Assembly: GCA_031390205.1 (NCBI GenBank)
Contig: JANMTG010000084.1
Location: forward strand, 315 to 64,314
Reading direction: 5' to 3'
DNA: 64,000 nucleotides
From: Gemmatimonadota bacterium
GTDB taxonomy: Bacteria > Gemmatimonadota > Gemmatimonadetes > Gemmatimonadales > Gemmatimonadaceae
Part shown: one piece after another, positions 1 through 64,000 of the stretch
How the letters are laid out: the number at the start of each line of letters is the position of its first letter
Position numbering within the stretch: the stretch's first letter is position 1
Notes under the pieces: generated by a model
Told to the model about the DNA's origin: nothing
The model's input: the letters and a program-made list of their open reading frames with translations, nothing else
Databases searched by the model: none
Program-made: the position numbers and the translations under genes

Positions 1-112
1 CAATCATTCTCGTTTTCGGCTTGTTCCCTGAGCCCATCGTTTCTTTCGCGCAGCGAAGCACGCTCGACGTCGCGAGGAAAGCGGCGCCCTCCGTCACAAC
101 CCGCTGAAGCCG

Positions 113-1480
113 ATGTCGCTGTCACAGAGCATTTTTCGCGAGTACGACATTCGCGGCATCGCCGGCCGGGATCTCACGGAAGAGGCGGCGACCGCGATCG
201 CGGGAGCTTATGCGGCGTTCATGGCGGAGCGCGGGGTCAGGGGCGCGCTCTCAGTCGGCCGCGATAACCGTCCGAGCGGCGAAGGCCTTCATCGCGCGCT
301 CGTGGCGGGCCTCCTGGCCAGCGGAGTAGACGTTGTGGACATCGGCGTCGTTCCCACTCCCGTCGCGTACTGGTCGCAACACAAGCTCGACGTGGTGGGC
401 GGCATACAGATAACGGGGTCCCACAACCCGCCCGAGTACAACGGCTTCAAGCTTGGCCTGGAGACGAAGCCGGTGTACGGCGCCGATATCCAGCACATCT
501 ATGAGCTTGCCACCGCGGGAAAATTTCCGAAGGGGAAGGGCACCCTTCGTAACGAGCCGGTCATTGACCGCTACATTGACGACATCGTCGCTCGGGTCGG
601 GACGCTTGGCCGCGACGTCAAAGCGGTCCTCGACTGCGGGAACGGCGCGGGCGCACTCGTGGCGCCGAAGCTTTTTCCAAGACTCGGGATAAAGCCCCGC
701 TGCCTGTTCTGCGACAGCGACGGCACTTTTCCCAACCACCATCCCGATCCCACCGTTCCAAAGAACGTCGAGGATCTGATCGCGGCTGTAAAACGCGACG
801 GCGCGGAAATCGGCATTGCATTCGACGGCGACGCCGACAGGATCGGAGTCATCGATGACGCGGGCGAGATGATCTGGGGTGACTATCTGCTCATAGTGTA
901 CGCCCGCGATGTTCTCGCGAGAACCGGCAGCGGTCAGTCCATCGTCTTCGACGTAAAGGCGTCGCAAGCTCTTCCCGAAGCGGTAGAGAAGGCGGGAGGG
1001 AAGCCCGTGATGTGGAAGACGGGGCATTCGCTGATAGAAGAAAAGATGCACGAGACCCACGCCCCGGTGGGCGGCGAGATGTCCGGCCACATGTTCTTTT
1101 CGGAGGGGTTCTACGGTTTTGACGATGCGCTGTATGGCGCGGCCAGGCTCCTTCAGATCGTAGCCCGTTCGGGAAAGACAGTGCGACAGCTGCTCGCGGA
1201 TGTACCTCGCTTCGTTTCGACACCCGAGATTCGCGTCAGCTGCCCCGACGACAGAAAATTCGGCATCGTAAGGGAAGCGCAGGAGTTTTTCTCCGCCAAG
1301 TACGAAGTGATTACCGTGGACGGCGTGCGTGTGCTGTTTGGAGACGGATGGGGACTAATCCGGGCCTCCAACACCGGGCCGCTGCTCGTCATGCGGTTCG
1401 AGGCGCGGACCAGAGAGCAGCTCGAGAGAATTCAATCCGAAATGCAGGGGTGGATTCGCTCCAAAGGCGTACAGGTTTGA
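113..1480 (+). CDS. phosphomannomutase/phosphoglucomutase (alpha-D-phosphohexomutase family)
   Basis: 455-aa ORF. Active-site loop TGSHNPPEYNGFK, the N-terminal FREYDIRG motif and the DGDADR metal loop are typical of PMM/PGM rather than GlmM. Confidence 0.9.
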   Translation: MSLSQSIFREYDIRGIAGRDLTEEAATAIAGAYAAFMAERGVRGALSVGRDNRPSGEGLHRALVAGLLASGVDVVDIGVVPTPVAYWSQHKLDVVGGIQITGSHNPPEYNGFKLGLETKPVYGADIQHIYELATAGKFPKGKGTLRNEPVIDRYIDDIVARVGTLGRDVKAVLDCGNGAGALVAPKLFPRLGIKPRCLFCDSDGTFPNHHPDPTVPKNVEDLIAAVKRDGAEIGIAFDGDADRIGVIDDAGEMIWGDYLLIVYARDVLARTGSGQSIVFDVKASQALPEAVEKAGGKPVMWKTGHSLIEEKMHETHAPVGGEMSGHMFFSEGFYGFDDALYGAARLLQIVARSGKTVRQLLADVPRFVSTPEIRVSCPDDRKFGIVREAQEFFSAKYEVITVDGVRVLFGDGWGLIRASNTGPLLVMRFEARTREQLERIQSEMQGWIRSKGVQV

Positions 1481-1481
1481 T

Positions 1482-3218
1482 GTGACGCCGCGCCGGCGCC
1501 TCCTTCTCGGGGTCGTCATCGCGGCTGCACTCGTCGTAGCCGGACGCGCTCTATCCGCGGCCTACGCCGATTACACGTGGTATCGCGCGATGGGTGCTTC
1601 GGCGCTCTGGAGCGAGCGCTTCGCCGACCTGAGCCTCATCTACGGCACCGGCTTCGCCGTTTCGTTCGCGATCGCGTTGGCCAATTTCTCCACCCTGGCC
1701 AGGAGCATTGGCGCCCTGACACTGCCGCGACGTCTGGCGAACGTCGAGTTTGGTGAAGCCGTACCAAGGCGGTACCTCGACCGTTTCGCTTTCGCTCTGT
1801 CACTTGGCGTCGCTGGATTGCTGCTGCCCTTGCTGCCGAGCTGGACGTCGCTGGCGCTCGTGCGCCGGGGTGTGAGCTTCCACGAGCGCGATCCCTATTT
1901 TCACCGCGACCTCGGCTTTTACACGACCTGGCTTCCATTCGAGAAGTCGGTCTATTCATGGGTGATGTTTCTGGTTGTGACCGTATCGCTCGTGGTCGTC
2001 GCGCTCTACTCACTTACTCCGGGACTCCGCTGGGAGCGGACGGGGTTGCGCATGAGCACTCTGGTGAGACGGCACTTGAGCGTTCTGGCGACCATAATCC
2101 TGCTCCTGACTATGTGGAGCTACAGACTTGCCTCGTACGACCTGCTGATTCAGACGGCAACCGAAGCCCGATCGTTCTCCTATGTGGAGCACCAATGGCT
2201 GCTCCCCGGACTGCTGATTCTCTCGATTGCCACCGCGGCAGCGGCAGCCACAATGCTCTTCAGCGGCTGGACGGGACAGTTGCGCACGAGCTTCGTCGCG
2301 GTCACGGCCGTGATAATCCTTTCGATTGCGGTGCAGGCGGTCGTTCCGCTCATCGTCGGGCGTTTCACCCCCGCGGACGCCATGGCCGCGAGCGAGCGGC
2401 CATACGCCGCGATGCGCGCGGAGTTTACACAACGGGCGTACGACGTCCCACCCCTCACGCGCGAATCCGTCCGGAGAGCGGACCTGCCGGCGACGGATGC
2501 TCCGCCGCTCGACGGAGATGAGCGACCTTCGCTTCAGCAGGATTCGCTCGTCTACCCGGGCGCGGCGGGTTTGCTGGTCATCAATGAGCCGCAGCTCGAT
2601 GTGGCCGGGCAGCGTTTGGGCGACGGGCTTTCGCGGCTGGCATATGGGTGGGCATACCAGTCGCTGGGATTGCTCTCCGACTCGGTGTCCCACCGGGCGC
2701 GCCTCGTCACGGTTCGCGATGTGCGACGGAGAGTCGGAGCGCTGGCGCCGGTTTTCGCACAGGGAAACACGGCCGCGCCTCTCTTTCACGCCGACACCCT
2801 GTACTGGAAGATCGAGCTCTATTCCGCGTCGTCCGACTATCCGCTCAGCGAACCCCGCGTTCTTGCAGGAGGCGACCGCAATTACTTCAGGCACGCGGCA
2901 ACCGCTCTCGTCAACGCCCGGACGGCGCGCGTGACCTTCGCGGCAGCTCCCAATCCTGACCCAATCGCCCGTGAGTGGATACGCGCCTTCCCCCACGCTA
3001 GTGACTACCGCGCCCCCGCGATCGTGCGCGGGCTTGCGGCGACTCCCTGGAGTCCCGCCGACCCTGGCACGCACACGCCATCGGACGATTCGATGTTCCG
3101 GACCGAGGTCACGCGACTGTACAACCTGATGCGGGCATCCCTCGCGGCTGGGAACCTCACCGCGTTCAGCGCTGCCTACGATTCGCTCGGTGCGCTCATC
3201 GCTCCGGCGCGGAGATGA
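1482..3218 (+). CDS. UPF0182-like polytopic membrane protein (short form)
   Basis: GTG start 1 nt after the upstream stop. The basic N-terminus is followed by a TM helix and the WY..MG motif (ADYTWYRAMGAS), then several hydrophobic segments. The C-terminal helix LAAGNLTAFSAAYDSLGALI resembles the UPF0182 tail. Family call is from memory of the family pattern. Confidence 0.55.
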   Translation: MTPRRRLLLGVVIAAALVVAGRALSAAYADYTWYRAMGASALWSERFADLSLIYGTGFAVSFAIALANFSTLARSIGALTLPRRLANVEFGEAVPRRYLDRFAFALSLGVAGLLLPLLPSWTSLALVRRGVSFHERDPYFHRDLGFYTTWLPFEKSVYSWVMFLVVTVSLVVVALYSLTPGLRWERTGLRMSTLVRRHLSVLATIILLLTMWSYRLASYDLLIQTATEARSFSYVEHQWLLPGLLILSIATAAAAATMLFSGWTGQLRTSFVAVTAVIILSIAVQAVVPLIVGRFTPADAMAASERPYAAMRAEFTQRAYDVPPLTRESVRRADLPATDAPPLDGDERPSLQQDSLVYPGAAGLLVINEPQLDVAGQRLGDGLSRLAYGWAYQSLGLLSDSVSHRARLVTVRDVRRRVGALAPVFAQGNTAAPLFHADTLYWKIELYSASSDYPLSEPRVLAGGDRNYFRHAATALVNARTARVTFAAAPNPDPIAREWIRAFPHASDYRAPAIVRGLAATPWSPADPGTHTPSDDSMFRTEVTRLYNLMRASLAAGNLTAFSAAYDSLGALIAPARR

Positions 3219-4162
3219 GCGCTGTGCCGAAAACAGCGGTGATAGCAGTCGGCGGAAACGCCCTCTCTCCGCCCGGTGAGAGATCCACGATTGCCGACCA
3301 GTTCCGGCACAGCCGCGAGAGCCTGGGACCGATCGTCGATCTGGCGCTCGATGGGTGGCGGCTCGTGGTCGTGCACGGCAACGGGCCGCAGGTGGGCGAC
3401 GAGCTGGTACGGAATGAAAAGGCCCGTTCCGAAGTTGCCCCGCTTCCGCTGGGCGTGTTGGTCGCCGGAACGGCTGGATGGATCGGCTATATGCTCCAGC
3501 AGTCGCTCGAGAACGCCCTCCGGAAGGCTGGTAGCTGTCGCGATGTCGTGACGATCCTCACGCAGGTGGAAGTCGCGGCGGACGATCCGGCGCTCAAGGA
3601 TCCGAAGAAATTCATCGGGCACGGCCTTTCCGTCAACCGCGCGCGCGAGCTGCGGGGCGAGGGTCACCCGGTGAAAAAGGATGCGAAGGGGCATTTCCGA
3701 CGTGTTGTTGGCAGTCCTGAGCCGCTCGCGATACACGAGCTCTCAACCATCCGCAGCCTGGTCGAGAGGGACACCGTCGTGATCGCCTGCGGTGGAGGCG
3801 GAATTCCGGTCTATCGTGATCCGCGGCTCGGACTCGAAGGTGTGGACGCAGTTGTCGACAAGGACCTCGCCGCGGCGGTGCTCGCGCGCGAGCTGGGGGC
3901 CGAGCTCCTCCTCATACTTACCGACGTTGACGCCGTTTACACCGGTTGGGGAACGGAGCAGCGGAAAGCGATCAACTCCATGTCCGTTGGCGAAGCTGAC
4001 AGGCTCGCGGCCGTGGGCGCGTTCGGAGAAGGAAGCATGGGGCCCAAAGTTGCGGCAGCGGTGAGCTACGTGCGTGCGACACAGGGACGTGCCATAATTA
4101 CGGAGCTGAGCAGAGGAAGAGCCGCGGTTCGAGGCTCGGGCGGCACGGAGGTCACTCCCTAA
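3215..4162 (+). CDS. arcC: carbamate kinase
   Basis: ATGA overlap with the upstream gene. N-terminal AVIAVGGNAL and VVVHGNGPQVG motifs of the amino-acid kinase/carbamate kinase family; 315 aa. Confidence 0.85.
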   Translation: MSAVPKTAVIAVGGNALSPPGERSTIADQFRHSRESLGPIVDLALDGWRLVVVHGNGPQVGDELVRNEKARSEVAPLPLGVLVAGTAGWIGYMLQQSLENALRKAGSCRDVVTILTQVEVAADDPALKDPKKFIGHGLSVNRARELRGEGHPVKKDAKGHFRRVVGSPEPLAIHELSTIRSLVERDTVVIACGGGGIPVYRDPRLGLEGVDAVVDKDLAAAVLARELGAELLLILTDVDAVYTGWGTEQRKAINSMSVGEADRLAAVGAFGEGSMGPKVAAAVSYVRATQGRAIITELSRGRAAVRGSGGTEVTP

Positions 4163-4215
4163 GTGCCGTCTTTCTATTTCGCCAATCCGCGTCCACGCGC
4201 GCGTTCGGAGCACGG

Positions 4216-5367
4216 GTGAATATCCACGAGTATCAGGCAAAGGAAATATTTCGGAAGGCCGGCATCCCGATCCCGCCAGGCGAGGTCGCCACCACCGCCG
4301 AAGAGGCGGAAGCCATCGCCCGAAAGTTCGGTGGCACTGTTGTCGTGAAAGCGCAGGTGCACGCGGGCGGGCGCGGGAAGGCGGGCGGTGTGAAGCTCGC
4401 CAGGACCCCGGAAGATGCGAAGAGCGTCGCGCGCGACATCCTCAAGCTCAGAATCAAGGACCTGCCGGTTACCAAAGTTCTCGTAACGCCGGCAGCAGAC
4501 ATCGCGTCGGAGGCATACGCGGGCATCATCGTTGACCGTGCCTCGAAGCGGGCCGTGTTCATGGTGAGCCCAGCGGGGGGAATCGACATCGAAGAGGTGG
4601 CGGCGAAGACGCCCGAGAAAATTCTTCGCCTTGCGGTTGATCCTCGTTACGGGCTCCAGGCGTACGAAGCGATGCAGCTCGCGTTCTTCCTCTATCCCGA
4701 CATCAGGCAGGCACGTCCCGCCGCCAGGATTCTGCAGCAGTTGTACGAGGCTTTCACCACGAGCGGAGCATCGCTGGCCGAGATCAATCCGCTGGTCACT
4801 ACTCCCGCGGGAGACGTGCTCGCGCTCGATGCAAAGATGGTCGTGGATGACAACGAGATCGACCGGCGCCCGGACATGGCGGCGCTACGCGACGAGTCGT
4901 CGGAAGATCCGAGCGAAGTCGAGGCCCGCAACGCCAACCTCACTTTCATCAAGCTCGATGGCAACGTCGGCTGCGTCGTCAACGGCGCCGGCCTCGCGAT
5001 GGCGACCATGGATCTCGTCAAATACTATGGCGGTGATCCAGCAAATTTCCTCGACATCGGAGGTTCTTCCAATCCGGAAAAAGTGGTGAGTGCCCTGCGC
5101 ATCATCACCTCCGACCCAAACGTGAAGGCGATCCTCTTCAACATCTTCGGCGGCATCACGCGCACCGACGACGTCGCCAACGGAATCGTGACGGCCACGC
5201 GGCAGAATCCGCTCAAGGTTCCTCTGGTGATCCGCCTCACCGGCACGAACGAGGAAATCGCGCTGGAGATTCTGAAAAAGGCGGGCATGTCCGCGATGAC
5301 GGACATGGACGAAGCCGTGAAGAAAGCCGTCGAGCTCGCCATCGGCGGAAGAGGGAAAACCGCATGA
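4216..5367 (+). CDS. sucC: succinyl-CoA synthetase beta subunit
   Basis: Canonical N-terminus [18 protein letters not shown] (GTG start), an ATP-grasp domain, and the following sucD. Confidence 0.96.
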
Positions 5368-6236
5368 GCATCTTCATTGACAAGGGCACCCGGGTTCTGG
5401 TACAGGGAATCACCGGACGCGACGGCTCGTTCCACGCGAAGCAAATGATCGAATATGGAACGCAGGTAGTCGGAGGTGTGACTCCGGGCAAGGGTGGGCA
5501 GAAGTTCGAGGGCACGGTTCCAATTTTCAATACTGTGGCGGAAGCGGTGAAGGTGACGCGCGCCGACGCGAGCGTGATCTACGTCCCGCCTGCTTTCGCC
5601 GCGGATGCCATGATGGAAGCGGCCGATGCCGGAATCGCATTCATCGTATGCATTACCGAGGGCGTTCCGGTGCTCGACATGACGCGTGTGTACCCCTTCG
5701 TTACCGAAAAAGGATCGCGGCTTCTCGGACCGAATTGCCCAGGTCTCATCTCTCCGGGCAAATCGAAGATTGGAATCATTCCCGGCCGCATTTGCGTGCC
5801 CGGCCCCATAGGTTTGGTGAGCCGGTCCGGGACGCTGACCTACGAAGTCGTGTACCAGATGACGCGCGCCAAGATGGGCCAGACGACGTGCGTAGGCATC
5901 GGCGGCGACCCGATCAATGGCACGAGCTTCATCGACTGTCTGGCAGCGTTCGAAAAGGATCCCGAGACAAAGGCCGTTGTCATGATCGGTGAGATCGGTG
6001 GTACGGACGAGCAGGACGCGGCGCGCTTCGTCCGCGAGAAGATGTCCAAGCCGGTGGTCGGGTTCATTGCCGGACAGACGGCCCCCCCCGGGCGCCGAAT
6101 GGGACACGCCGGGGCAATCATCTCGGGATCGACTGGAACCGCAGCGGAGAAAATGCAGGCATTCGAGGAGAACGGCATCGCGGTGGCAAAGCGGCCTATC
6201 GACGTAGTGCAATTACTCAAACACGCGACACGCTAG
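5364..6236 (+). CDS. sucD: succinyl-CoA synthetase alpha subunit
   Basis: ATGA overlap with suc[20 protein letters not shown], and the active-site His context GHAGAIISG. Confidence 0.96.
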
Positions 6237-6250
6237 GACAAACAGCAAGA

Positions 6251-6670
6251 ATGGCTGGAACCAGAACACTTACAATCATCAAGCCCGACGCCTTCGACGC
6301 CGGCAAGGCGGGACAGATCGTGGCGCACCTCGAGAAGGCCGGCTTCAGGGTCGTCGCGGCGAGGGTGATGCGGCTCACCCCGGAACAGGCCGGGGCATTC
6401 TATGCCGTTCATCGCGAGCGACCCTTCTTCGCCTCGCTGACGCGATTCATGACGTCCGGCCACTGCATGCCACTTGTCCTGGAGAGAGCCGACGCCGTGA
6501 CCGCACTCCGAAAAACGATCGGCGCCACCGATCCCGCCGAAGCCGAAGCTGGTACGGTGCGTAAGCTCTACGCCGAGTCGAAGGAGCGGAACGCGATCCA
6601 CGCCTCCGATTCGGACGAGAACGCCGAGCGCGAAGCCCGGTTTTTCTTTGCCGAAGCCGAGCTGGTTTAG
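6251..6670 (+). CDS. ndk: nucleoside-diphosphate kinase
   Basis: [11 protein letters not shown] at the N-terminus and the active-site NAIHASDS; 139 aa. Confidence 0.96.
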
Positions 6671-6700
6671 GAGTCATAAACCCGCTAGGTTAAAGAGCTT

Positions 6701-7213
6701 ATGCTGTCCTTCGACATTCGTTCGCTGGAAACGAAGGCCGTGCAGGTGGACGGCTCGCTTGAACCCGATGACCCGGTCTGGGAACAAGGGGATACACGCC
6801 CGTCCGACCCTGTAGAGGTTACGGGAAGACTGTCGAGTGCGGGCGAGGGCCGGTTCTATTTCAGTGGCCGGATTGCGGGCAGTGTCGAGCTGCCGTGCCG
6901 GCTCTGCCTCGAGAATGTCCCGGTCCCGGTCGCGGAGGAGGTTCATTTCCTGCTCGCTGAGACTGGCGCGGAAGAGGCCGATGATCCGGATGTGTTTCTC
7001 TACGATCCGTCCGCGCGCATGCTGGACCTGCGCTCGGCGGTGAGAGAGACATGGCTCCTCACTGCTCCGGCATTCGTCCAGTGCACTGAGGACTGCAAGG
7101 GGCTTTGCGCCGTCTGCGGCACGAACCTCAACGAGGCTGCGTGCAATTGCGCGCCAATAAAGGCTGATACGCGCTGGGGCGCGCTGCTCAAGCACCAGAG
7201 CGACGCTCACTAG
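6701..7213 (+). CDS. yceD: YceD/DUF177 family protein
   Basis: Sits immediately upstream of rpmF, as in most bacteria. C-terminal Cys cluster CTEDCKGLCAVCGTNLNEAACNC. Confidence 0.8.
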   Translation: MLSFDIRSLETKAVQVDGSLEPDDPVWEQGDTRPSDPVEVTGRLSSAGEGRFYFSGRIAGSVELPCRLCLENVPVPVAEEVHFLLAETGAEEADDPDVFLYDPSARMLDLRSAVRETWLLTAPAFVQCTEDCKGLCAVCGTNLNEAACNCAPIKADTRWGALLKHQSDAH

Positions 7214-7244
7214 CACTTCACATCATTAATCAGGTACACGACCA

Positions 7245-7427
7245 ATGGCAGTTCCAAAGAGACGAACCTCCAAGCGTAAGAAGCGCGCCCGCAATACGCA
7301 CAAGACAGCGCCCGCGATCGCCATTCAGAAGTGTCCGCGCTGCCAGAGCATGAAGCGGCCGCACCACGTCTGCGAGGAGTGCGGATATTACGCGGGCGAA
7401 CAGCGAGTAGAGCCAAGGGAAGCGTAG
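7245..7427 (+). CDS. rpmF: 50S ribosomal protein L32
   Basis: MAVPKRRTSKRKKRAR plus a CxxC...CxxC zinc ribbon; 60 aa. Confidence 0.96.
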   Translation: MAVPKRRTSKRKKRARNTHKTAPAIAIQKCPRCQSMKRPHHVCEECGYYAGEQRVEPREA

Positions 7428-8468
7428 TTGGCGCGAATCGCGTTGGACGCAATGGGGGGAGATTTTGCTCCCAAAGCTACAATCGCGGGAGGTTTACTCG
7501 CCCTCCAGGAACTCGATGGCGCGCACCGGCTACAGCTCGTCGGTCAGACAGCCGTAATCGAGTCGCATCTCGCGAGCCTTCTGTCGGGTGAGCACTCAGC
7601 CGCGGCCAGCGAGCGCGGGCGGATCGACATCGTCGAAGCGCCCGACATCATCGAGATGTCGGCAAAGCCGACAGCCGCGTTGCGCAAGAATCCCAACAGC
7701 TCGATGGTCGTCGGACTCAAGCTTCAGGTGGACGGAGAGTCCGACGCGTTCGTGTCCGCCGGAAGCACCGGCGCGCAGATGGCGGCGTCAACGATGCTCC
7801 TCAAGCTACAGCCTGGCCTCACGCGCCCGGCTATCGCCACCGTCTTTCCAACGGTTCGCAATCCGGTCATTGTTCTCGATTCGGGAGCGAATGTGGATTG
7901 CTCCGTCGGTGAGCTTCTCCAGTTCGCGTGGCTTGGCGCGGTTTACGCTGAATGCATCTTCGGGAGAACGAATCCGTCGATCGGATTGCTGTCCATCGGA
8001 GAAGAGCCGGAGAAGGGAAACGCGGTGGTCAAAGAGGCGAATGTGCTGTTCCGGAAGGCTGGCTTCAACTTTCACGGAAATGTCGAGGGTCGTGATCTCC
8101 CGGCCGGCGCCAGCGATCGCGGTCCGTTCGACGTGGTTATCTGCGATGGCTTCGTCGGCAACGTCGTGCTGAAGTTTTACGAAGCGGTTTCGCCGATGAT
8201 TCTCGGCCTGCTGGGGGAACACCCTGGAATCGATCCCGAAGACGTGCGGGCCGCGCTCAAAATCCTCGATTCCAGCGAGTATGGCGGCGCCCCGCTGCTC
8301 GGCGTGCGGGGAGTCAGCATCATCTGTCACGGCAATTCCTCTCCCCGGGCCATAAAAAATGCGATCAAAGTGGCGGTGCGGGCGGTGGACACGCGCATGA
8401 ATGATCAGATCGGCATTCGGCTCGAGTCAGCGGCACCCACGATCGAAGCGGCCGCGAGATCGGCATGA
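7428..8468 (+). CDS. plsX: phosphate acyltransferase PlsX
   Basis: TTG start directly after the rpmF stop. ARIALDAMGGDFAPKA N-terminus; rpmF-plsX-fabH synteny. Confidence 0.95.
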   Translation: MARIALDAMGGDFAPKATIAGGLLALQELDGAHRLQLVGQTAVIESHLASLLSGEHSAAASERGRIDIVEAPDIIEMSAKPTAALRKNPNSSMVVGLKLQVDGESDAFVSAGSTGAQMAASTMLLKLQPGLTRPAIATVFPTVRNPVIVLDSGANVDCSVGELLQFAWLGAVYAECIFGRTNPSIGLLSIGEEPEKGNAVVKEANVLFRKAGFNFHGNVEGRDLPAGASDRGPFDVVICDGFVGNVVLKFYEAVSPMILGLLGEHPGIDPEDVRAALKILDSSEYGGAPLLGVRGVSIICHGNSSPRAIKNAIKVAVRAVDTRMNDQIGIRLESAAPTIEAAARSA

Positions 8469-9454
8469 AAAGACCGTACGCCGCAATCGCCGGAACTGGC
8501 CGCGGGTTGCCGGCGCATGTGATGACCAATCACGACTTCGCGGCGATCGGGATCGAGACGACGCATGAGTGGATTTACGAGCGCAGCGGGATAGTCGAAC
8601 GACGCATTGCCCGGAATGGGGAGACGACATGCTCGATGTCGTCCGACGCCGCCCGGCTGGCGATGTCCGCGGCGGGCGTCCACGCCGGCGAGATCGATGT
8701 CGTCATCCTGGCCACCGCCACTCCCGATCGTTTGCTGCCCGCCACTGCCGTGGACATCCAGGCGGAACTGGGCGCGACCCGCGCCGCCGCGTTCGACTTG
8801 AGTGCGGCCTGCTCCGGCTGGCTCTATGCGATGACGACTGCCGAAGGGCTCATCATGTCTGGCGTCGCCGAGACCGCGCTGGTGATCGGAGCGGAGAAGA
8901 TGAGCGCCATCGTCGACTGGAAGGATCGCTCGACGTGTGTGCTGTTCGGCGACGGCGCCGGCGCCGTCGTACTAAAAAAGAGCAGGCAAGGCAAGGGAAT
9001 TCTCTCCACCTACATGCGGAGCGACGGCAAGCTCGCCGACCTCCTGTATCGGCCCAACGGCGGCGCAACCACCCCCATGTCCGCCGCGATCCTCGAAGAT
9101 GGGTCGCATTTGGTGCGCATGGCTGGCCGTGAGGTGTTCAAGCACGCTGTGCGCTCTATGGCGGATGCTGCCGACCGCGCGCTCGACGGCGCAAAGCTCA
9201 CCGGCTCGGATATCGACCTTCTCATCCCGCACCAGGCGAATGTCCGGATCATCGAGGCGACGGCCAAGCACGCCGGCATCGCGATGGACAAGGTCTACGT
9301 CAACGTCGACCGGTACGGCAACACGTCGTCCGCATCCATCCCGATCGCCCTCGACGAGGCGATCGAAACCGGAAGGGTCAAGGAGGGTTCGACGGTGATG
9401 ATGGTGGCGTTCGGCGCCGGTTTCACATGGGCGTCAATGATCGTGCGCTTCTGA
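8465..9454 (+). CDS. fabH: 3-oxoacyl-ACP synthase III
   Basis: ATGA overlap. Active-site Cys context AACSGWLYA and C-terminal GNTSSASIP. Confidence 0.95.
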   Translation: MKRPYAAIAGTGRGLPAHVMTNHDFAAIGIETTHEWIYERSGIVERRIARNGETTCSMSSDAARLAMSAAGVHAGEIDVVILATATPDRLLPATAVDIQAELGATRAAAFDLSAACSGWLYAMTTAEGLIMSGVAETALVIGAEKMSAIVDWKDRSTCVLFGDGAGAVVLKKSRQGKGILSTYMRSDGKLADLLYRPNGGATTPMSAAILEDGSHLVRMAGREVFKHAVRSMADAADRALDGAKLTGSDIDLLIPHQANVRIIEATAKHAGIAMDKVYVNVDRYGNTSSASIPIALDEAIETGRVKEGSTVMMVAFGAGFTWASMIVRF

Positions 9455-9457
9455 TCG

Positions 9458-10396
9458 GTGGACATCGTACTGCTCTTTCCCGGGCAGGGATCGCAGAAGC
9501 CTGGAATGGGAAAAGATCTCGCCGAAGCATTTCCGGTGGCTCGCTCGGTGTTCGGCGAGGTTGACGCCGCGATCGGCGGCGACCTGAGCAAACTCTGCTT
9601 CGAGGGTCCGGCGGAGGAGCTCACGAATACGAGCAATGCGCAGCCTGCGCTGTTCGCTCACGGAGCAGCGGTGTGGGCGCTCACCAGGGAAGCCGTCCGC
9701 CCCCACACGAGAGCCGCCGCGGGACATTCGCTCGGTGAGTTCACCGCGTATCACGCGGCCGACGCCCTTGGACTGACGGGTGGAGCAAAACTGGTGAGAC
9801 GGCGCGGTGAGCTGATGCTCGCCGCCGGTGAAGCGCGACCGGGAACAATGGCGGCCGTCGTCGGGAAGACGACTATTCCTGTAACAGAGCTGTGCGACCG
9901 CGCATCGCGTGAGGTAGCTCTTGTCGTCCCCGCGAACTTCAACACCGACGAACAGACGGTCGTCTCCGGTGAGATCGCCGGCGTCGAACGCCTGATGGAG
10001 CTGGCAAAGGAGGCCGGTGCAAGGCGCGTGATCAAGCTCGCCGTGAGTGGCGCATTTCACTCACCACTCATGGAGCCGGCCGCGGTGGGTCTCGCCGCCG
10101 CGTGCGCGAGCACCGCCTTCACCGATCCGGCGTTCCCCGTTTTTTCCAACGTCACGGCGGCTCCGTGCACCGATGCCAATGGCGCGAAAGAGCTGCTCGT
10201 GCGTCAGCTCACTTCTCCCGTCCGGTGGGCAACCCAGGTGAGACACATCGCCGACCGTTATCCGAATGCGACTTATGTGGAAATGGGTCCCGGCCAGGTG
10301 TTGCGCGGGATGGTCGCGCGCCTGGTGCCGGGAGCGAAAACCATCTCCTGTGGAACTGCCGCCGAAGTCGAGGCGCTCCTGAGGCTGGTGGCGTGA
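9458..10396 (+). CDS. fabD: malonyl-CoA:ACP transacylase
   Basis: LLFPGQGSQKPGMG and the active-site GHSLGEF. Confidence 0.95.
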   Translation: MDIVLLFPGQGSQKPGMGKDLAEAFPVARSVFGEVDAAIGGDLSKLCFEGPAEELTNTSNAQPALFAHGAAVWALTREAVRPHTRAAAGHSLGEFTAYHAADALGLTGGAKLVRRRGELMLAAGEARPGTMAAVVGKTTIPVTELCDRASREVALVVPANFNTDEQTVVSGEIAGVERLMELAKEAGARRVIKLAVSGAFHSPLMEPAAVGLAAACASTAFTDPAFPVFSNVTAAPCTDANGAKELLVRQLTSPVRWATQVRHIADRYPNATYVEMGPGQVLRGMVARLVPGAKTISCGTAAEVEALLRLVA

Positions 10397-11133
10397 TTCA
10401 CATCGATCTCAGCGGCAAGACCGCACTCGTCACCGGAAGTACTCGCGGCATCGGCCGTGCGATCGCCGAGACGTTCATGTCGTGTGGTGCAAGGGTGGCG
10501 GTGGTGGGCCGCGATCTAGAGCGCGCCGAGGTGGCGGCCAGAGAACTCGGAGGCTCCGCTCAGGGCTTCGCCTGTGATGTCAGCGATACCGCGGCGGTTG
10601 CCAGGCTCGTCGCCGATGTGGAGGCCGCGTTCGGCTCCATCGACATCCTCGTCAACAACGCCGGCATTACCCGCGACAATCTCGTCATGCGTCTCAAGGA
10701 CGAAGACTGGGACGCGGTGCAGAACGCAAACCTGCGGGGCGCCTTCGCTGCGATCCGCGCTGTCTCGAGGGGCATGATGAAGCGGCGCTCCGGCCGCATC
10801 ATCAACGTCGCCAGCATCGTCGGTCTGATCGGGAACAAGGGTCAGGCGAACTACGCCGCCAGCAAGGCAGGCCTCATCGCGCTCACCAAGACCGTAGCAA
10901 AGGAGCTCGGCTCGCGGAACATCCTCGTGAACGCGGTCGCGCCCGGATTCATCGAGACGGAGATGACCGCCGCCATGACTCCCGAGGCCCGGGAGGCACT
11001 AGGCAAACAGATTGCACTTGAACGGCTCGGGACCACCAAGGATGTCGCCGCCGCCGTCGCATTTCTCGCCTCCGACCTCGCCTCCTACATCACCGGACAG
11101 GTTTTCGTCGTGGATGGTGGGATGGTTATGTAA
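10393..11133 (+). CDS. fabG: 3-oxoacyl-ACP reductase
   Basis: GTGA overlap with the fabD stop. The supplied ORF from 10102 is an upstream extension. TGSTRGIGRAIA Rossmann motif and the YAASKAG catalytic motif. Confidence 0.92.
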   Translation: MIHIDLSGKTALVTGSTRGIGRAIAETFMSCGARVAVVGRDLERAEVAARELGGSAQGFACDVSDTAAVARLVADVEAAFGSIDILVNNAGITRDNLVMRLKDEDWDAVQNANLRGAFAAIRAVSRGMMKRRSGRIINVASIVGLIGNKGQANYAASKAGLIALTKTVAKELGSRNILVNAVAPGFIETEMTAAMTPEAREALGKQIALERLGTTKDVAAAVAFLASDLASYITGQVFVVDGGMVM

Positions 11134-11198
11134 CTTTCTGTCAGATATTCGCTTAGGTATATTTCACTAAACCCCATAAACACGAGGAAATCCAGCAA

Positions 11199-11438
11199 AT
11201 GGCCGACAATTCCAGCAAGGTCAAGGACATCATCGAGAAAGAGCTCGGCGTGGAGCGCGAGAAGCTCACGAACGAGGCGAGCTTCATCGAGGATCTCGGT
11301 GCGGACAGCCTGGACATCGTGGAGCTCGTGATGGAGTTCGAGAAAGAGTTCAACATCGACATCCCTGACGAGGATGCCGAAAAGCTCCGCACGGTAGGAG
11401 ATGCGCTCGGCTATCTGAACCAGAAGGTCGGAGCGTAA
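11199..11438 (+). CDS. acpP: acyl carrier protein
   Basis: [16 protein letters not shown] phosphopantetheine-attachment motif; 79 aa; GAGGAAA RBS upstream. Confidence 0.96.
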
Positions 11439-12685
11439 TGAAGCGAAGGGTCGTCGTCGCTGGCATGGGGGCCATCACCCCGGTGGGAAACGACGTGGCG
11501 ACGACGTGGCGTGCTCTCATCGCGGGCAAGTCCGGCACGGCACCGATCACCAAGTTCGACGCATCTACCTTTCCAGTGAGATTCGCCGCCGAAGTGAAGG
11601 GCTTCAATGCCCTTGACTTCATGGACCGCAAAGAGGCCAAGCGGGCGGACCCTTACACCCAGTACGCCGTCGCCGGCGCGCGCCAGGCAATGACCGATGC
11701 CGGACTTGGTAGCGGACTCAATGGAATCGACCCCGACCGCATCGGCGTGATCATCGGGAGCGGAATCGGCGGCCTCAAGAGTTTCGAGGAGCAGCACGAC
11801 GTCTATCGGGAGCGCGGGGTGGGAAAGATTTCACCCTTTTTCATCCCGATGTTCATTGCCGACATCGCCGCCGGAATCGTCTCGATGCAGTTCAACGCCA
11901 GGGGGCCAAACTACGCTACCGTATCAGCTTGCGCCACCAGTGCTCACGCGATAGGTGATGCCTACCGGACGATCCAGTACGGCGACGCCGACGTCATGAT
12001 CACGGGCGGGGCCGAAGCCACCGTGACCCCGATGGCAATCGGCGGGTTCGCCAATATGAAGGCCCTGTCGGAGCGCAACGACAGCCCCGAAACCGCGTCC
12101 CGACCCTTTGACGCCACCCGCGATGGGTTCGTAATGGGGGAGGGCTCAGGGATTGTCATCCTGGAAGAGCTGGAGCACGCGCTCAAGCGTGGCGCCAGGA
12201 TTTATGCAGAGATCGTGGGATACGGCGCGACCGGCGACGCCTACCACCTGACGGCCCCTGCTCCCGATGGCGAGGGCGCGCAGCGGGCGATGAAGCGGGC
12301 CCTCAACGATGCGGGGCTCACGCCGGCCGATATCCAGTACATCAACGCGCATGGTACGTCGACACCGGCCAATGATTTCAATGAGACGCGGGCAATCAAG
12401 GCGGTATTTGGAGAGGAGGCGACGAAGGTCAACGTCAGTTCCACCAAATCCGCGACCGGTCACATGCTCGGCGCCGCGGGCGCGGTAGAGTTCATCATCA
12501 GTTCGCTGGTGGTCGGCAACGGCGTGATCCCGCCCACAATCAACTACCATCATCCGGACCCGGAGCTGGATCTCAACTACACTCCGAACACCTGTGTCGA
12601 CCGCGAAGTCACTGCGGTGCTCAGCAACAGCTTCGGCTTCGGTGGGCACAACACCACCCTCGCCGTCAAGCGCTTCGAAAGCTGA
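11438..12685 (+). CDS. fabF: 3-oxoacyl-ACP synthase II
   Basis: TAATG overlap with acpP. ACATSAHAIGDA (active-site Cys), NAHGTSTP, SFGFGGHN. Confidence 0.96.
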   Translation: MKRRVVVAGMGAITPVGNDVATTWRALIAGKSGTAPITKFDASTFPVRFAAEVKGFNALDFMDRKEAKRADPYTQYAVAGARQAMTDAGLGSGLNGIDPDRIGVIIGSGIGGLKSFEEQHDVYRERGVGKISPFFIPMFIADIAAGIVSMQFNARGPNYATVSACATSAHAIGDAYRTIQYGDADVMITGGAEATVTPMAIGGFANMKALSERNDSPETASRPFDATRDGFVMGEGSGIVILEELEHALKRGARIYAEIVGYGATGDAYHLTAPAPDGEGAQRAMKRALNDAGLTPADIQYINAHGTSTPANDFNETRAIKAVFGEEATKVNVSSTKSATGHMLGAAGAVEFIISSLVVGNGVIPPTINYHHPDPELDLNYTPNTCVDREVTAVLSNSFGFGGHNTTLAVKRFES

Positions 12686-12690
12686 CCCGA

Positions 12691-13851
12691 ATGAAGCAGG
12701 AGGTCTCGCTCGACCTCGGCCGGATCGCGAACGGAGATTTGAGGGCGATCGGCGAAAAGGTGCTGACCGGGACACGGCTTTCCCAGGCTGACGCGCATTT
12801 CCTGTTCACGTCGCCCGACCTGCTCGGCGTCGGCCTGCTTGCCGATTACGCCAATCGCCGCAAGCACGGCGACGTCGTCACATTCGCCGCGAACCAGCAC
12901 ATAAATCCCACCAACGTGTGCTACCTGCGCAAAACGTGCGTGTTCTGCTCGTTTGCGCGGCTGCCCAAGGAAGAAGGCGCGTACCATTACAGCCTCGACG
13001 AGGTGTACGCCGAAGCCGAAGCTGCCGACAACGGCCTCACGCGGGAATTCCACATCGTTGGCGGTCTCGACATGAAGGCGGGCCTCCAGTACTACAGCGA
13101 GATGTTTCGCGGGCTCAAGGCGCGGCATCCCCAGGTGCACATCAAGGCGCTCACCGCCGTCGAAATCGCCCACATCGCGCGAATCGACAAGATGTCGCTG
13201 GAGGACGTCCTTACGGCGCTGCGCGAGGCCGGTCTCGACACGCTTCCGGGCGGAGGCGCCGAAGTGTTCGGGCGCAGCGTCCGAATGGCGATAGCGGACA
13301 AGAAGCTCGCTGCCGAGGACTGGATCGATGTGCATCGCACCGCCCATCGCCTCGGCATCCGCTCCAACTGCACGATGCTTTACGGCCACGTTGAGACGAT
13401 CCAGGACCGCGTCGATCATCTCTCGATGCTGCGCGATCTGCAGGACGAGTCGGGCGGATTCCTCGCCTACATTCCACTCGCCTACCATCCCGACAACAAC
13501 GAGCTCGGCATCGAGCTCGGTCGGCAGGGAACGGCTACCACCGGCTTCGACGACCTGCGCAATCTCGCGGTCGGCCGTCTCTTCCTCGACAACTTCGATC
13601 ACGTCAAGACTCACTGGATCATGGTCACGCCGTTTCTTTCCCAGACGGCGCTCGCATTCGGAGTGAACGACCTCGAAGGGACGGTCGTCCGCGAGAAGAT
13701 CTATCACGAGGCCGGCGCGCATACGGCGCAGGGGCTCAGCCTCGACGAAATCCTCGACCTGATCAGATCCGCGGGAAAGATTCCCGCCGAGCGCGATTCG
13801 TTCTACAACATCCTGCGCCAGTTCGCCCGGACGGCGGCGGTGGCGGCGTGA
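12691..13851 (+). CDS. mqnE: radical SAM enzyme, aminofutalosine synthase MqnE-like
   Basis: HINPTNVC...CVFCSF cluster region, VGGL...YY...HIKALTAVEI motif pattern, and adjacent mqnA/mqnC. The MqnE-versus-MqnC call rests on remembered family signatures. Confidence 0.72.
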   Translation: MKQEVSLDLGRIANGDLRAIGEKVLTGTRLSQADAHFLFTSPDLLGVGLLADYANRRKHGDVVTFAANQHINPTNVCYLRKTCVFCSFARLPKEEGAYHYSLDEVYAEAEAADNGLTREFHIVGGLDMKAGLQYYSEMFRGLKARHPQVHIKALTAVEIAHIARIDKMSLEDVLTALREAGLDTLPGGGAEVFGRSVRMAIADKKLAAEDWIDVHRTAHRLGIRSNCTMLYGHVETIQDRVDHLSMLRDLQDESGGFLAYIPLAYHPDNNELGIELGRQGTATTGFDDLRNLAVGRLFLDNFDHVKTHWIMVTPFLSQTALAFGVNDLEGTVVREKIYHEAGAHTAQGLSLDEILDLIRSAGKIPAERDSFYNILRQFARTAAVAA

Positions 13852-14678
13852 TGCGCATCGGTCGGATTCCCTACATCAACTGTTACCCGGTGTACGGCGC
13901 CCTCGACCGCGGACTCGTCCAGCTCGATGCGGAGCTGGTGGACGGTGTTCCCACCGACCTCAACCGGCGCATGGCGTCAGGCGAGCTCGACATCAGCGTG
14001 GTGTCGGCGGTCGAGTACGCGCGCGACTCGGAAGGTTATCTGCTGCTCCCCGACCTGGCGATCTCCTGCGACGGTCCGGTGCGAAGTGTCATGCTGTTCT
14101 CCGATCGCCCCGCCTCCGAGCTGTCGCGCAGGCCTGTCATCGTCAGCCGCAGCTCGATGACCAGCGTGGCGCTCCTCGAGCTCCTTTTCGAGCACGTCTG
14201 GCACGCCAAGCCTCACTTCGTCGCGGGCGACGCCGAGCTCAGCGACGTGGTGTCGCACGGCACCGGAGACGCGGACGCGCGCCTGGTCATCGGCGACGCC
14301 GCCCTCCTGCTTGGCTCCCGGCACCGGGCGCGGTATCCCCATTCATACGATCTCGGCGAGATGTGGAAGGAATGGACGGGGCAGCCGTTCGTGTTCGCGG
14401 TTTGGGTGGCGCAGCGGACGACGGACGTGAAGGAAGCGCTGGTCGCCCATTCCGCGCTGATCGAATCGCGGAATTGGGGCCTCGCTCATCTCCCGGAGCT
14501 GGCGCGGCAGGCGCAGCAGGCGACGGGCGTCGAGGAAGACGTGTGCAGGGAGTATCTTTCCGGACTCGATTACGGCCTGTCGTACCCGCATCTGGCGGGG
14601 CTCACCGAGTTCTATCGACGTCTCGTCGAGCGCGGACGCATTCCGAACGGCACTCTCACCTTTCTCCCCGCCGCATGA
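13848..14678 (+). CDS. mqnA: chorismate dehydratase MqnA-like (VitK2 biosynthesis, PBP-like fold)
   Basis: N-terminal IGRIPYINCYPVY motif. Overlaps the mqnE stop (GTGATG) and the mqnC start (ATGA). Could alternatively be MqnD, which belongs to the same family. Confidence 0.72.
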   Translation: MMRIGRIPYINCYPVYGALDRGLVQLDAELVDGVPTDLNRRMASGELDISVVSAVEYARDSEGYLLLPDLAISCDGPVRSVMLFSDRPASELSRRPVIVSRSSMTSVALLELLFEHVWHAKPHFVAGDAELSDVVSHGTGDADARLVIGDAALLLGSRHRARYPHSYDLGEMWKEWTGQPFVFAVWVAQRTTDVKEALVAHSALIESRNWGLAHLPELARQAQQATGVEEDVCREYLSGLDYGLSYPHLAGLTEFYRRLVERGRIPNGTLTFLPAA

Positions 14679-15727
14679 CCGAAGCGCGCGACCTGCTCGA
14701 TTTCTACACTAGCGCGCCGTTGCTCGAGCTCGGCGCCGAGGCCGATCGCATTCGGCAGCAGTTGCACCCGGGCGATACCGTCACCTACATCATCGACCGG
14801 AACATCAACTACACCAACGTGTGCGTGGCGGACTGCGGCTTCTGCGCGTTCGCCCGCCGCCCAAAGCACGGCGAAGGCTACACGTTGTCGTTCGAGCAGA
14901 TCGGCGCCAAGATCGACGAAGCGAAAAGTCTGGGTGGCGTCCAAATACTCATCCAGGGTGGGCACAATCCGTACATCCCGTTCGAATGGTACCTCGACCT
15001 CATGCGGTACATCAAGCGGAATCACCCCATCCACATCCATGGCTTCAGCCCGAGTGAAGTTGATTTTTTCGCCAAGCTGTTCCGAATGGACGCGCTCGAC
15101 GTCATCAGGGAGCTTCGCCAGGCGGGGCTCGATTCCATCCCCGGTGGAGGCGGCGAAATTCTGGTTCAGCGGGTGCGCGACATCGTGGCGCCGAAGAAGG
15201 CCGGGGCCGATCGATGGCTCGAGATCATGGAGCTCGCGCACAACGAGGGGATGAAGACCTCGGTGACGATGATGTACGGCCTCGGAGAAACACTGGCCGA
15301 GCGGCTGGAGCACCTTCAGAGAGTCAGGGAAGTGCAGTCGCGGACGGGTGGGTTTACGGCGTTCATCTGCTGGCCTCTTCAGCCGGAAAACACGCCGACG
15401 ATGTCGCACCAGCCGAAGACGGGAGCGACCGAGTATCTGCGCACGGTGGCCTTTGCGAGAATAGTTCTCGACAACGTCCCGAACCTGCAATCGAGCTGGG
15501 TGACGATGGGGATGAAGATCGGGCAGATCGCGCTCCGCTTTGGCTGCAACGACTTCGGATCCCTGATGATCGAGGAAAACGTAGTGTCGGCCGCCAACAC
15601 TACGAACCGCACGTCGACCGAGGAGATGGAGCGCCTGATCCGGGACGCCGGCTTCACGCCGGCGCGCCGGCGACAGGATTACTCCCTGCTCGAGCCCGGT
15701 GTGGCGGCGCGGGCAGATGCCGCGTGA
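14675..15727 (+). CDS. mqnC: radical SAM enzyme, cyclic dehypoxanthinyl futalosine synthase MqnC-like
   Basis: Start set at the ATG overlapping the mqnA stop (MTEARDLLDF...). NINYTNVCVADCGFCAF (CxxxCxxC), QGGHNP, HIHGFSPSEV. Confidence 0.75.
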   Translation: MTEARDLLDFYTSAPLLELGAEADRIRQQLHPGDTVTYIIDRNINYTNVCVADCGFCAFARRPKHGEGYTLSFEQIGAKIDEAKSLGGVQILIQGGHNPYIPFEWYLDLMRYIKRNHPIHIHGFSPSEVDFFAKLFRMDALDVIRELRQAGLDSIPGGGGEILVQRVRDIVAPKKAGADRWLEIMELAHNEGMKTSVTMMYGLGETLAERLEHLQRVREVQSRTGGFTAFICWPLQPENTPTMSHQPKTGATEYLRTVAFARIVLDNVPNLQSSWVTMGMKIGQIALRFGCNDFGSLMIEENVVSAANTTNRTSTEEMERLIRDAGFTPARRRQDYSLLEPGVAARADAA

Positions 15728-16253
15728 CGCCGGGGCCGGGTCTTCCGCGGAACAACCGGGCGAAGATTATCGAGTTGGAATAGGCTACGACTCTCACCGG
15801 TTCGCACCAGGCCGCCCACTCATACTTGGCGGCGTACGAATCCAGTCGGAGGTAGGACTTGTCGGCCACTCCGACGCGGATGCCGTCTGTCATGCGATCA
15901 CTGACGCGGTTCTTGGCGCGGCGGGTCTCGGCGACATAGGAGAGATGTTTCCCGACAGTGATCCGGCGAACAAGGATCGCGATTCCGTCGAGATGCTCGA
16001 GGCGGCGATCGCGCTGGTTTCCGGCGCCGGTTATGTCGTGCGGCACGTAGACGTAAGCGTGATCGCCGAAGCTCCGCGGATCGCACCAGAGCGCGAGAGA
16101 ATCAGGTCGCGGCTCGCCACCGCCCTTGGTGTCCATTCCTCGGCGGTGAGCGTCAAGGGAAAGAGCAACGAAGGCATGGGCTGGATTGGCCGCGGCGAGG
16201 GGCTCGCTTGCATCGCGGTCGCTACTCTGGTGGGGCGGGGGAAAGGGAAATAG
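15717..16253 (+). CDS. ispF: 2-C-methyl-D-erythritol 2,4-cyclodiphosphate synthase
   Basis: GIGYDSHRF and GHSDADAVCHA motifs. The start is ambiguous (ATG 15717 or GTG 15699) and both overlap the mqnC 3' end. Confidence 0.9.
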   Translation: MPRDAGAGSSAEQPGEDYRVGIGYDSHRFAPGRPLILGGVRIQSEVGLVGHSDADAVCHAITDAVLGAAGLGDIGEMFPDSDPANKDRDSVEMLEAAIALVSGAGYVVRHVDVSVIAEAPRIAPERERIRSRLATALGVHSSAVSVKGKSNEGMGWIGRGEGLACIAVATLVGRGKGK

Positions 16254-16871
16254 ATGCTCGATACGATCATCACCTGGCTGGGCAATCTTCCGGTCGGCAC
16301 CCTTTACGTCGCCATCGCCGGCCTCTCGGCGTTCGAGAACTTTTTCCCGCCGTTTCCATCCGACGGCGTGATCGCCTTCGGCAGCTTTCTCGCTTCCCGG
16401 GCTAACGGCTCTCCGGTCATGGTTTTTCTGCTCGGATGGTTCGGCAACGTAGCCGGCGCGATGGTCACCTACACCCTGGTCCGGCGCTTCGGCTCCGGCA
16501 TGATTCTGACGCGCCTCGAGAAGTACGTGGGCCCGACGGCGGAGAACAGAATGAAGGAGCTGATCGCGAAATACGGGTTCGGGGGATTGTTCGTGAGCCG
16601 GTTTCTGCCCGGAGTGCGCGCCATCGTACCGCCCTTTGCGGGGGCGATGCGCCTGCCCGCATGGAAGGTGTTTCTGGCCGTCGGCAGCGCGTCGGCGGTT
16701 TGGTTCGGCCTTATCACCTTTCTCGCCTTTCGCGCGGGCGACAACTGGGAGCTCCTCCAGCACTATATGCTGCGCTCGGGGCAGTGGGCGGGAGTGATAG
16801 CGGCGGCATTGGTCGCGCTCCTGGCAGGCCTCTGGCTCCGCCGCCGCCGCGAGAGGCAGATGCGTGACTAG
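16254..16871 (+). CDS. DedA/SNARE-associated family membrane protein
   Basis: FENFFPPFPSD signature near the N-terminus and 4-5 hydrophobic helices. Starts directly after the ispF stop. Confidence 0.8.
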   Translation: MLDTIITWLGNLPVGTLYVAIAGLSAFENFFPPFPSDGVIAFGSFLASRANGSPVMVFLLGWFGNVAGAMVTYTLVRRFGSGMILTRLEKYVGPTAENRMKELIAKYGFGGLFVSRFLPGVRAIVPPFAGAMRLPAWKVFLAVGSASAVWFGLITFLAFRAGDNWELLQHYMLRSGQWAGVIAAALVALLAGLWLRRRRERQMRD

Positions 16872-17784
16872 GATTTCCCTCAACGACGCGGTTGCCCGTT
16901 CCTTCTTCGTCGAGCGGTTCGACGATTTTCTGGCGCTGGAGCAGGGCGCGTCGGTCGAGACGAGCAAGGCCTACAAGCTCGACATCGAGCGCTTCGTAAC
17001 GTACGAACACGTGAAGGGCGCAGTCTCGCCGAGCGAGGTCGGAGCGCGCTCCCTACGCGAATACATCTACCACCTCAAGGACCTTGGGCTCGCACCAGCC
17101 TCAATACGGCGCAACATCTCGGCGGTGCGAACCTATTTTAAGTTCCTTCTGGGCGAAGGTCACGTGGTGCGCGATCCGAGCGAGCGGCTGGAGACGCCGA
17201 AGCGGTGGCGCACGCTTCCGGAAGTGCTGGCGGTGGACGAGGTGGAGCGACTGCTTGCCGCACCCTCTCTCGACGAACGTCTCGCCTTTCGCGACCGGGC
17301 GATGCTCGAAGTGGCATACGGCGCGGGACTGCGTGTATCGGAGTGGATATCACTTGGTGTCCGGGACGTGATGCTCCAGGACCACCTGGTTCGCGTTTTC
17401 GGCAAGGGCGCCAAGGAGCGACTCGTGCCGATCGGTCGTCGCGCGATCGGAGCGATCGCGATCTACATGCGCGAGCTGAGGCCGTCGCTGGAGAAAGGAG
17501 AAGGGAAGGGCGTTCTGTTTCTGAGCGCGCGGGGGCAACCGCTGTCGCGCATGGGTGCATGGAAGATTCTCAGGAAGTACGTCGACAAGGCAGGCATCAC
17601 CAAGCCTGTTTCCCCCCACACCCTGCGGCACTCCTTTGCCACTCACCTGCTGGAGGGCGGCGCCGACCTCAGGGCCGTGCAGGAAATGCTGGGTCATGTA
17701 GACATCTCGACCACCCAGATATACACCCACATCGACCGTGAATACCTGCGCAGCGTCCACAAACAGTTCCATCCGCGCTCCTGA
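16864..17784 (+). CDS. xerD: tyrosine site-specific recombinase XerD (Xer family)
   Basis: C-terminal catalytic region HTLRHSFATHLLEGGADLRAVQEMLGHVDISTTQIYTH. The N-terminal SAM-like domain carries FLALEQGAS..T..AY. About 300 aa. Confidence 0.85.
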   Translation: MTRISLNDAVARSFFVERFDDFLALEQGASVETSKAYKLDIERFVTYEHVKGAVSPSEVGARSLREYIYHLKDLGLAPASIRRNISAVRTYFKFLLGEGHVVRDPSERLETPKRWRTLPEVLAVDEVERLLAAPSLDERLAFRDRAMLEVAYGAGLRVSEWISLGVRDVMLQDHLVRVFGKGAKERLVPIGRRAIGAIAIYMRELRPSLEKGEGKGVLFLSARGQPLSRMGAWKILRKYVDKAGITKPVSPHTLRHSFATHLLEGGADLRAVQEMLGHVDISTTQIYTHIDREYLRSVHKQFHPRS

Positions 17785-17807
17785 TCTTGAGCTGGTAGAA
17801 TTATCGC

Positions 17808-18383
17808 ATGCTGCTCGTACTCGACAACTACGATTCGTTCACGTACAACCTCGTGCAGTACCTGGGGGAGCTCGGCGAGGAGCCAGTGGTCCGGCGGAAT
17901 GACGAAATTTCCGTCGAGGATATAGGAGCAATGGGTGTCACCCGCATGGTCATCTCGCCGGGTCCGTGCACACCGTCAGAGGCGGGGATTTCCGTCGAGG
18001 CAATCCGACGCTGGAGCAGCCGGATACCCACGCTTGGCGTATGTCTCGGACACCAGGCCATCGGCCAGGCCTATGGCGGCAAGGTGGTGCGCGCGAAAAG
18101 ACTGATGCACGGCAAGACTTCCCAAATAGTGCATGATGGGACGGGATTGTTCGACGGAGTTCCCAGCCCCCTCGAGGTCATGCGCTATCACTCGCTTGTC
18201 GTCGAGGCAAAATCCCTGCCTGAGGAGATCCATGTGATCGCAAGGGATGTCGATGATCCGGACGAGATTCACGCGATCAGGCATAGCGCACATCCCGTCT
18301 GGGGCGTTCAATTTCACCCGGAGTCCATCCTGACACAGAACGGAAAGGAGATTCTGCGAAACTTTCTGACCCTCACCCGATGA
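17808..18383 (+). CDS. trpG: anthranilate/aminodeoxychorismate synthase glutamine amidotransferase component II
   Basis: LVLDNYDSFTYNLVQYL, the catalytic GVCLGHQ, and C-terminal FHPES. Confidence 0.88.
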   Translation: MLLVLDNYDSFTYNLVQYLGELGEEPVVRRNDEISVEDIGAMGVTRMVISPGPCTPSEAGISVEAIRRWSSRIPTLGVCLGHQAIGQAYGGKVVRAKRLMHGKTSQIVHDGTGLFDGVPSPLEVMRYHSLVVEAKSLPEEIHVIARDVDDPDEIHAIRHSAHPVWGVQFHPESILTQNGKEILRNFLTLTR

Positions 18384-19585
18384 AAAAGCTGGCGACGTTG
18401 CAATGCCTCGCGGCGCTGTTGGCGCACGGAGCGTTCGCGCAGGACACGACAAGGGCGGAGCCCGACACGGCGTACGTCACTTATAGCGATCCTCCGCTCA
18501 CGCTCCCGCTGGGGATTGGACTGCGGACCCCGTCGTACGACCGGGTCAATGGGCTGACGATCCCGTGGGGGCCCAAGCTGACGCTGGGGGAGGACAGGCT
18601 CGAGGTGGACGCCATCGTGAGCTACCGCTCGCATCTCGGAAACTGGGATCCGTCGCTGGAGGGTGTTTTCCGGCCCGGGTATCGTAACGAGATAAAGCTC
18701 TACGTCGGTCGCGGGACGTTCACCAATGATGCGTGGATCCGCTCCGACTTGATCAACTCTGCCGCCGCTCTCTTCGTCGGGAGTGACGCGCGGAACTACT
18801 ACCGCGCCGATCGCGCTACGCTGCGATTGAGCCGGACTTTTACTTCCTCCGCCTTTACGCTCGCGCCTTTCCTGGGCGGTAACTTCGAAAAAGACTGGTC
18901 GACTGGCTCGCTCGATCCGCAAAAAAGTCCGTGGAGTATCTTCGGCCGCACGCACAGGCTCAAGATGCGGCGCCTGAACCCGGCGGTGTGGAAAGGTGAA
19001 ATCACGTCGATACTTGGCGGCAGCGCCGTTGATTTCTTTCGTGGAGAGCTCGATGGAAAACTCGAGGCCACGGTCGAGCACGCCTTCAGGGCCCCATTCG
19101 AGGGCTGTGTGTTCCCGCCCGGGGGGCCCATATGCATTGCGGGGCGGACCTCCTTCACCCAGGCGACTATCCACGGCACAGTCGTCTTCCCAACGTTCGG
19201 TACGCAGACCTTCGCCTTCAGAACACACGCGGTAGTGCCCCGGGACGCCGCTCCTCCGCAGCGCTACGCGTATCTGGGTGGGGCAGGCACGCTCGCTACC
19301 ATAGACCTGCTTGCTATGGGCGGCGACCGCCTCTTCTTCGCCGAGGGAGAATACAAGGTTCCGATCGAGCGGATCATCCTCGGGCCGGTTGGAAGCCCCT
19401 TCGTCGCGCTTCGCTACGCCGCTGGGAGCGCCGGGGTCGGAGAGCTGCCGTCCCTGGTCCAGAATCTCGGGCTCGGTGTCGGAGTCAGCGTCCTCCGCGT
19501 CGATTACAGCATTGATCCGGCAGGGAATCGTTCGCCGTTCTCTCGTCGGTCCGCGTTCTCGCTCGGGGTTTCGCTGCCGTACTGA
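18380..19585 (+). CDS. hypothetical outer-membrane beta-barrel protein
   Basis: ATGA overlap with trpG. Signal peptide MKKLATLQCLAALLAHGAFAQ, alternating beta-strand-like composition, and a C-terminal aromatic residue (...SLGVSLPY) consistent with an OMP beta-signal. No family recognised. Confidence 0.6.
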   Translation: MKKLATLQCLAALLAHGAFAQDTTRAEPDTAYVTYSDPPLTLPLGIGLRTPSYDRVNGLTIPWGPKLTLGEDRLEVDAIVSYRSHLGNWDPSLEGVFRPGYRNEIKLYVGRGTFTNDAWIRSDLINSAAALFVGSDARNYYRADRATLRLSRTFTSSAFTLAPFLGGNFEKDWSTGSLDPQKSPWSIFGRTHRLKMRRLNPAVWKGEITSILGGSAVDFFRGELDGKLEATVEHAFRAPFEGCVFPPGGPICIAGRTSFTQATIHGTVVFPTFGTQTFAFRTHAVVPRDAAPPQRYAYLGGAGTLATIDLLAMGGDRLFFAEGEYKVPIERIILGPVGSPFVALRYAAGSAGVGELPSLVQNLGLGVGVSVLRVDYSIDPAGNRSPFSRRSAFSLGVSLPY

Positions 19586-19603
19586 CGCGCGGCACGGTTT
19601 GCT

Positions 19604-19627
19604 CCCCGGCGTCCGCCGGGGTATATT
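19604..19627 (+). terminator. candidate intrinsic terminator downstream of the OMP gene
   Basis: Perfect GC-rich inverted repeat CCCCGGCG-TC-CGCCGGGG followed by TATATT, lying 19 nt after the stop codon. Confidence 0.4.
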
Positions 19628-19672
19628 GCAAGGCGTGACTTTTCCATGGTGTCGCGCAAAAATGAGCGGGTG

Positions 19673-22103
<2,431 letters not shown>

Positions 22104-22104
22104 C

Positions 22105-22923
22105 GTGGCGGAATTGTTTCCGCCGGACAGGTTTTTCCTGATCGCGGGACCCTGCGTTCTCGAGAGCGACGATCTCAACCTGCGTATCGGCGAGGCCCTG
22201 GCCCGGCTGGCAGAGCGTATCCCGGGCGGGATCATCTACAAGGCGAGCTTCGACAAAGCCAACCGCTCGAATCGCGACGCAGCGCGTGGTCCCGGCATCG
22301 ACGCCGGGCTCGCCGCTCTCGAGCGAGTGCGCAAAGCCACCGGCCTCCCCGTGCTCACGGACGTCCACGCGCCCGACCAATGCGCTCCCGTGGCGGAGGT
22401 CGTTGATGTCCTCCAGATCCCGGCCTTCCTCTGCCGCCAGACCGACCTGCTGGAAGCCGCGGGCGCGACAGGAAAACCGGTGAACGTGAAGAAGGGGCAG
22501 TGGCTCCAACCCGAAGGGATGCGCGGAGCGGTGGAGAAAATTCGCGGAGATGTAAAACAGAACGGGCGCTCCCGCGAGATCGCAGTCACCGAGCGGGGAA
22601 CGTTCTTTGGTTACGGTGACCTTGTCGTGGACATGCGCTCTTTCACGCGTCTCAGGGAGGCTTGCGGCGCGCCAGTGATCTTCGACGCCACCCACAGCGT
22701 GCAGAAGCCTGGCCAGGGACCCGACGGGGCGAGCGGCGGGGCACGTGAGTTCGTCCCGTTGCTGGCCCTTTCCGCCATCGCGGCGGGTGCACAGGCACTG
22801 TTCATCGAGACCCATCCGAATCCGGACTCCGCTCCAAGCGATGGCCCCAACATGCTGCCACTTTCGGCGCTCGACGAGCTGACCAGCCGCGCGGTTGACA
22901 TCTGGGCGCGCGTGAACCAGTGA
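22105..22923 (+). CDS. kdsA: 3-deoxy-8-phosphooctulonate synthase (Kdo8P synthase)
   Basis: FLIAGPCVLES N-terminus, KASFDKANRS, and DATHSVQ motifs. GTG start. Confidence 0.93.
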   Translation: MAELFPPDRFFLIAGPCVLESDDLNLRIGEALARLAERIPGGIIYKASFDKANRSNRDAARGPGIDAGLAALERVRKATGLPVLTDVHAPDQCAPVAEVVDVLQIPAFLCRQTDLLEAAGATGKPVNVKKGQWLQPEGMRGAVEKIRGDVKQNGRSREIAVTERGTFFGYGDLVVDMRSFTRLREACGAPVIFDATHSVQKPGQGPDGASGGAREFVPLLALSAIAAGAQALFIETHPNPDSAPSDGPNMLPLSALDELTSRAVDIWARVNQ

Positions 22924-23885
22924 CCCGAAAGGACATCGTCGAGCGCGGGCGCCGAGTGCTCCGCATGGAGACCGACGCGCTTCGGGAAGCGGAGCGCCGC
23001 ATCGGCGACGATTTCGCGCGGGCGGTCGAGACCATCGCCCGCTCGACGGGCCGCGTAATCGTGTCCGGTGTCGGGAAGTCGGGCCTGGTCGGACGCAAGA
23101 TTGCAGCGACGCTCACTTCTACCGGAACGCCAGCCAATTTTCTCCACCCCGCCGACAGCGTCCACGGCGATCTGGGTATGGTCGGCCGATCTGATGTGGC
23201 GATCCTTATCTCCAAGAGTGGAGAATCGAGTGAGGTGCTCAGCCTGTTGGAGCACCTCAAGCGCTTCGGTGTGTGCACGATCGCGCTCACCAGCAACGCC
23301 AAGTCGGCCCTGGCGCGGCACAGCGACGTTACGCTCGACGCCTGGGTGAAGGAGGAAGCCTGCCCGCACGACCTTGCGCCCACCACCAGCACCACCGTCG
23401 CGCTCGCAATCGGCGATGCGCTGGCCATCGCTCTCCTCGAGGAGAAGGGGTTCAACGCCGATGACTTCGCCCGCTTGCACCCCGGAGGTGCTCTGGGTCG
23501 TCGGCTCCTGACGCGGGTATCAGATGTGATGGTCACTGAGAAAATCCCCCTGTTGTCCGAATCTGCGACGATGCGCGAGGCGGTCGTGCTCCTGGCGGAA
23601 CGCCGCGGGATCGCGATCGTCGTCGGCAAGGAAGGCGGTGTTTCCGGCGTCATTACCACCGGCGACCTCACGCGACTGATGGAGCACGAGGAGAATGTTT
23701 TCCCGGTTGCCGCCAGGACGGTAATGAACACCCACCCTAAAGTTGCGCGCGCCGACGAGCTCGGAAGCGCGGTGGTCTACCGCATGGAAACGCACGGCAT
23801 CATCTCGATGCCCGTGCTTGGCGAAGATGATTCCGTGGTCGGAGTCATTCACCTTCACGACCTCATGCGCGCCGGAGTGATCTAG
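22920..23885 (+). CDS. kdsD: arabinose-5-phosphate isomerase (SIS plus tandem CBS domains)
   Basis: GTGA overlap. SIS motif GVGKSGLVGRKIAATL, a C-terminal CBS pair, and a position between kdsA and lptC. Confidence 0.9.
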   Translation: MTRKDIVERGRRVLRMETDALREAERRIGDDFARAVETIARSTGRVIVSGVGKSGLVGRKIAATLTSTGTPANFLHPADSVHGDLGMVGRSDVAILISKSGESSEVLSLLEHLKRFGVCTIALTSNAKSALARHSDVTLDAWVKEEACPHDLAPTTSTTVALAIGDALAIALLEEKGFNADDFARLHPGGALGRRLLTRVSDVMVTEKIPLLSESATMREAVVLLAERRGIAIVVGKEGGVSGVITTGDLTRLMEHEENVFPVAARTVMNTHPKVARADELGSAVVYRMETHGIISMPVLGEDDSVVGVIHLHDLMRAGVI

Positions 23886-24484
23886 TGCGCACTGCCGCGC
23901 TGTTCACTTCTGCTTTGCTTTTCCTTGCCGCCTGCACCGAAAAGAAGGCAACACCCGCGGCGCGCGGCGCAACGGGGCTCGCTGACTCGGCCGACCAGGT
24001 AATGTTTGGCGCGAAGTTCAACCTGACCGACAAGGGTGTCTCGCGCGCCAGACTCAACGCCGACACCGCCTACTTCTTCGACGAGAACACGCGGGTCGAG
24101 CTGGAAAAGGTGCACACCACTTTCTTCACCACTGCCGGAGTGCAGGATGCCGTGCTCACTTCGCGGCGCGGGACTTACAACACGCGCCTCGGCAGCATGG
24201 TGGCGCGGCAGAACGTCGTCGTCGTATCCCAGGATGGACGGCGCCTCACCACGTCAGAGCTCATTTACAATCAGCCCAGAAACGAGATTTCCAGTGACAG
24301 CGCGTTCGTGTTGATGGAGCCGAACCGGCGACTGGAAGGAGTGGGGTTTCGCTCCGATCCGAACATGAACAACATTCGCATCCTGAAGGGAGCGAGCGGG
24401 GTTGCGCGAAACATTTCTACGTCCCCGTCGCCCGCGCCCGGTCCAATTCCCACACCCCCCTCCAGCTCCACGCCGCAGCGCTGA
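23885..24484 (+). CDS. lptC: LptC-like LPS export lipoprotein
   Basis: Lipobox LFLAAC. About 200 aa of beta-rich sequence. Synteny kdsD-lptC-lptA-lptB-rpoN. The assignment rests mainly on position. Confidence 0.6.
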   Translation: MRTAALFTSALLFLAACTEKKATPAARGATGLADSADQVMFGAKFNLTDKGVSRARLNADTAYFFDENTRVELEKVHTTFFTTAGVQDAVLTSRRGTYNTRLGSMVARQNVVVVSQDGRRLTTSELIYNQPRNEISSDSAFVLMEPNRRLEGVGFRSDPNMNNIRILKGASGVARNISTSPSPAPGPIPTPPSSSTPQR

Positions 24485-24485
24485 G

Positions 24486-25862
24486 ATGAGATATCCCCTT
24501 TTGTTGGTCCTGGCTGCAGCATTGGCGGGCACGCCAGGCTCCGCGCAGGAGATTCCACAAAACTGCGATATGGAGTTTCCGAACACTCCCAATACGCGCG
24601 CCACCATCAGCCAGTTACCGGGCGGCGTCACCAACACCTTTTCGGGTGGCGGGATCGTCGCCCGCTGCATTGGTCAGGGAAACCTGCTCACGGCAGACAG
24701 CGCCGAATACTACGAGTCCGAGGCGCGCCTTTACCTCGTGGGTAACGTGCGGTACAGGGAGCCTCGCGCGACGGTGACATCCCGCACGATGACCTACTAC
24801 CAGCGCACAGACCACCTCCACGCGGAAGGAGACGTCGTCGCAGTGATGGCGAACGGCAGCACCTTGCGTGGTCCGATCGTCGACTATTATCGCAGTACGC
24901 CCCAGCGTCCGCTCGCGCGAATGGTGGCCCCGGGGCGCCCGCACGTAACTCTCGTGCAAAAGGACACGACAGGTCGAGGGAGGCCACCGGACACGGCACA
25001 CGTCGTCGCCAATCAGATCGCGATGGAAGGCGACAGCCTTGTTTATGCCTCGCTCCGCGTCGAAATAACTCGCCCCGACCTCACCGCCAAAGGCGACTCC
25101 GCCTTCCTCGATACCGGGCGCGACTTCGCCCGATTGATGGGATCACCGAGCGTTGAGGGAAAAGGCGAGCGGCCGTTCACGCTGACAGGAGGTATCATCG
25201 ACCTGTTTTCGCGAAGCCGGCAGCTAGAGCGGGTCGTCGCCACGCCCAATGGGCACGCCCTCAGCCAGGACCTGGAGCTGGTCGCCGACACCATAGACTT
25301 GCGACTCCAAGCCAATCAGCTCCAGCGCGCGGTAGCGTGGGGGAGTAAGCGCGCCCACGCCATCTCGCCCGAGCGGGAGATCGTCGCCGACTCCATTGAC
25401 GCAATAATGCCCGGACAACGAGTCCGCGAAGTCCGGGCGGTAGGAAGCGCGTTTGCCAACTCCGCTCCTGACTCCGGCTTCGTCACGACTGAACGGGACT
25501 GGCTGAGCGGCGACACGATCGTCGCGCGCTTTGATTCGGTGGTGACTGGAGACTCGACCAGTCGCCCCCAGGTGCGCGAGATCGTGGCCAGCGGGAGCGC
25601 CCGTTCCTACTACCAGATGAAGAATTCAAAGGGCACCCCGACACAGCCGAGCGTGAACTACGTCCGGGGCAGAATCATAGAGATCGACTTCGACAACAAG
25701 CGCGTGGCCACGGTCACGGTCACCGATCGGGCGACCGGAATTCTGATCGAGCCAGCGGCAGCTGTCGCGGCACCCGCAACTACGGCGGCGCCCGCCACCG
25801 CGCCCGCCAGCGCTCAGCCTCGACCCCGACCACCGGTCAGCGTGCCTGGAATTCGACCATGA
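24486..25862 (+). CDS. lptA: LptA/OstA-domain periplasmic protein, enlarged (about 458 aa)
   Basis: Start at [21 protein letters not shown] (signal peptide), 2 nt after the lptC stop. Repeated OstA-like segments (ADSAEYYE..., AEGDVVAV..., [11 protein letters not shown]..., [12 protein letters not shown]..., LVADTIDL..., IVADSIDA...). Ala/Pro-rich tail. Confidence 0.65.
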
Positions 25863-27085
25863 GCAGCGGCCGTCATTTGCCGGACAGTGTTCGCGCGCTG
25901 ATCGACCGGATGTCGGAGAACGACAGGCTCGACGGCTTCGCCCTGGACGCGATCGTTCGAGCCGCGGACGCCAATGGGGCTGCACGCGCTCGGGACGTCG
26001 CGGCCAACTACCGCGAAGACCATCTGCGCGCCCTGCGTGCGAAAGGCCAGGACGCTGACCGCGAAGCCGGCCGCCTGGCCCAGGACGAGGTCAGATCGTA
26101 CCTGGCCAATTCCATCCTGCCGCGGCTCGCCGAAACCGGCGTCCTGCTCCCGCTCGACGCGGACATGGAGAGCGATGCCGCAACCGTAACGTTCGCCCCG
26201 ACGCTCTGGCGGGACATTGCGCCCAACCGCCAGGAGTTCGCCGAGGCGATGCGTGAGACGGGAGAGCATTCGAGACTCGCGCTTGCGACACCGGTGAATA
26301 CACCGGTAATCAGCGGGAGCTTGCTCGAGGCCGAAGGCCTGACGAAGACGTATCGCGGGCGAAAGGTCGTAAATGATGTCGCGCTGAATTTGCGGCAAGG
26401 TGAGATCGTTGGCCTGCTCGGGCCCAATGGGGCGGGGAAGACCACGACCTTCTACATGATCGTGGGGCTGATTCAGCCGCAGTCGGGACGCATCATGCTC
26501 GATGGCGAGGATCTGACCAACCTTCCGATGTTCAGGCGCGCTCGACGCGGGATTGGTTACCTCTCGCAGGAGCCGTCAATCTTTCGCAAGCTCTCCGTCG
26601 AGGACAACATTCTCGCCATTCTGGAGACACTGCCGCTCTCCTCGGCGGAGCGGAGCGTGAGGCTCGAGAGGCTGCTCGACGAGCTCAGTATCAAGCGCCT
26701 TCGCAAGAGCAAGGCGTACGCCCTTTCGGGTGGTGAGCGCAGGCGGCTCGAGATAACCCGGGCCCTCGTGACCGATCCGAAATTCATGATGCTCGACGAG
26801 CCGTTTGCCGGGGTGGACCCGATCGCGGTGCATGACATCCAGACGATTGTGGCCGGGCTGCGCCATCGCGGGATCGGTGTTCTGATCAGCGATCACAACG
26901 TCGAGCAGACGCTGGACATAGTCGATCGGGCGTACATTATGTTCGATGGGCAGGTGAAAGTTTCCGGAACCGTCCGGGAGCTGGTTTTCCACGACACGGT
27001 GGCCGATATCTATCTGGGTCCAACACTTACAGCGCGGTTGCGGGAGAGGTTTTCGCGCGAGAGAGACGAGGGGACGATCGCGTGA
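25859..27085 (+). CDS. lptB: LPS export ABC transporter ATP-binding protein LptB with an N-terminal extension of about 150 aa
   Basis: ATGA overlap with lptA. The ABC domain runs from about aa 155 ([16 protein letters not shown]..., Walker [17 protein letters not shown], signature [11 protein letters not shown]). The upstream 460 nt is in frame, has no stop, and shows strong G/C third-position bias. Confidence 0.9.
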
Positions 27086-28551
27086 AGCCCGGCCTCAATC
27101 AATCGACTCATCTCCGCCAGGAGCTCAAGATAAATCCACGCCTCTACCAGGCGATGGATCTGCTCTACATGCCCCTGTTGGACCTCCAGCAGCACCTCAA
27201 GCAGGAGCTGCTCAACAACCCGTTCCTCGATCTGGTGGATACCGAGGACGACGAGGAGGAAGAGCAGGAAGGGGAGGCCGACGAGCCGGCGCAAGCGGAG
27301 CCGGAGGACGAGCGCTCGGGAGAGATCGACTGGGAGGAAATCCTACTCGATGGATTCGACACCGTCGGTGGACGAAGAGAGGAGCACGAGGAGCGCGAAT
27401 ACTTCGAGCCGGTGACGGTCGCGACACGCGATCTGAGCGACCATCTACGAGATCAGGTAAGTCTTCTCGAGCTTACGCCGCGCCAGACGCTCCTCGCCGA
27501 CGAGTTCATCGGCAACATCAACGACGACGGCTATCTCGCGAGCGGTGTTGACGATATCGTCCGCACGCTCAACGAAGTCGTGACGAAGGCCGCGGAAGAA
27601 GCCGGCCGCGAGACCGATGATCTGCCGCTCTATGCCGCGGAGGAAGGGCAGCAGATGCTCGCCACGGTCCAGAGCCTCGACCCGCCCGGCGTCGGAGCTC
27701 AGGATCTGCGGGAATGTCTGCTTCTCCAGCTCAAGGAGGCGGGCCTCGAGCAGTCGGTTCCGTACCGCCTGGTGCGCGATTGCTTCGAGGAGCTTATCAA
27801 CCACCGCTGGAGCGAGATCTCCAAGAGGTTCGGGATCAGCGCCGCCGACGTGCAGAAGGCGGCGGATGAGATCGCCAAGCTCGATCCGAAACCCGGGCTA
27901 CAGTACGGATCCCGCGACGACAACTATATCATTCCCGACCTGATCGTTGACAAAATCGACGACCGGTATCACGTCTTTCTCAATGACGCGAATCTTCCCC
28001 GGCTCAAGCTCAGTCGCGCGTACCAGGAGATCGCGAGGGACAAGAAGAAATTCGAGGGGGAGAACAAGGAGTTCATCTCCAACAAGCTCAACTCCGCGCA
28101 CTGGATGATCCAGGCGATCGAGCAGCGACGTCAGACCATGCTCAAGGTCATGAATTACATCGTCGAGCGGCAACGCGAATTCTTCGAGAAGGGAATTCAG
28201 CATTTGAAGCCGCTGACCCTGCGCGAGGTCGCTGAAGTGATCAACATGCACGAGTCCACCGTCAGCCGGGTCACCAACGAGAAGTTCGTGCAGACGCCGC
28301 GGGGTGTGCTCCCGCTCAAGTTTTTCTTCTCCTCCGGTCTCGCCACATCCGACGGCGAGGATGTTTCCGCCCGCGGCATCAAGGCGCAGCTCCAGAAGCT
28401 GGTGGAGGACGAGGATCCCAAGCATCCGCTCACAGATCAGGCGATCGTGAACATTCTCCGGGAGAGCGGCGTTCAGATCGCCCGCAGAACGGTCGCCAAG
28501 TATCGCGATCAGCTCGGCGTTCTCTCCGCGCGCATGCGGAAACGGGTATGA
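27082..28551 (+). CDS. rpoN: RNA polymerase sigma-54 factor
   Basis: GTGA overlap with lptB. Acidic region II ([16 protein letters not shown]), the HTH, and the RpoN box ARRTVAKYR. Confidence 0.96.
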
Positions 28552-29561
28552 CATCGCCGATCCAGGCCGAAGCCGCGCAAAGATTCAGGGGAGCGGATAA
28601 GGCGCCCCTGAGCGCACGGCCCGAGGTCAGCGTCCTCGTACCGGCAAAGGACGAAGCGGAGAATCTTCCGATTTTCATGGAGCAGGCGCGCGCCGCTTTC
28701 GACTCGGAGCCCGGGCGGTACGAGGTGGTGGTGGTGGATGATGGTTCGGTGGACGGAACCTGGGAGGCTCTGGAGCGGCTCTCGAGGGAATACCCATTTC
28801 TGAAAGCGGTGCGGCACGGAGTGCGTCGCGGGGTAGCGGAGGCGTTGCGCACGGGCTACCTGAATTCGCGGGGTAGCGTGCTGGTGTTCTATCCGGCCGA
28901 CCTGCAATACAAGCCGGAAGACATTCCGCGTCTCGTCGAGCCAATTTTCGCCGGGCGGTCGGACATCGTTACCGGGTACAAGGAAGGGAAGTACGAAAAA
29001 GCGTTCGTGTCCGGTGTTTATAACCGTCTCAGCAGGTCGCTTTTCAAGGTCCCGGTGCGCGATCTCAATTCGGTGAAAGCATATCGCCGAGAGGTGATGG
29101 ATGCGCTCCCCAACCGTCCCGACTGGCACCGGTACATGGTGGTGATGGCCGCGGCGGAAGGCTTTACGGTTTCCGAGGTGCCGGTTCCGCTTTACCCGCG
29201 CACCGCCGGCCAGTCAAAGTTCGGGGTGGGACGAATTCCCGTGGGTGCCCTCGATATGCTCGCAGTGTGGTTCGAGCTGAGGTTTGCCCGAAAGCCACTG
29301 CTGTTGTTTGGCATGCTGGGCGCGGGACTCTTCAGCCTTGGCGTCCTGGTCGGAATCATCGCCATCCTTTTGCGTGTGCTCGGCGGGGTGGGATTTCGGC
29401 CGCTGATCAATCTCGTCGAGGTCTGCCTGACCGTTGGCAGCGTCTTCTTCGCGACCGGGCTGATTGCCGAGCTGATTGCCGCGCAGCGCGTAGAGCTGAG
29501 CCAACTGCGAAAGCGCCTCGAAGACATCTCCCGGGAACGCGAAACGCCGCCCGGCCGCTGA
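28548..29561 (+). CDS. family-2 glycosyltransferase, polyprenyl-phosphate glycosyltransferase type (GtrB/CsbB/ArnC-like) with C-terminal TM helices
   Basis: ATGA overlap with rpoN. VLVPAKDEAENL and VVVVDDGSVDGT. Two C-terminal hydrophobic helices (LLLFGMLGAGLFSLGVLVGIIAILL; CLTVGSVFFATGLIAELIAA). Confidence 0.85.
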   Translation: MTSPIQAEAAQRFRGADKAPLSARPEVSVLVPAKDEAENLPIFMEQARAAFDSEPGRYEVVVVDDGSVDGTWEALERLSREYPFLKAVRHGVRRGVAEALRTGYLNSRGSVLVFYPADLQYKPEDIPRLVEPIFAGRSDIVTGYKEGKYEKAFVSGVYNRLSRSLFKVPVRDLNSVKAYRREVMDALPNRPDWHRYMVVMAAAEGFTVSEVPVPLYPRTAGQSKFGVGRIPVGALDMLAVWFELRFARKPLLLFGMLGAGLFSLGVLVGIIAILLRVLGGVGFRPLINLVEVCLTVGSVFFATGLIAELIAAQRVELSQLRKRLEDISRERETPPGR

Positions 29562-29565
29562 CGCG

Positions 29566-30732
29566 ATGAAGGTACTTTTTCTGACGCATTCCTTCCCGCG
29601 GAGGGAAGGAGATGCGGCCGGGTCATTCGTCCTGCGATTGGCCGTCGCGCTCCGCGCCGAAGATGTCCATGTGCACGTGGTGGCACCGGCTGCGCCCGGC
29701 ATTCCCGCCTCCGAAGAGATTGAAGGGATCCGCGTGGACCGCTTTCGCTACGCGCCACGCCGCTTCGAGCAACTGGCTTACACGGGGAACATGGCACGCG
29801 ATGTCGCATCCTCCTGGAGCGCCCGGCTCGCCCTGGTCGGCTTTCTCGGATCGGATTTCGTTCATGCCGTGCGCGCCAGGCGCAGTTTTGAGCCCGACGT
29901 GATCCACGCGCACTGGTGGTTTCCCAATGGTGTAGTGGCAACCTGGCTCGGGAGTCTCGCTCATGTTCCCGTCGTTACGACGCTCCACGGGACCGACGTG
30001 CGACTCGCGCGCACAGTCGGAGTGGCGAAGCCGCTCTTCAACCACGTGTTGAAGCATTCCGCGGCCGTCACTGCAGTTTCGCGATGGCTGCGGGAAGAGG
30101 CGGAGGCGTTGGCACCCGAATGCCAACCTATCGTCGCACCGATGCCCGTTGCCACTGAGCTGTTCGCGCCGGGTGGCGCGCGCGATGAGAAGCGAATCCT
30201 GTTCGTTGGGCGACTCACCGGGCAGAAAGGCATCGAGCATCTCCTGCAAGCCGTTGCGGCGATGAAGACCCGCACGGAGCTCGACGTGGTGGGCGATGGT
30301 CCCAACCGCGAAGCGCTGGAACGACTCGCCGGGGAGCTGGCTATCGCCGATCGTGTCCGCTGGCACGGACATCTTTCTCAACCGGAACTCCCAACGATGT
30401 ACCGACGGGCGGCCGCGGTGGTGGTGCCATCTGTGGACGAAGGCCTCGGTCTCGTCGCGGTGGAAGCGCTGTTGTGTGAGGCGCCGGTCGTCGCGTTCGA
30501 TTCGGGCGGTCTCCGCGACGTGATCCAGCACGAGAAGACAGGACTGCTCGTCGCACCCGGCGATCGCGCGGCGCTCGCCAACACCCTGGACGATCTGCTC
30601 GCTCGCGTTGGACGAGGCTCGGACCTTGGGAAGGCGGGGCGCCTCTACGCGCTCTCCACTTTCGCGCCCGAGTCAGCCGCTCGCCGATACACTGGCATTT
30701 ACCGACAGGTTCTTGGCGGTATCGCGTCGTAG
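29566..30732 (+). CDS. family-4 (GT-B, Glycos_transf_1) glycosyltransferase
   Basis: MKVLFLTHSFP N-terminus and the C-terminal EGLGLVAVEALLCEAPVV (E-x7-E-like) motif. Confidence 0.85.
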   Translation: MKVLFLTHSFPRREGDAAGSFVLRLAVALRAEDVHVHVVAPAAPGIPASEEIEGIRVDRFRYAPRRFEQLAYTGNMARDVASSWSARLALVGFLGSDFVHAVRARRSFEPDVIHAHWWFPNGVVATWLGSLAHVPVVTTLHGTDVRLARTVGVAKPLFNHVLKHSAAVTAVSRWLREEAEALAPECQPIVAPMPVATELFAPGGARDEKRILFVGRLTGQKGIEHLLQAVAAMKTRTELDVVGDGPNREALERLAGELAIADRVRWHGHLSQPELPTMYRRAAAVVVPSVDEGLGLVAVEALLCEAPVVAFDSGGLRDVIQHEKTGLLVAPGDRAALANTLDDLLARVGRGSDLGKAGRLYALSTFAPESAARRYTGIYRQVLGGIAS

Positions 30733-31642
30733 GCTATTCAGGGCGGCGCAGTGGATTTTCGCCGCCCTGGTGCTTTTCTTCGCCTTCAGGGCGCTCGCGG
30801 GGCAGTGGAACCAGGTTGGCTCGCGACTGCTCCACATCCAGTTCGGTTGGGAGCACATCGTTCCGGCGACCGTCCTCGTTCTCATCACCTACGCGCTGCT
30901 CATCGAGGGATGGCGGCGGATACTCAGTGGCTGGGATTCGCATCTCCCGTTCCGGCCAGCCGCCAGAATCTGGTTTCTTTCCAACCTCGGCAAGTACGTT
31001 CCGGGTAACATCTGGTCCCTGACCGCCATGGGTGTGATGGCGAGAGAACGAGGTCTGTCGGGGATCGCGGCCGCCGGCTCTTCGATCATCATGCAGGCGG
31101 TAAGCCTGGTCACCGGAACGGCGATCGTGATGGTCACCAGCGCAAAACTCCTGGGCCAGCCGCTTCTGGTCGGCGCCGCCGTGTTGCTTCTCGTTCTTGG
31201 GCTCGTTACCGCGCCGCGGTTCCTGCCGCGGCTTGCGGTATGGGCGGGGAATCTGAGCGGCAGGGAGATCGCAACTCCGTTCATTCCCGCCAACGCCATC
31301 TGGACCGCAACGCTGGCAAGCACGGCGTCGTGGATTCTCTATGGGCTCGCATTCCAGTTGTTCGTGCGCGGACTGCTCGGGTCCGCGCCTGGCGAAATCA
31401 GCTCTTACATCGCAGTTTACACCGCCGCCTACATCCTCGGCTTCATCTCACCGATCGCACCAGCTGGGCTTGGCGTGCGCGAGATCACGCTTGCCGCGTT
31501 CATGACGCAGCTCGGACTCGCGAACGAAGCAGATGCAGCACTCGTTGCGATCGCGGCACGGTTGTGGCTGACCGTCGTGGAGCTGGTGCCGAGCGGGTTA
31601 TACATCGCCGTCGGGGCGACCCGAAAGTCTTTACCGGATTGA
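30713..31642 (+). CDS. UPF0104/LPG-synthase-TM (flippase-like) family membrane protein
   Basis: Polytopic with about 8 hydrophobic helices. The start is uncertain. TTG 30713 gives a basic N-terminus before the first helix. ATG 30608 would overlap the preceding gene by 125 nt. Family call is from overall pattern. Confidence 0.6.
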   Translation: MAVSRRRLFRAAQWIFAALVLFFAFRALAGQWNQVGSRLLHIQFGWEHIVPATVLVLITYALLIEGWRRILSGWDSHLPFRPAARIWFLSNLGKYVPGNIWSLTAMGVMARERGLSGIAAAGSSIIMQAVSLVTGTAIVMVTSAKLLGQPLLVGAAVLLLVLGLVTAPRFLPRLAVWAGNLSGREIATPFIPANAIWTATLASTASWILYGLAFQLFVRGLLGSAPGEISSYIAVYTAAYILGFISPIAPAGLGVREITLAAFMTQLGLANEADAALVAIAARLWLTVVELVPSGLYIAVGATRKSLPD

Positions 31643-31647
31643 TCGCC

Positions 31648-34062
31648 ATGGCTCGAGCAAGAGGGCAGACACCGCCGGCCACCGGAACCGTCCACTCAAC
31701 CGCGGCGCTCGAGGCGCCGCGGTTCGCATTCGCCTGGGCGTCGCTCGTCTATCTCGTCTCGACTTTCTCGCTGGCGTGGCCGGCACTCGCCGGGAAATTT
31801 CTCGTCAACCCACACAGCGACCAGTACATCGCCGGCTACGCGTTCCGCGAGTTCGCTTCCGCGACACTGCGCGCCGGTGAGGGCTTCCCGCTCTGGAATC
31901 CGTACCTGTTCGGGGGAATGCCGTACATCGCCGCGATGCACGGCGATATTTTCTACCCGACTTTCCTGTTGCGGCTGGTGCTGCCCACGGACGTGGCGAT
32001 GACGTGGGGGTTCATCATCCATCTCTTCCTCGCCGGCATCTTCACCTTCGGCTTCCTTAGAGCGATCGGCTACAGTTTCCCGGGAGCGCTCGCGGGCGGA
32101 CTCGCGTACATGATGGGCGGGCAGATCGCGTCGTATGTGTCGCCGGGCCACGACGGAAAGCTATTCGTGAGCGCGCTGTTTCCGCTCGCGCTCTGGATGC
32201 TCTATCGCGGGATTCGTGGTGGACGCTCGTCGAGCTACGGCGCATTCGCTCTGATCGTTGGACTGGCGGCGCTCAGTCCTCATCCCCAGTTGCTGCAGTA
32301 CCTGCTTCTCGCCTGCGGAGCATACGCGCTGTTTCTGGCCTTCGCGCGGATTGACGATGCACGGCTCGCGCGGGATGTCGCGGTGAAGCGTCTTGCGGCG
32401 TCGCTCGCGGCGGTCGTGGTTGGACTGGCCATCGGCGCGGTACAGTACCTCCCGGTGCGCGAGTACGTATCGTGGTCGCCGAGGGCGGGGGGCCTCGCCG
32501 ACTACCGGCACGCTACATCCTACGCATGGCCACCCGGCGAGCTGTTGAACACCTATCTCCCGCAGTTCTCAGGCGTGCTCGACGCGTACTGGGGTCGCAA
32601 CGGAATTCACCTCCACAGCGATTATGTCGGCGCCGTAGTTCTGGTGCTGGCGGGCGCCGCGTTCCTGGGAATACGCGCCGACCCACGACGGAAGCACATC
32701 ATTTTCTGGACAACGGTGCTCATCATCTCGATTCTCTGGTCGTTGGGAAGCGCCACCCCGTTCTATCGCATTCCCTATGCGATCGTCCCCGGCACAAAAT
32801 ACTTCCGGGCTCCCGCGACGATTTTCTTCGTGGGCGCGCTTGCACTCGCGGTTCTCGCGTGCGCGGGAACTGAGCGCTTCCTTCAGTCGCGCGTTTCGCG
32901 CCGATATTTGCTGGGCTGGGCGGCCTTCGCCGGATTGATCGCGCTCCTGGCGACGACCGGGGGCCTATCGACCATCGCCGCGTCGTTCGCCGAGGAGCGG
33001 CAGCTCGACAGGCTGGAAGCGAACAAGGGGGCGATCATACTTGGTGCCTGGCGCTCATTGGCCTTTGTTGCGTTGGCCGTCGCACTCGGATTCGCGCTCT
33101 TGCGTCAAAGAATTCCCATTCGATACGCCACGTGGGGCCTGGTCGCGTTGATGACTGTCGACTTGTGGAGCATCGAGCGGCTGTACTGGATGTTCTCGCC
33201 GCCGGCCAGAGAGACATACGCCAGCGACGCGATTATCGAGACCATCAAGGCAGAACCACAGCCCGTTCGAGTGCTGCCTTTGCAGGTCAAAGCGATGCAG
33301 CGCGATGCTTTCCTGACTGGTGACGCGCTGATGTCTCACCGCGTGAGGAATGTGCTCGGGTATCATGGCAATCAGCTCGCCCGGTACAACGAGCTGGTCG
33401 GCCTGAACGAAGGTGGCGAGCGTCTGCTATCGCCGAATGTTTTGCAGTTGACGAACACCAGGTTCCTGCTGGCCGATATACCGGAACTTCCGTTCGTTCC
33501 GGGCGCGAAAATGGTGAAAGGACCCGTCCGAAACGCAGCGGGCGAGGAGACTTATCTCTTTCGGCTCGACGCGGACAACCCTTATTCCTGGGTTACTCCG
33601 GTCGCGGTAAAGGCGAGCGACGAACAGGTGTTGGCGACACTTCTGGATCCACGCTTCGACCCCAGACGCGCGGCTCTCTTCGACCACTCGGCCAATGTGT
33701 CCGTCGCTGGCGCGGTGCGAGCTCTCCCCGAGCCGCTCCCGATCAAGACCAGCGTCCGCCGTTACGAACCCGGCAAAGTGCAGATCGATCTCAGCGCGCC
33801 CGCACCTCCCGGCGCCAGCCTGATCGTGTCAGAGAACTACTATCCCGGCTGGCGAGCGAAGGTCGACGGAAAGCCCGCTCGGATTGGCCGGGCAGATCTC
33901 AGCCTGATTGGGGTCGAGCTTCCTGCCGGGGCGAGAATAGTCGAACTGGAATTCACGAGCCCGAGCTATCAAACGGGGAAGACTATCACCTGGCTAGCCA
34001 TCGCGATCGGCATCCTTGCGATGGCGGCGGGTGTTTGGCAAGATCGGAGACGCCTTGGCTGA
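31648..34062 (+). CDS. YfhO-like large polytopic membrane protein (putative GT-C-type extracytoplasmic glycosyltransferase)
   Basis: Start at MARARGQT..., 6 nt after the previous stop; the supplied ORF from 31240 is an upstream extension. N-terminal DQYIAGYAFREF...PLWNPYLFGGMPY pattern, many TM helices, and the C-terminal YYPGWRAKVDGKPA...VELEF motif typical of YfhO. Confidence 0.65.
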   Translation: MARARGQTPPATGTVHSTAALEAPRFAFAWASLVYLVSTFSLAWPALAGKFLVNPHSDQYIAGYAFREFASATLRAGEGFPLWNPYLFGGMPYIAAMHGDIFYPTFLLRLVLPTDVAMTWGFIIHLFLAGIFTFGFLRAIGYSFPGALAGGLAYMMGGQIASYVSPGHDGKLFVSALFPLALWMLYRGIRGGRSSSYGAFALIVGLAALSPHPQLLQYLLLACGAYALFLAFARIDDARLARDVAVKRLAASLAAVVVGLAIGAVQYLPVREYVSWSPRAGGLADYRHATSYAWPPGELLNTYLPQFSGVLDAYWGRNGIHLHSDYVGAVVLVLAGAAFLGIRADPRRKHIIFWTTVLIISILWSLGSATPFYRIPYAIVPGTKYFRAPATIFFVGALALAVLACAGTERFLQSRVSRRYLLGWAAFAGLIALLATTGGLSTIAASFAEERQLDRLEANKGAIILGAWRSLAFVALAVALGFALLRQRIPIRYATWGLVALMTVDLWSIERLYWMFSPPARETYASDAIIETIKAEPQPVRVLPLQVKAMQRDAFLTGDALMSHRVRNVLGYHGNQLARYNELVGLNEGGERLLSPNVLQLTNTRFLLADIPELPFVPGAKMVKGPVRNAAGEETYLFRLDADNPYSWVTPVAVKASDEQVLATLLDPRFDPRRAALFDHSANVSVAGAVRALPEPLPIKTSVRRYEPGKVQIDLSAPAPPGASLIVSENYYPGWRAKVDGKPARIGRADLSLIGVELPAGARIVELEFTSPSYQTGKTITWLAIAIGILAMAAGVWQDRRRLG

Positions 34063-34777
34063 CCGGACCCTGGTTATCGTTCCTACGTACAATGAGCGGT
34101 TCAACATCGCCCGGGTGATTCCCGCCATCCTGGCCAAGGACCCGTCACTTGAAGTGCTCGTTGTCGACGACGGCTCCCCCGACGGCACGGGGGGGATCGT
34201 TGACGGGATCGCTGCCGGCGACCCACGCGTCCACGTCATCCATCGCTCCGGAAAGCTGGGGCTCGGAACGGCCTATATCACCGGGTTTCGCTGGGCTCTC
34301 GAGCGGAAATACGATGTCATCTTCGAGATGGACGCCGACTTCTCCCACAACCCGGACCGGCTGCCCGAGTTCCTGTCCGCGATCAAGGAGGCGGATCTGG
34401 TACTTGGCTCACGTTACCAGGACGGCCACGTCAACGTGGTGAACTGGCCGATGAGCAGGCTTTTTTTGAGCTACGCCGCGAATATCTATGCCCGGGCAGT
34501 AACCGGCCTGCCAGTCTTCGACGCGACGGGTGGATTCAAGTGCTTCCGCAGGAATGTACTTGAATCCATCGATCTAAACTCCGTCAAATCAAACGGTTAC
34601 GCGTTCCAAATCGAGATGTCATACAGAGCCTGGAAAAAGGGATTTCGGCTAATGGAGATTCCGATTGTCTTCGTGGATCGCGCCGAAGGCGTGAGCAAGA
34701 TGTCGAAGCGCATCGTCCGTGAAGCCGTGTGGATGGTCTGGCGTCTGCGCTGGTGGAGCCTCATCGGGAGGATCTGA
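34016..34777 (+). CDS. polyprenol-phosphate mannosyl/glycosyltransferase (Dpm1/Ppm1-like GT2, soluble type)
   Basis: IVPTYNERFNI, VLVVDDGSPDGT, and DADFSH motifs. The start is ambiguous (TTG 34016, GTG 34031 or TTG 34055). Confidence 0.82.
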   Translation: MRWRRVFGKIGDALADRTLVIVPTYNERFNIARVIPAILAKDPSLEVLVVDDGSPDGTGGIVDGIAAGDPRVHVIHRSGKLGLGTAYITGFRWALERKYDVIFEMDADFSHNPDRLPEFLSAIKEADLVLGSRYQDGHVNVVNWPMSRLFLSYAANIYARAVTGLPVFDATGGFKCFRRNVLESIDLNSVKSNGYAFQIEMSYRAWKKGFRLMEIPIVFVDRAEGVSKMSKRIVREAVWMVWRLRWWSLIGRI

Positions 34778-35607
34778 TGACTGCCTGGGGGGAAGGTCAG
34801 CGATTTTTCAAAATGACGGGGTCGGGGAACGACTTCGTGGTTTTCGAGTCCACCCAAGGCGGAGCCTCGGACCTCGAGAACGCCGACGCCATTCAGGCTC
34901 TGGCCAGCAGGGGCACGGGGGTTGGGGCTGATGGGGTCGTTTTCCTCCAAAGGGCGGGGAAGGGAGACGTCCGGATGCGATACTATAACAGCGATGGCTC
35001 CGAAGCGGCCCTTTGCGGAAACGCCAGCCTCTGCAGCACCCGCCTTGCGGTCGAGCTGGGGTTGGCGCAAGCCGGCGGGTTCATCCTTCATACGGCGGCC
35101 GGAGCGCTCCGCGCCCGGCTGCGCGACGGTTTGCCGGAGGTCGACCTCGAAGCGGTTACCGAGGTGCGGCCCGACGCCAGCGAACTGGGCGCCGAGCCAG
35201 GGGAGCGGCGTCTCGGATTCGCCTGCGCCGGGGTACCTCATGTGGTGGTTGAAATGGCCGATGTCGAGTCTGCCCGTGTGACGGAGCGGGGGCCCGAGCT
35301 CCGGCATCATCCCAAGCTGAAGGACGGTGCGAATGTCAACTTCGTGGCGAGGCGGCCGGCGGGCGGTTGGACCTATCGCACCTACGAGCGCGGAGTGGAG
35401 GCGGAAACCCTGGCATGCGGGACTGGCGCCGTGGCCGCCGCGATCCTGCTGGCTAGCTGGGGTGAGTCAGGCAATGAGACGGTTCTCTGGACCCGGTCCG
35501 GGCTCCCGCTGACGATCACGCTCCGACGTGAGGGCTCAAGCTGGATGCCCTCGCTTCGCGGAGAGGGAAGGATCGTTTTCGAGGGCCGTTTGCGCGAGAT
35601 GGACTGA
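34777..35607 (+). CDS. dapF: diaminopimelate epimerase
   Basis: Start ATG overlaps the previous stop (TGATG). FFKMTGSGNDFVVF and the two catalytic Cys contexts CGNASLC and ACGTGAVAAA. Confidence 0.9.
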   Translation: MTAWGEGQRFFKMTGSGNDFVVFESTQGGASDLENADAIQALASRGTGVGADGVVFLQRAGKGDVRMRYYNSDGSEAALCGNASLCSTRLAVELGLAQAGGFILHTAAGALRARLRDGLPEVDLEAVTEVRPDASELGAEPGERRLGFACAGVPHVVVEMADVESARVTERGPELRHHPKLKDGANVNFVARRPAGGWTYRTYERGVEAETLACGTGAVAAAILLASWGESGNETVLWTRSGLPLTITLRREGSSWMPSLRGEGRIVFEGRLREMD

Positions 35608-35755
35608 CAGACTGTCGCTGAGGCGGTCGCGGACTGTCTGCTGCCGAGCTCCTGTAGTGCTTTGTGAAGTGCCCGCGGTAAGGCTAAGGGCCCGTATCGG
35701 TTGGACAGTGGAGGAGTGGCAGTAGCGAACTTCTCCACATCTTCTGTGCAGTTGT

Positions 35756-35783
35756 AGTTTACATAATACATCTTATACGCATA
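35756..35783. other. dif: candidate dif site (XerC/XerD chromosome dimer resolution site)
   Basis: The bottom strand reads TATGCGTATAA-GATGTA-TTATGTAAACT (11-6-11). The right arm is identical to the B. subtilis dif XerD arm and matches E. coli at 9/11. The left arm matches the E. coli XerC arm GGTGCGCATAA at 8/11. It lies in the AT-rich convergent spacer where gene polarity flips. Confidence 0.65.
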
Positions 35784-35821
35784 TATACGCCAACGCGTAG
35801 GAATCAGTACGCCGTTCGGGG

Positions 35822-36262
35822 TTACTCCTCCGAGTACACCCGCCCCCCTACCAGCGACGCCAGCTGCAGATTGACGAACCATATGCCCGTGTACGTCCAC
35901 CACAGTCCGGGCGACATCACTCCCATCTCCTTGTACCCGTAAGTCAGGATCAACCCGAACACGAAAAACAGAAGTCCCACGTAGGCCGCCGTTCTGGCGC
36001 CTGGGCCAAACCGCGGCCGAATCGCCGCGTACGTCCAGACCAGGAGAATTCCGATGATGAAGTCAAAGAAAACGTAAACCGCGATTTGACCTCCCCCCAT
36101 CGCCGCCATTTCGTCCCCCATACCCGCCTTGAAGGCGTTGGCATCCGCCCGCATGCGGTCCGCCAGAATCACGGCGTTCGAGAGAAAATCGATGATGTTA
36201 AGGACTAGCCCCGCAGCCAAGCCTCCGACCAGCAATTTCTGCGTGTTGATATTAGCGGCCAT
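35822..36262 (-). CDS. hypothetical small integral membrane protein (4 predicted helices)
   Basis: 146-aa ORF with a GGAGAG RBS upstream of the ATG, four clear hydrophobic segments, and high GC3. No family recognised. Confidence 0.6.
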   Translation of the reverse strand: MAANINTQKLLVGGLAAGLVLNIIDFLSNAVILADRMRADANAFKAGMGDEMAAMGGGQIAVYVFFDFIIGILLVWTYAAIRPRFGPGARTAAYVGLLFFVFGLILTYGYKEMGVMSPGLWWTYTGIWFVNLQLASLVGGRVYSEE

Positions 36263-36291
36263 ACTGCTCTCCGTTGAGAAGGTAAGAACGC

Positions 36292-36951
36292 CTAGATACT
36301 CATGCGCTTCGCGCTGATCTCGCCCAGCCTGACACGCGCTTCCGCGGCCATTGGGCCGCTCTCGGCCGCGGCAAGTTCAGTCCATATTGCCTTGGCTTCA
36401 GCCGTCTTGCCGGCTGCCATGTAGGCTCTTCCCGCCGCAGCCAGGTACTGGGCTTTCTCGGCCGGGAATTTGGTCGCTGCCGACGCCGCCTTGTACTCCA
36501 GGGCCGCCGGTCCGAACTCTTTTAGCTCCTCGTAGCCGTTTGCCATTAAGGCATGAATCGAGGGAATGAAATCCGCCGGCGCGCCGGTGAGGGCTTTCTT
36601 CAGCTCCGCGATCCCTTCCCTGGGCTTCTTCTGCTCGTACAGGTTTTGGGCGAGGAAGACAGCCGCCTGGGTCCCCGCCCTGGTCCCCTCGTATCGGGTA
36701 GCCACCTTCTTCAGATCGGATATGGCCAGCGGGAGGTTTCCCGCCGCCGCCGACTGCCGCGCCTGGAAATAAGCCGTTTCAGCGTGCTGCTGGCGCAGCG
36801 ACCGGGATCGCTGGAAAAACCACCAGCCCGCTATGGCGACCGCGAGGGCGAGAAGCGCCCAGGAAACCTGTCGCCTGTGTACGAGAAGCCAGTCGGTGAG
36901 AGAATCCCCGGAGCCGTACCGGTTTCCTGATTTGAATTGCGGAGTGGTCAT
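36292..36951 (-). CDS. membrane-anchored TPR-like protein (YfgM-like)
   Basis: N-terminal anchor WALLALAVAIAGWWFF followed by Ala-rich helical repeats (AYFQARQ..., AVFLAQNLYEQKK..., YLAAAGRAYMAAGK...). Confidence 0.6.
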   Translation of the reverse strand: MTTPQFKSGNRYGSGDSLTDWLLVHRRQVSWALLALAVAIAGWWFFQRSRSLRQQHAETAYFQARQSAAAGNLPLAISDLKKVATRYEGTRAGTQAAVFLAQNLYEQKKPREGIAELKKALTGAPADFIPSIHALMANGYEELKEFGPAALEYKAASAATKFPAEKAQYLAAAGRAYMAAGKTAEAKAIWTELAAAESGPMAAEARVRLGEISAKRMSI

Positions 36952-36988
36952 CGTCTATGGGAAATGGGTGCGGCAGAATAACGGCGAG

Positions 36989-37062
36989 CGCCCCCGGGGT
37001 GACTCGAACACCCGGCCAACGGTTTAGGAAACCGCTGCTCTATCCACCTGAGCTACGGGGGC
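36989..37062 (-). tRNA. tRNA-Arg (anticodon CCT)
   Basis: The reverse complement folds as a cloverleaf. Acceptor GCCCCCG/CGGGGGC, D arm GCTC/GAGC, anticodon stem GCGGT/ACCGT with loop TTCCTAA (CCT), T arm GGGTG-TTCGAGT-CACCC. 74 nt with no encoded CCA. Confidence 0.92.
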
Positions 37063-37135
37063 AGGAATCACTTCGAAGCACGACCTCGGATCGGCGTGCC
37101 GGGTCGCGGTCAATCTAAGCTTTTTCGTCTGCTTC

Positions 37136-37411
37136 TCAACGGGTGATCTCGAAAGGGGTTTTCAGCAACTCCGCTGGCACCGGGGGTAGCGGGCGCAGGG
37201 ATTCGACCGTGGCTCCGCTCGGGCCCTCTCTCAACGCCGTCTGAAACCGCAGCAGCGCCTCCGCTTCACCCGATGCTGCCACCTCGACGGCCCCGTCGTG
37301 TCGATTTCTTACCCACCCCGACAGGCGCAGCTCGCGAGCCCGCTCTCGAACGAACCACCGGAACCCGACTCCCTGCACTCGCCCACTGATCTCCAGGTGA
37401 ATGCTCTCCAT
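37136..37411 (-). CDS. acyP: acylphosphatase
   Basis: ISGRVQGVGFRWF signature; 91 aa; AGGAAAGA RBS. Confidence 0.9.
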   Translation of the reverse strand: MESIHLEISGRVQGVGFRWFVRERARELRLSGWVRNRHDGAVEVAASGEAEALLRFQTALREGPSGATVESLRPLPPVPAELLKTPFEITR

Positions 37412-37417
37412 TCTTTC

Positions 37418-38137
37418 CTAGCGACGCACCCCCAACAGCGCCGCGAGGGTCGCCGCGATCGTCGCCGGATCGGGTACCAGACCGGGCGGTGGAACCGCAA
37501 TCTCCCCTTCCCTGATCCGGTGCGCGAGCCGATCGAGCGCATCGGCTATGGACTGCGCCGGCGTTTCGCGCTGGCTTTCCCCCCGGACTGGCGCTCCCCC
37601 CCAATCCGTCGCGGCCCAGGAGTCCCGAGCATCAGGGTCGCCGCCTTCACCCAGCTCGGCGGCGGCGCCCCAGTTGTACTCCTGCCAGCCTGCTGCTACC
37701 CAACCCGATCGTCCGGCTTCGTCGGCCGGCGACTCGGGACCGGGCAGGCTTTCACCCGGCTCGGCCTCCAGACCGTACTCCGGAGCGAAGCCGCCCACAT
37801 CTGGCAGCGGATCGACGAAATGTTCGATGGGCGGAAGCTGGTCCGCCTCGTCCTGATAGTTCAGTTCATCAAAGAACTCCTCGATCCCCGGCAGCGTTGG
37901 GACGAACGCTTCCATCTCCGGTAGAGTTGGGACGGTTACGGGGATAACCGCCCGGCTTGGTTCGTCGCGCGCTATCGTCGTCGCGGGCTCCGCCGTCTTC
38001 GATTCATTATCCGGGGTGACACTCACGCCCGGCGGAACGAACGGCCGCGGCAAACGGAAACTCTGGGGCACGACCGACCTGGCTTGAGCCGCCGGCGTGC
38101 GATGCGGCACGAATGGACGCTGTGGCTTGTGTGGCAC
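37418..38137 (-). CDS. hypothetical Pro-rich/acidic protein with internal tandem repeat
   Basis: GTG start overlaps the pcm stop (TAGTG). Composition is Pro-rich then Asp/Glu/Trp-rich. Tandem VPTLPEMEAF / VPTLPGIEEF. No family recognised. The coding call rests on translational coupling and frame-specific GC3. Confidence 0.5.
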   Translation of the reverse strand: MPHKPQRPFVPHRTPAAQARSVVPQSFRLPRPFVPPGVSVTPDNESKTAEPATTIARDEPSRAVIPVTVPTLPEMEAFVPTLPGIEEFFDELNYQDEADQLPPIEHFVDPLPDVGGFAPEYGLEAEPGESLPGPESPADEAGRSGWVAAGWQEYNWGAAAELGEGGDPDARDSWAATDWGGAPVRGESQRETPAQSIADALDRLAHRIREGEIAVPPPGLVPDPATIAATLAALLGVRR

Positions 38138-38805
38138 TACGCTCCTCCTCCCTCCCAGCTGTACTTGCCAACCAGCGGCACGAAACGCACCGGAACGAGC
38201 TCGGTCTTCTCGAGTTCGTCGCCACGGCGGGTGAACATGAAAAGTGTCTGCTCTTCTCTATCGCCGAGCGGAATCAGAATTCTGCCGCCTTCGACGAGTT
38301 GTTCATGATAGGTGGAGGGAACTTCCGGCGCTCCGGCACCGACAAGTATGGCATCGTAAGGAGCATATTGGCGCCAGCCCAGGGTGCCGTCGCCCAGCAG
38401 GAAGGAGATGTTGCGGGCGCCGATCTGGCGGATTGTCTCCCGGGCGCTGTCGAGAAGCGCGGGAATGCGCTCGATGGAGAACACCTGGGCGGCGAGCTGC
38501 GACAGGAGCGCGGTCTGATATCCCGACCCGGTGCCGATCTCGAGAATTTTTTCCTTGCCGGTGAGCTTTAGCACCTCGAGGTAACGGGCGTGTATCGATG
38601 GCTGCGAGATCGTCTGGCCGTTGCCGATCGGAAGCGCGGAGTCCTCGTACGCCCGGTGCCGCACGCCAGTCGGCACGAATAAATGCCGCGGCGTGACGTC
38701 GATCGCATGAAGTACTGACAGATCTCGAATGCCCTGTTGTTGCAGCGTTTCGACAAGCCGGCGGCGCGGTCCGCGAAACTCGTGCTCTACGGGTGCTGCC
38801 ACCAT
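38137..38805 (-). CDS. pcm: protein-L-isoaspartate O-methyltransferase
   Basis: Start at MVAAPVEHEF...; the longer ORF to 38958 overlaps surE. SAM motif LEIGTGSGYQTALL. surE-pcm synteny. Confidence 0.9.
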   Translation of the reverse strand: MVAAPVEHEFRGPRRRLVETLQQQGIRDLSVLHAIDVTPRHLFVPTGVRHRAYEDSALPIGNGQTISQPSIHARYLEVLKLTGKEKILEIGTGSGYQTALLSQLAAQVFSIERIPALLDSARETIRQIGARNISFLLGDGTLGWRQYAPYDAILVGAGAPEVPSTYHEQLVEGGRILIPLGDREEQTLFMFTRRGDELEKTELVPVRFVPLVGKYSWEGGGA

Positions 38806-39548
38806 GTCTCCGCCGCGGCGAGCATTGCGTGGTGAGTGAGGTCGAGGTGAAGCGGAGTTACCGAGATGTAGCCTTCCTGAATAGCGCGGAAATCCGAAGT
38901 CTCCTCGCCCGACCAGGCTATCGAGCCGCCTCCGATCCAGTAGATCTGGCGGCCCCAAGGGTCTTGCATCGGCTTCAGTGAATCGGAGTACACCCGGCGC
39001 CCCAGTCTGGTGAGACGAACGCCCTTGATATCGTCGCCCTTGAGCGGGGGGAGATTGATGTTGAGCAGCGTGTGCTCCGGGAACGAAGGAAGTCCCAGCA
39101 CGTACCGCAGAAGATTGCGCAGAGGCTCGATCTGGTCCCGTAGCATGGTGACGTCGGCCCGCAGATCTCCGCCGGCGAAAGAGATGGCCAGCGACGGAAT
39201 GCCGAGCGAGAGACCCTCCATCGCCGCCGCGACGGTCCCTGAATACAAAACGTCCTCACCCATGTTCTGCCCGTGATTGATCCCACTGAGTACGAAGTCG
39301 GGCCGTTCCGCCATCAACGCCTCGACGGCGAGCATCACGCAATCGGTCGGCGTGCCGTCAACCTGGAATCTCCGCTCACCCCTCTCGATGGGTCGCACGG
39401 GATGATGCAGCGTGAGAGAATGGCTCGTAGCGCTTTGCTCCCGGTCGGGCGCTACGACCGTAATTTCCCCCAGCGGCTCGGCGGCTTCCACGAGGCACTG
39501 CAGACCGTAGGCGAGAATGCCGTCGTCGTTCGTGCACAACAGTCTCAA
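38787..39548 (-). CDS. surE: 5'/3'-nucleotidase SurE
   Basis: A TTG start gives the canonical MRLLCTNDDGI N-terminus and a TTGA overlap with the upstream GT2 stop. The longer ATG start at 39599 is possible. Confidence 0.9.
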   Translation of the reverse strand: MRLLCTNDDGILAYGLQCLVEAAEPLGEITVVAPDREQSATSHSLTLHHPVRPIERGERRFQVDGTPTDCVMLAVEALMAERPDFVLSGINHGQNMGEDVLYSGTVAAAMEGLSLGIPSLAISFAGGDLRADVTMLRDQIEPLRNLLRYVLGLPSFPEHTLLNINLPPLKGDDIKGVRLTRLGRRVYSDSLKPMQDPWGRQIYWIGGGSIAWSGEETSDFRAIQEGYISVTPLHLDLTHHAMLAAAETWWQHP

Positions 39549-40222
39549 CGCTGAAAGATCCCGGCGCGGTGACGCCACAGAACCTTGATCACGAGCCACG
39601 CATCTCTGAACTCCCGGAAATAGCTGGGAGATCCGTAGATCGTCGAGATGGGAACGTTCGCGGTCGTGAACCCCATTCGCGCCGCGCGGATTATGAAGTC
39701 CGTTTCGTACTCGTAGCGGTCACCCTCTCCCCTCACCTTGCGCAGCACTTCGGCCTTGAACGCGCGATAGCCCGACTGGCTGTCGCGCACTTTGCCGCCC
39801 GACACGGCTCGCGTGGCGGCCGAAGAGATCATGTTGGCGATGCGGCGGTGGTTCGGGACCGATTCGCCGGACAGATCGCGGGTGCCGATGACGATGTCGG
39901 CGCGGTCGAGGGCCGCGACCAGAGCGGGCGCGAACGCGGCGTCGTGCTGACCATCCGAATCGATGGTGAGCACGGCAGCGGCGCCCTTCGCGAGAGCCGC
40001 TTCGAACCCCGCCCGAAGCGCGGCGCCCTTGCCGCGATTCTTGTCGAATTCAATGGTTTCGTCGCATACGGTCTTGAGGAGCTGCCGCGAGCCGTCCGTT
40101 GAGCCATCGTCGATGCCGATGATCAATGCTCGCGGAAGGTTGCGTCTTACATCCTTCACGACCTTCGCCAGCGACGGCTCTGCGTTGTAAGCCGGCACCA
40201 GTACCACGAGTGGCTCGATCAA
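39545..40222 (-). CDS. family-2 glycosyltransferase (small, soluble type)
   Basis: VLVPAYNAEPSL, IGIDDGSTDGS, and TIDSDGQHD motifs; 225 aa. Confidence 0.8.
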   Translation of the reverse strand: MIEPLVVLVPAYNAEPSLAKVVKDVRRNLPRALIIGIDDGSTDGSRQLLKTVCDETIEFDKNRGKGAALRAGFEAALAKGAAAVLTIDSDGQHDAAFAPALVAALDRADIVIGTRDLSGESVPNHRRIANMISSAATRAVSGGKVRDSQSGYRAFKAEVLRKVRGEGDRYEYETDFIIRAARMGFTTANVPISTIYGSPSYFREFRDAWLVIKVLWRHRAGIFQR

Positions 40223-40596
40223 CTGTAATTCCCCCGTTCGTCGACCTGTCCGTTGAGTATTGCGAGGAGGGAGCGCAGGTCGCTCTCCATTGCCTCGACA
40301 GCTTGCGAATCCAGGGCCGACCGGGCCACTGTGCGCAGCTCTCCGCTCTTCTTGTACTCGTCGATCTTCTGACGCGCTCCATCAATGGTGTACTTCTCGG
40401 TGTATAGCAGCTGCTTCACCAGCATTATCAGCTCGATCTCCCGGCGCTGATAGACCCGGTTGCCCGAGCGGTTCTTGGCGGGATGAAGAAACTTGAACTG
40501 GCTCTCCCAGTAGCGGAGCACGTGCGGCTTGAGATCCGTGAGCGTACAGACATCGCCGATGGAAAAGAACTCCTGTACCGGTTCCTTCGCTTTCAT
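40219..40596 (-). CDS. MerR-family transcriptional regulator
   Basis: N-terminal HTH FSIGDVCTLTDLKPHVLRYWE...R..GNRVY followed by a coiled-coil. 4-nt overlaps on both sides. Confidence 0.8.
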   Translation of the reverse strand: MKAKEPVQEFFSIGDVCTLTDLKPHVLRYWESQFKFLHPAKNRSGNRVYQRREIELIMLVKQLLYTEKYTIDGARQKIDEYKKSGELRTVARSALDSQAVEAMESDLRSLLAILNGQVDERGNYS

Positions 40597-41588
40597 CCAT
40601 CCACCTCCGCTCTGAGCTCTCGGGTCATCAGGCCGGCGATCGCGCTACGTGCCGGCTGGCCCTCGAACAGTACCCGGTTCACGGTATCCACGATTGGCAT
40701 ATCAACTCCTTCACGCGCCGCGAGCTCTCGCGCGCTCTCCGCCGTCTCAACCCCTTCCGCGACGGTCTCCCTGCCGGCAAGGGCTTCGTCCAGCGATTTC
40801 CCCTTTCCAAGTTCCAGCCCTACTGCCCGATTTCGGCTCAGTGAGCCGGTGCAGGTGAGAACGAGATCACCAAGCCCGGCGAGGCCGGCGAAGGTACTCT
40901 GTTCGGCGCCTAGCGCGACGCCCAGGCGAGTCATCTCGGCGAGGCCTCGCGTAATGAGGGCGGCGCGCGCGTTGAATCCGAGGCCCAGTCCCTCGGCGAT
41001 GCCGGTTGCGACAGCCATCACGTTTTTCAGGGCGCCCCCGAGCTCAACACCTATCACGTCGGTGTGCGTATACACCCGAAAATAAGGCGAGCTGAGCGCG
41101 CGCTGAGTCAGCTCCGCGGCCTCGGCCGATGCCGATGCCGCGACGACCGCTGTAGGCTGGCAGCTCGCCACTTCGGCGGCGAAGCTCGGGCCGGAGAGGG
41201 CAACCACCGTACTGTCGGGAAGCTCTTCCTCGGCGACCTCCGTCATCAGTGCCAGTGTGCCGCGCTCGATTCCCTTGCTGGCGATCACCACGGGCACGGC
41301 GCCGTGCAAGGCGGGTCGCGCGGTCCTTACGATTGTTCGCAGCACCTGCGATGGCGTCGCGATCATTACAAGCTCCGCCGCCGACAGCGCGCGCGGCAGA
41401 TCGCTGTCGGCCACGAGCGAGGCCGCGAGCTTCTGTCCCGGCAGAAACCTCGAGTTCTCGTGGCGGGAGGTTATCGATTCTGCCACATCCCGCTCGTACG
41501 CCCACAAGCGAACCTGGTGCCCATTTCGGGCGAGGAGATCGGCGAGCGCCGTCCCCCAAGCTCCCGCTCCGACCACCGCGCACCGCAT
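40593..41588 (-). CDS. gpsA: NAD(P)H-dependent glycerol-3-phosphate dehydrogenase
   Basis: Start MRCAVVGAGAWGTALA (Rossmann) overlaps the plsY stop (TGATG). The 560-aa supplied ORF is an artefactual extension through plsY. Confidence 0.93.
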   Translation of the reverse strand: MRCAVVGAGAWGTALADLLARNGHQVRLWAYERDVAESITSRHENSRFLPGQKLAASLVADSDLPRALSAAELVMIATPSQVLRTIVRTARPALHGAVPVVIASKGIERGTLALMTEVAEEELPDSTVVALSGPSFAAEVASCQPTAVVAASASAEAAELTQRALSSPYFRVYTHTDVIGVELGGALKNVMAVATGIAEGLGLGFNARAALITRGLAEMTRLGVALGAEQSTFAGLAGLGDLVLTCTGSLSRNRAVGLELGKGKSLDEALAGRETVAEGVETAESARELAAREGVDMPIVDTVNRVLFEGQPARSAIAGLMTRELRAEVDG

Positions 41589-42220
41589 CAGACCCGGTTC
41601 GCTTTCTTCACGAAGCGGTGTTCCTCGCCGCGGCGAAGGCGACCGATGTTGGCGCGGTGCGTCCAGAACACAAAGACCGCGATGATCGTACTGGCGATGA
41701 AAACGGGTGAGACGGGATCTCGCCACCAGGTCAGTATCGCGATTGGGAGAATGGCCGCACTGATGAGAGAAGCCAGGCTGACATAGCGGGTGAAGTAGAA
41801 CACCGCCCCCCAGACGGCCTGCGCAATGAGCAGGGGCACGAACGCGAGAGCGAGAAAAACTCCGCTCGCGGTAGCAACGCCTTTTCCACCTCCTCCTCCC
41901 CCTCCCCCTCCCCTGCCCCGCAGGAAGATCGGCTTGACGTGCCCGAGTATCGCGGCCGCGCCGAACAGAACAGCCCACAGCTCGGGGTTCAGGGTCTCCA
42001 CGTACCGAGGAAGAATCCACACGGGCAAAAAACCCTTGAGGAGATCGGCGACGAACACCAGAACTCCTGTCTTGGTGCCAAGCACTCGCGCGACGTTCGT
42101 CGCGCCGAGATTTCCCGAGCCGTGCGCGCGGAGGTCTACTCCGCGAGACCTCCCGGCGAGATACGCGGATGGTATCGAGCCGGCGAGATAGGAAATCAGG
42201 ATGCCGACTATCGCCGGCAT
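41588..42220 (-). CDS. plsY: glycerol-3-phosphate acyltransferase PlsY
   Basis: GSIPSAYL, GSGNLGATNV, and GGKGVAT motifs. Contains an unusual RGRGGGGGGGGGKG insertion. Confidence 0.93.
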   Translation of the reverse strand: MPAIVGILISYLAGSIPSAYLAGRSRGVDLRAHGSGNLGATNVARVLGTKTGVLVFVADLLKGFLPVWILPRYVETLNPELWAVLFGAAAILGHVKPIFLRGRGGGGGGGGGKGVATASGVFLALAFVPLLIAQAVWGAVFYFTRYVSLASLISAAILPIAILTWWRDPVSPVFIASTIIAVFVFWTHRANIGRLRRGEEHRFVKKANRV

Positions 42221-43528
42221 CTACGCGGATTTTCGGCGCATGATTATCCGCAACGGATTGCCGCGAAAGCCCCATGCTTCCCGAAAGCCGTTGTGCAGGT
42301 AGCGAACATAGTGCTCCTGAACGAGGTCAGGGTTGTTCCCGAACACCGCAATCACCGGCGGCGCTGTCTCTACCTGTGTAGCGTAGTTCAGCTTGATCTC
42401 GCGGCCCGCTGCCTGAGGCGGTTGGCGACGGCCCACAATTGCCTCGAGCGTTGTGTTCACCACCGACGTGCTGATGCGCTTGTGCCGCTCCGCATCGACT
42501 TCCAGCAGGAGATCGAGAATCTTCGTCACGCGCTGGCCGCTGAGTGCCGAGGTAAAGATGAATGGAACGAACTTGAGGAAAGGCGCCTTTTCCTGACATT
42601 CGTTCTCGAATTTCACCGCGGTGTTGTTGTCCTTTTCCTTGAGGTCCCACTTGTTGACCACGACTATCAGCCCGCGCCCACTTTCCCACGCCAGAGCCGC
42701 GATCTTGAGATCCTGGTTATGAAGTCCGTCCACGGCATCGAGGATCAGGATGCTGATGTCCGAGCGTTCGATGGCGCGGCGTGTACGAAGCGAGGAATAG
42801 AACTCGATGCCGTCGCTGACCTTGGACTGCCGTCTCAACCCGGCGGTATCGATGAACACGACCTGGCGCCCGTGATACGACATGGGAGTATCGATCGCGT
42901 CGCGCGTGGTCCCGGCTTCGTCCGCAACTACCAGCCGCTCCTCGCCGAGGAGACGATTGATGATGGATGACTTCCCGACATTCGGGCGTCCCACGACCGC
43001 GACCCGCAGCGCATCGGGAATCTCCTCGGCGGCGACCGGAATCCGTTTCACGACCACGTCCAGCATGTCGCCGGAATTCTTCCCGTTGACGGCGGAAACG
43101 GGAACCGGATCCCCCGCTCCCAGCTCGTAGAACTCGTAGAAATCCGTCGTTGCGGGGTCGTCGACCTTGTTGGCGACGAGCACCCAGGGCTTCCGTGATT
43201 CACGCAACAGCGCCACCACACGCGAGTCGCTCGGGTGAAGGCCATGCTTCGCGTCCACGACGAGCATGAGCAGGTCGGATTCCTCGATCGCCTGCATCAC
43301 CTGACGCTTTATCTCGACGTCCATCGGCATTCGTGGGTCGTCCGTCAGTCCACCCGTGTCCACCAGCCAGAACTGCCGGCCATTCCACTCGGCGCGAGCG
43401 AAGTGGCGATCGCGGGTGGTTCCCGCCTCTTCACTGACAATGGCGCTGTTCTCGCCCACGATGCGGTTGAAGAGGGCAGACTTCCCCACATTGGGCCGGC
43501 CGATCAGAGCAATGACGGGGATGTTCAC
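42221..43528 (-). CDS. der: ribosome-associated GTPase Der (EngA)
   Basis: Two G domains with GRPNVGKSALFN and GRPNVGKSSIIN P-loops, plus a C-terminal KH-like domain. Confidence 0.96.
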   Translation of the reverse strand: MNIPVIALIGRPNVGKSALFNRIVGENSAIVSEEAGTTRDRHFARAEWNGRQFWLVDTGGLTDDPRMPMDVEIKRQVMQAIEESDLLMLVVDAKHGLHPSDSRVVALLRESRKPWVLVANKVDDPATTDFYEFYELGAGDPVPVSAVNGKNSGDMLDVVVKRIPVAAEEIPDALRVAVVGRPNVGKSSIINRLLGEERLVVADEAGTTRDAIDTPMSYHGRQVVFIDTAGLRRQSKVSDGIEFYSSLRTRRAIERSDISILILDAVDGLHNQDLKIAALAWESGRGLIVVVNKWDLKEKDNNTAVKFENECQEKAPFLKFVPFIFTSALSGQRVTKILDLLLEVDAERHKRISTSVVNTTLEAIVGRRQPPQAAGREIKLNYATQVETAPPVIAVFGNNPDLVQEHYVRYLHNGFREAWGFRGNPLRIIMRRKSA

Positions 43529-44811
43529 GCCACCACTCCGCTTGGTTCCTGCTCCAGCACATCGATGAAGTCATACGAAGGGAAGACGGGCATCGGGAGA
43601 ATTTCGCGCAGGCTGGAAAGCGGATAGTCATCCAGAAAGAGGCTGTCCTCGTTGATGGTCTCGGCCGGAATCAGCGCCATTCCGAGATCGACCCGGTCCC
43701 TGAGGGCGTCGGCAATGTCCTTCCCGACGAGCAATCCCGCGGTGGTGATCGTCGGGCCGAAGAGGGAGTTCTCTGCAACGATCAACTCGAAGTGCGCGCC
43801 GGTTGCACCGTGGAGACTTTCCAGCAGTGGTTGCATGAGGGGAGCCATTGCCAGTCCCGTGACCACGCCGATCCGCTGGCCATCGCGGCGCCCCATTCGG
43901 GCAAGCCCTTCGGCAACGCGCATGCGCAGCGACGTGACCGCGCCCACACCGTTCTCGATTTGCGCGAACTCGCCATAGTGCGCCGGACCGGGAAGCTCAC
44001 GCCCCGCGAGCATGTAGAGCTCGTCGGAACCGAACACCCACGTCTCGCCGCGCTCCACCAGTCCGCGCTCACCCCAGCGCTCCACCTGGCTGAGAACGAC
44101 CCCGGCGGTTGTTCGGTCCATTCCCTTCCCCGTATACAGGTGGGAGAACTGCGTGAGTCCCACGGGTACCACGGCGGCAGACAATACCGAGTCACCCATC
44201 TCCCAGAGATCCCGGAGTGATTCATCGAGGACGTCCCCATCGTTGAGCCCGGGAACCACCACCATCTGGCAGTGAAACTGGATTCCTCCGGCGGCGAGGC
44301 GCGCGAGCTGCTGCTTGATGTCGGGGACGCGCGAATTGTTGAGAAGCACCTTTCGCGCTTCGTGATTCGTCGCGTGGACGGAGACATATAGCGGCGACAG
44401 GCGATACTCGAGAATCCGCTCGATATCCCTGTCTTTCACGTTGGAGAGCGTGGCGAAGTTTCCATACGCGAAGGAAAGGCGGTAGTCGTCGTCGCGTATG
44501 TAGAGCGGCTTACGGAGTCCGGGCGGCAATCCTTCGATGAAGCAGAATTCGCAGCGGTTCGCGCAGCGCCGCACAGGCGGAGGTTCGAGCGCGAGACCGA
44601 GCGGCTCGCCGTCGAGCCTCTCGAACTCATAGACGATGGGCTCACCATCCGGCTGCCGGGCCTCTACCACAAGATCTTCGTCCGCGGTAAGAAATTCCCA
44701 GTCGAGGAAATCCGTCACGGGCCGGCCGTTGACAGTGAGCAGCTCGGTTCCGGGCTGAATTCCCAGAGCCGCGGCGATGCTCTCCTGCTCTATACGGGCG
44801 ACTTTCACCAT
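43525..44811 (-). CDS. DUF512-type radical SAM protein with N-terminal PDZ-like domain
   Basis: CANRCEFCF (CxxxCxxC) after an N-terminal PDZ-like segment (GIQPGTELLTVNGRPV). 4-nt overlap with der. Family call is from pattern and the known der-adjacent synteny. Confidence 0.78.
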   Translation of the reverse strand: MVKVARIEQESIAAALGIQPGTELLTVNGRPVTDFLDWEFLTADEDLVVEARQPDGEPIVYEFERLDGEPLGLALEPPPVRRCANRCEFCFIEGLPPGLRKPLYIRDDDYRLSFAYGNFATLSNVKDRDIERILEYRLSPLYVSVHATNHEARKVLLNNSRVPDIKQQLARLAAGGIQFHCQMVVVPGLNDGDVLDESLRDLWEMGDSVLSAAVVPVGLTQFSHLYTGKGMDRTTAGVVLSQVERWGERGLVERGETWVFGSDELYMLAGRELPGPAHYGEFAQIENGVGAVTSLRMRVAEGLARMGRRDGQRIGVVTGLAMAPLMQPLLESLHGATGAHFELIVAENSLFGPTITTAGLLVGKDIADALRDRVDLGMALIPAETINEDSLFLDDYPLSSLREILPMPVFPSYDFIDVLEQEPSGVVA

Positions 44812-44882
44812 AGCTAAAGTAATTTATAGGCAAAGCGGCCGAAATCAAGGAATTGCCGCGCTTTAGCTCCCCGCCGACTGGC

Positions 44883-46700
44883 CTAAACTGGGGCCGCTGC
44901 CGCCAGGGACTCGAGCAGCTTTCGCGCGCGTTCGGGGTTGAACCCCGGCAGCCTGGAGATTGCCTCCTCTCCCGCATCTCGAACTCCCTGAATGCTTCCG
45001 AATTGCTGGAGGAGCCGCCGGCGCTTTATTGGGCCGATCCCGGGAACTTTCAGCAGCTCAGATGTTACCGTCCTCATGCTCCGGCGCTTGCGGTTGTAGG
45101 TGACCGCAAAACGGTGTGCCTCATCGCGAGCCTGCTGGAGCAGTCTCAACGCTGGAGAGCGGCGCGAGAGCTTGACGGGCTCCGAGCGTCCCCACACGAA
45201 GATTTCCTCCTCGCGCTTGGCGAGGCTGATCAGCGGACGGTCGAGGCTCAGCTCCGCCATCGCTGCCTGGGCCGCCGAGAGCTGTCCTTTGCCGCCGTCG
45301 ATCACGACCAGGTCTGGCAGCGGCTTCTCATCCGCGAGCCGGCGTGCGAAGTAGCGGCGGACGACCTCGCGCATCGAGGCAAAATCATCCGTGCCTTCGA
45401 CGGTTTTCACCTTGAATTTCCTGTACTCCGCTCGCTTCGGCCGTCCGTTCTCGAACCACACGGCGGATCCCACCGTATCGGTTCCCTGAGTAGTGGAGAT
45501 GTCAAAACACACCAGCGCGCGGGGCAGCCGCTGAAGTCCGAGCTCCCTGCCCAGCTCGTAAACCGGATCGCCGGCCCGTTCGTCCGCTTCCATCGACGAC
45601 AGCTTGAGCTCCTCGAGCAGATGCCGGGCGTTCTGCTCCGCCAGCGCGATCAACTCGCGGCGCGGGCCCCGCTGGGGAATATGGATCCGGGTGTCGGAAA
45701 GCGCCTGCTCCACGAGTTCGCGATCCGGAAAATCGAATGGCAACAGCAGCTGACGCGCGCGCTCCTGCATGCCGACGTAGCTCCCTGCCAGAAAAATCGA
45801 GAGAACCGCCGTGTCCTCCTCGCCATCGATGTTCTCCAGAAAACGGTGCTCGCGGGAGAGCAGCTTGCCGCCCCTGATTCGCAACACGGTCACACAGGCG
45901 TCGTCTCCGTCGCGCGCGTACCCGATGACATCACGGTCGCCACCCTCCACCTCAAGCACTACCGTCGGCTCCTCCATCTGCTCGAGATGGTGCAGCGCAT
46001 CACGCAGCTCCGCGGCCCGCTCGAAATCGAGCTGCTCGGAAGCGAGATCCATGCGCTCCGTCACACGGCGAACGACCTCGTCGGGACGCCCCGACAGAAA
46101 GAGCACGACTTCGTCTATCATGGCGCGGTAGTCGTGCTGCGACTGCGCCATGATGCACGGCGCCTTGCAGCGCTTGATGTAGTAGTCGAGACACGGACGC
46201 TCAGGCATTTGCGCCGGCATGTCGTAGTTGCAGCTGCGGACGGTGAAGATCCGCTTCACTACGTTCAGCGAGCGACGCATGGCCCCGACATCGGTGTAGG
46301 GCCCGAAATATTTCGCGCCGTCATCCTCGAGACGCCGCGTGACCCAGACGCGGGGGAAGGGCTCCTGGACGGTCACTTTGATGTACGGATATGACTTGTC
46401 GTCGCGCAGCGCGATGTTGAAGCGCGGGCGATACTCCTTTATCAGGTTCGCCTCGAGAATCAGCGCATGCGACTCGCTTGGAACGACGATCGTCTCGACG
46501 TCAGCGACAAGGCCCACCAGGTGCCTCGTCTTGAGGTTCTCGAGCTGGTCATTGGCGAAATAACTCCTCACCCTCGAGCGGAGCCGTTTCGCCTTTCCTA
46601 CGTAGAGGGTGGTCCCGTCCCTTCCCTTCCACAGATAGACACCGGGTCCATCAGGAAGGTGAGGGAGCTTGGCTGCAACAGCATCTGGAACGGGGAGCAT
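44883..46700 (-). CDS. uvrC: excinuclease ABC subunit C
   Basis: GIY-YIG N-terminus (GPGVYLWK...LYVGKAKRLRSR), a UVR domain, and C-terminal HhH (GIGPIKRRRLL); 605 aa. Confidence 0.96.
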   Translation of the reverse strand: MLPVPDAVAAKLPHLPDGPGVYLWKGRDGTTLYVGKAKRLRSRVRSYFANDQLENLKTRHLVGLVADVETIVVPSESHALILEANLIKEYRPRFNIALRDDKSYPYIKVTVQEPFPRVWVTRRLEDDGAKYFGPYTDVGAMRRSLNVVKRIFTVRSCNYDMPAQMPERPCLDYYIKRCKAPCIMAQSQHDYRAMIDEVVLFLSGRPDEVVRRVTERMDLASEQLDFERAAELRDALHHLEQMEEPTVVLEVEGGDRDVIGYARDGDDACVTVLRIRGGKLLSREHRFLENIDGEEDTAVLSIFLAGSYVGMQERARQLLLPFDFPDRELVEQALSDTRIHIPQRGPRRELIALAEQNARHLLEELKLSSMEADERAGDPVYELGRELGLQRLPRALVCFDISTTQGTDTVGSAVWFENGRPKRAEYRKFKVKTVEGTDDFASMREVVRRYFARRLADEKPLPDLVVIDGGKGQLSAAQAAMAELSLDRPLISLAKREEEIFVWGRSEPVKLSRRSPALRLLQQARDEAHRFAVTYNRKRRSMRTVTSELLKVPGIGPIKRRRLLQQFGSIQGVRDAGEEAISRLPGFNPERARKLLESLAAAAPV

Positions 46701-46790
46701 GCGTAATTATACCCTTACCTACGGAGCGGGATCGCCATCGCCGAAGTTCGTTGCCCAAAGAAAGTCAAGAGCCCGCAAAGGCACATCGGA

Positions 46791-48554
46791 TCACCTCTTG
46801 GCCCGTCCCAGCCTCAAGACTCTCAATCCGCGATCGACGACGTTGCTCGCCTCTGGAATGCGGAACGCCGCCGTGATGGCCAGATATGATAGTCCGTAGG
46901 CAGCGAGAAGGACGAACGCGAGAAGCTTCGATTGCACCGCCGTAGAGTGAATCGATATCAACGCGCCGCCGCGATCGACGAACAGTTTGTAAGCCCATGG
47001 TATCGTCGCGCTGGCGATTGCCGCAAACCAGAGCCGCGCCATGCGTGATGAGACGAAGCGCGTGCGCCCGATCCGCGAGTCCAGTGCGCGCCGAAGGAAA
47101 TAGAACTCCACCCACCCGGCGAATCCCGCGGACATCGTGAGTCCCGCCGCTCCAAGTCGCCGATCGATTCCCAGCATGTCGGGGAGGACAAGCGCGAAAA
47201 AATATCCGAGCACTGTCGTAAGAAAAACCCGCACCATCGCGTAACGCAGCGGAGTCCGGGTATCACGAAGCGCGTAGAACGTGGACGAGTACAGCCGGCC
47301 CATAGTCGACGCCAGGAGTCCAACCGTAGATCCAATGAGAATCTGCCAGACCCAGATCGTATCACCGCGGTCGAACTCGCCGCTTTCGTAAAGCAGATGG
47401 ACGATGAGGTCCCCGAGAGCGAAGAGGCCGACCGCGCTGGGCACAATGAAGTACGCGATGCGGTCGAGTCCGTCGCTCAACCGGCCGCGGAGATAAGCTG
47501 CGATTTCCACCGCGCTGCCCACCGCGCGCGACATCGTCGGCAGCTCGGCGGCCGATATCGCCATGCCGAAAAGGCTGATGGGCAGGACGAAGATTCCCTG
47601 TGCGAACGTAAATGCCGAGACAGCCCCGTTGGGCAGATAGCTCGCCAGCCAGGCGTCGACGTACGCGCTCAGCTGCACGACGCCACGACCTATGAACGCA
47701 GGAACGAAGTTGCGGAAAACGTTCCGCACGCTTTGCGTGCCCGTATCGATGCGCGGGCGGACGCCTCTCGCCAGCTTGATGACGAGCGGTAGCTGAATGC
47801 CGAACTGAAGCGCGCTGCCTACCACCGATCCGATCGCGAGATAGAACGCCAGCTCCACTGCGTCGCGGCCCTCGTGAAAGAACACGAGCGTCGCGACCAT
47901 CGCGAAGTTCCACACCACCGGAGCTGCGTAGGACATGAAGAAGCGGCGATGGCTGTTGAGTATTCCGAGACACCAGGCCGAGAACACGAGGAGCGCCGCC
48001 CCGGGGAACAGTATTCTCGTGAGTCTGACGGTGAGCTCGCGCTTCTCGCCGGTGAAGCCATTGGCGATTGCCGCTACCAGGTACGGCGCGCCCAGCATTC
48101 CCAGCAGGACGAGGATTGACGCCACGAGCGCGAGCATCCCCGCCACAGCTCCGGCAAGTCTCGTCGCTTCCTTCTCGTCTCCCCTGCCGAGAAGTCCGGC
48201 GTACTCCGGTATGAACGACGCCGAGAGCACGCCCTCGCCAAAGAGATTCTGCAACATGTTGGGGATGCGGAACGCGGCGCTGAAGGCGTCGGCGGCGAGG
48301 CCAATTCCGAGATAGCGGGCCATCATCGTCTGCCGGATGAGACCGGCGAAGCGGCTGAGGAGAATCCCCATGCCCACGAGCAGCGCAGCACTCTTCGATC
48401 GGCCTATAGCTGGCGCCCCGCCGCGATCGGTTGTCCGCCGCTCGATCGGCGGTGCAGTTTCGGTTACTTCATCCGGTTGCGGCGGGAGGAACTCGGGGAG
48501 CGAGCGATCTTCAACGTGCGGCTCCTCGTCGGGTGCCTTCGCATCCGCGCTCAC
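46791..48554 (-). CDS. murJ: lipid II flippase MurJ (MviN) with acidic N-terminal extension
   Basis: GTGA overlap with bshC. LLSRFAGLIRQ...FRIPNMLQNLFGEG signature and about 14 TM helices. About 55 extra N-terminal residues. Confidence 0.9.
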   Translation of the reverse strand: MSADAKAPDEEPHVEDRSLPEFLPPQPDEVTETAPPIERRTTDRGGAPAIGRSKSAALLVGMGILLSRFAGLIRQTMMARYLGIGLAADAFSAAFRIPNMLQNLFGEGVLSASFIPEYAGLLGRGDEKEATRLAGAVAGMLALVASILVLLGMLGAPYLVAAIANGFTGEKRELTVRLTRILFPGAALLVFSAWCLGILNSHRRFFMSYAAPVVWNFAMVATLVFFHEGRDAVELAFYLAIGSVVGSALQFGIQLPLVIKLARGVRPRIDTGTQSVRNVFRNFVPAFIGRGVVQLSAYVDAWLASYLPNGAVSAFTFAQGIFVLPISLFGMAISAAELPTMSRAVGSAVEIAAYLRGRLSDGLDRIAYFIVPSAVGLFALGDLIVHLLYESGEFDRGDTIWVWQILIGSTVGLLASTMGRLYSSTFYALRDTRTPLRYAMVRVFLTTVLGYFFALVLPDMLGIDRRLGAAGLTMSAGFAGWVEFYFLRRALDSRIGRTRFVSSRMARLWFAAIASATIPWAYKLFVDRGGALISIHSTAVQSKLLAFVLLAAYGLSYLAITAAFRIPEASNVVDRGLRVLRLGRAKR

Positions 48555-50140
48555 TGTGTCGTCTCCACCGGTCGCCTCGCCACCTGGGAGCTGCGCCCCC
48601 GCCGGCCGGAACCGGTAAGGCCGGCCGCGTAACGCCGCGCTTCGCTCAGCATCTCGCTGCGCAGCGTCGGGCCGTACCGCGCGAGGAACGGCACGAAATT
48701 CAGCATCCGCTCCTGTGGACTGCCGAACGGGTAAAGCGATCCACGCGCGGTCGCGATTTCCTCCATGGTGTCCGCGTGCTGCCGCTTTGCGGCGGCGACG
48801 AGCCGACGCTCGAATCGGTCGAGCCGTCGCATCAGATTCGCGCGCAGTCCTCCCGTCACAGACGAGGAGACGGGGGCGTGCTCGCGTTCCACCGTCTCAC
48901 TCAGCACATCGAGGCGCTCGTCAAGCAGCGCGCGCGTCGCGTTCAGCTCGGCTAGCACCGGCTTGGGCAGACGGGCGCGGGCCACCCGACGCTCCACTTC
49001 ATGAGGGTCGCGCAGGTCTTCGGGCAGCAGATACAGCTTCTCAAGAATTCGCTCCACGTGCGGCTCGATGATGGTGCAGGACCAGCGCGGCACTATCGCC
49101 GGCCGCGCGGCACCCAGGGCGTCGGCGATCGGGCCGACCTGCGCGAAATAGGCGATCTCCGCTGGTCCCCCGACATAAGTCGCGGTTGGGAGAATCGCGC
49201 GCTCTACGACCGGCCGCAACAGGACGTTGGGCCCGAGCTCCGATCTCGATGAATTCTTCGCCGCTGCCTTGATCGGGACGCGCTTGCGCTCGCCCCCCTC
49301 GGAGCTGAAGACCAGGGAGAGCCCGGCGACATCCTGGACTTGCGCCTTGTAGCCGGCGGCCTCGATGTCGCTGTTCCGGGCGGAAAGCCGGTCGGCGATC
49401 TCTCCCGCCTTCTCTAGCGCCGCTCTCAGTACGGGCAGCGCCGCGCTGCGCGTGACGGGGTGCGCCGCGTCGAGCACCGCAATTCCCAGCGGTTCAAAGA
49501 GCGCGCGCAAAAACGATACATACGCCGATCCTATCGTCGCCTGAGTCGTGTAGAACTTCTCCAACAGCTCGAGCGGAAGTGGATCTATTGCCGAGCCGGC
49601 AGAGCGCGCCAGCGCCTCCAGCTCGTCGGAGACATCTCCCAGGGGCATATGCGACATCGAGCGTCCGAGTGCCTCCGTGTGATCTATGCGCAAGCGCTGA
49701 GCGCCGCCACTGACTGCGATTGCCGCAACGCTTGCTTCCCTGAAATCCGCGTCGTCGGTAGCCGCCCAGAAAATGGGCGCTACCGGAATGCCGGTTATGT
49801 CCTCGAGGTCATCTGCCAACGCGAGTGCGCTGAGAGCCTTGCAGAGCGTATAAACTGGACCGCCGAACAGGCCGGGTTGTTGCCCCGTCGTGATGACGAC
49901 GCCGCGTCCGGCCGAGGCCGCCGCGAGACGCTCCGCGGCGCGGCCAGACGCGTCGAGCGCCGGCGCGAGTCCCGCCAGCCAATCCTTCGGCGACTGGGCA
50001 CGCACCGATTCCAGACGGGTGCGCCAGGCATCTGCTTCCCGCGGCAGCGGCTCGTACCAGCCCTCGGGTGTCCTTCCCTCGATCGCGGCGAGGGCGAGCG
50101 GGTTTCCCGCGAGCGCCTCGGTAACGACACGCGGATTCAT
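48551..50140 (-). CDS. bshC: bacillithiol biosynthesis cysteine-adding enzyme BshC
   Basis: Start MNPRVV... overlaps the methyltransferase stop (ATGA). TGQQPGLFGGPVYTLCKA...PVAPIFWAATDDADF matches the BshC (YllA) signature region. About 530 aa. Confidence 0.82.
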   Translation of the reverse strand: MNPRVVTEALAGNPLALAAIEGRTPEGWYEPLPREADAWRTRLESVRAQSPKDWLAGLAPALDASGRAAERLAAASAGRGVVITTGQQPGLFGGPVYTLCKALSALALADDLEDITGIPVAPIFWAATDDADFREASVAAIAVSGGAQRLRIDHTEALGRSMSHMPLGDVSDELEALARSAGSAIDPLPLELLEKFYTTQATIGSAYVSFLRALFEPLGIAVLDAAHPVTRSAALPVLRAALEKAGEIADRLSARNSDIEAAGYKAQVQDVAGLSLVFSSEGGERKRVPIKAAAKNSSRSELGPNVLLRPVVERAILPTATYVGGPAEIAYFAQVGPIADALGAARPAIVPRWSCTIIEPHVERILEKLYLLPEDLRDPHEVERRVARARLPKPVLAELNATRALLDERLDVLSETVEREHAPVSSSVTGGLRANLMRRLDRFERRLVAAAKRQHADTMEEIATARGSLYPFGSPQERMLNFVPFLARYGPTLRSEMLSEARRYAAGLTGSGRRGRSSQVARRPVETTQ

Positions 50141-50895
50141 CGACGCCTCGAGAACAGAATCGTCCGCGCCGAATCTTCGCTCCACGGCGCGCCGGCGTAG
50201 TCGCCGGCGCGCGTGACGACATCGAACCCGGCCGCATCCAGCATTTCCTCCAGCTCCAACGACGACAGGAGCCGAACGCGCTCGAGGTATTCCTTGCCGC
50301 GCACGCGGATCGTCTTCTCGACGAACTTTCGATCCGCACTGATGCGGCGAAACTGCTCGACCGTCGACCCGCCCACCACCCGCTCGTCGCGCGCCACGAG
50401 GTTTCGTCGAACTTCGCCGGGGTTCAGAAAATCGAGGACGAAGGTGCCGCCCCGCTTAGTCGCCGTGCCCACGCGCTTGAGGACCTGGGCATGCTCCCGG
50501 TCGTCGTCGAAATAGCCAAAGCTGGTGAAGAGATTCACGGCGAGGTCGAAGCTCTCCGGGGCGAAAGGAAGCTCCCGCATGTCGGCGCGGACGTACGGCG
50601 CAGCCGGTGATTCGCGGCGGGCCACCTTCAAGAGCGCCGAAGACAGGTCGAGTCCCACCGTCCACCACCGATCGCAAAGCAGTCTCGCGTGCCTGCCGGC
50701 GCCGCAGCCGAGGTCGAGCACCGATTCGACCGCTCGTCCTTCCATGTGCGCTGCAATGAGATCAATCGCCTTGGCCGCATCGGTCTCGTCCCGGTGAGGA
50801 TAAAGTCGAAGATACTCGTCGCCGAACCAGTGCTCGAACCAGTCCGCCGGCTCGGTCGGCCGCTGGTGCGCGGACGGAGCATCAGCCACGATCAC
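50137..50895 (-). CDS. class I SAM-dependent methyltransferase
   Basis: SAM motif I VLDLGCGAGRH and post-I/II motifs (DLSSALL, FDLAVNLF). 4-nt overlaps with rlmH upstream and bshC downstream. Confidence 0.82.
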   Translation of the reverse strand: MIVADAPSAHQRPTEPADWFEHWFGDEYLRLYPHRDETDAAKAIDLIAAHMEGRAVESVLDLGCGAGRHARLLCDRWWTVGLDLSSALLKVARRESPAAPYVRADMRELPFAPESFDLAVNLFTSFGYFDDDREHAQVLKRVGTATKRGGTFVLDFLNPGEVRRNLVARDERVVGGSTVEQFRRISADRKFVEKTIRVRGKEYLERVRLLSSLELEEMLDAAGFDVVTRAGDYAGAPWSEDSARTILFSRRR

Positions 50896-51356
50896 TTATG
50901 GTACGGCTCACCGCGCACGATTGTCCCGGCGCGGTAGATCTGCTCGGCGAGGACCAGACGTGCAAGCTCGTGCGGCAGCGTCCACGGCGCGAGCGAGAGG
51001 CGCATTTGAGAGCTCCCAGCCAGATCGGCGGCGAGCCCATGGGCGCCACCGATCAGGAAAGCGAGATCACGGTCCTGCTCGCGAGCACTCCGCAACAGAT
51101 CTGCGAATTGTTCCGAATCGAGTGACTCGCCCCCGGGCTCGCACGCGACTGTCCGCGCTCGCCCGGGAATCTTTGCCGCGAGGCGGACACCTTCTCGCTC
51201 GCGCACCCGATCCTCGGGTGACCCGCTCCCCCGCTCCTCCCGCACCTCATGCACTTCGAGCGGCCAGTAGCGCGCCGCTCGAGTCTCGTAGTCGCGAATC
51301 GCCTCGCCCAGTGCCTGGTTTCTCGCCTTCCCCACGACTGCGACGACCAGCCGCAT
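50892..51356 (-). CDS. rlmH: 23S rRNA (pseudouridine1915-N3)-methyltransferase RlmH
   Basis: SPOUT-family pattern FLIGGAHGL...LSLAPWTLPHELARLVLAEQIYRA...GEPYHK. Confidence 0.9.
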   Translation of the reverse strand: MRLVVAVVGKARNQALGEAIRDYETRAARYWPLEVHEVREERGSGSPEDRVREREGVRLAAKIPGRARTVACEPGGESLDSEQFADLLRSAREQDRDLAFLIGGAHGLAADLAGSSQMRLSLAPWTLPHELARLVLAEQIYRAGTIVRGEPYHK

Positions 51357-52664
51357 CTATGCGTAGATGCCGCGAAGCCTGTGGACGGTGGCAACCCTGC
51401 TGATCGAGAGCATGTAGGCCGCTGTGCGCATGTTCACCCGGTGCTGGCGCGAGAGATCGAGGACGTCCTTGAAGCTGCGGCGCATGATCGTTTCGAGCCT
51501 GTCGTTGACGAGATCTTCCGTCCAGAAGTATCCGCCCCGATCCTGCACCCACTCGAAATACGACACGGTGACACCCCCGGCGTTGGCCAGGATGTCGGGG
51601 ATGACGAACACGCCCTTCTCGTCGAGTATGGAATCGGCGGCCGCCGTAGTCGGACCGTTCGCCCCTTCGCAGATTACCCGCGCCCGAATGTCGGCGGCGT
51701 TCTTGGTGGTGATGACGTTCTCCAGGGCAGCCGGCAGGAGCACGTCCACATCGAGCGTCAGCAAGTCAGCGCCCGAGATGCTGTCGCCACTCTTATATCC
51801 GTCGAGCGAGCGATTCTTCTTCACGTGTGCTATCGCGTCGTCAATGTCGATTCCGTTCTTGTTGTAGAGCGACACCGACCGGTCTCCAATAGCGACAATC
51901 TTGCAGCCCTCGCCGGCGAGGAGCTGGGCGGCGACGGACCCGACGTTTCCGAACCCCTGAACCGCCACCGTCGTTCCCTTAACCGGCATCCCGAGGTGCT
52001 GCAGCGCATCGCGCGTCACGATCATGCAGCCGCGGCCCGTGGCCTCCCGCCTGCCAAGCGAGCCACCCAGCTCGAGCGGTTTCCCCGTCACCACCGCGGT
52101 GCTGGTGTGACCCACGTGCATCGAGTAAGTGTCCATCACCCACGCCATGACGCGCTCGTTGGTGTTCACATCAGGGGCGGGGATGTCGGAGTCGGGGCCG
52201 AGAAGATGGATGATTCCCGAAGTGTACCGGCGGGTGAGCTTCTCGAGCTCAATCGCGCTCATTGACAAGGGATCGCACCGGACGCCGCCCTTGGCGCCAC
52301 CGAACGGGATGTTGACGACGGCGCACTTCCACGTCATCCACGCGGCGAGCGCTTTCACTTCCTCGAGGGTCACGTTGAGGTCGAAGCGTATTCCCCCCTT
52401 GGCCGGTCCGCGCGACGTGTTGTACAGCACCCGATACCCTTCGTAAACGCTCACTTCTCCGTTGTCCATCATCACGGGGATCGACACGATTACCTGCTTC
52501 TCGGCCTGACGCAGCACCTTGTACATCCCGGGCTCGAGGTCGAGGAGCTCGGCCGCCCTGTCGAATCGCGACATCATCGCCTCGAACGGGTTTACCTCGT
52601 CCAGGAAACGGTCCTTGTCCGGGCGGACGAGCTTATGGGCGGGTATTCGAATATCCGTGGCCAT
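51357..52664 (-). CDS. gdhA: Glu/Leu/Phe/Val-family glutamate dehydrogenase
   Basis: GPAKGGIRF catalytic Lys motif and GFGNVG dinucleotide fold; 435 aa. Confidence 0.93.
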   Translation of the reverse strand: MATDIRIPAHKLVRPDKDRFLDEVNPFEAMMSRFDRAAELLDLEPGMYKVLRQAEKQVIVSIPVMMDNGEVSVYEGYRVLYNTSRGPAKGGIRFDLNVTLEEVKALAAWMTWKCAVVNIPFGGAKGGVRCDPLSMSAIELEKLTRRYTSGIIHLLGPDSDIPAPDVNTNERVMAWVMDTYSMHVGHTSTAVVTGKPLELGGSLGRREATGRGCMIVTRDALQHLGMPVKGTTVAVQGFGNVGSVAAQLLAGEGCKIVAIGDRSVSLYNKNGIDIDDAIAHVKKNRSLDGYKSGDSISGADLLTLDVDVLLPAALENVITTKNAADIRARVICEGANGPTTAAADSILDEKGVFVIPDILANAGGVTVSYFEWVQDRGGYFWTEDLVNDRLETIMRRSFKDVLDLSRQHRVNMRTAAYMLSISRVATVHRLRGIYA

Positions 52665-52699
52665 GATCCGGGATCAACGTTTTGTCGGGAGCCTGGGGC

Positions 52700-53728
52700 T
52701 CACTGTTTCAGCGCGAGCAGATCGTCCATCAACCGGTCGATATGTTGCTTGCCATCTTCGACCTTCAAGCGTTGTGAAACATACCATAATGACCCCGCTT
52801 CGGGAGGCCAAAAAGATTCCAGCTTCACCGCGTCTTTGAGAGTGCAAACAGCGAAATCGGAGGCCAGCGCCGACTCGGAAAGCCGTTGCGCATCGCGTCG
52901 CGTGAAAGCGTAATGATCGGGAAAGCTGTGCGGCCGCACGACCGCGCCAAGTCGCGTGAGCTGTCGGAAAAACGCGTCGGGATGTGCGATCGCCGCGATC
53001 GCCGTGACGTCGGCTCCATCCAGCGCCTGGAGCGGCATGGTCTGTCCGGTGGCGGTGCTTCGCAACTCTCCGGGCGCCAGCAGAACGCTGGCCACGGGGA
53101 TGCCGGGCGCAGCAGCGGCGACGGCGTGCTTCACCGTCATCACGCTCGCTATGTCGGACGTTTTTCGTGTTATGATCACCAGCGAGGCCCGTCGCACCGC
53201 GCTCAACGGTTCACGCCACGGGCCCGCCGGCAGCAGCCTCCTCGTTCCGGTCCACGCGTCGGCGTCGATGAGCACCACATCGGCATCTCTCGCCGCGCGG
53301 CGGTGCTGAAACGCATCATCGAGCACGATCATGTCCGCGGCTTCGGCAAGCGCCTCTCTCATTCCGCGCACGCGGTCCGAGCACGCGACGACGCACATGC
53401 CTTCGTTCAGCCGCTGGTGAACGAGAGTCTCATCGCCACCGTACCCGCGCAGGACGATCGCTGGATTTGCCCCGCGTTCCAGCAGCTGCCGCGCCAGCCA
53501 TGCCGCGACGGGAGTCTTGCCCGTGCCCCCGACACTCAGGTTTCCGACGCTGACCACGGGCACCGATACATCGTGCGCCTTGAGCAATCCGCGACTGTAC
53601 AGGAAGTTGCGCCCTCCTACGGCGGTGCGGTACGCTCCCTCGGCAGGTGACAGCAGCGCCCTTCCCACCCGCGCCCCCCTTCCGCCACCGCTCCACAGCG
53701 TGACCAGGGCGGCACGCAGATCAATCAC
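52700..53728 (-). CDS. lpxK: tetraacyldisaccharide 4'-kinase
   Basis: P-loop context VVSVGNLSVGGTGKTP; lpx operon context. Confidence 0.9.
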   Translation of the reverse strand: MIDLRAALVTLWSGGGRGARVGRALLSPAEGAYRTAVGGRNFLYSRGLLKAHDVSVPVVSVGNLSVGGTGKTPVAAWLARQLLERGANPAIVLRGYGGDETLVHQRLNEGMCVVACSDRVRGMREALAEAADMIVLDDAFQHRRAARDADVVLIDADAWTGTRRLLPAGPWREPLSAVRRASLVIITRKTSDIASVMTVKHAVAAAAPGIPVASVLLAPGELRSTATGQTMPLQALDGADVTAIAAIAHPDAFFRQLTRLGAVVRPHSFPDHYAFTRRDAQRLSESALASDFAVCTLKDAVKLESFWPPEAGSLWYVSQRLKVEDGKQHIDRLMDDLLALKQ

Positions 53729-54371
53729 CAGCGAGCTCCGCGGCCGCGTTCATCAATGCCTCGACTCTGGGTCCCTCGTTCGCCGCGGCGCGGGCAGAAG
53801 GAGAATCGACAGTTGTCGGATTTCCATAGGCAACGGTAATCCGCGCGAACGGTTTCGGAATGACGAACCTGTCCCAGCTCCCGAGTCTCCACGCGCGGTC
53901 CGCCGCCGCGGCGACCGGGAGGATCGGCGCGCCCGACCTCTGCGCGGCGATGAGCGCGCCGGGAGCAAAGGTTCGCGCCGGCCCCCGCGGGCCGTCGGGG
54001 GTTATCGCTACCTCGTGGCCTGCTTTCAGCTCGCGTACCAGCGAAAGAAGGGCGCGCTCCGCCCCGCGCGTGGTCGAGCCCCGAATCAACCGATAGCCAA
54101 GCCACTGCGCGGTGCGCGCAATGAGCTCGCCGTCCTTGTGCTCGCTGATCAAAATCGAGACGTCGGATCCCCTGTGGTGCCAGAGCAGAGGCAGCAGATG
54201 CCCGTGCCACAGCGAAAAGATGAAGGGCTGCCGGGCTCGGCGCAGGTCACGGAGCGGCGCGTCATTGAGGACGCGGAAGCGCCAGGTGGCAGCGAGAGCG
54301 CCGAGCAAACCTTTGCCGAGTAGAAGCGTCAGGCGGGAGCGCCAGGCCACGCGATCGTCTTCTTCCTTCAT
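53721..54371 (-). CDS. DUF374 (lysophospholipid acyltransferase-like) protein
   Basis: FSLWHGHLLP...HKDGELIA...ITPDGPRGP pattern. Sits between lpxB and lpxK. Confidence 0.72.
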   Translation of the reverse strand: MKEEDDRVAWRSRLTLLLGKGLLGALAATWRFRVLNDAPLRDLRRARQPFIFSLWHGHLLPLLWHHRGSDVSILISEHKDGELIARTAQWLGYRLIRGSTTRGAERALLSLVRELKAGHEVAITPDGPRGPARTFAPGALIAAQRSGAPILPVAAAADRAWRLGSWDRFVIPKPFARITVAYGNPTTVDSPSARAAANEGPRVEALMNAAAELAGD

Positions 54372-55489
54372 GTCCGCGGCGTCAGCAGATCACTGACGAT
54401 GCGGGCGACACGGTCCGCGGCGCCTGGAGAGCCCAGCTTCGACCGCACTTCCGCCAGCCCCGCGATCGCCTTGCTGCGACTGGGCGAATCCGGATCAATC
54501 AGCTCATCGATCGCGTTTGCCATGCGCATTGGAACGATCTCGTTCTGGATGAATTCCTCGGCGACCTCGCGCCCGGCGACGACATTCACCAGGCCGATGT
54601 GCGAAATCTTCACGACCTTCTTCGCCAGCGCGAACGAAATGTTGCCGGTGCGGTAGGCCACCACGAGCGGACATTCGGCGATTGCCGCCTCGAGGGTCGT
54701 CGTTCCGCTCTTGCACAGCGCCGCGTCAGCGGCCCGCAACACGGTGAGGGACGCCGAGTGTACGAGCCGGAACGGACAGCGCGCGGAGTCGAGGGCGACG
54801 GTCGGCGCGACGCTCACAATCACCTCGAGGTCCTTCCTCCGGCGCTGGAGCTCCCTCGCGGTGGCGACGAAGGCATCGATGTGGCGGTCGATCTCCTGCT
54901 GGCGGCTGCCTGGAAAGAGGGCGAGCACCGGAACGTTCTGTGGGAGTGAAAGCGCTTCGCGGGCCTCCAGTTTCGTCGGCATGGCGACCGCGCGGTCAAG
55001 CAACGGATGGCCGACAAAGACCGCGTCGATGCCGTGTGCGCGGAGGAGCGGTTCCTCGAACGGCAGAATGACAGCCGCCTTCGTGACGTAGCGCGCGAGC
55101 TTGGGGATGCGCCCCGCGCCCCACGCCCACACCTGAGGCGTGACATAGTAAACGACGGGCACGCCGGCACGCCTGGCGGCGGCCGCCACCTTCATGTTGA
55201 AGCCCGGATAATCGATGAGTACAATCAGCGCCACGTCGCCGCGATGGAGCATCGTTGTCAGCTTCCGCAGCAGCCGGAAGTGTCGGGGGACGTGGCGGAG
55301 CACTTCAAAAAAGCCCATCACCCCGAGCTGGTTGTCGCGGTGAACGAGCTCGACACCCTGCTCCGCCAATCGCGAGCCGCCAACCGCCGCCAGGCCAAGC
55401 TCGGGTCTGATGCGGCGCAAAGCGGCAGCCACACCGGCAGCGTGCAGGTCGCCGGAAGCCTCTCCGGCGACGAACAGGACTTTACCCAT
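54368..55489 (-). CDS. lpxB: lipid-A-disaccharide synthase
   Basis: VAGEASGDLHAA N-terminal signature; 373 aa; operon context. Confidence 0.93.
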   Translation of the reverse strand: MGKVLFVAGEASGDLHAAGVAAALRRIRPELGLAAVGGSRLAEQGVELVHRDNQLGVMGFFEVLRHVPRHFRLLRKLTTMLHRGDVALIVLIDYPGFNMKVAAAARRAGVPVVYYVTPQVWAWGAGRIPKLARYVTKAAVILPFEEPLLRAHGIDAVFVGHPLLDRAVAMPTKLEAREALSLPQNVPVLALFPGSRQQEIDRHIDAFVATARELQRRRKDLEVIVSVAPTVALDSARCPFRLVHSASLTVLRAADAALCKSGTTTLEAAIAECPLVVAYRTGNISFALAKKVVKISHIGLVNVVAGREVAEEFIQNEIVPMRMANAIDELIDPDSPSRSKAIAGLAEVRSKLGSPGAADRVARIVSDLLTPRT

Positions 55490-56483
55490 TCGGCACGGCT
55501 ATGCCCGTCAGCGAGGGAAGTGTCTCCTCAATTTCCCTGACTATCCGGAGCGCCACTCCCAGTGCCAGTCTCCCATCCTCGCCCGTCACGACGACCGGCC
55601 CCTCACCCGTCAGCGCGGCCACGAAGCTCTCGAGCTCGAGTTTGAGCGGTTCGCCCTCGGGTGCTTCAAGCGGAATTCTGTCCACAAAGCCGGCGATGTC
55701 GACCGGCGCGGTGCGTACGGTCAACTGGTCGATGTCCGGCTTCAGCCGGAAGAATTCTCCCGTGCCCGCCGCGAGATCGAGCGACAGGTAACCGTTCTGC
55801 TGGAAGATGCGAATCTTTCTCTTGCGCTCGCGGGAGATACGGCTGGCGGTAATGTTGGCGACCGCCCCGGAGGCGAACGTCACGCGGGCGTTGGCAATGT
55901 CCAGCATCGGCGTGAGAACCGGGACTCCAACCGCCGCGATGTCTTTCGCGGGCGAACCAACCAGCGTCAGCAGCAGGTCGATGTCGTGGATCATCAGGTC
56001 GAGCACGACCGCGACATCCGACCCGCGCGGACTGAAGGGAGCGAGGCGCTCACTGTCTATGAACCGTGGCTTGCTGACAAAGGGCAGCGCCGCCCGCACC
56101 GCACGATTGAACCGCTCGATGTGCCCGATCTGGACTGTCACACCACGCTCCCGGGCGAGCGAGAGGAGTGAATCCGCCTCCTCGAGGGTGGTCGTGATCG
56201 GCTTCTCGATGAAAACGTGCCTGCCCTTGTCAATGGCCTCGCTCGCCACCGCGAAATGCGCCGGGGTCGGCACCACGATTATCACCGCGTCCGCAACCTC
56301 GAGGAGGTCGGCAAGCGATCGGTGCGCGGTAACCCCCAGCTCCTCCTCCACCTCCGAGGACCGCTCGCGCTTCGTCTCCACGAACCCGGCGAAACGGATC
56401 CCTGGAAGGTCGCGGAGAATTCGGATATGGTGGAAGCCGAGACTGCCCGCGCCGACGACACCGACGCGCGGAAGAGTCTTCAA
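55482..56483 (-). CDS. Gfo/Idh/MocA-family NAD-dependent oxidoreductase (GnnA-like position)
   Basis: VGVVGAGSLG Rossmann fold, EKP motif (VFIEKP), and a C-terminal oxidoreductase domain. Located between lpxA and lpxB with overlapping stop/start codons. Confidence 0.85.
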   Translation of the reverse strand: MKTLPRVGVVGAGSLGFHHIRILRDLPGIRFAGFVETKRERSSEVEEELGVTAHRSLADLLEVADAVIIVVPTPAHFAVASEAIDKGRHVFIEKPITTTLEEADSLLSLARERGVTVQIGHIERFNRAVRAALPFVSKPRFIDSERLAPFSPRGSDVAVVLDLMIHDIDLLLTLVGSPAKDIAAVGVPVLTPMLDIANARVTFASGAVANITASRISRERKRKIRIFQQNGYLSLDLAAGTGEFFRLKPDIDQLTVRTAPVDIAGFVDRIPLEAPEGEPLKLELESFVAALTGEGPVVVTGEDGRLALGVALRIVREIEETLPSLTGIAVPNG

Positions 56484-57259
56484 ATCACTACTCCACGCTC
56501 GCTCGCCTCGACGAAGCGTATCAGCTCTTTCACCTCGGGAAAGAGCTCGAGCTCCGTCTGCGCGCGCTCGATCGCCTGTGAAACGTTGAGATCCGAGCGG
56601 AAGAACAGTCTGTACGCGCGCTTGAGCTCCCGGATCGTGTCCTCGTCCATTCCACCGCGTTGCAAACCGACCGTATTCAGCCCGTAAAGCTTGACGGGAT
56701 TCCCCACCGCTTTGAGGAAGGGCGGAATGTCCTTCGACACCCTTGCCATTCCACCAATGAACGCGTGCCGCCCGATGCGAGCGAACTGATGGACAGCCGA
56801 CATCCCGGAAAGAATCGCCTTGTCCTCAATCGTGACGTGCCCCGCGAGCTGGACGACGTTGGACAGGATGACGCCATCGCCCAGCCGGCAGTCGTGCCCA
56901 ATATGCACGTATGACATGAGCAGACAGTCGCGGCCAACGGTGGTCTTGAACGAATGCGCCGTGCCGCGGTTGATCGTCGCGTACTCGCGAATCACCGTTC
57001 CCTCGCCGATCTCGACCGTCGTTTCCTCACCGGCGTACTTGAGGTCCTGCGGCGCGCCACCGAGCACCGTGCCGATGCCGACCTTCACGCCGCGGCCCAG
57101 CGTCACATTTCGCTCGAGAGTTGCCCGCGGCGAAATCACCGATCCGTCACCGATCGTGCAGCCCTCGCCCACTATCGCGAACGCCCCGATCTCCACACCG
57201 TCACCGATCTCGGCATCTGGCGAGACGATCGCGGTGGAATGGATGCGGGACTGTGTCAT
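56480..57259 (-). CDS. lpxA: acyl-ACP:UDP-N-acetylglucosamine O-acyltransferase
   Basis: N-terminal IHSTAIVSPDAEIGDG hexapeptide repeats and a C-terminal helical domain; 259 aa. Confidence 0.93.
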   Translation of the reverse strand: MTQSRIHSTAIVSPDAEIGDGVEIGAFAIVGEGCTIGDGSVISPRATLERNVTLGRGVKVGIGTVLGGAPQDLKYAGEETTVEIGEGTVIREYATINRGTAHSFKTTVGRDCLLMSYVHIGHDCRLGDGVILSNVVQLAGHVTIEDKAILSGMSAVHQFARIGRHAFIGGMARVSKDIPPFLKAVGNPVKLYGLNTVGLQRGGMDEDTIRELKRAYRLFFRSDLNVSQAIERAQTELELFPEVKELIRFVEASERGVVI

Positions 57260-58533
57260 CTATCGCGGACCATCGCCGCCATGTCAGCCTCCGCCACCAC
57301 CTCTCCATCGACCTTTCCCACGCCGCGCATCTTGCACACGCTGCCCCGCAGCTGCACGATCTCCAGCTCGAAGCGGATCTGGTCTCCGGGCTTGACTGGC
57401 CGGCGGAATTTCACGTTGTCGAGCGACATGAAGTAAACCACCTTGCGGTCGGGATCTTCGACCGATCCCATCAGCAGCATGCCCCCCACCTGCGCCATCG
57501 CCTCGATGATCAGCACTCCCGGCATGATCGGATGCCCGGGGAAGTGTCCCTGGAAGAACGGCTCGTTGATCGTGACGTTCTTCAGCCCCACGATGCGCTT
57601 GTTCGCCTCGATTTCGAGAATCCGGTCTACCAGCAGGAACGGATAGCGGTGCGGCAGAACCTTCATGATGTCTTCTATGGTGTACATCCCCTTCTCCTTT
57701 TTCTCCTTTCGGCCGGCTTTGACCATCTCCCGAACCAGCGTGACCGTGCCCCGATGGCTCGGCTTCACCGCTACTATCCGCGCCCGCACACGCGCGCCGG
57801 CGAGCGCCAGGTCTCCGACACAGTCCAGCGCCTTGTGGCGGACGAACTCATCGCTCCAGCGCAATTCACCACTCAGAACATCGGTGTCGTCCAGCACGAC
57901 GGCGTTCTCCAGCGACGCCCCCTTGATCAGACCCTTGGCGCGGAGAGCATCCACTTCGTGAATGAAACCAAAAGTCCGGGCCGACGAAAGCTCGCTGGCG
58001 AAGCACTCCGCCGTCACGTTGAACCGGCGCGACTGGCGGCCGATCAATGGATGAGGGAACTCGATGGTCACATCCAGCTCGAGCCGCTCGCATGGATAGG
58101 CCTCGTAGACCGATGCTCCATCGATGATCCTGAGCGGCTCGGTGAGCTGCAAATAGTCCGGCTCACCGTCAACAGCCGCAAGGCCCGCCTCCAGGAATGC
58201 CGTCAGAAACGGTGCGGCGCTCCCGTCCAGTATCGGCGGCTCCGGACCGTCCATCTCGATCGTGAGGTCGTCGATCCCGGTCCCGCTCACGGCGGCAAGG
58301 ACATGCTCGACCGTATGAACGGCGTTGGCGCCCTTTCCAAGCCGTGTATGGCGGTCGCTGCCGCTCACTTCACTGACGTGCGCCTTGATCTTGGGAGAGC
58401 CCGGCCGGTCGATGCGGCGGAAAACGATCCCCTGTCGTGACGGAGCAGGCTGGAAAGTCACGCGGCACGGAACACCTAGATGCAGCCCAATCCCCTCAAG
58501 CTGCGCTGGCCGCGCCAGAGTTTTCCGGCTCAC
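57256..58533 (-). CDS. lpxC/fabZ: bifunctional UDP-3-O-acyl-GlcNAc deacetylase / 3-hydroxyacyl-ACP dehydratase
   Basis: The N-terminal LpxC half carries HTVEHVLAA and HKALD motifs. The C-terminal FabZ half carries [13 protein letters not shown] and GHFPG. Confidence 0.94.
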
Positions 58534-59600
58534 TTGGTGTCTGAATCTTCCAGCAACTTCTCCAGGCGACGCATCATTCCCGCCAATTTAAACAGGGCGC
58601 CCGATGCGCGGAGCGCTTCGCGGTGCGGACGCGCCGGGTATCCGGACCAGGTTTCCCCAGCCGGGACGTCGCCGAACACCCCCGCCTGGCCAGCGATCCG
58701 CGCCCCCTTCCCTATTGTAATGTGCCCGGCCAGCCCCGCTTGCCCGGCGACGATGCAGTCGTCACCGATCACGGCCGAGCCCGAAATGCCCACTTGGGCC
58801 ATCACGAGGCACCGTTCGCCGATTCGCACGTTGTGCGCGACGTGGACCAGGTTGTCGATCTTCGATCCCTTGCCGATCACGGTGTCGTCGATGCTCCCTC
58901 TATCGATCGTCGTGTTGGCACCGATCTCCACGTCGTCCCCGACGATGCAGCCCCCCACGTGCGGTATCTTGTTGTGCGTGTCGCCGCGAAAGACGTAGCC
59001 GAATCCGTCGCAGCCGACGCGCGCGCCGGAATGCACGCTCACCCGGGCGCCAATGATAGTCCCCGGATAAACCGTTACGCCGGGCCAGAGACGCGACTCC
59101 TCGCCAATCGTCGTCCCCGCACCCACTACGCAGTTGTCTCCCACGACAACCCCATTGCCCAGCCGTACGCCGCGCCCCAGAATGGCGTGCTCGCCAATTG
59201 AGACTCGTTCACCGAGGCTCACCTGACTTCCGATTCGGGCGGAAGCCGCGACGCCCGGTGCGGGCCGTTCCTCGGCATACAGCTTCGGCAGCACCGAGAG
59301 CAGCTTCTCGAGCGGCCTGGCAACCAGGATTCGCGCGCGCGGGCTGCCCGGCGCTCCACGAAACTCGGGATCAATGAGCACGATTCCCGCTCTCGACGCG
59401 GCGAGCAGCGGGACGTACTTCGCGCTGGCAAGGATACTGAGATGAAACGCCTCGGCGCGTTCCAGCGGCGCGACTCCGCTTACAACTGCCTCTCCGTCTC
59501 CCACGAGCTCACCGGAAACAAGCCCCGCGATGGCCGCAGCGGTGATGGTGCTGGCACCATCACCGCTGCTCGACTGCTTCGGGGAAGAGGGCGCGGTCAC
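58530..59600 (-). CDS. lpxD: UDP-3-O-acylglucosamine N-acyltransferase
   Basis: Long left-handed beta-helix hexapeptide array; 356 aa; position between skp and lpxC/fabZ. Confidence 0.93.
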
Positions 59601-60202
59601 CGCCTCGGCCGCGTCACTCCCGCCGGTTGTGGAACGGCGCCGACCGGAGCAGCGGGTGCCGGACTCTGCGATTTCAACCGGGCCAGCACGCGCTCGGTGA
59701 GGTCGAGCCTTTTGTCAGCGGCAACGACCACACTCGCCTGGGCGCCGACGTCGAGGATCATGGCGTACCCATCTTCGGTGCGAATTGACTCGATCACGCC
59801 CTGGACGCGCTCCATGATCGGCTTCACGAGCTGAGCCTGGCGCGCCTGCATGGTCGAGTCGAGCCCGCGCGCTCGGGTCTGGTACTCGACTTCGCGGGCG
59901 CGGATAGCCTGCGCGCGCGTATTGCGCACGGTCGTATCGAGCTTCGCGGCGTCACGGTCGAAGGACGCCATCATCGTGGTCAGCGAGTCGTTCATCCGCT
60001 GCAGCTGCTGGCGATAGACCACCACTTCCCGGTCGAACTGGGCTTCAGCTTCCACGCGCCCGGGCGCCTGCTGCAGCAGGAGCGCCGAATTGATGTAGGC
60101 GATCTTCATGGGCGCTGTCGGTTGAGTCTGTGCGGCCGCGGTTCCAGCCAGCATCACCGATAAGACAGGCGCGAACGATCTCGCACGAAAATGCACGCGC
60201 AT
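59597..60202 (-). CDS. skp: OmpH/Skp-like periplasmic chaperone
   Basis: Signal peptide (...MLAGTAAAQ), a coiled-coil Gln/Arg/Ala-rich body, and bamA-skp-lpxD synteny. Confidence 0.75.
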
Positions 60203-60216
60203 TAATTACTCCAGTG

Positions 60217-62637
60217 TTAGAAGAACTGTCCAAGTTTGAAGTGGAGCTTCCACCCGGGCGTCGGGCGTCCCGAAGCATCCACCTTGTCGAATCCATACCC
60301 GATATCCACTCCCAAAGGTCCGAGCGGGCTCAAGGTGCTCGCCCCGAAACCAGCGCTTCTGAACAGGCGTGTCGGATCGAACTCGCGCGGCTTGTTCCAA
60401 ACATTGCCGCCTTCGAAGAAAGTGTTCAAGTACAGCGACTGATTGACGCGGAGCCCCAGCTCGGCGGTGCCGACAAAGAACGCATTGCCGAACGAGCCTG
60501 GCAATGCCTGGGATTCGTCGCCGGCCGGATTGTAGCCGTTCGGCGTGATGGAAAACTCGTTGTAACCGCGAAGGGCTTCGCCGTACTGCGTGCCGCCGAG
60601 GGCGAACGACTGTGAGTAGAAGAACGGTCCGGTGTTTCCGAACACCGCGCCAGCTCGCGCGCTCAGCCCCGCCACGAACACCATCGGCTCAGAGCCCAGA
60701 ATCGAGCCGCCGATCCTTCCAATCGGCGAGTACGAGCGCAGCTCGGTGGTGTACCGCTGGAACGACGCGCTCCCGCCAAGAGGGCCGCCATTGAACTGGG
60801 CGTTGAAAGATTGTAGTCCGCCGTCCGCCGGGAACGGAAGCCCCGTTCGCGTGTCGTGCTGCGCGGTAAACCCGAGCGTCGAGCGGAAACAGTTATTGCA
60901 ACTGCTGGAAAAAGTGCCGGCAATTCCCTCGTTACCGTACTTCACCCGCTCGCCGCCGTATGAGACGAAGAGTCGGGTGTAGAGGGAATAAGGAACCGGG
61001 AAACCCGCCTGGATCTGGCCGCCCGTGCGGGTAGCCGCGCCCAAGTTGGCGACGCGAAAGCGGGATCGAGTATGGTAAGCGGTGAAGCTCCCCGAGATGC
61101 GCGAGCCACGGACGTTTGGATCGCTGTAGGTGCCGTTGAAGTCGTTGATGTAGCTGCCGAACTGCCACTGAATCTGCGCTCTCTTGCACCGTCCGAGGAG
61201 ATTGGGCTGATCCAGTCCGATGAACCCGCCGAGTCCTGTTCCCTGTCCCATTGACGCGCCGAAGTTCACGTTGCCCGTGCGCTTCTCCTTCACGTTGAAC
61301 ACAATGTCGACGTCGCCCTGGTCGCCGCTGGGGCGCGTCTCCGGCGCCGCCACCGGGGTCTCGAAGAAATTCAGATTGCCGATGTTCTGGTAGCTCCGGA
61401 TCAGATAATTCCGGTTGAATACCTGCCCGGGAGCGAGCACGATCTGCTCCCGGATGCACGACTCGTGAGTATAGTCGTTGCCGGCGATCTCGATGCGATT
61501 TACGATCGCCGGTGTTCTCTCCTCGATCTCCCAGCGGAGATTTACCGTGCGCACGGAATCACTGCTCGGAACGCGTTCGGCGACCGGGCGTACCTGGGCG
61601 TAGATGTAACCTTCGTCGTTATAAGCTTCCGACAGCTTCTGCTGCGCTTCTTCCCAGCGCGCCGCGTCGAAGGTGTTGGGCGGATTGACGTAGCTCCGGC
61701 GCAGCAGTCCGGTTGCGCGCTGCGTCAGTGTGGCCTGCTGGTTTCTGCCGAAGGGATAGAACAGCTCGATCTGCTCGGTCGAGAAACGGCGGTTGCCGGT
61801 GGCTTCGAAGCTTCCGACGGTATACCGGGGACCTTCATTGACCGTGATATCAATGAGTCCCTTTCCCCGGGCGCGGTCCACGATCAGCGTGTCGCTCAGG
61901 ATCCTGAAGTCTATGAACCCTCGGGTGCCATACAACTGGGGAATCCGCTCGGCGAGGTCCGCCGCATACAGTGCGTCGTCGAATTCGCCGTTCCGCGTCC
62001 ATAAAAATCCTTCCGGCTTTGTCTGCATGGCGCCCACCACGTCAGCGTCGGACACGCGAGTGTTTCCGTTGATGCGAATGCCGGAAATCGCCAGCCGTCT
62101 GCCTTCGTCGATGCGGAAGTTTATGCTGAGCCGGCCGTCCACCACGCTGGACTCGGGCTGCACTTTCGCGAGGTAATATCCCTTGCTCTCGTAGAGGGAG
62201 TCGGTGCGCTCGATGGCGCTGGCGATCTTGGCCGGATCTAGCGGCGCACCGGTGGGAAAGCTAAGGCGCTCGCGGACGTCCTTGGGAGAAACCTTGTCCG
62301 CTCCGATCACCTGGTACGCGGTAAGCACGGGGCGCTCCTTTACCTGAATCACCAGCGTCGCCCGTGAGGTTGCTGGAAAAACCCGGCATAGTATCTGGAC
62401 GTCGTCGAACTGCCCCGTCCCGTAAATGGACCTGATGGCGCGCTGGATGTCGGTAACGCTCAAGGTCGTCCCCGTCGCGAGGCCGCCCGACGACCGGATC
62501 GCCGAACTGTCCACCCGCGAATTGCCAGTCACGGCGATTGCCTCGGGCGCCGCGCACGCACCTGGAGCGCCTTCCTGGGCGCGCAACGGAGCGGCCAGAA
62601 TTGCGAGCACGACGAACGGAGTTGCTATTCTACGCAT
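60217..62637 (-). CDS. bamA: outer membrane protein assembly factor BamA
   Basis: Start MRRIATPFVVLAILAAPLRAQ (signal peptide), five POTRA-like repeats, and an Omp85 barrel ending ...WKLHFKLGQFF. Confidence 0.92.
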   Translation of the reverse strand: MRRIATPFVVLAILAAPLRAQEGAPGACAAPEAIAVTGNSRVDSSAIRSSGGLATGTTLSVTDIQRAIRSIYGTGQFDDVQILCRVFPATSRATLVIQVKERPVLTAYQVIGADKVSPKDVRERLSFPTGAPLDPAKIASAIERTDSLYESKGYYLAKVQPESSVVDGRLSINFRIDEGRRLAISGIRINGNTRVSDADVVGAMQTKPEGFLWTRNGEFDDALYAADLAERIPQLYGTRGFIDFRILSDTLIVDRARGKGLIDITVNEGPRYTVGSFEATGNRRFSTEQIELFYPFGRNQQATLTQRATGLLRRSYVNPPNTFDAARWEEAQQKLSEAYNDEGYIYAQVRPVAERVPSSDSVRTVNLRWEIEERTPAIVNRIEIAGNDYTHESCIREQIVLAPGQVFNRNYLIRSYQNIGNLNFFETPVAAPETRPSGDQGDVDIVFNVKEKRTGNVNFGASMGQGTGLGGFIGLDQPNLLGRCKRAQIQWQFGSYINDFNGTYSDPNVRGSRISGSFTAYHTRSRFRVANLGAATRTGGQIQAGFPVPYSLYTRLFVSYGGERVKYGNEGIAGTFSSSCNNCFRSTLGFTAQHDTRTGLPFPADGGLQSFNAQFNGGPLGGSASFQRYTTELRSYSPIGRIGGSILGSEPMVFVAGLSARAGAVFGNTGPFFYSQSFALGGTQYGEALRGYNEFSITPNGYNPAGDESQALPGSFGNAFFVGTAELGLRVNQSLYLNTFFEGGNVWNKPREFDPTRLFRSAGFGASTLSPLGPLGVDIGYGFDKVDASGRPTPGWKLHFKLGQFF

Positions 62638-62979
62638 CACACAAATATACACCAATCGGTTTTTCAGAGGTCCCGCGCACGGGCCAGATTTTCATTGGAC
62701 AAATAAGGCCGCCCGAGAGTTGCCTGCTTCTAGTTATCAGCCTGTCCGCTTCGACTGATATCACCGTATGGGGAGGCTTGTACAGTATCGCAACTGCGGC
62801 AGCGCAACGCGCTGCATCTCCGTCCGCAAGTCGGACCTTCGACCGCGTGCGTGACCGCGCACGACACGGCCGGGCCGCACCTACGCACGGCGATGCCGAG
62901 CTTCGCTCGGCGCGCTCCTCGCGCGTGGTGCCACGAGGACAACGGTCGTCCTCGCTCGACTACGCACCGGCGAAGATTT

Positions 62980-64000
62980 TCAGGTCTTCGCGGTCCCCGT
63001 AAGGACACGGAACTCGAGCTTCTCTCCGTCCGCGGCGACGTCCACCTCGATCTCGTCGCCCTTGGAATACTCGGCGAGGAGGATCTTCTCGGAGAGGGGA
63101 TCCTCGATGTACTTCTGGATCGCCCGCTTGAGCGGACGAGCGCCGAACTTCTCGTCGTAGCCGTGCTTGACCAGGAAGGCCGACCCGGCGTCGGTGAGCT
63201 TGAGGGTCAGCTCCTCGTCACCCAGGCGCTTCTGTACGTCCTTCAGGACAATGCCGACGATCTCGCCGATGTGCGCCTCGGAAAGCGGGTGGAACACGAT
63301 GACGTCGTCGACCCGGTTGAGGAACTCCGGATTGAAGACGTGCTGCATCTCTTCCTTGACCTTTTCCGCCATCCGCTCGAAGCTCGACTTGGTGTCGGGA
63401 GCGTGGAAGCCGAGGCCGCGGCCCTTGGTGATGTCGCGGGCTCCGACGTTCGAGGTCATGATCACGACGGTGTTCTTGAAATCGATGACGCGCCCGTAGT
63501 TGTCGGTGAGGTGACCCTCGTCGAGAACCTGGAGCAGAATGTTGAATACATCCGGGTGCGCCTTCTCGATCTCATCGAGGAGTACGACGCTGTAGGGCTT
63601 CCGGCGGACGGCTTTTGTAAGAGTCCCCGAGTCCTCGTAACCGACGTAGCCCGGAGGCGCGCCGATCAGGCGTGACACCGAGAATTTTTCCATGTACTCG
63701 CTCATGTCGACGCGAATGAGGGCGGACGGATCAGCGAACAGGAACTTGGCGAGAGCGCGCGCAACCTCGGTCTTGCCGACGCCGGTGGGGCCCGAAAAGA
63801 TGAACGATCCGATTGGGCGGTTGGGGTCCTTGAGGCCGGCACGGCTGCGGCGGATCGAGCGCGAGAGCGCCTCGATCGCCTCCTCCTGCGCCACGACAGA
63901 GACGTGCAGCTCCTTTTCCATGCGCAGCAATCTCGCCGTCTCCGCTTCCTGGAGGCGCATCACCGGAATGCCCGTCCACCGGCTCACGATGAACGAGACT
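62980..64000 (-). CDS. clpC: Clp/Hsp100 AAA+ ATPase, C-terminal D2 domain (5' part lies outside the window)
   Basis: SRWTGIPV...Walker A GPTGVGKTE, Walker B VVLLDEIEKAH, and a sensor-2 region. The reading frame stays open to the window edge. ClpC versus ClpA/ClpB cannot be settled from this fragment. Confidence 0.85.
   Translation of the reverse strand, partial: VSFIVSRWTGIPVMRLQEAETARLLRMEKELHVSVVAQEEAIEALSRSIRRSRAGLKDPNRPIGSFIFSGPTGVGKTEVARALAKFLFADPSALIRVDMSEYMEKFSVSRLIGAPPGYVGYEDSGTLTKAVRRKPYSVVLLDEIEKAHPDVFNILLQVLDEGHLTDNYGRVIDFKNTVVIMTSNVGARDITKGRGLGFHAPDTKSSFERMAEKVKEEMQHVFNPEFLNRVDDVIVFHPLSEAHIGEIVGIVLKDVQKRLGDEELTLKLTDAGSAFLVKHGYDEKFGARPLKRAIQKYIEDPLSEKILLAEYSKGDEIEVDVAADGEKLEFRVLTGTAKT

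Follow-up and report, generated by a model that had tools for sequence, protein, structure and literature searches.

The 64,000-nucleotide stretch of Gemmatimonadota DNA analyzed here (the window) contains, between two convergent genes, a short AT-rich sequence that the initial annotation described as a dif-like XerC/XerD site. The question raised by this locus is whether the sequence is the chromosomal dif of the bacterium or only resembles one, and whether the adjoining DNA holds anything beyond an ordinary dif. We conclude, with a probability of about 0.93, that the 28-mer is the chromosomal dif at the replication terminus of a Gemmatimonadota bacterium whose family-level relatives are Gemmatimonadaceae. 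The skew, the polarity of KOPS motifs, the uniqueness of the site within the window and related loci, its conservation in place and a prior prediction in G. aurantiaca all favor the interpretation as dif that was originally proposed. The dif itself is an ordinary feature that had already been predicted for the phylum. Novelty is confined to a conserved pair of short repeats next to it, which is also the sole part of the locus of interest to the specialist.

Sequence and architecture of the site

Read on the bottom strand from 35783 to 35756, the site is TATGCGTATAA GATGTA TTATGTAAACT, exactly as first annotated. Within these 28 bp, two 11-bp arms are inverted around a 6-bp center (11-6-11), and the inner palindrome ATAA-N6-TTAT is kept, as the initial annotation had noted. 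The putative XerD-binding arm TTATGTAAACT (35756..35766, minus strand) is identical at 11/11 positions both to the corresponding arm of B. subtilis dif and to that of the dif predicted for G. aurantiaca, and it agrees with the right arm of E. coli dif at 9/11 positions. The left arm TATGCGTATAA (35773..35783, minus strand), putatively assigned to XerC by analogy, matches the E. coli XerC arm at 8/11 and the predicted G. aurantiaca dif at 10/11 positions. The arms thus match those of known dif sites, and the scores first reported for B. subtilis (11/11) and E. coli (9/11 and 8/11) are right because the reference sequences quoted for them agree with Kono et al. (2011, BMC Genomics 12:19, Table S1). 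The central region GATGTA (35767..35772, minus strand), the putative place of strand exchange, is the most variable part of the site among relatives, where GATAGA, GATATG, GATATA, GATGTA and GAGATG are found.

In AT content, the stretch containing the site ranks first among the 40-mers of the window (29/40). Its description as the only AT-rich island of the window was nevertheless overstated, with stretches at 11125 (28/40) and 60201 (27/40) being nearly equal. The window and the related loci contain no second copy of the 28-mer; in the window, no second match was found even when 3 mismatches were allowed. No other dif-like site with up to 4 mismatches at the 18 fixed positions was detected in the window or in any Gemmatimonadota locus, and XerD half-sites occur elsewhere in the window at a chance-level number. 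The degenerate dif pattern ATAA-N6-TTATGTWAAHT, with up to 2 mismatches allowed, has a chance expectation of 0.02 per shuffled window.

Genes of the window

The site lies in a convergent spacer whose length of 214 bp, from the dapF stop at 35607 to the stop of a 146-aa gene at 35822, is as initially given. The gene dapF (34729..35607, plus strand; TIGR00652 DapF, 184.6 bits, above the equivalog cut-off) is the last plus-strand gene of its replichore, converges on dif and is syntenic with it in most Gemmatimonadaceae. On the XerC side, the 146-aa membrane-protein gene (35822..36262, minus strand) has no family match and is lineage-specific cargo outside the dif site proper. Contig JANNPL010000399.1 (MAG GCA_031400015.1) and several Logan contigs also encode this protein in identical form.

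The xerD gene reported 18 kb from the site (16864..17784, plus strand) was recovered as a tyrosine recombinase with the HxxR and C-terminal H...Y motifs, which scores 356.6 bits against TIGR02225 XerD (cut-off 329.6) and fails the XerC cut-off. It is the sole tyrosine recombinase in the 64 kb, which agrees with the earlier statement that no xerC is present in the window. No ftsK was found in the 64-kb window either. The genes to the left of dif include glmM, sucCD, ndk, plsX, fabH/G/F, menaquinone radical-SAM genes, ispF, xerD, pyrG, kdsA/B, rpoN, glycosyltransferase genes and dapF, and those to the right surE, pcm, gpsA, plsY, der, uvrC, murJ, lpxK/B/A/C/D, skp, bamA and clpB. All genes of the window are housekeeping genes, and no mobile-element genes were found in the 64 kb. 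Essential housekeeping operons (fab, lpx, bamA, rpoN) surround the terminus, and ~97% of the genes are co-oriented with replication.

Two further observations concern the right-hand part of the window. A tRNA-Arg(CCT) gene (36988-37062, minus strand), 1.2 kb from dif, shares 94-100% identity with its counterparts in relatives that have otherwise diverged. The window encodes an intact der (engA) GTPase (42221-43528, 435 aa), whereas the public MAG contig (L001, 2735-4042) has two separate gene calls of 230 and 170 aa in its place, suggesting that this contig contains a frameshift or was misassembled.

Skew, gene orientation and KOPS polarity

The initial annotation had named the extremum of the cumulative GC skew as a check on the site. 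At the scale of the window, the cumulative G-C maximum lies at 35725, 31 bp from dif, with a skew of +0.019 to the left of dif and of -0.045 to the right, and none of 5000 permutations of 500-bp blocks was as peaked (p < 1/5000). The skew thus shifts at the site locally, within the 64-kb window, and the global shift is shown by proxy in G. aurantiaca T-27, whose predicted dif, AATGCGTATAATACATGTTATGTAAACT at 1,930,284, is separated by 0.011 degrees from the point where the GC skew of the whole genome shifts (Kono et al., 2011, Table S1). As the site of the window matches this one at 21/22 arm positions, the test of the skew over a whole replicon is supplied by proxy.

The orientation of the genes switches at the same place. 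Coding DNA to the left of dif comprises 32.7 kb on the plus strand versus 1 kb on the minus strand, and to the right 24.9 kb on the minus strand versus ~1 kb on the plus strand, so that ~97% of the coding DNA on each side is directed toward dif. The minority-strand gene calls are probably wrong.

Skewed octamers that invert at the site had likewise been foreseen, and the polarity of the canonical KOPS GGGNAGGG does invert between 34957 and 36613. In the window, 15 of the 16 copies of this motif point toward dif (5/5 on the plus strand to the left and 10/11 on the minus strand to the right). The nearest copies of the KOPS-type motif GGGAAGGG, at 34957..34964 (plus strand) on the left and at 36613..36620 (minus strand) on the right, are both directed at dif. 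A naive analysis of k-mer polarity in the window was rejected: many words flip at dif, but this is confounded with the complete switch in gene orientation. For this reason, a pre-specified KOPS motif with same-composition controls was used. In 60 other Gemmatimonadota dif loci (the window excluded), 130 copies of GGGNAGGG are directed toward dif and 5 away from it. Its polarity ranks first among the 56 arrangements of the same letters (median 74%), a ranking that reduces but does not remove the partial confounding of GC skew and k-mer polarity with the gene-orientation switch. In a search for polar words in ~497 kb of pooled dif-flanking DNA from the window and the 60 other loci, the most skewed 8-mers were GGGAAGGG (66:1), GGGCAGGG (43:2) and GGGGAGGG (30:2), which jointly make up the E. 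coli KOPS motif GGGNAGGG. Polar sequences of the kind that orient FtsK thus converge on dif, and the motif counts suggest that the phylum uses KOPS of the E. coli type. Further words strongly polar toward dif were GTGGTGG (51:18 and 68:9), TGGTGGAC (42:2) and GCTGGG; they are possibly Chi-like or other architecture motifs, or may reflect codon effects.

Conservation among relatives

Species-representative (GTDB) genomes were scanned with the pattern GCGNATAA-N6-TTATGTAAACT, which occurred in at least 120 stretches from 120 different assemblies; among the matches listed, half came from Gemmatimonadota, mostly from MAGs. In the 31 Gemmatimonadota loci with flanks of 1.5 kb or more on each side, which were ascertained by the dif pattern itself, the genes converge on the site in 27 and the skew changes from plus to minus in 20. 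Because of this ascertainment, an independent sample of 80 metagenome loci was assembled by DapF protein homology alone (68-85% identity). A dif was present in 75/75 of the DapF-anchored loci whose sequence continues for 180 bp or more past dapF, located 150-158 bp after dapF on the same strand and with 0-2 mismatches at the 18 fixed positions. The core as it stands in the window (35756..35783, minus strand) is identical in 5 strain-level assemblies.

When 68 unique sequences were aligned, column conservation was 0.985 in the arms, 0.92 in the center and 0.97 over the whole site, as compared with 0.51-0.73 in the flanks. Among the DapF-anchored relatives the arms are thus fixed and the center is freer, as would be anticipated for a Xer site. 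Most of the phylum retains the gene order surE-pcm...TPR gene / dif / dapF-GT2-large membrane protein, and the same type of 28-mer marks the point of convergence in genomes with different neighboring genes.

Some of the loci deserve separate mention. The locus L033, in which skew and gene orientation are reversed, contains at position 306 a second XerD-arm-like half-site, TTATGTAAATT, 1.6 kb from the main site at 1903, and this may be due to rearrangement or to integration of an element. L060, a 2.2-kb contig assigned to a Steroidobacteraceae bin, shares dif and its 10-bp flanks with a Gemmatimonadaceae MAG (L094) and is probably misbinned; L052 and L068 also resemble Gemmatimonadota. Finally, GCGNATAA-N6-TTATGTAAACT is carried by 21 IMG/VR viral contigs of varied GC content (L127-L147), which are candidates for Xer-exploiting elements of other hosts.

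Variable DNA on the XerC side

The 146-aa gene is absent in four related loci (L012, L019, L039 and L118). In three of these (L019, L039 and L118), the sequence ceases to be homologous to the window at 35784-35786, where the XerC arm has its outer end, and becomes homologous again at 36291-36308. The segment 35784-36291 on the XerC side of dif resembles an insertion hotspot. In three Gemmatimonadota lineages, genes for non-homologous end joining (NHEJ) lie directly against the XerC arm, encoding LigD in L008 (-2749..-83 relative to dif), L033 (-991..-14) and L067 (-3813..+1), and in L067 also Ku. The public MAG contig JANNPL010000399.1 (L001) ends 12 bp from the 28-mer, at about 35796 of the window, and strains that encode an identical 146-aa protein (L003/L004 flank) are distinguished by indels of a single base and of ~9 bp immediately beyond the XerC arm, with the 28-mer itself being invariant. 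According to the CTX-phage model, repeated integration of IMEX-type elements would leave cargo accumulating on the XerC side, and by analogy the cargo seen here would be what such integration leaves behind. No remnant of a second dif-like site supporting this type of integration was found in the window.

Alternative explanations

These observations on the XerC side also bear on whether the 28-mer could be a hybrid or secondary Xer site, either attL or attR of an integrated IMEX or a multimer resolution site of the plasmid type, with the true dif located elsewhere. The variability of the DNA adjoining the XerC arm, from which the 146-aa gene is missing in several relatives and where Ku or LigD is encoded in L008, L033 and L067, is in favor of this explanation, as are the strain-level indels just outside the arm, the contig end 12 bp from the site and the 21 IMG/VR contigs that bear dif-like sites with the same arms. 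However, neither the window nor the Gemmatimonadota loci contain a second dif-like site with up to 4 mismatches that would form a pair of attachment sites, the 64 kb consist of housekeeping genes throughout, and the site coincides exactly with the switch in skew, gene orientation and KOPS polarity and is conserved in place across the phylum. Moreover, no viral site resembles the Gemmatimonadaceae sequence. A prophage or IMEX origin was rejected, the viral contigs that carry the pattern showing no relationship in sequence or GC content, and we consider a secondary site of this kind very improbable. There is next to no chance, in our assessment, that the site looks like dif by coincidence and serves instead as an AT-rich signal between the genes, be it a small RNA, a promoter or a bidirectional terminator. 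While the convergent genes on both sides need terminators and a hairpin at 35708-35738 lies just upstream of the site on the dapF strand, a consensus scan of 35300-36400 yielded no terminator-like or promoter-like site, no Rfam family matched at the site (the sole Rfam match being the tRNA-Arg 1.2 kb away), and the spacer folds no better than its shuffles (z = 0.65), with the 28-mer unpaired in the predicted fold. A coincidence is also contradicted by the chance expectation of 0.02 per window, by the combination of fixed arms and free center, which is the pattern of a recombinase site, and by the recurrence of the same type of 28-mer at convergence points despite different neighboring genes.

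A dimer-resolution site used by a single recombinase (XerH-, XerS- or XerA-like) or by XerD alone would fit a window that shows one recombinase gene and in which no xerC was detected. That gene, however, is an equivalog-level XerD rather than XerS, XerH or XerA. Sites of single recombinases are generally longer or more symmetric, which counts against this explanation, whereas the arms of the present site differ from each other in the manner of two-recombinase systems, whose XerC and XerD arms they resemble. In addition, G. aurantiaca T-27, the one Gemmatimonadetes genome for which Kono et al. (2011) predicted a dif, was counted there among the genomes encoding both XerC and XerD. We therefore regard action of a single recombinase as extremely improbable and retain the chromosomal dif as the preferred interpretation.

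Proposed function of the dif

By analogy to E. coli and B. subtilis, a dimer of the sister chromosomes would arise through homologous recombination. At the septum, as it closes, FtsK would read GGGNAGGG and pump the DNA until the two copies of dif meet. The XerD encoded at 16864-17784 would bind TTATGTAAACT, and a XerC paralogue encoded outside the window would bind TATGCGTATAA. Activation of XerD by FtsK and two pairs of strand exchanges across GATGTA would then resolve the dimer. In this scheme the assignment of the proteins to the arms, the dependence on FtsK and the recombination itself are all modeled on these two species.

Phased repeats beside the XerD arm

Beyond the XerD arm, two phased tandem 10-bp units with the consensus GTGGAGAAC are conserved in Gemmatimonadaceae and Longimicrobium. 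In the window, the distal unit TGTGGAGAAGT (35729..35739, minus strand) starts 17 nt beyond the arm and carries the sole TGTGGANAA of the window. The TGTGGAGAAGT block is invariant in the alignment of 68 unique close relatives, and a distal unit of the form TGTG[GC]RNAW occurs at the matching phase in 39/59 Gemmatimonadota loci. The proximal unit TGCACAGAAGA (35740..35750, minus strand) is degenerate, with 7/11 positions identical to the distal one; in other Gemmatimonadota an intact unit, GGTGGAGAAC, is found at this position. Relative to the XerD arm, the start of GTGGR falls at +7/+8 in 28 loci and at +17/+18 in 38 loci, reflecting a strict phase. A tandem arrangement is exemplified by GGTGGAGAAGTGTGGAGAAC in L103, and three units are present in L013. 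An inverted partial copy, GTGGAGGAG (35708..35716, plus strand), pairs with 35730-35738 in a 9-bp hairpin stem, and the hairpin (35708-35738) is predicted in both the MFE and the centroid fold. Inverted copies at +30..+59 were found in 12 of the 53 GTDB Gemmatimonadota loci with enough flank.

The repeat motif is absent from the XerC side, from the non-Gemmatimonadota loci that share the dif pattern, and from the group of Gemmatimonadota with ATGGCGCATAA or ACGGCGCATAA as left arms. In Longimicrobium the repeats are present although the neighboring gene is not dapF, which shows that they go with dif and not with dapF. A role of the GTGGAGAA repeat as a KOPS-like guide was considered and rejected, as away from dif the repeat is no more frequent than expected by chance and shows no skew (13 copies in 432 kb), and its G-rich strand is also directed away from dif.

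The units bear a resemblance to the DnaA box TTATCCACA, as TGTGGAnAA, the reverse complement of TTnTCCACA, is an 8/9 match. The consensus of the distal unit, TGTGGAGAA, agrees with TTATCCACA at 8/9 positions, a perfect TGTGGATAA is present in L047 and L067, and the type of box beside dif is TTCTCCACA/TTATCCACA. At least two 9-mers with no more than one mismatch to TTATCCACA are provided by the repeats, of which the window itself has one intact unit. The two tandem units, joined in some species by an inverted unit, recall the core of DARS. The boxes of the present loci differ from datA and DARS, the clusters of DnaA boxes outside oriC, in that position 3 is C, G, A or T. Searches of the literature found nothing on a cluster of DnaA boxes adjoining dif, on the motif string or on such an element.

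We rank the candidate readings of the repeats in the order of a binding site for a protein tied to dif, DnaA boxes and a conserved terminator hairpin. It is conceivable, and we propose it only tentatively, that the dif of Gemmatimonadaceae and Longimicrobium is composite, consisting of a Xer core and DnaA-box-like units that bind DnaA or another factor acting together with XerCD-dif. If so, the bound protein could determine the position of dimer resolution or regulate it, or it could stop forks at dif itself, and the accessory module would be one undescribed for any chromosomal dif. To our knowledge, no Tus, RTP or MatP is known in Gemmatimonadota, and the phased repeats are a concrete lead for a terminus-associated DNA-binding factor in this phylum.

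Significance and comparison with known systems

With the dif, the replication terminus is fixed for an uncultured Gemmatimonadota lineage, as are its two replichores. Placing the terminus helps to order and close MAG contigs, one public MAG being broken 12 bp from dif, and a single prediction from 2011 is hereby extended to more than 130 genomes and metagenomic contigs.

The closest known counterpart is the G. aurantiaca dif, AATGCGTATAA TACATG TTATGTAAACT, which comes from the same phylum and equals the site of the window at 21/22 arm positions. The two differ in the center (TACATG versus GATGTA) and in the first base of the left arm; moreover, the G. aurantiaca site is a computational prediction in a cultured species, whereas the window belongs to an uncultured relative. 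The E. coli dif resembles that of the window in its 28-bp 11-6-11 layout with the inner ATAA-N6-TTAT, its location at the terminus and the convergence of GGGNAGGG on it. Unlike in E. coli, the XerD arm of the window is of the Firmicutes type and is flanked by two phased repeats, and the terminus, poorly conserved in E. coli, lies within conserved essential operons. In the B. subtilis dif and CodV-RipX system, the arm of XerD (RipX), TTATGTAAACT, is identical to that of the window, while the left arm ACTTCCTAGAA is unrelated. The guide motif of SpoIIIE and SftA in B. subtilis is GAGAAGGG and not GGGNAGGG.

The repeats can be likened to the plasmid sites cer and psi, in which a Xer core is combined with adjacent sites for another protein; in psi, ArcA binds direct repeats. 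The accessory sequences of cer and psi extend over ~180 bp on the XerC side and are plasmid-borne, whereas the repeats of the window occupy ~20 bp on the XerD side of a chromosomal dif.
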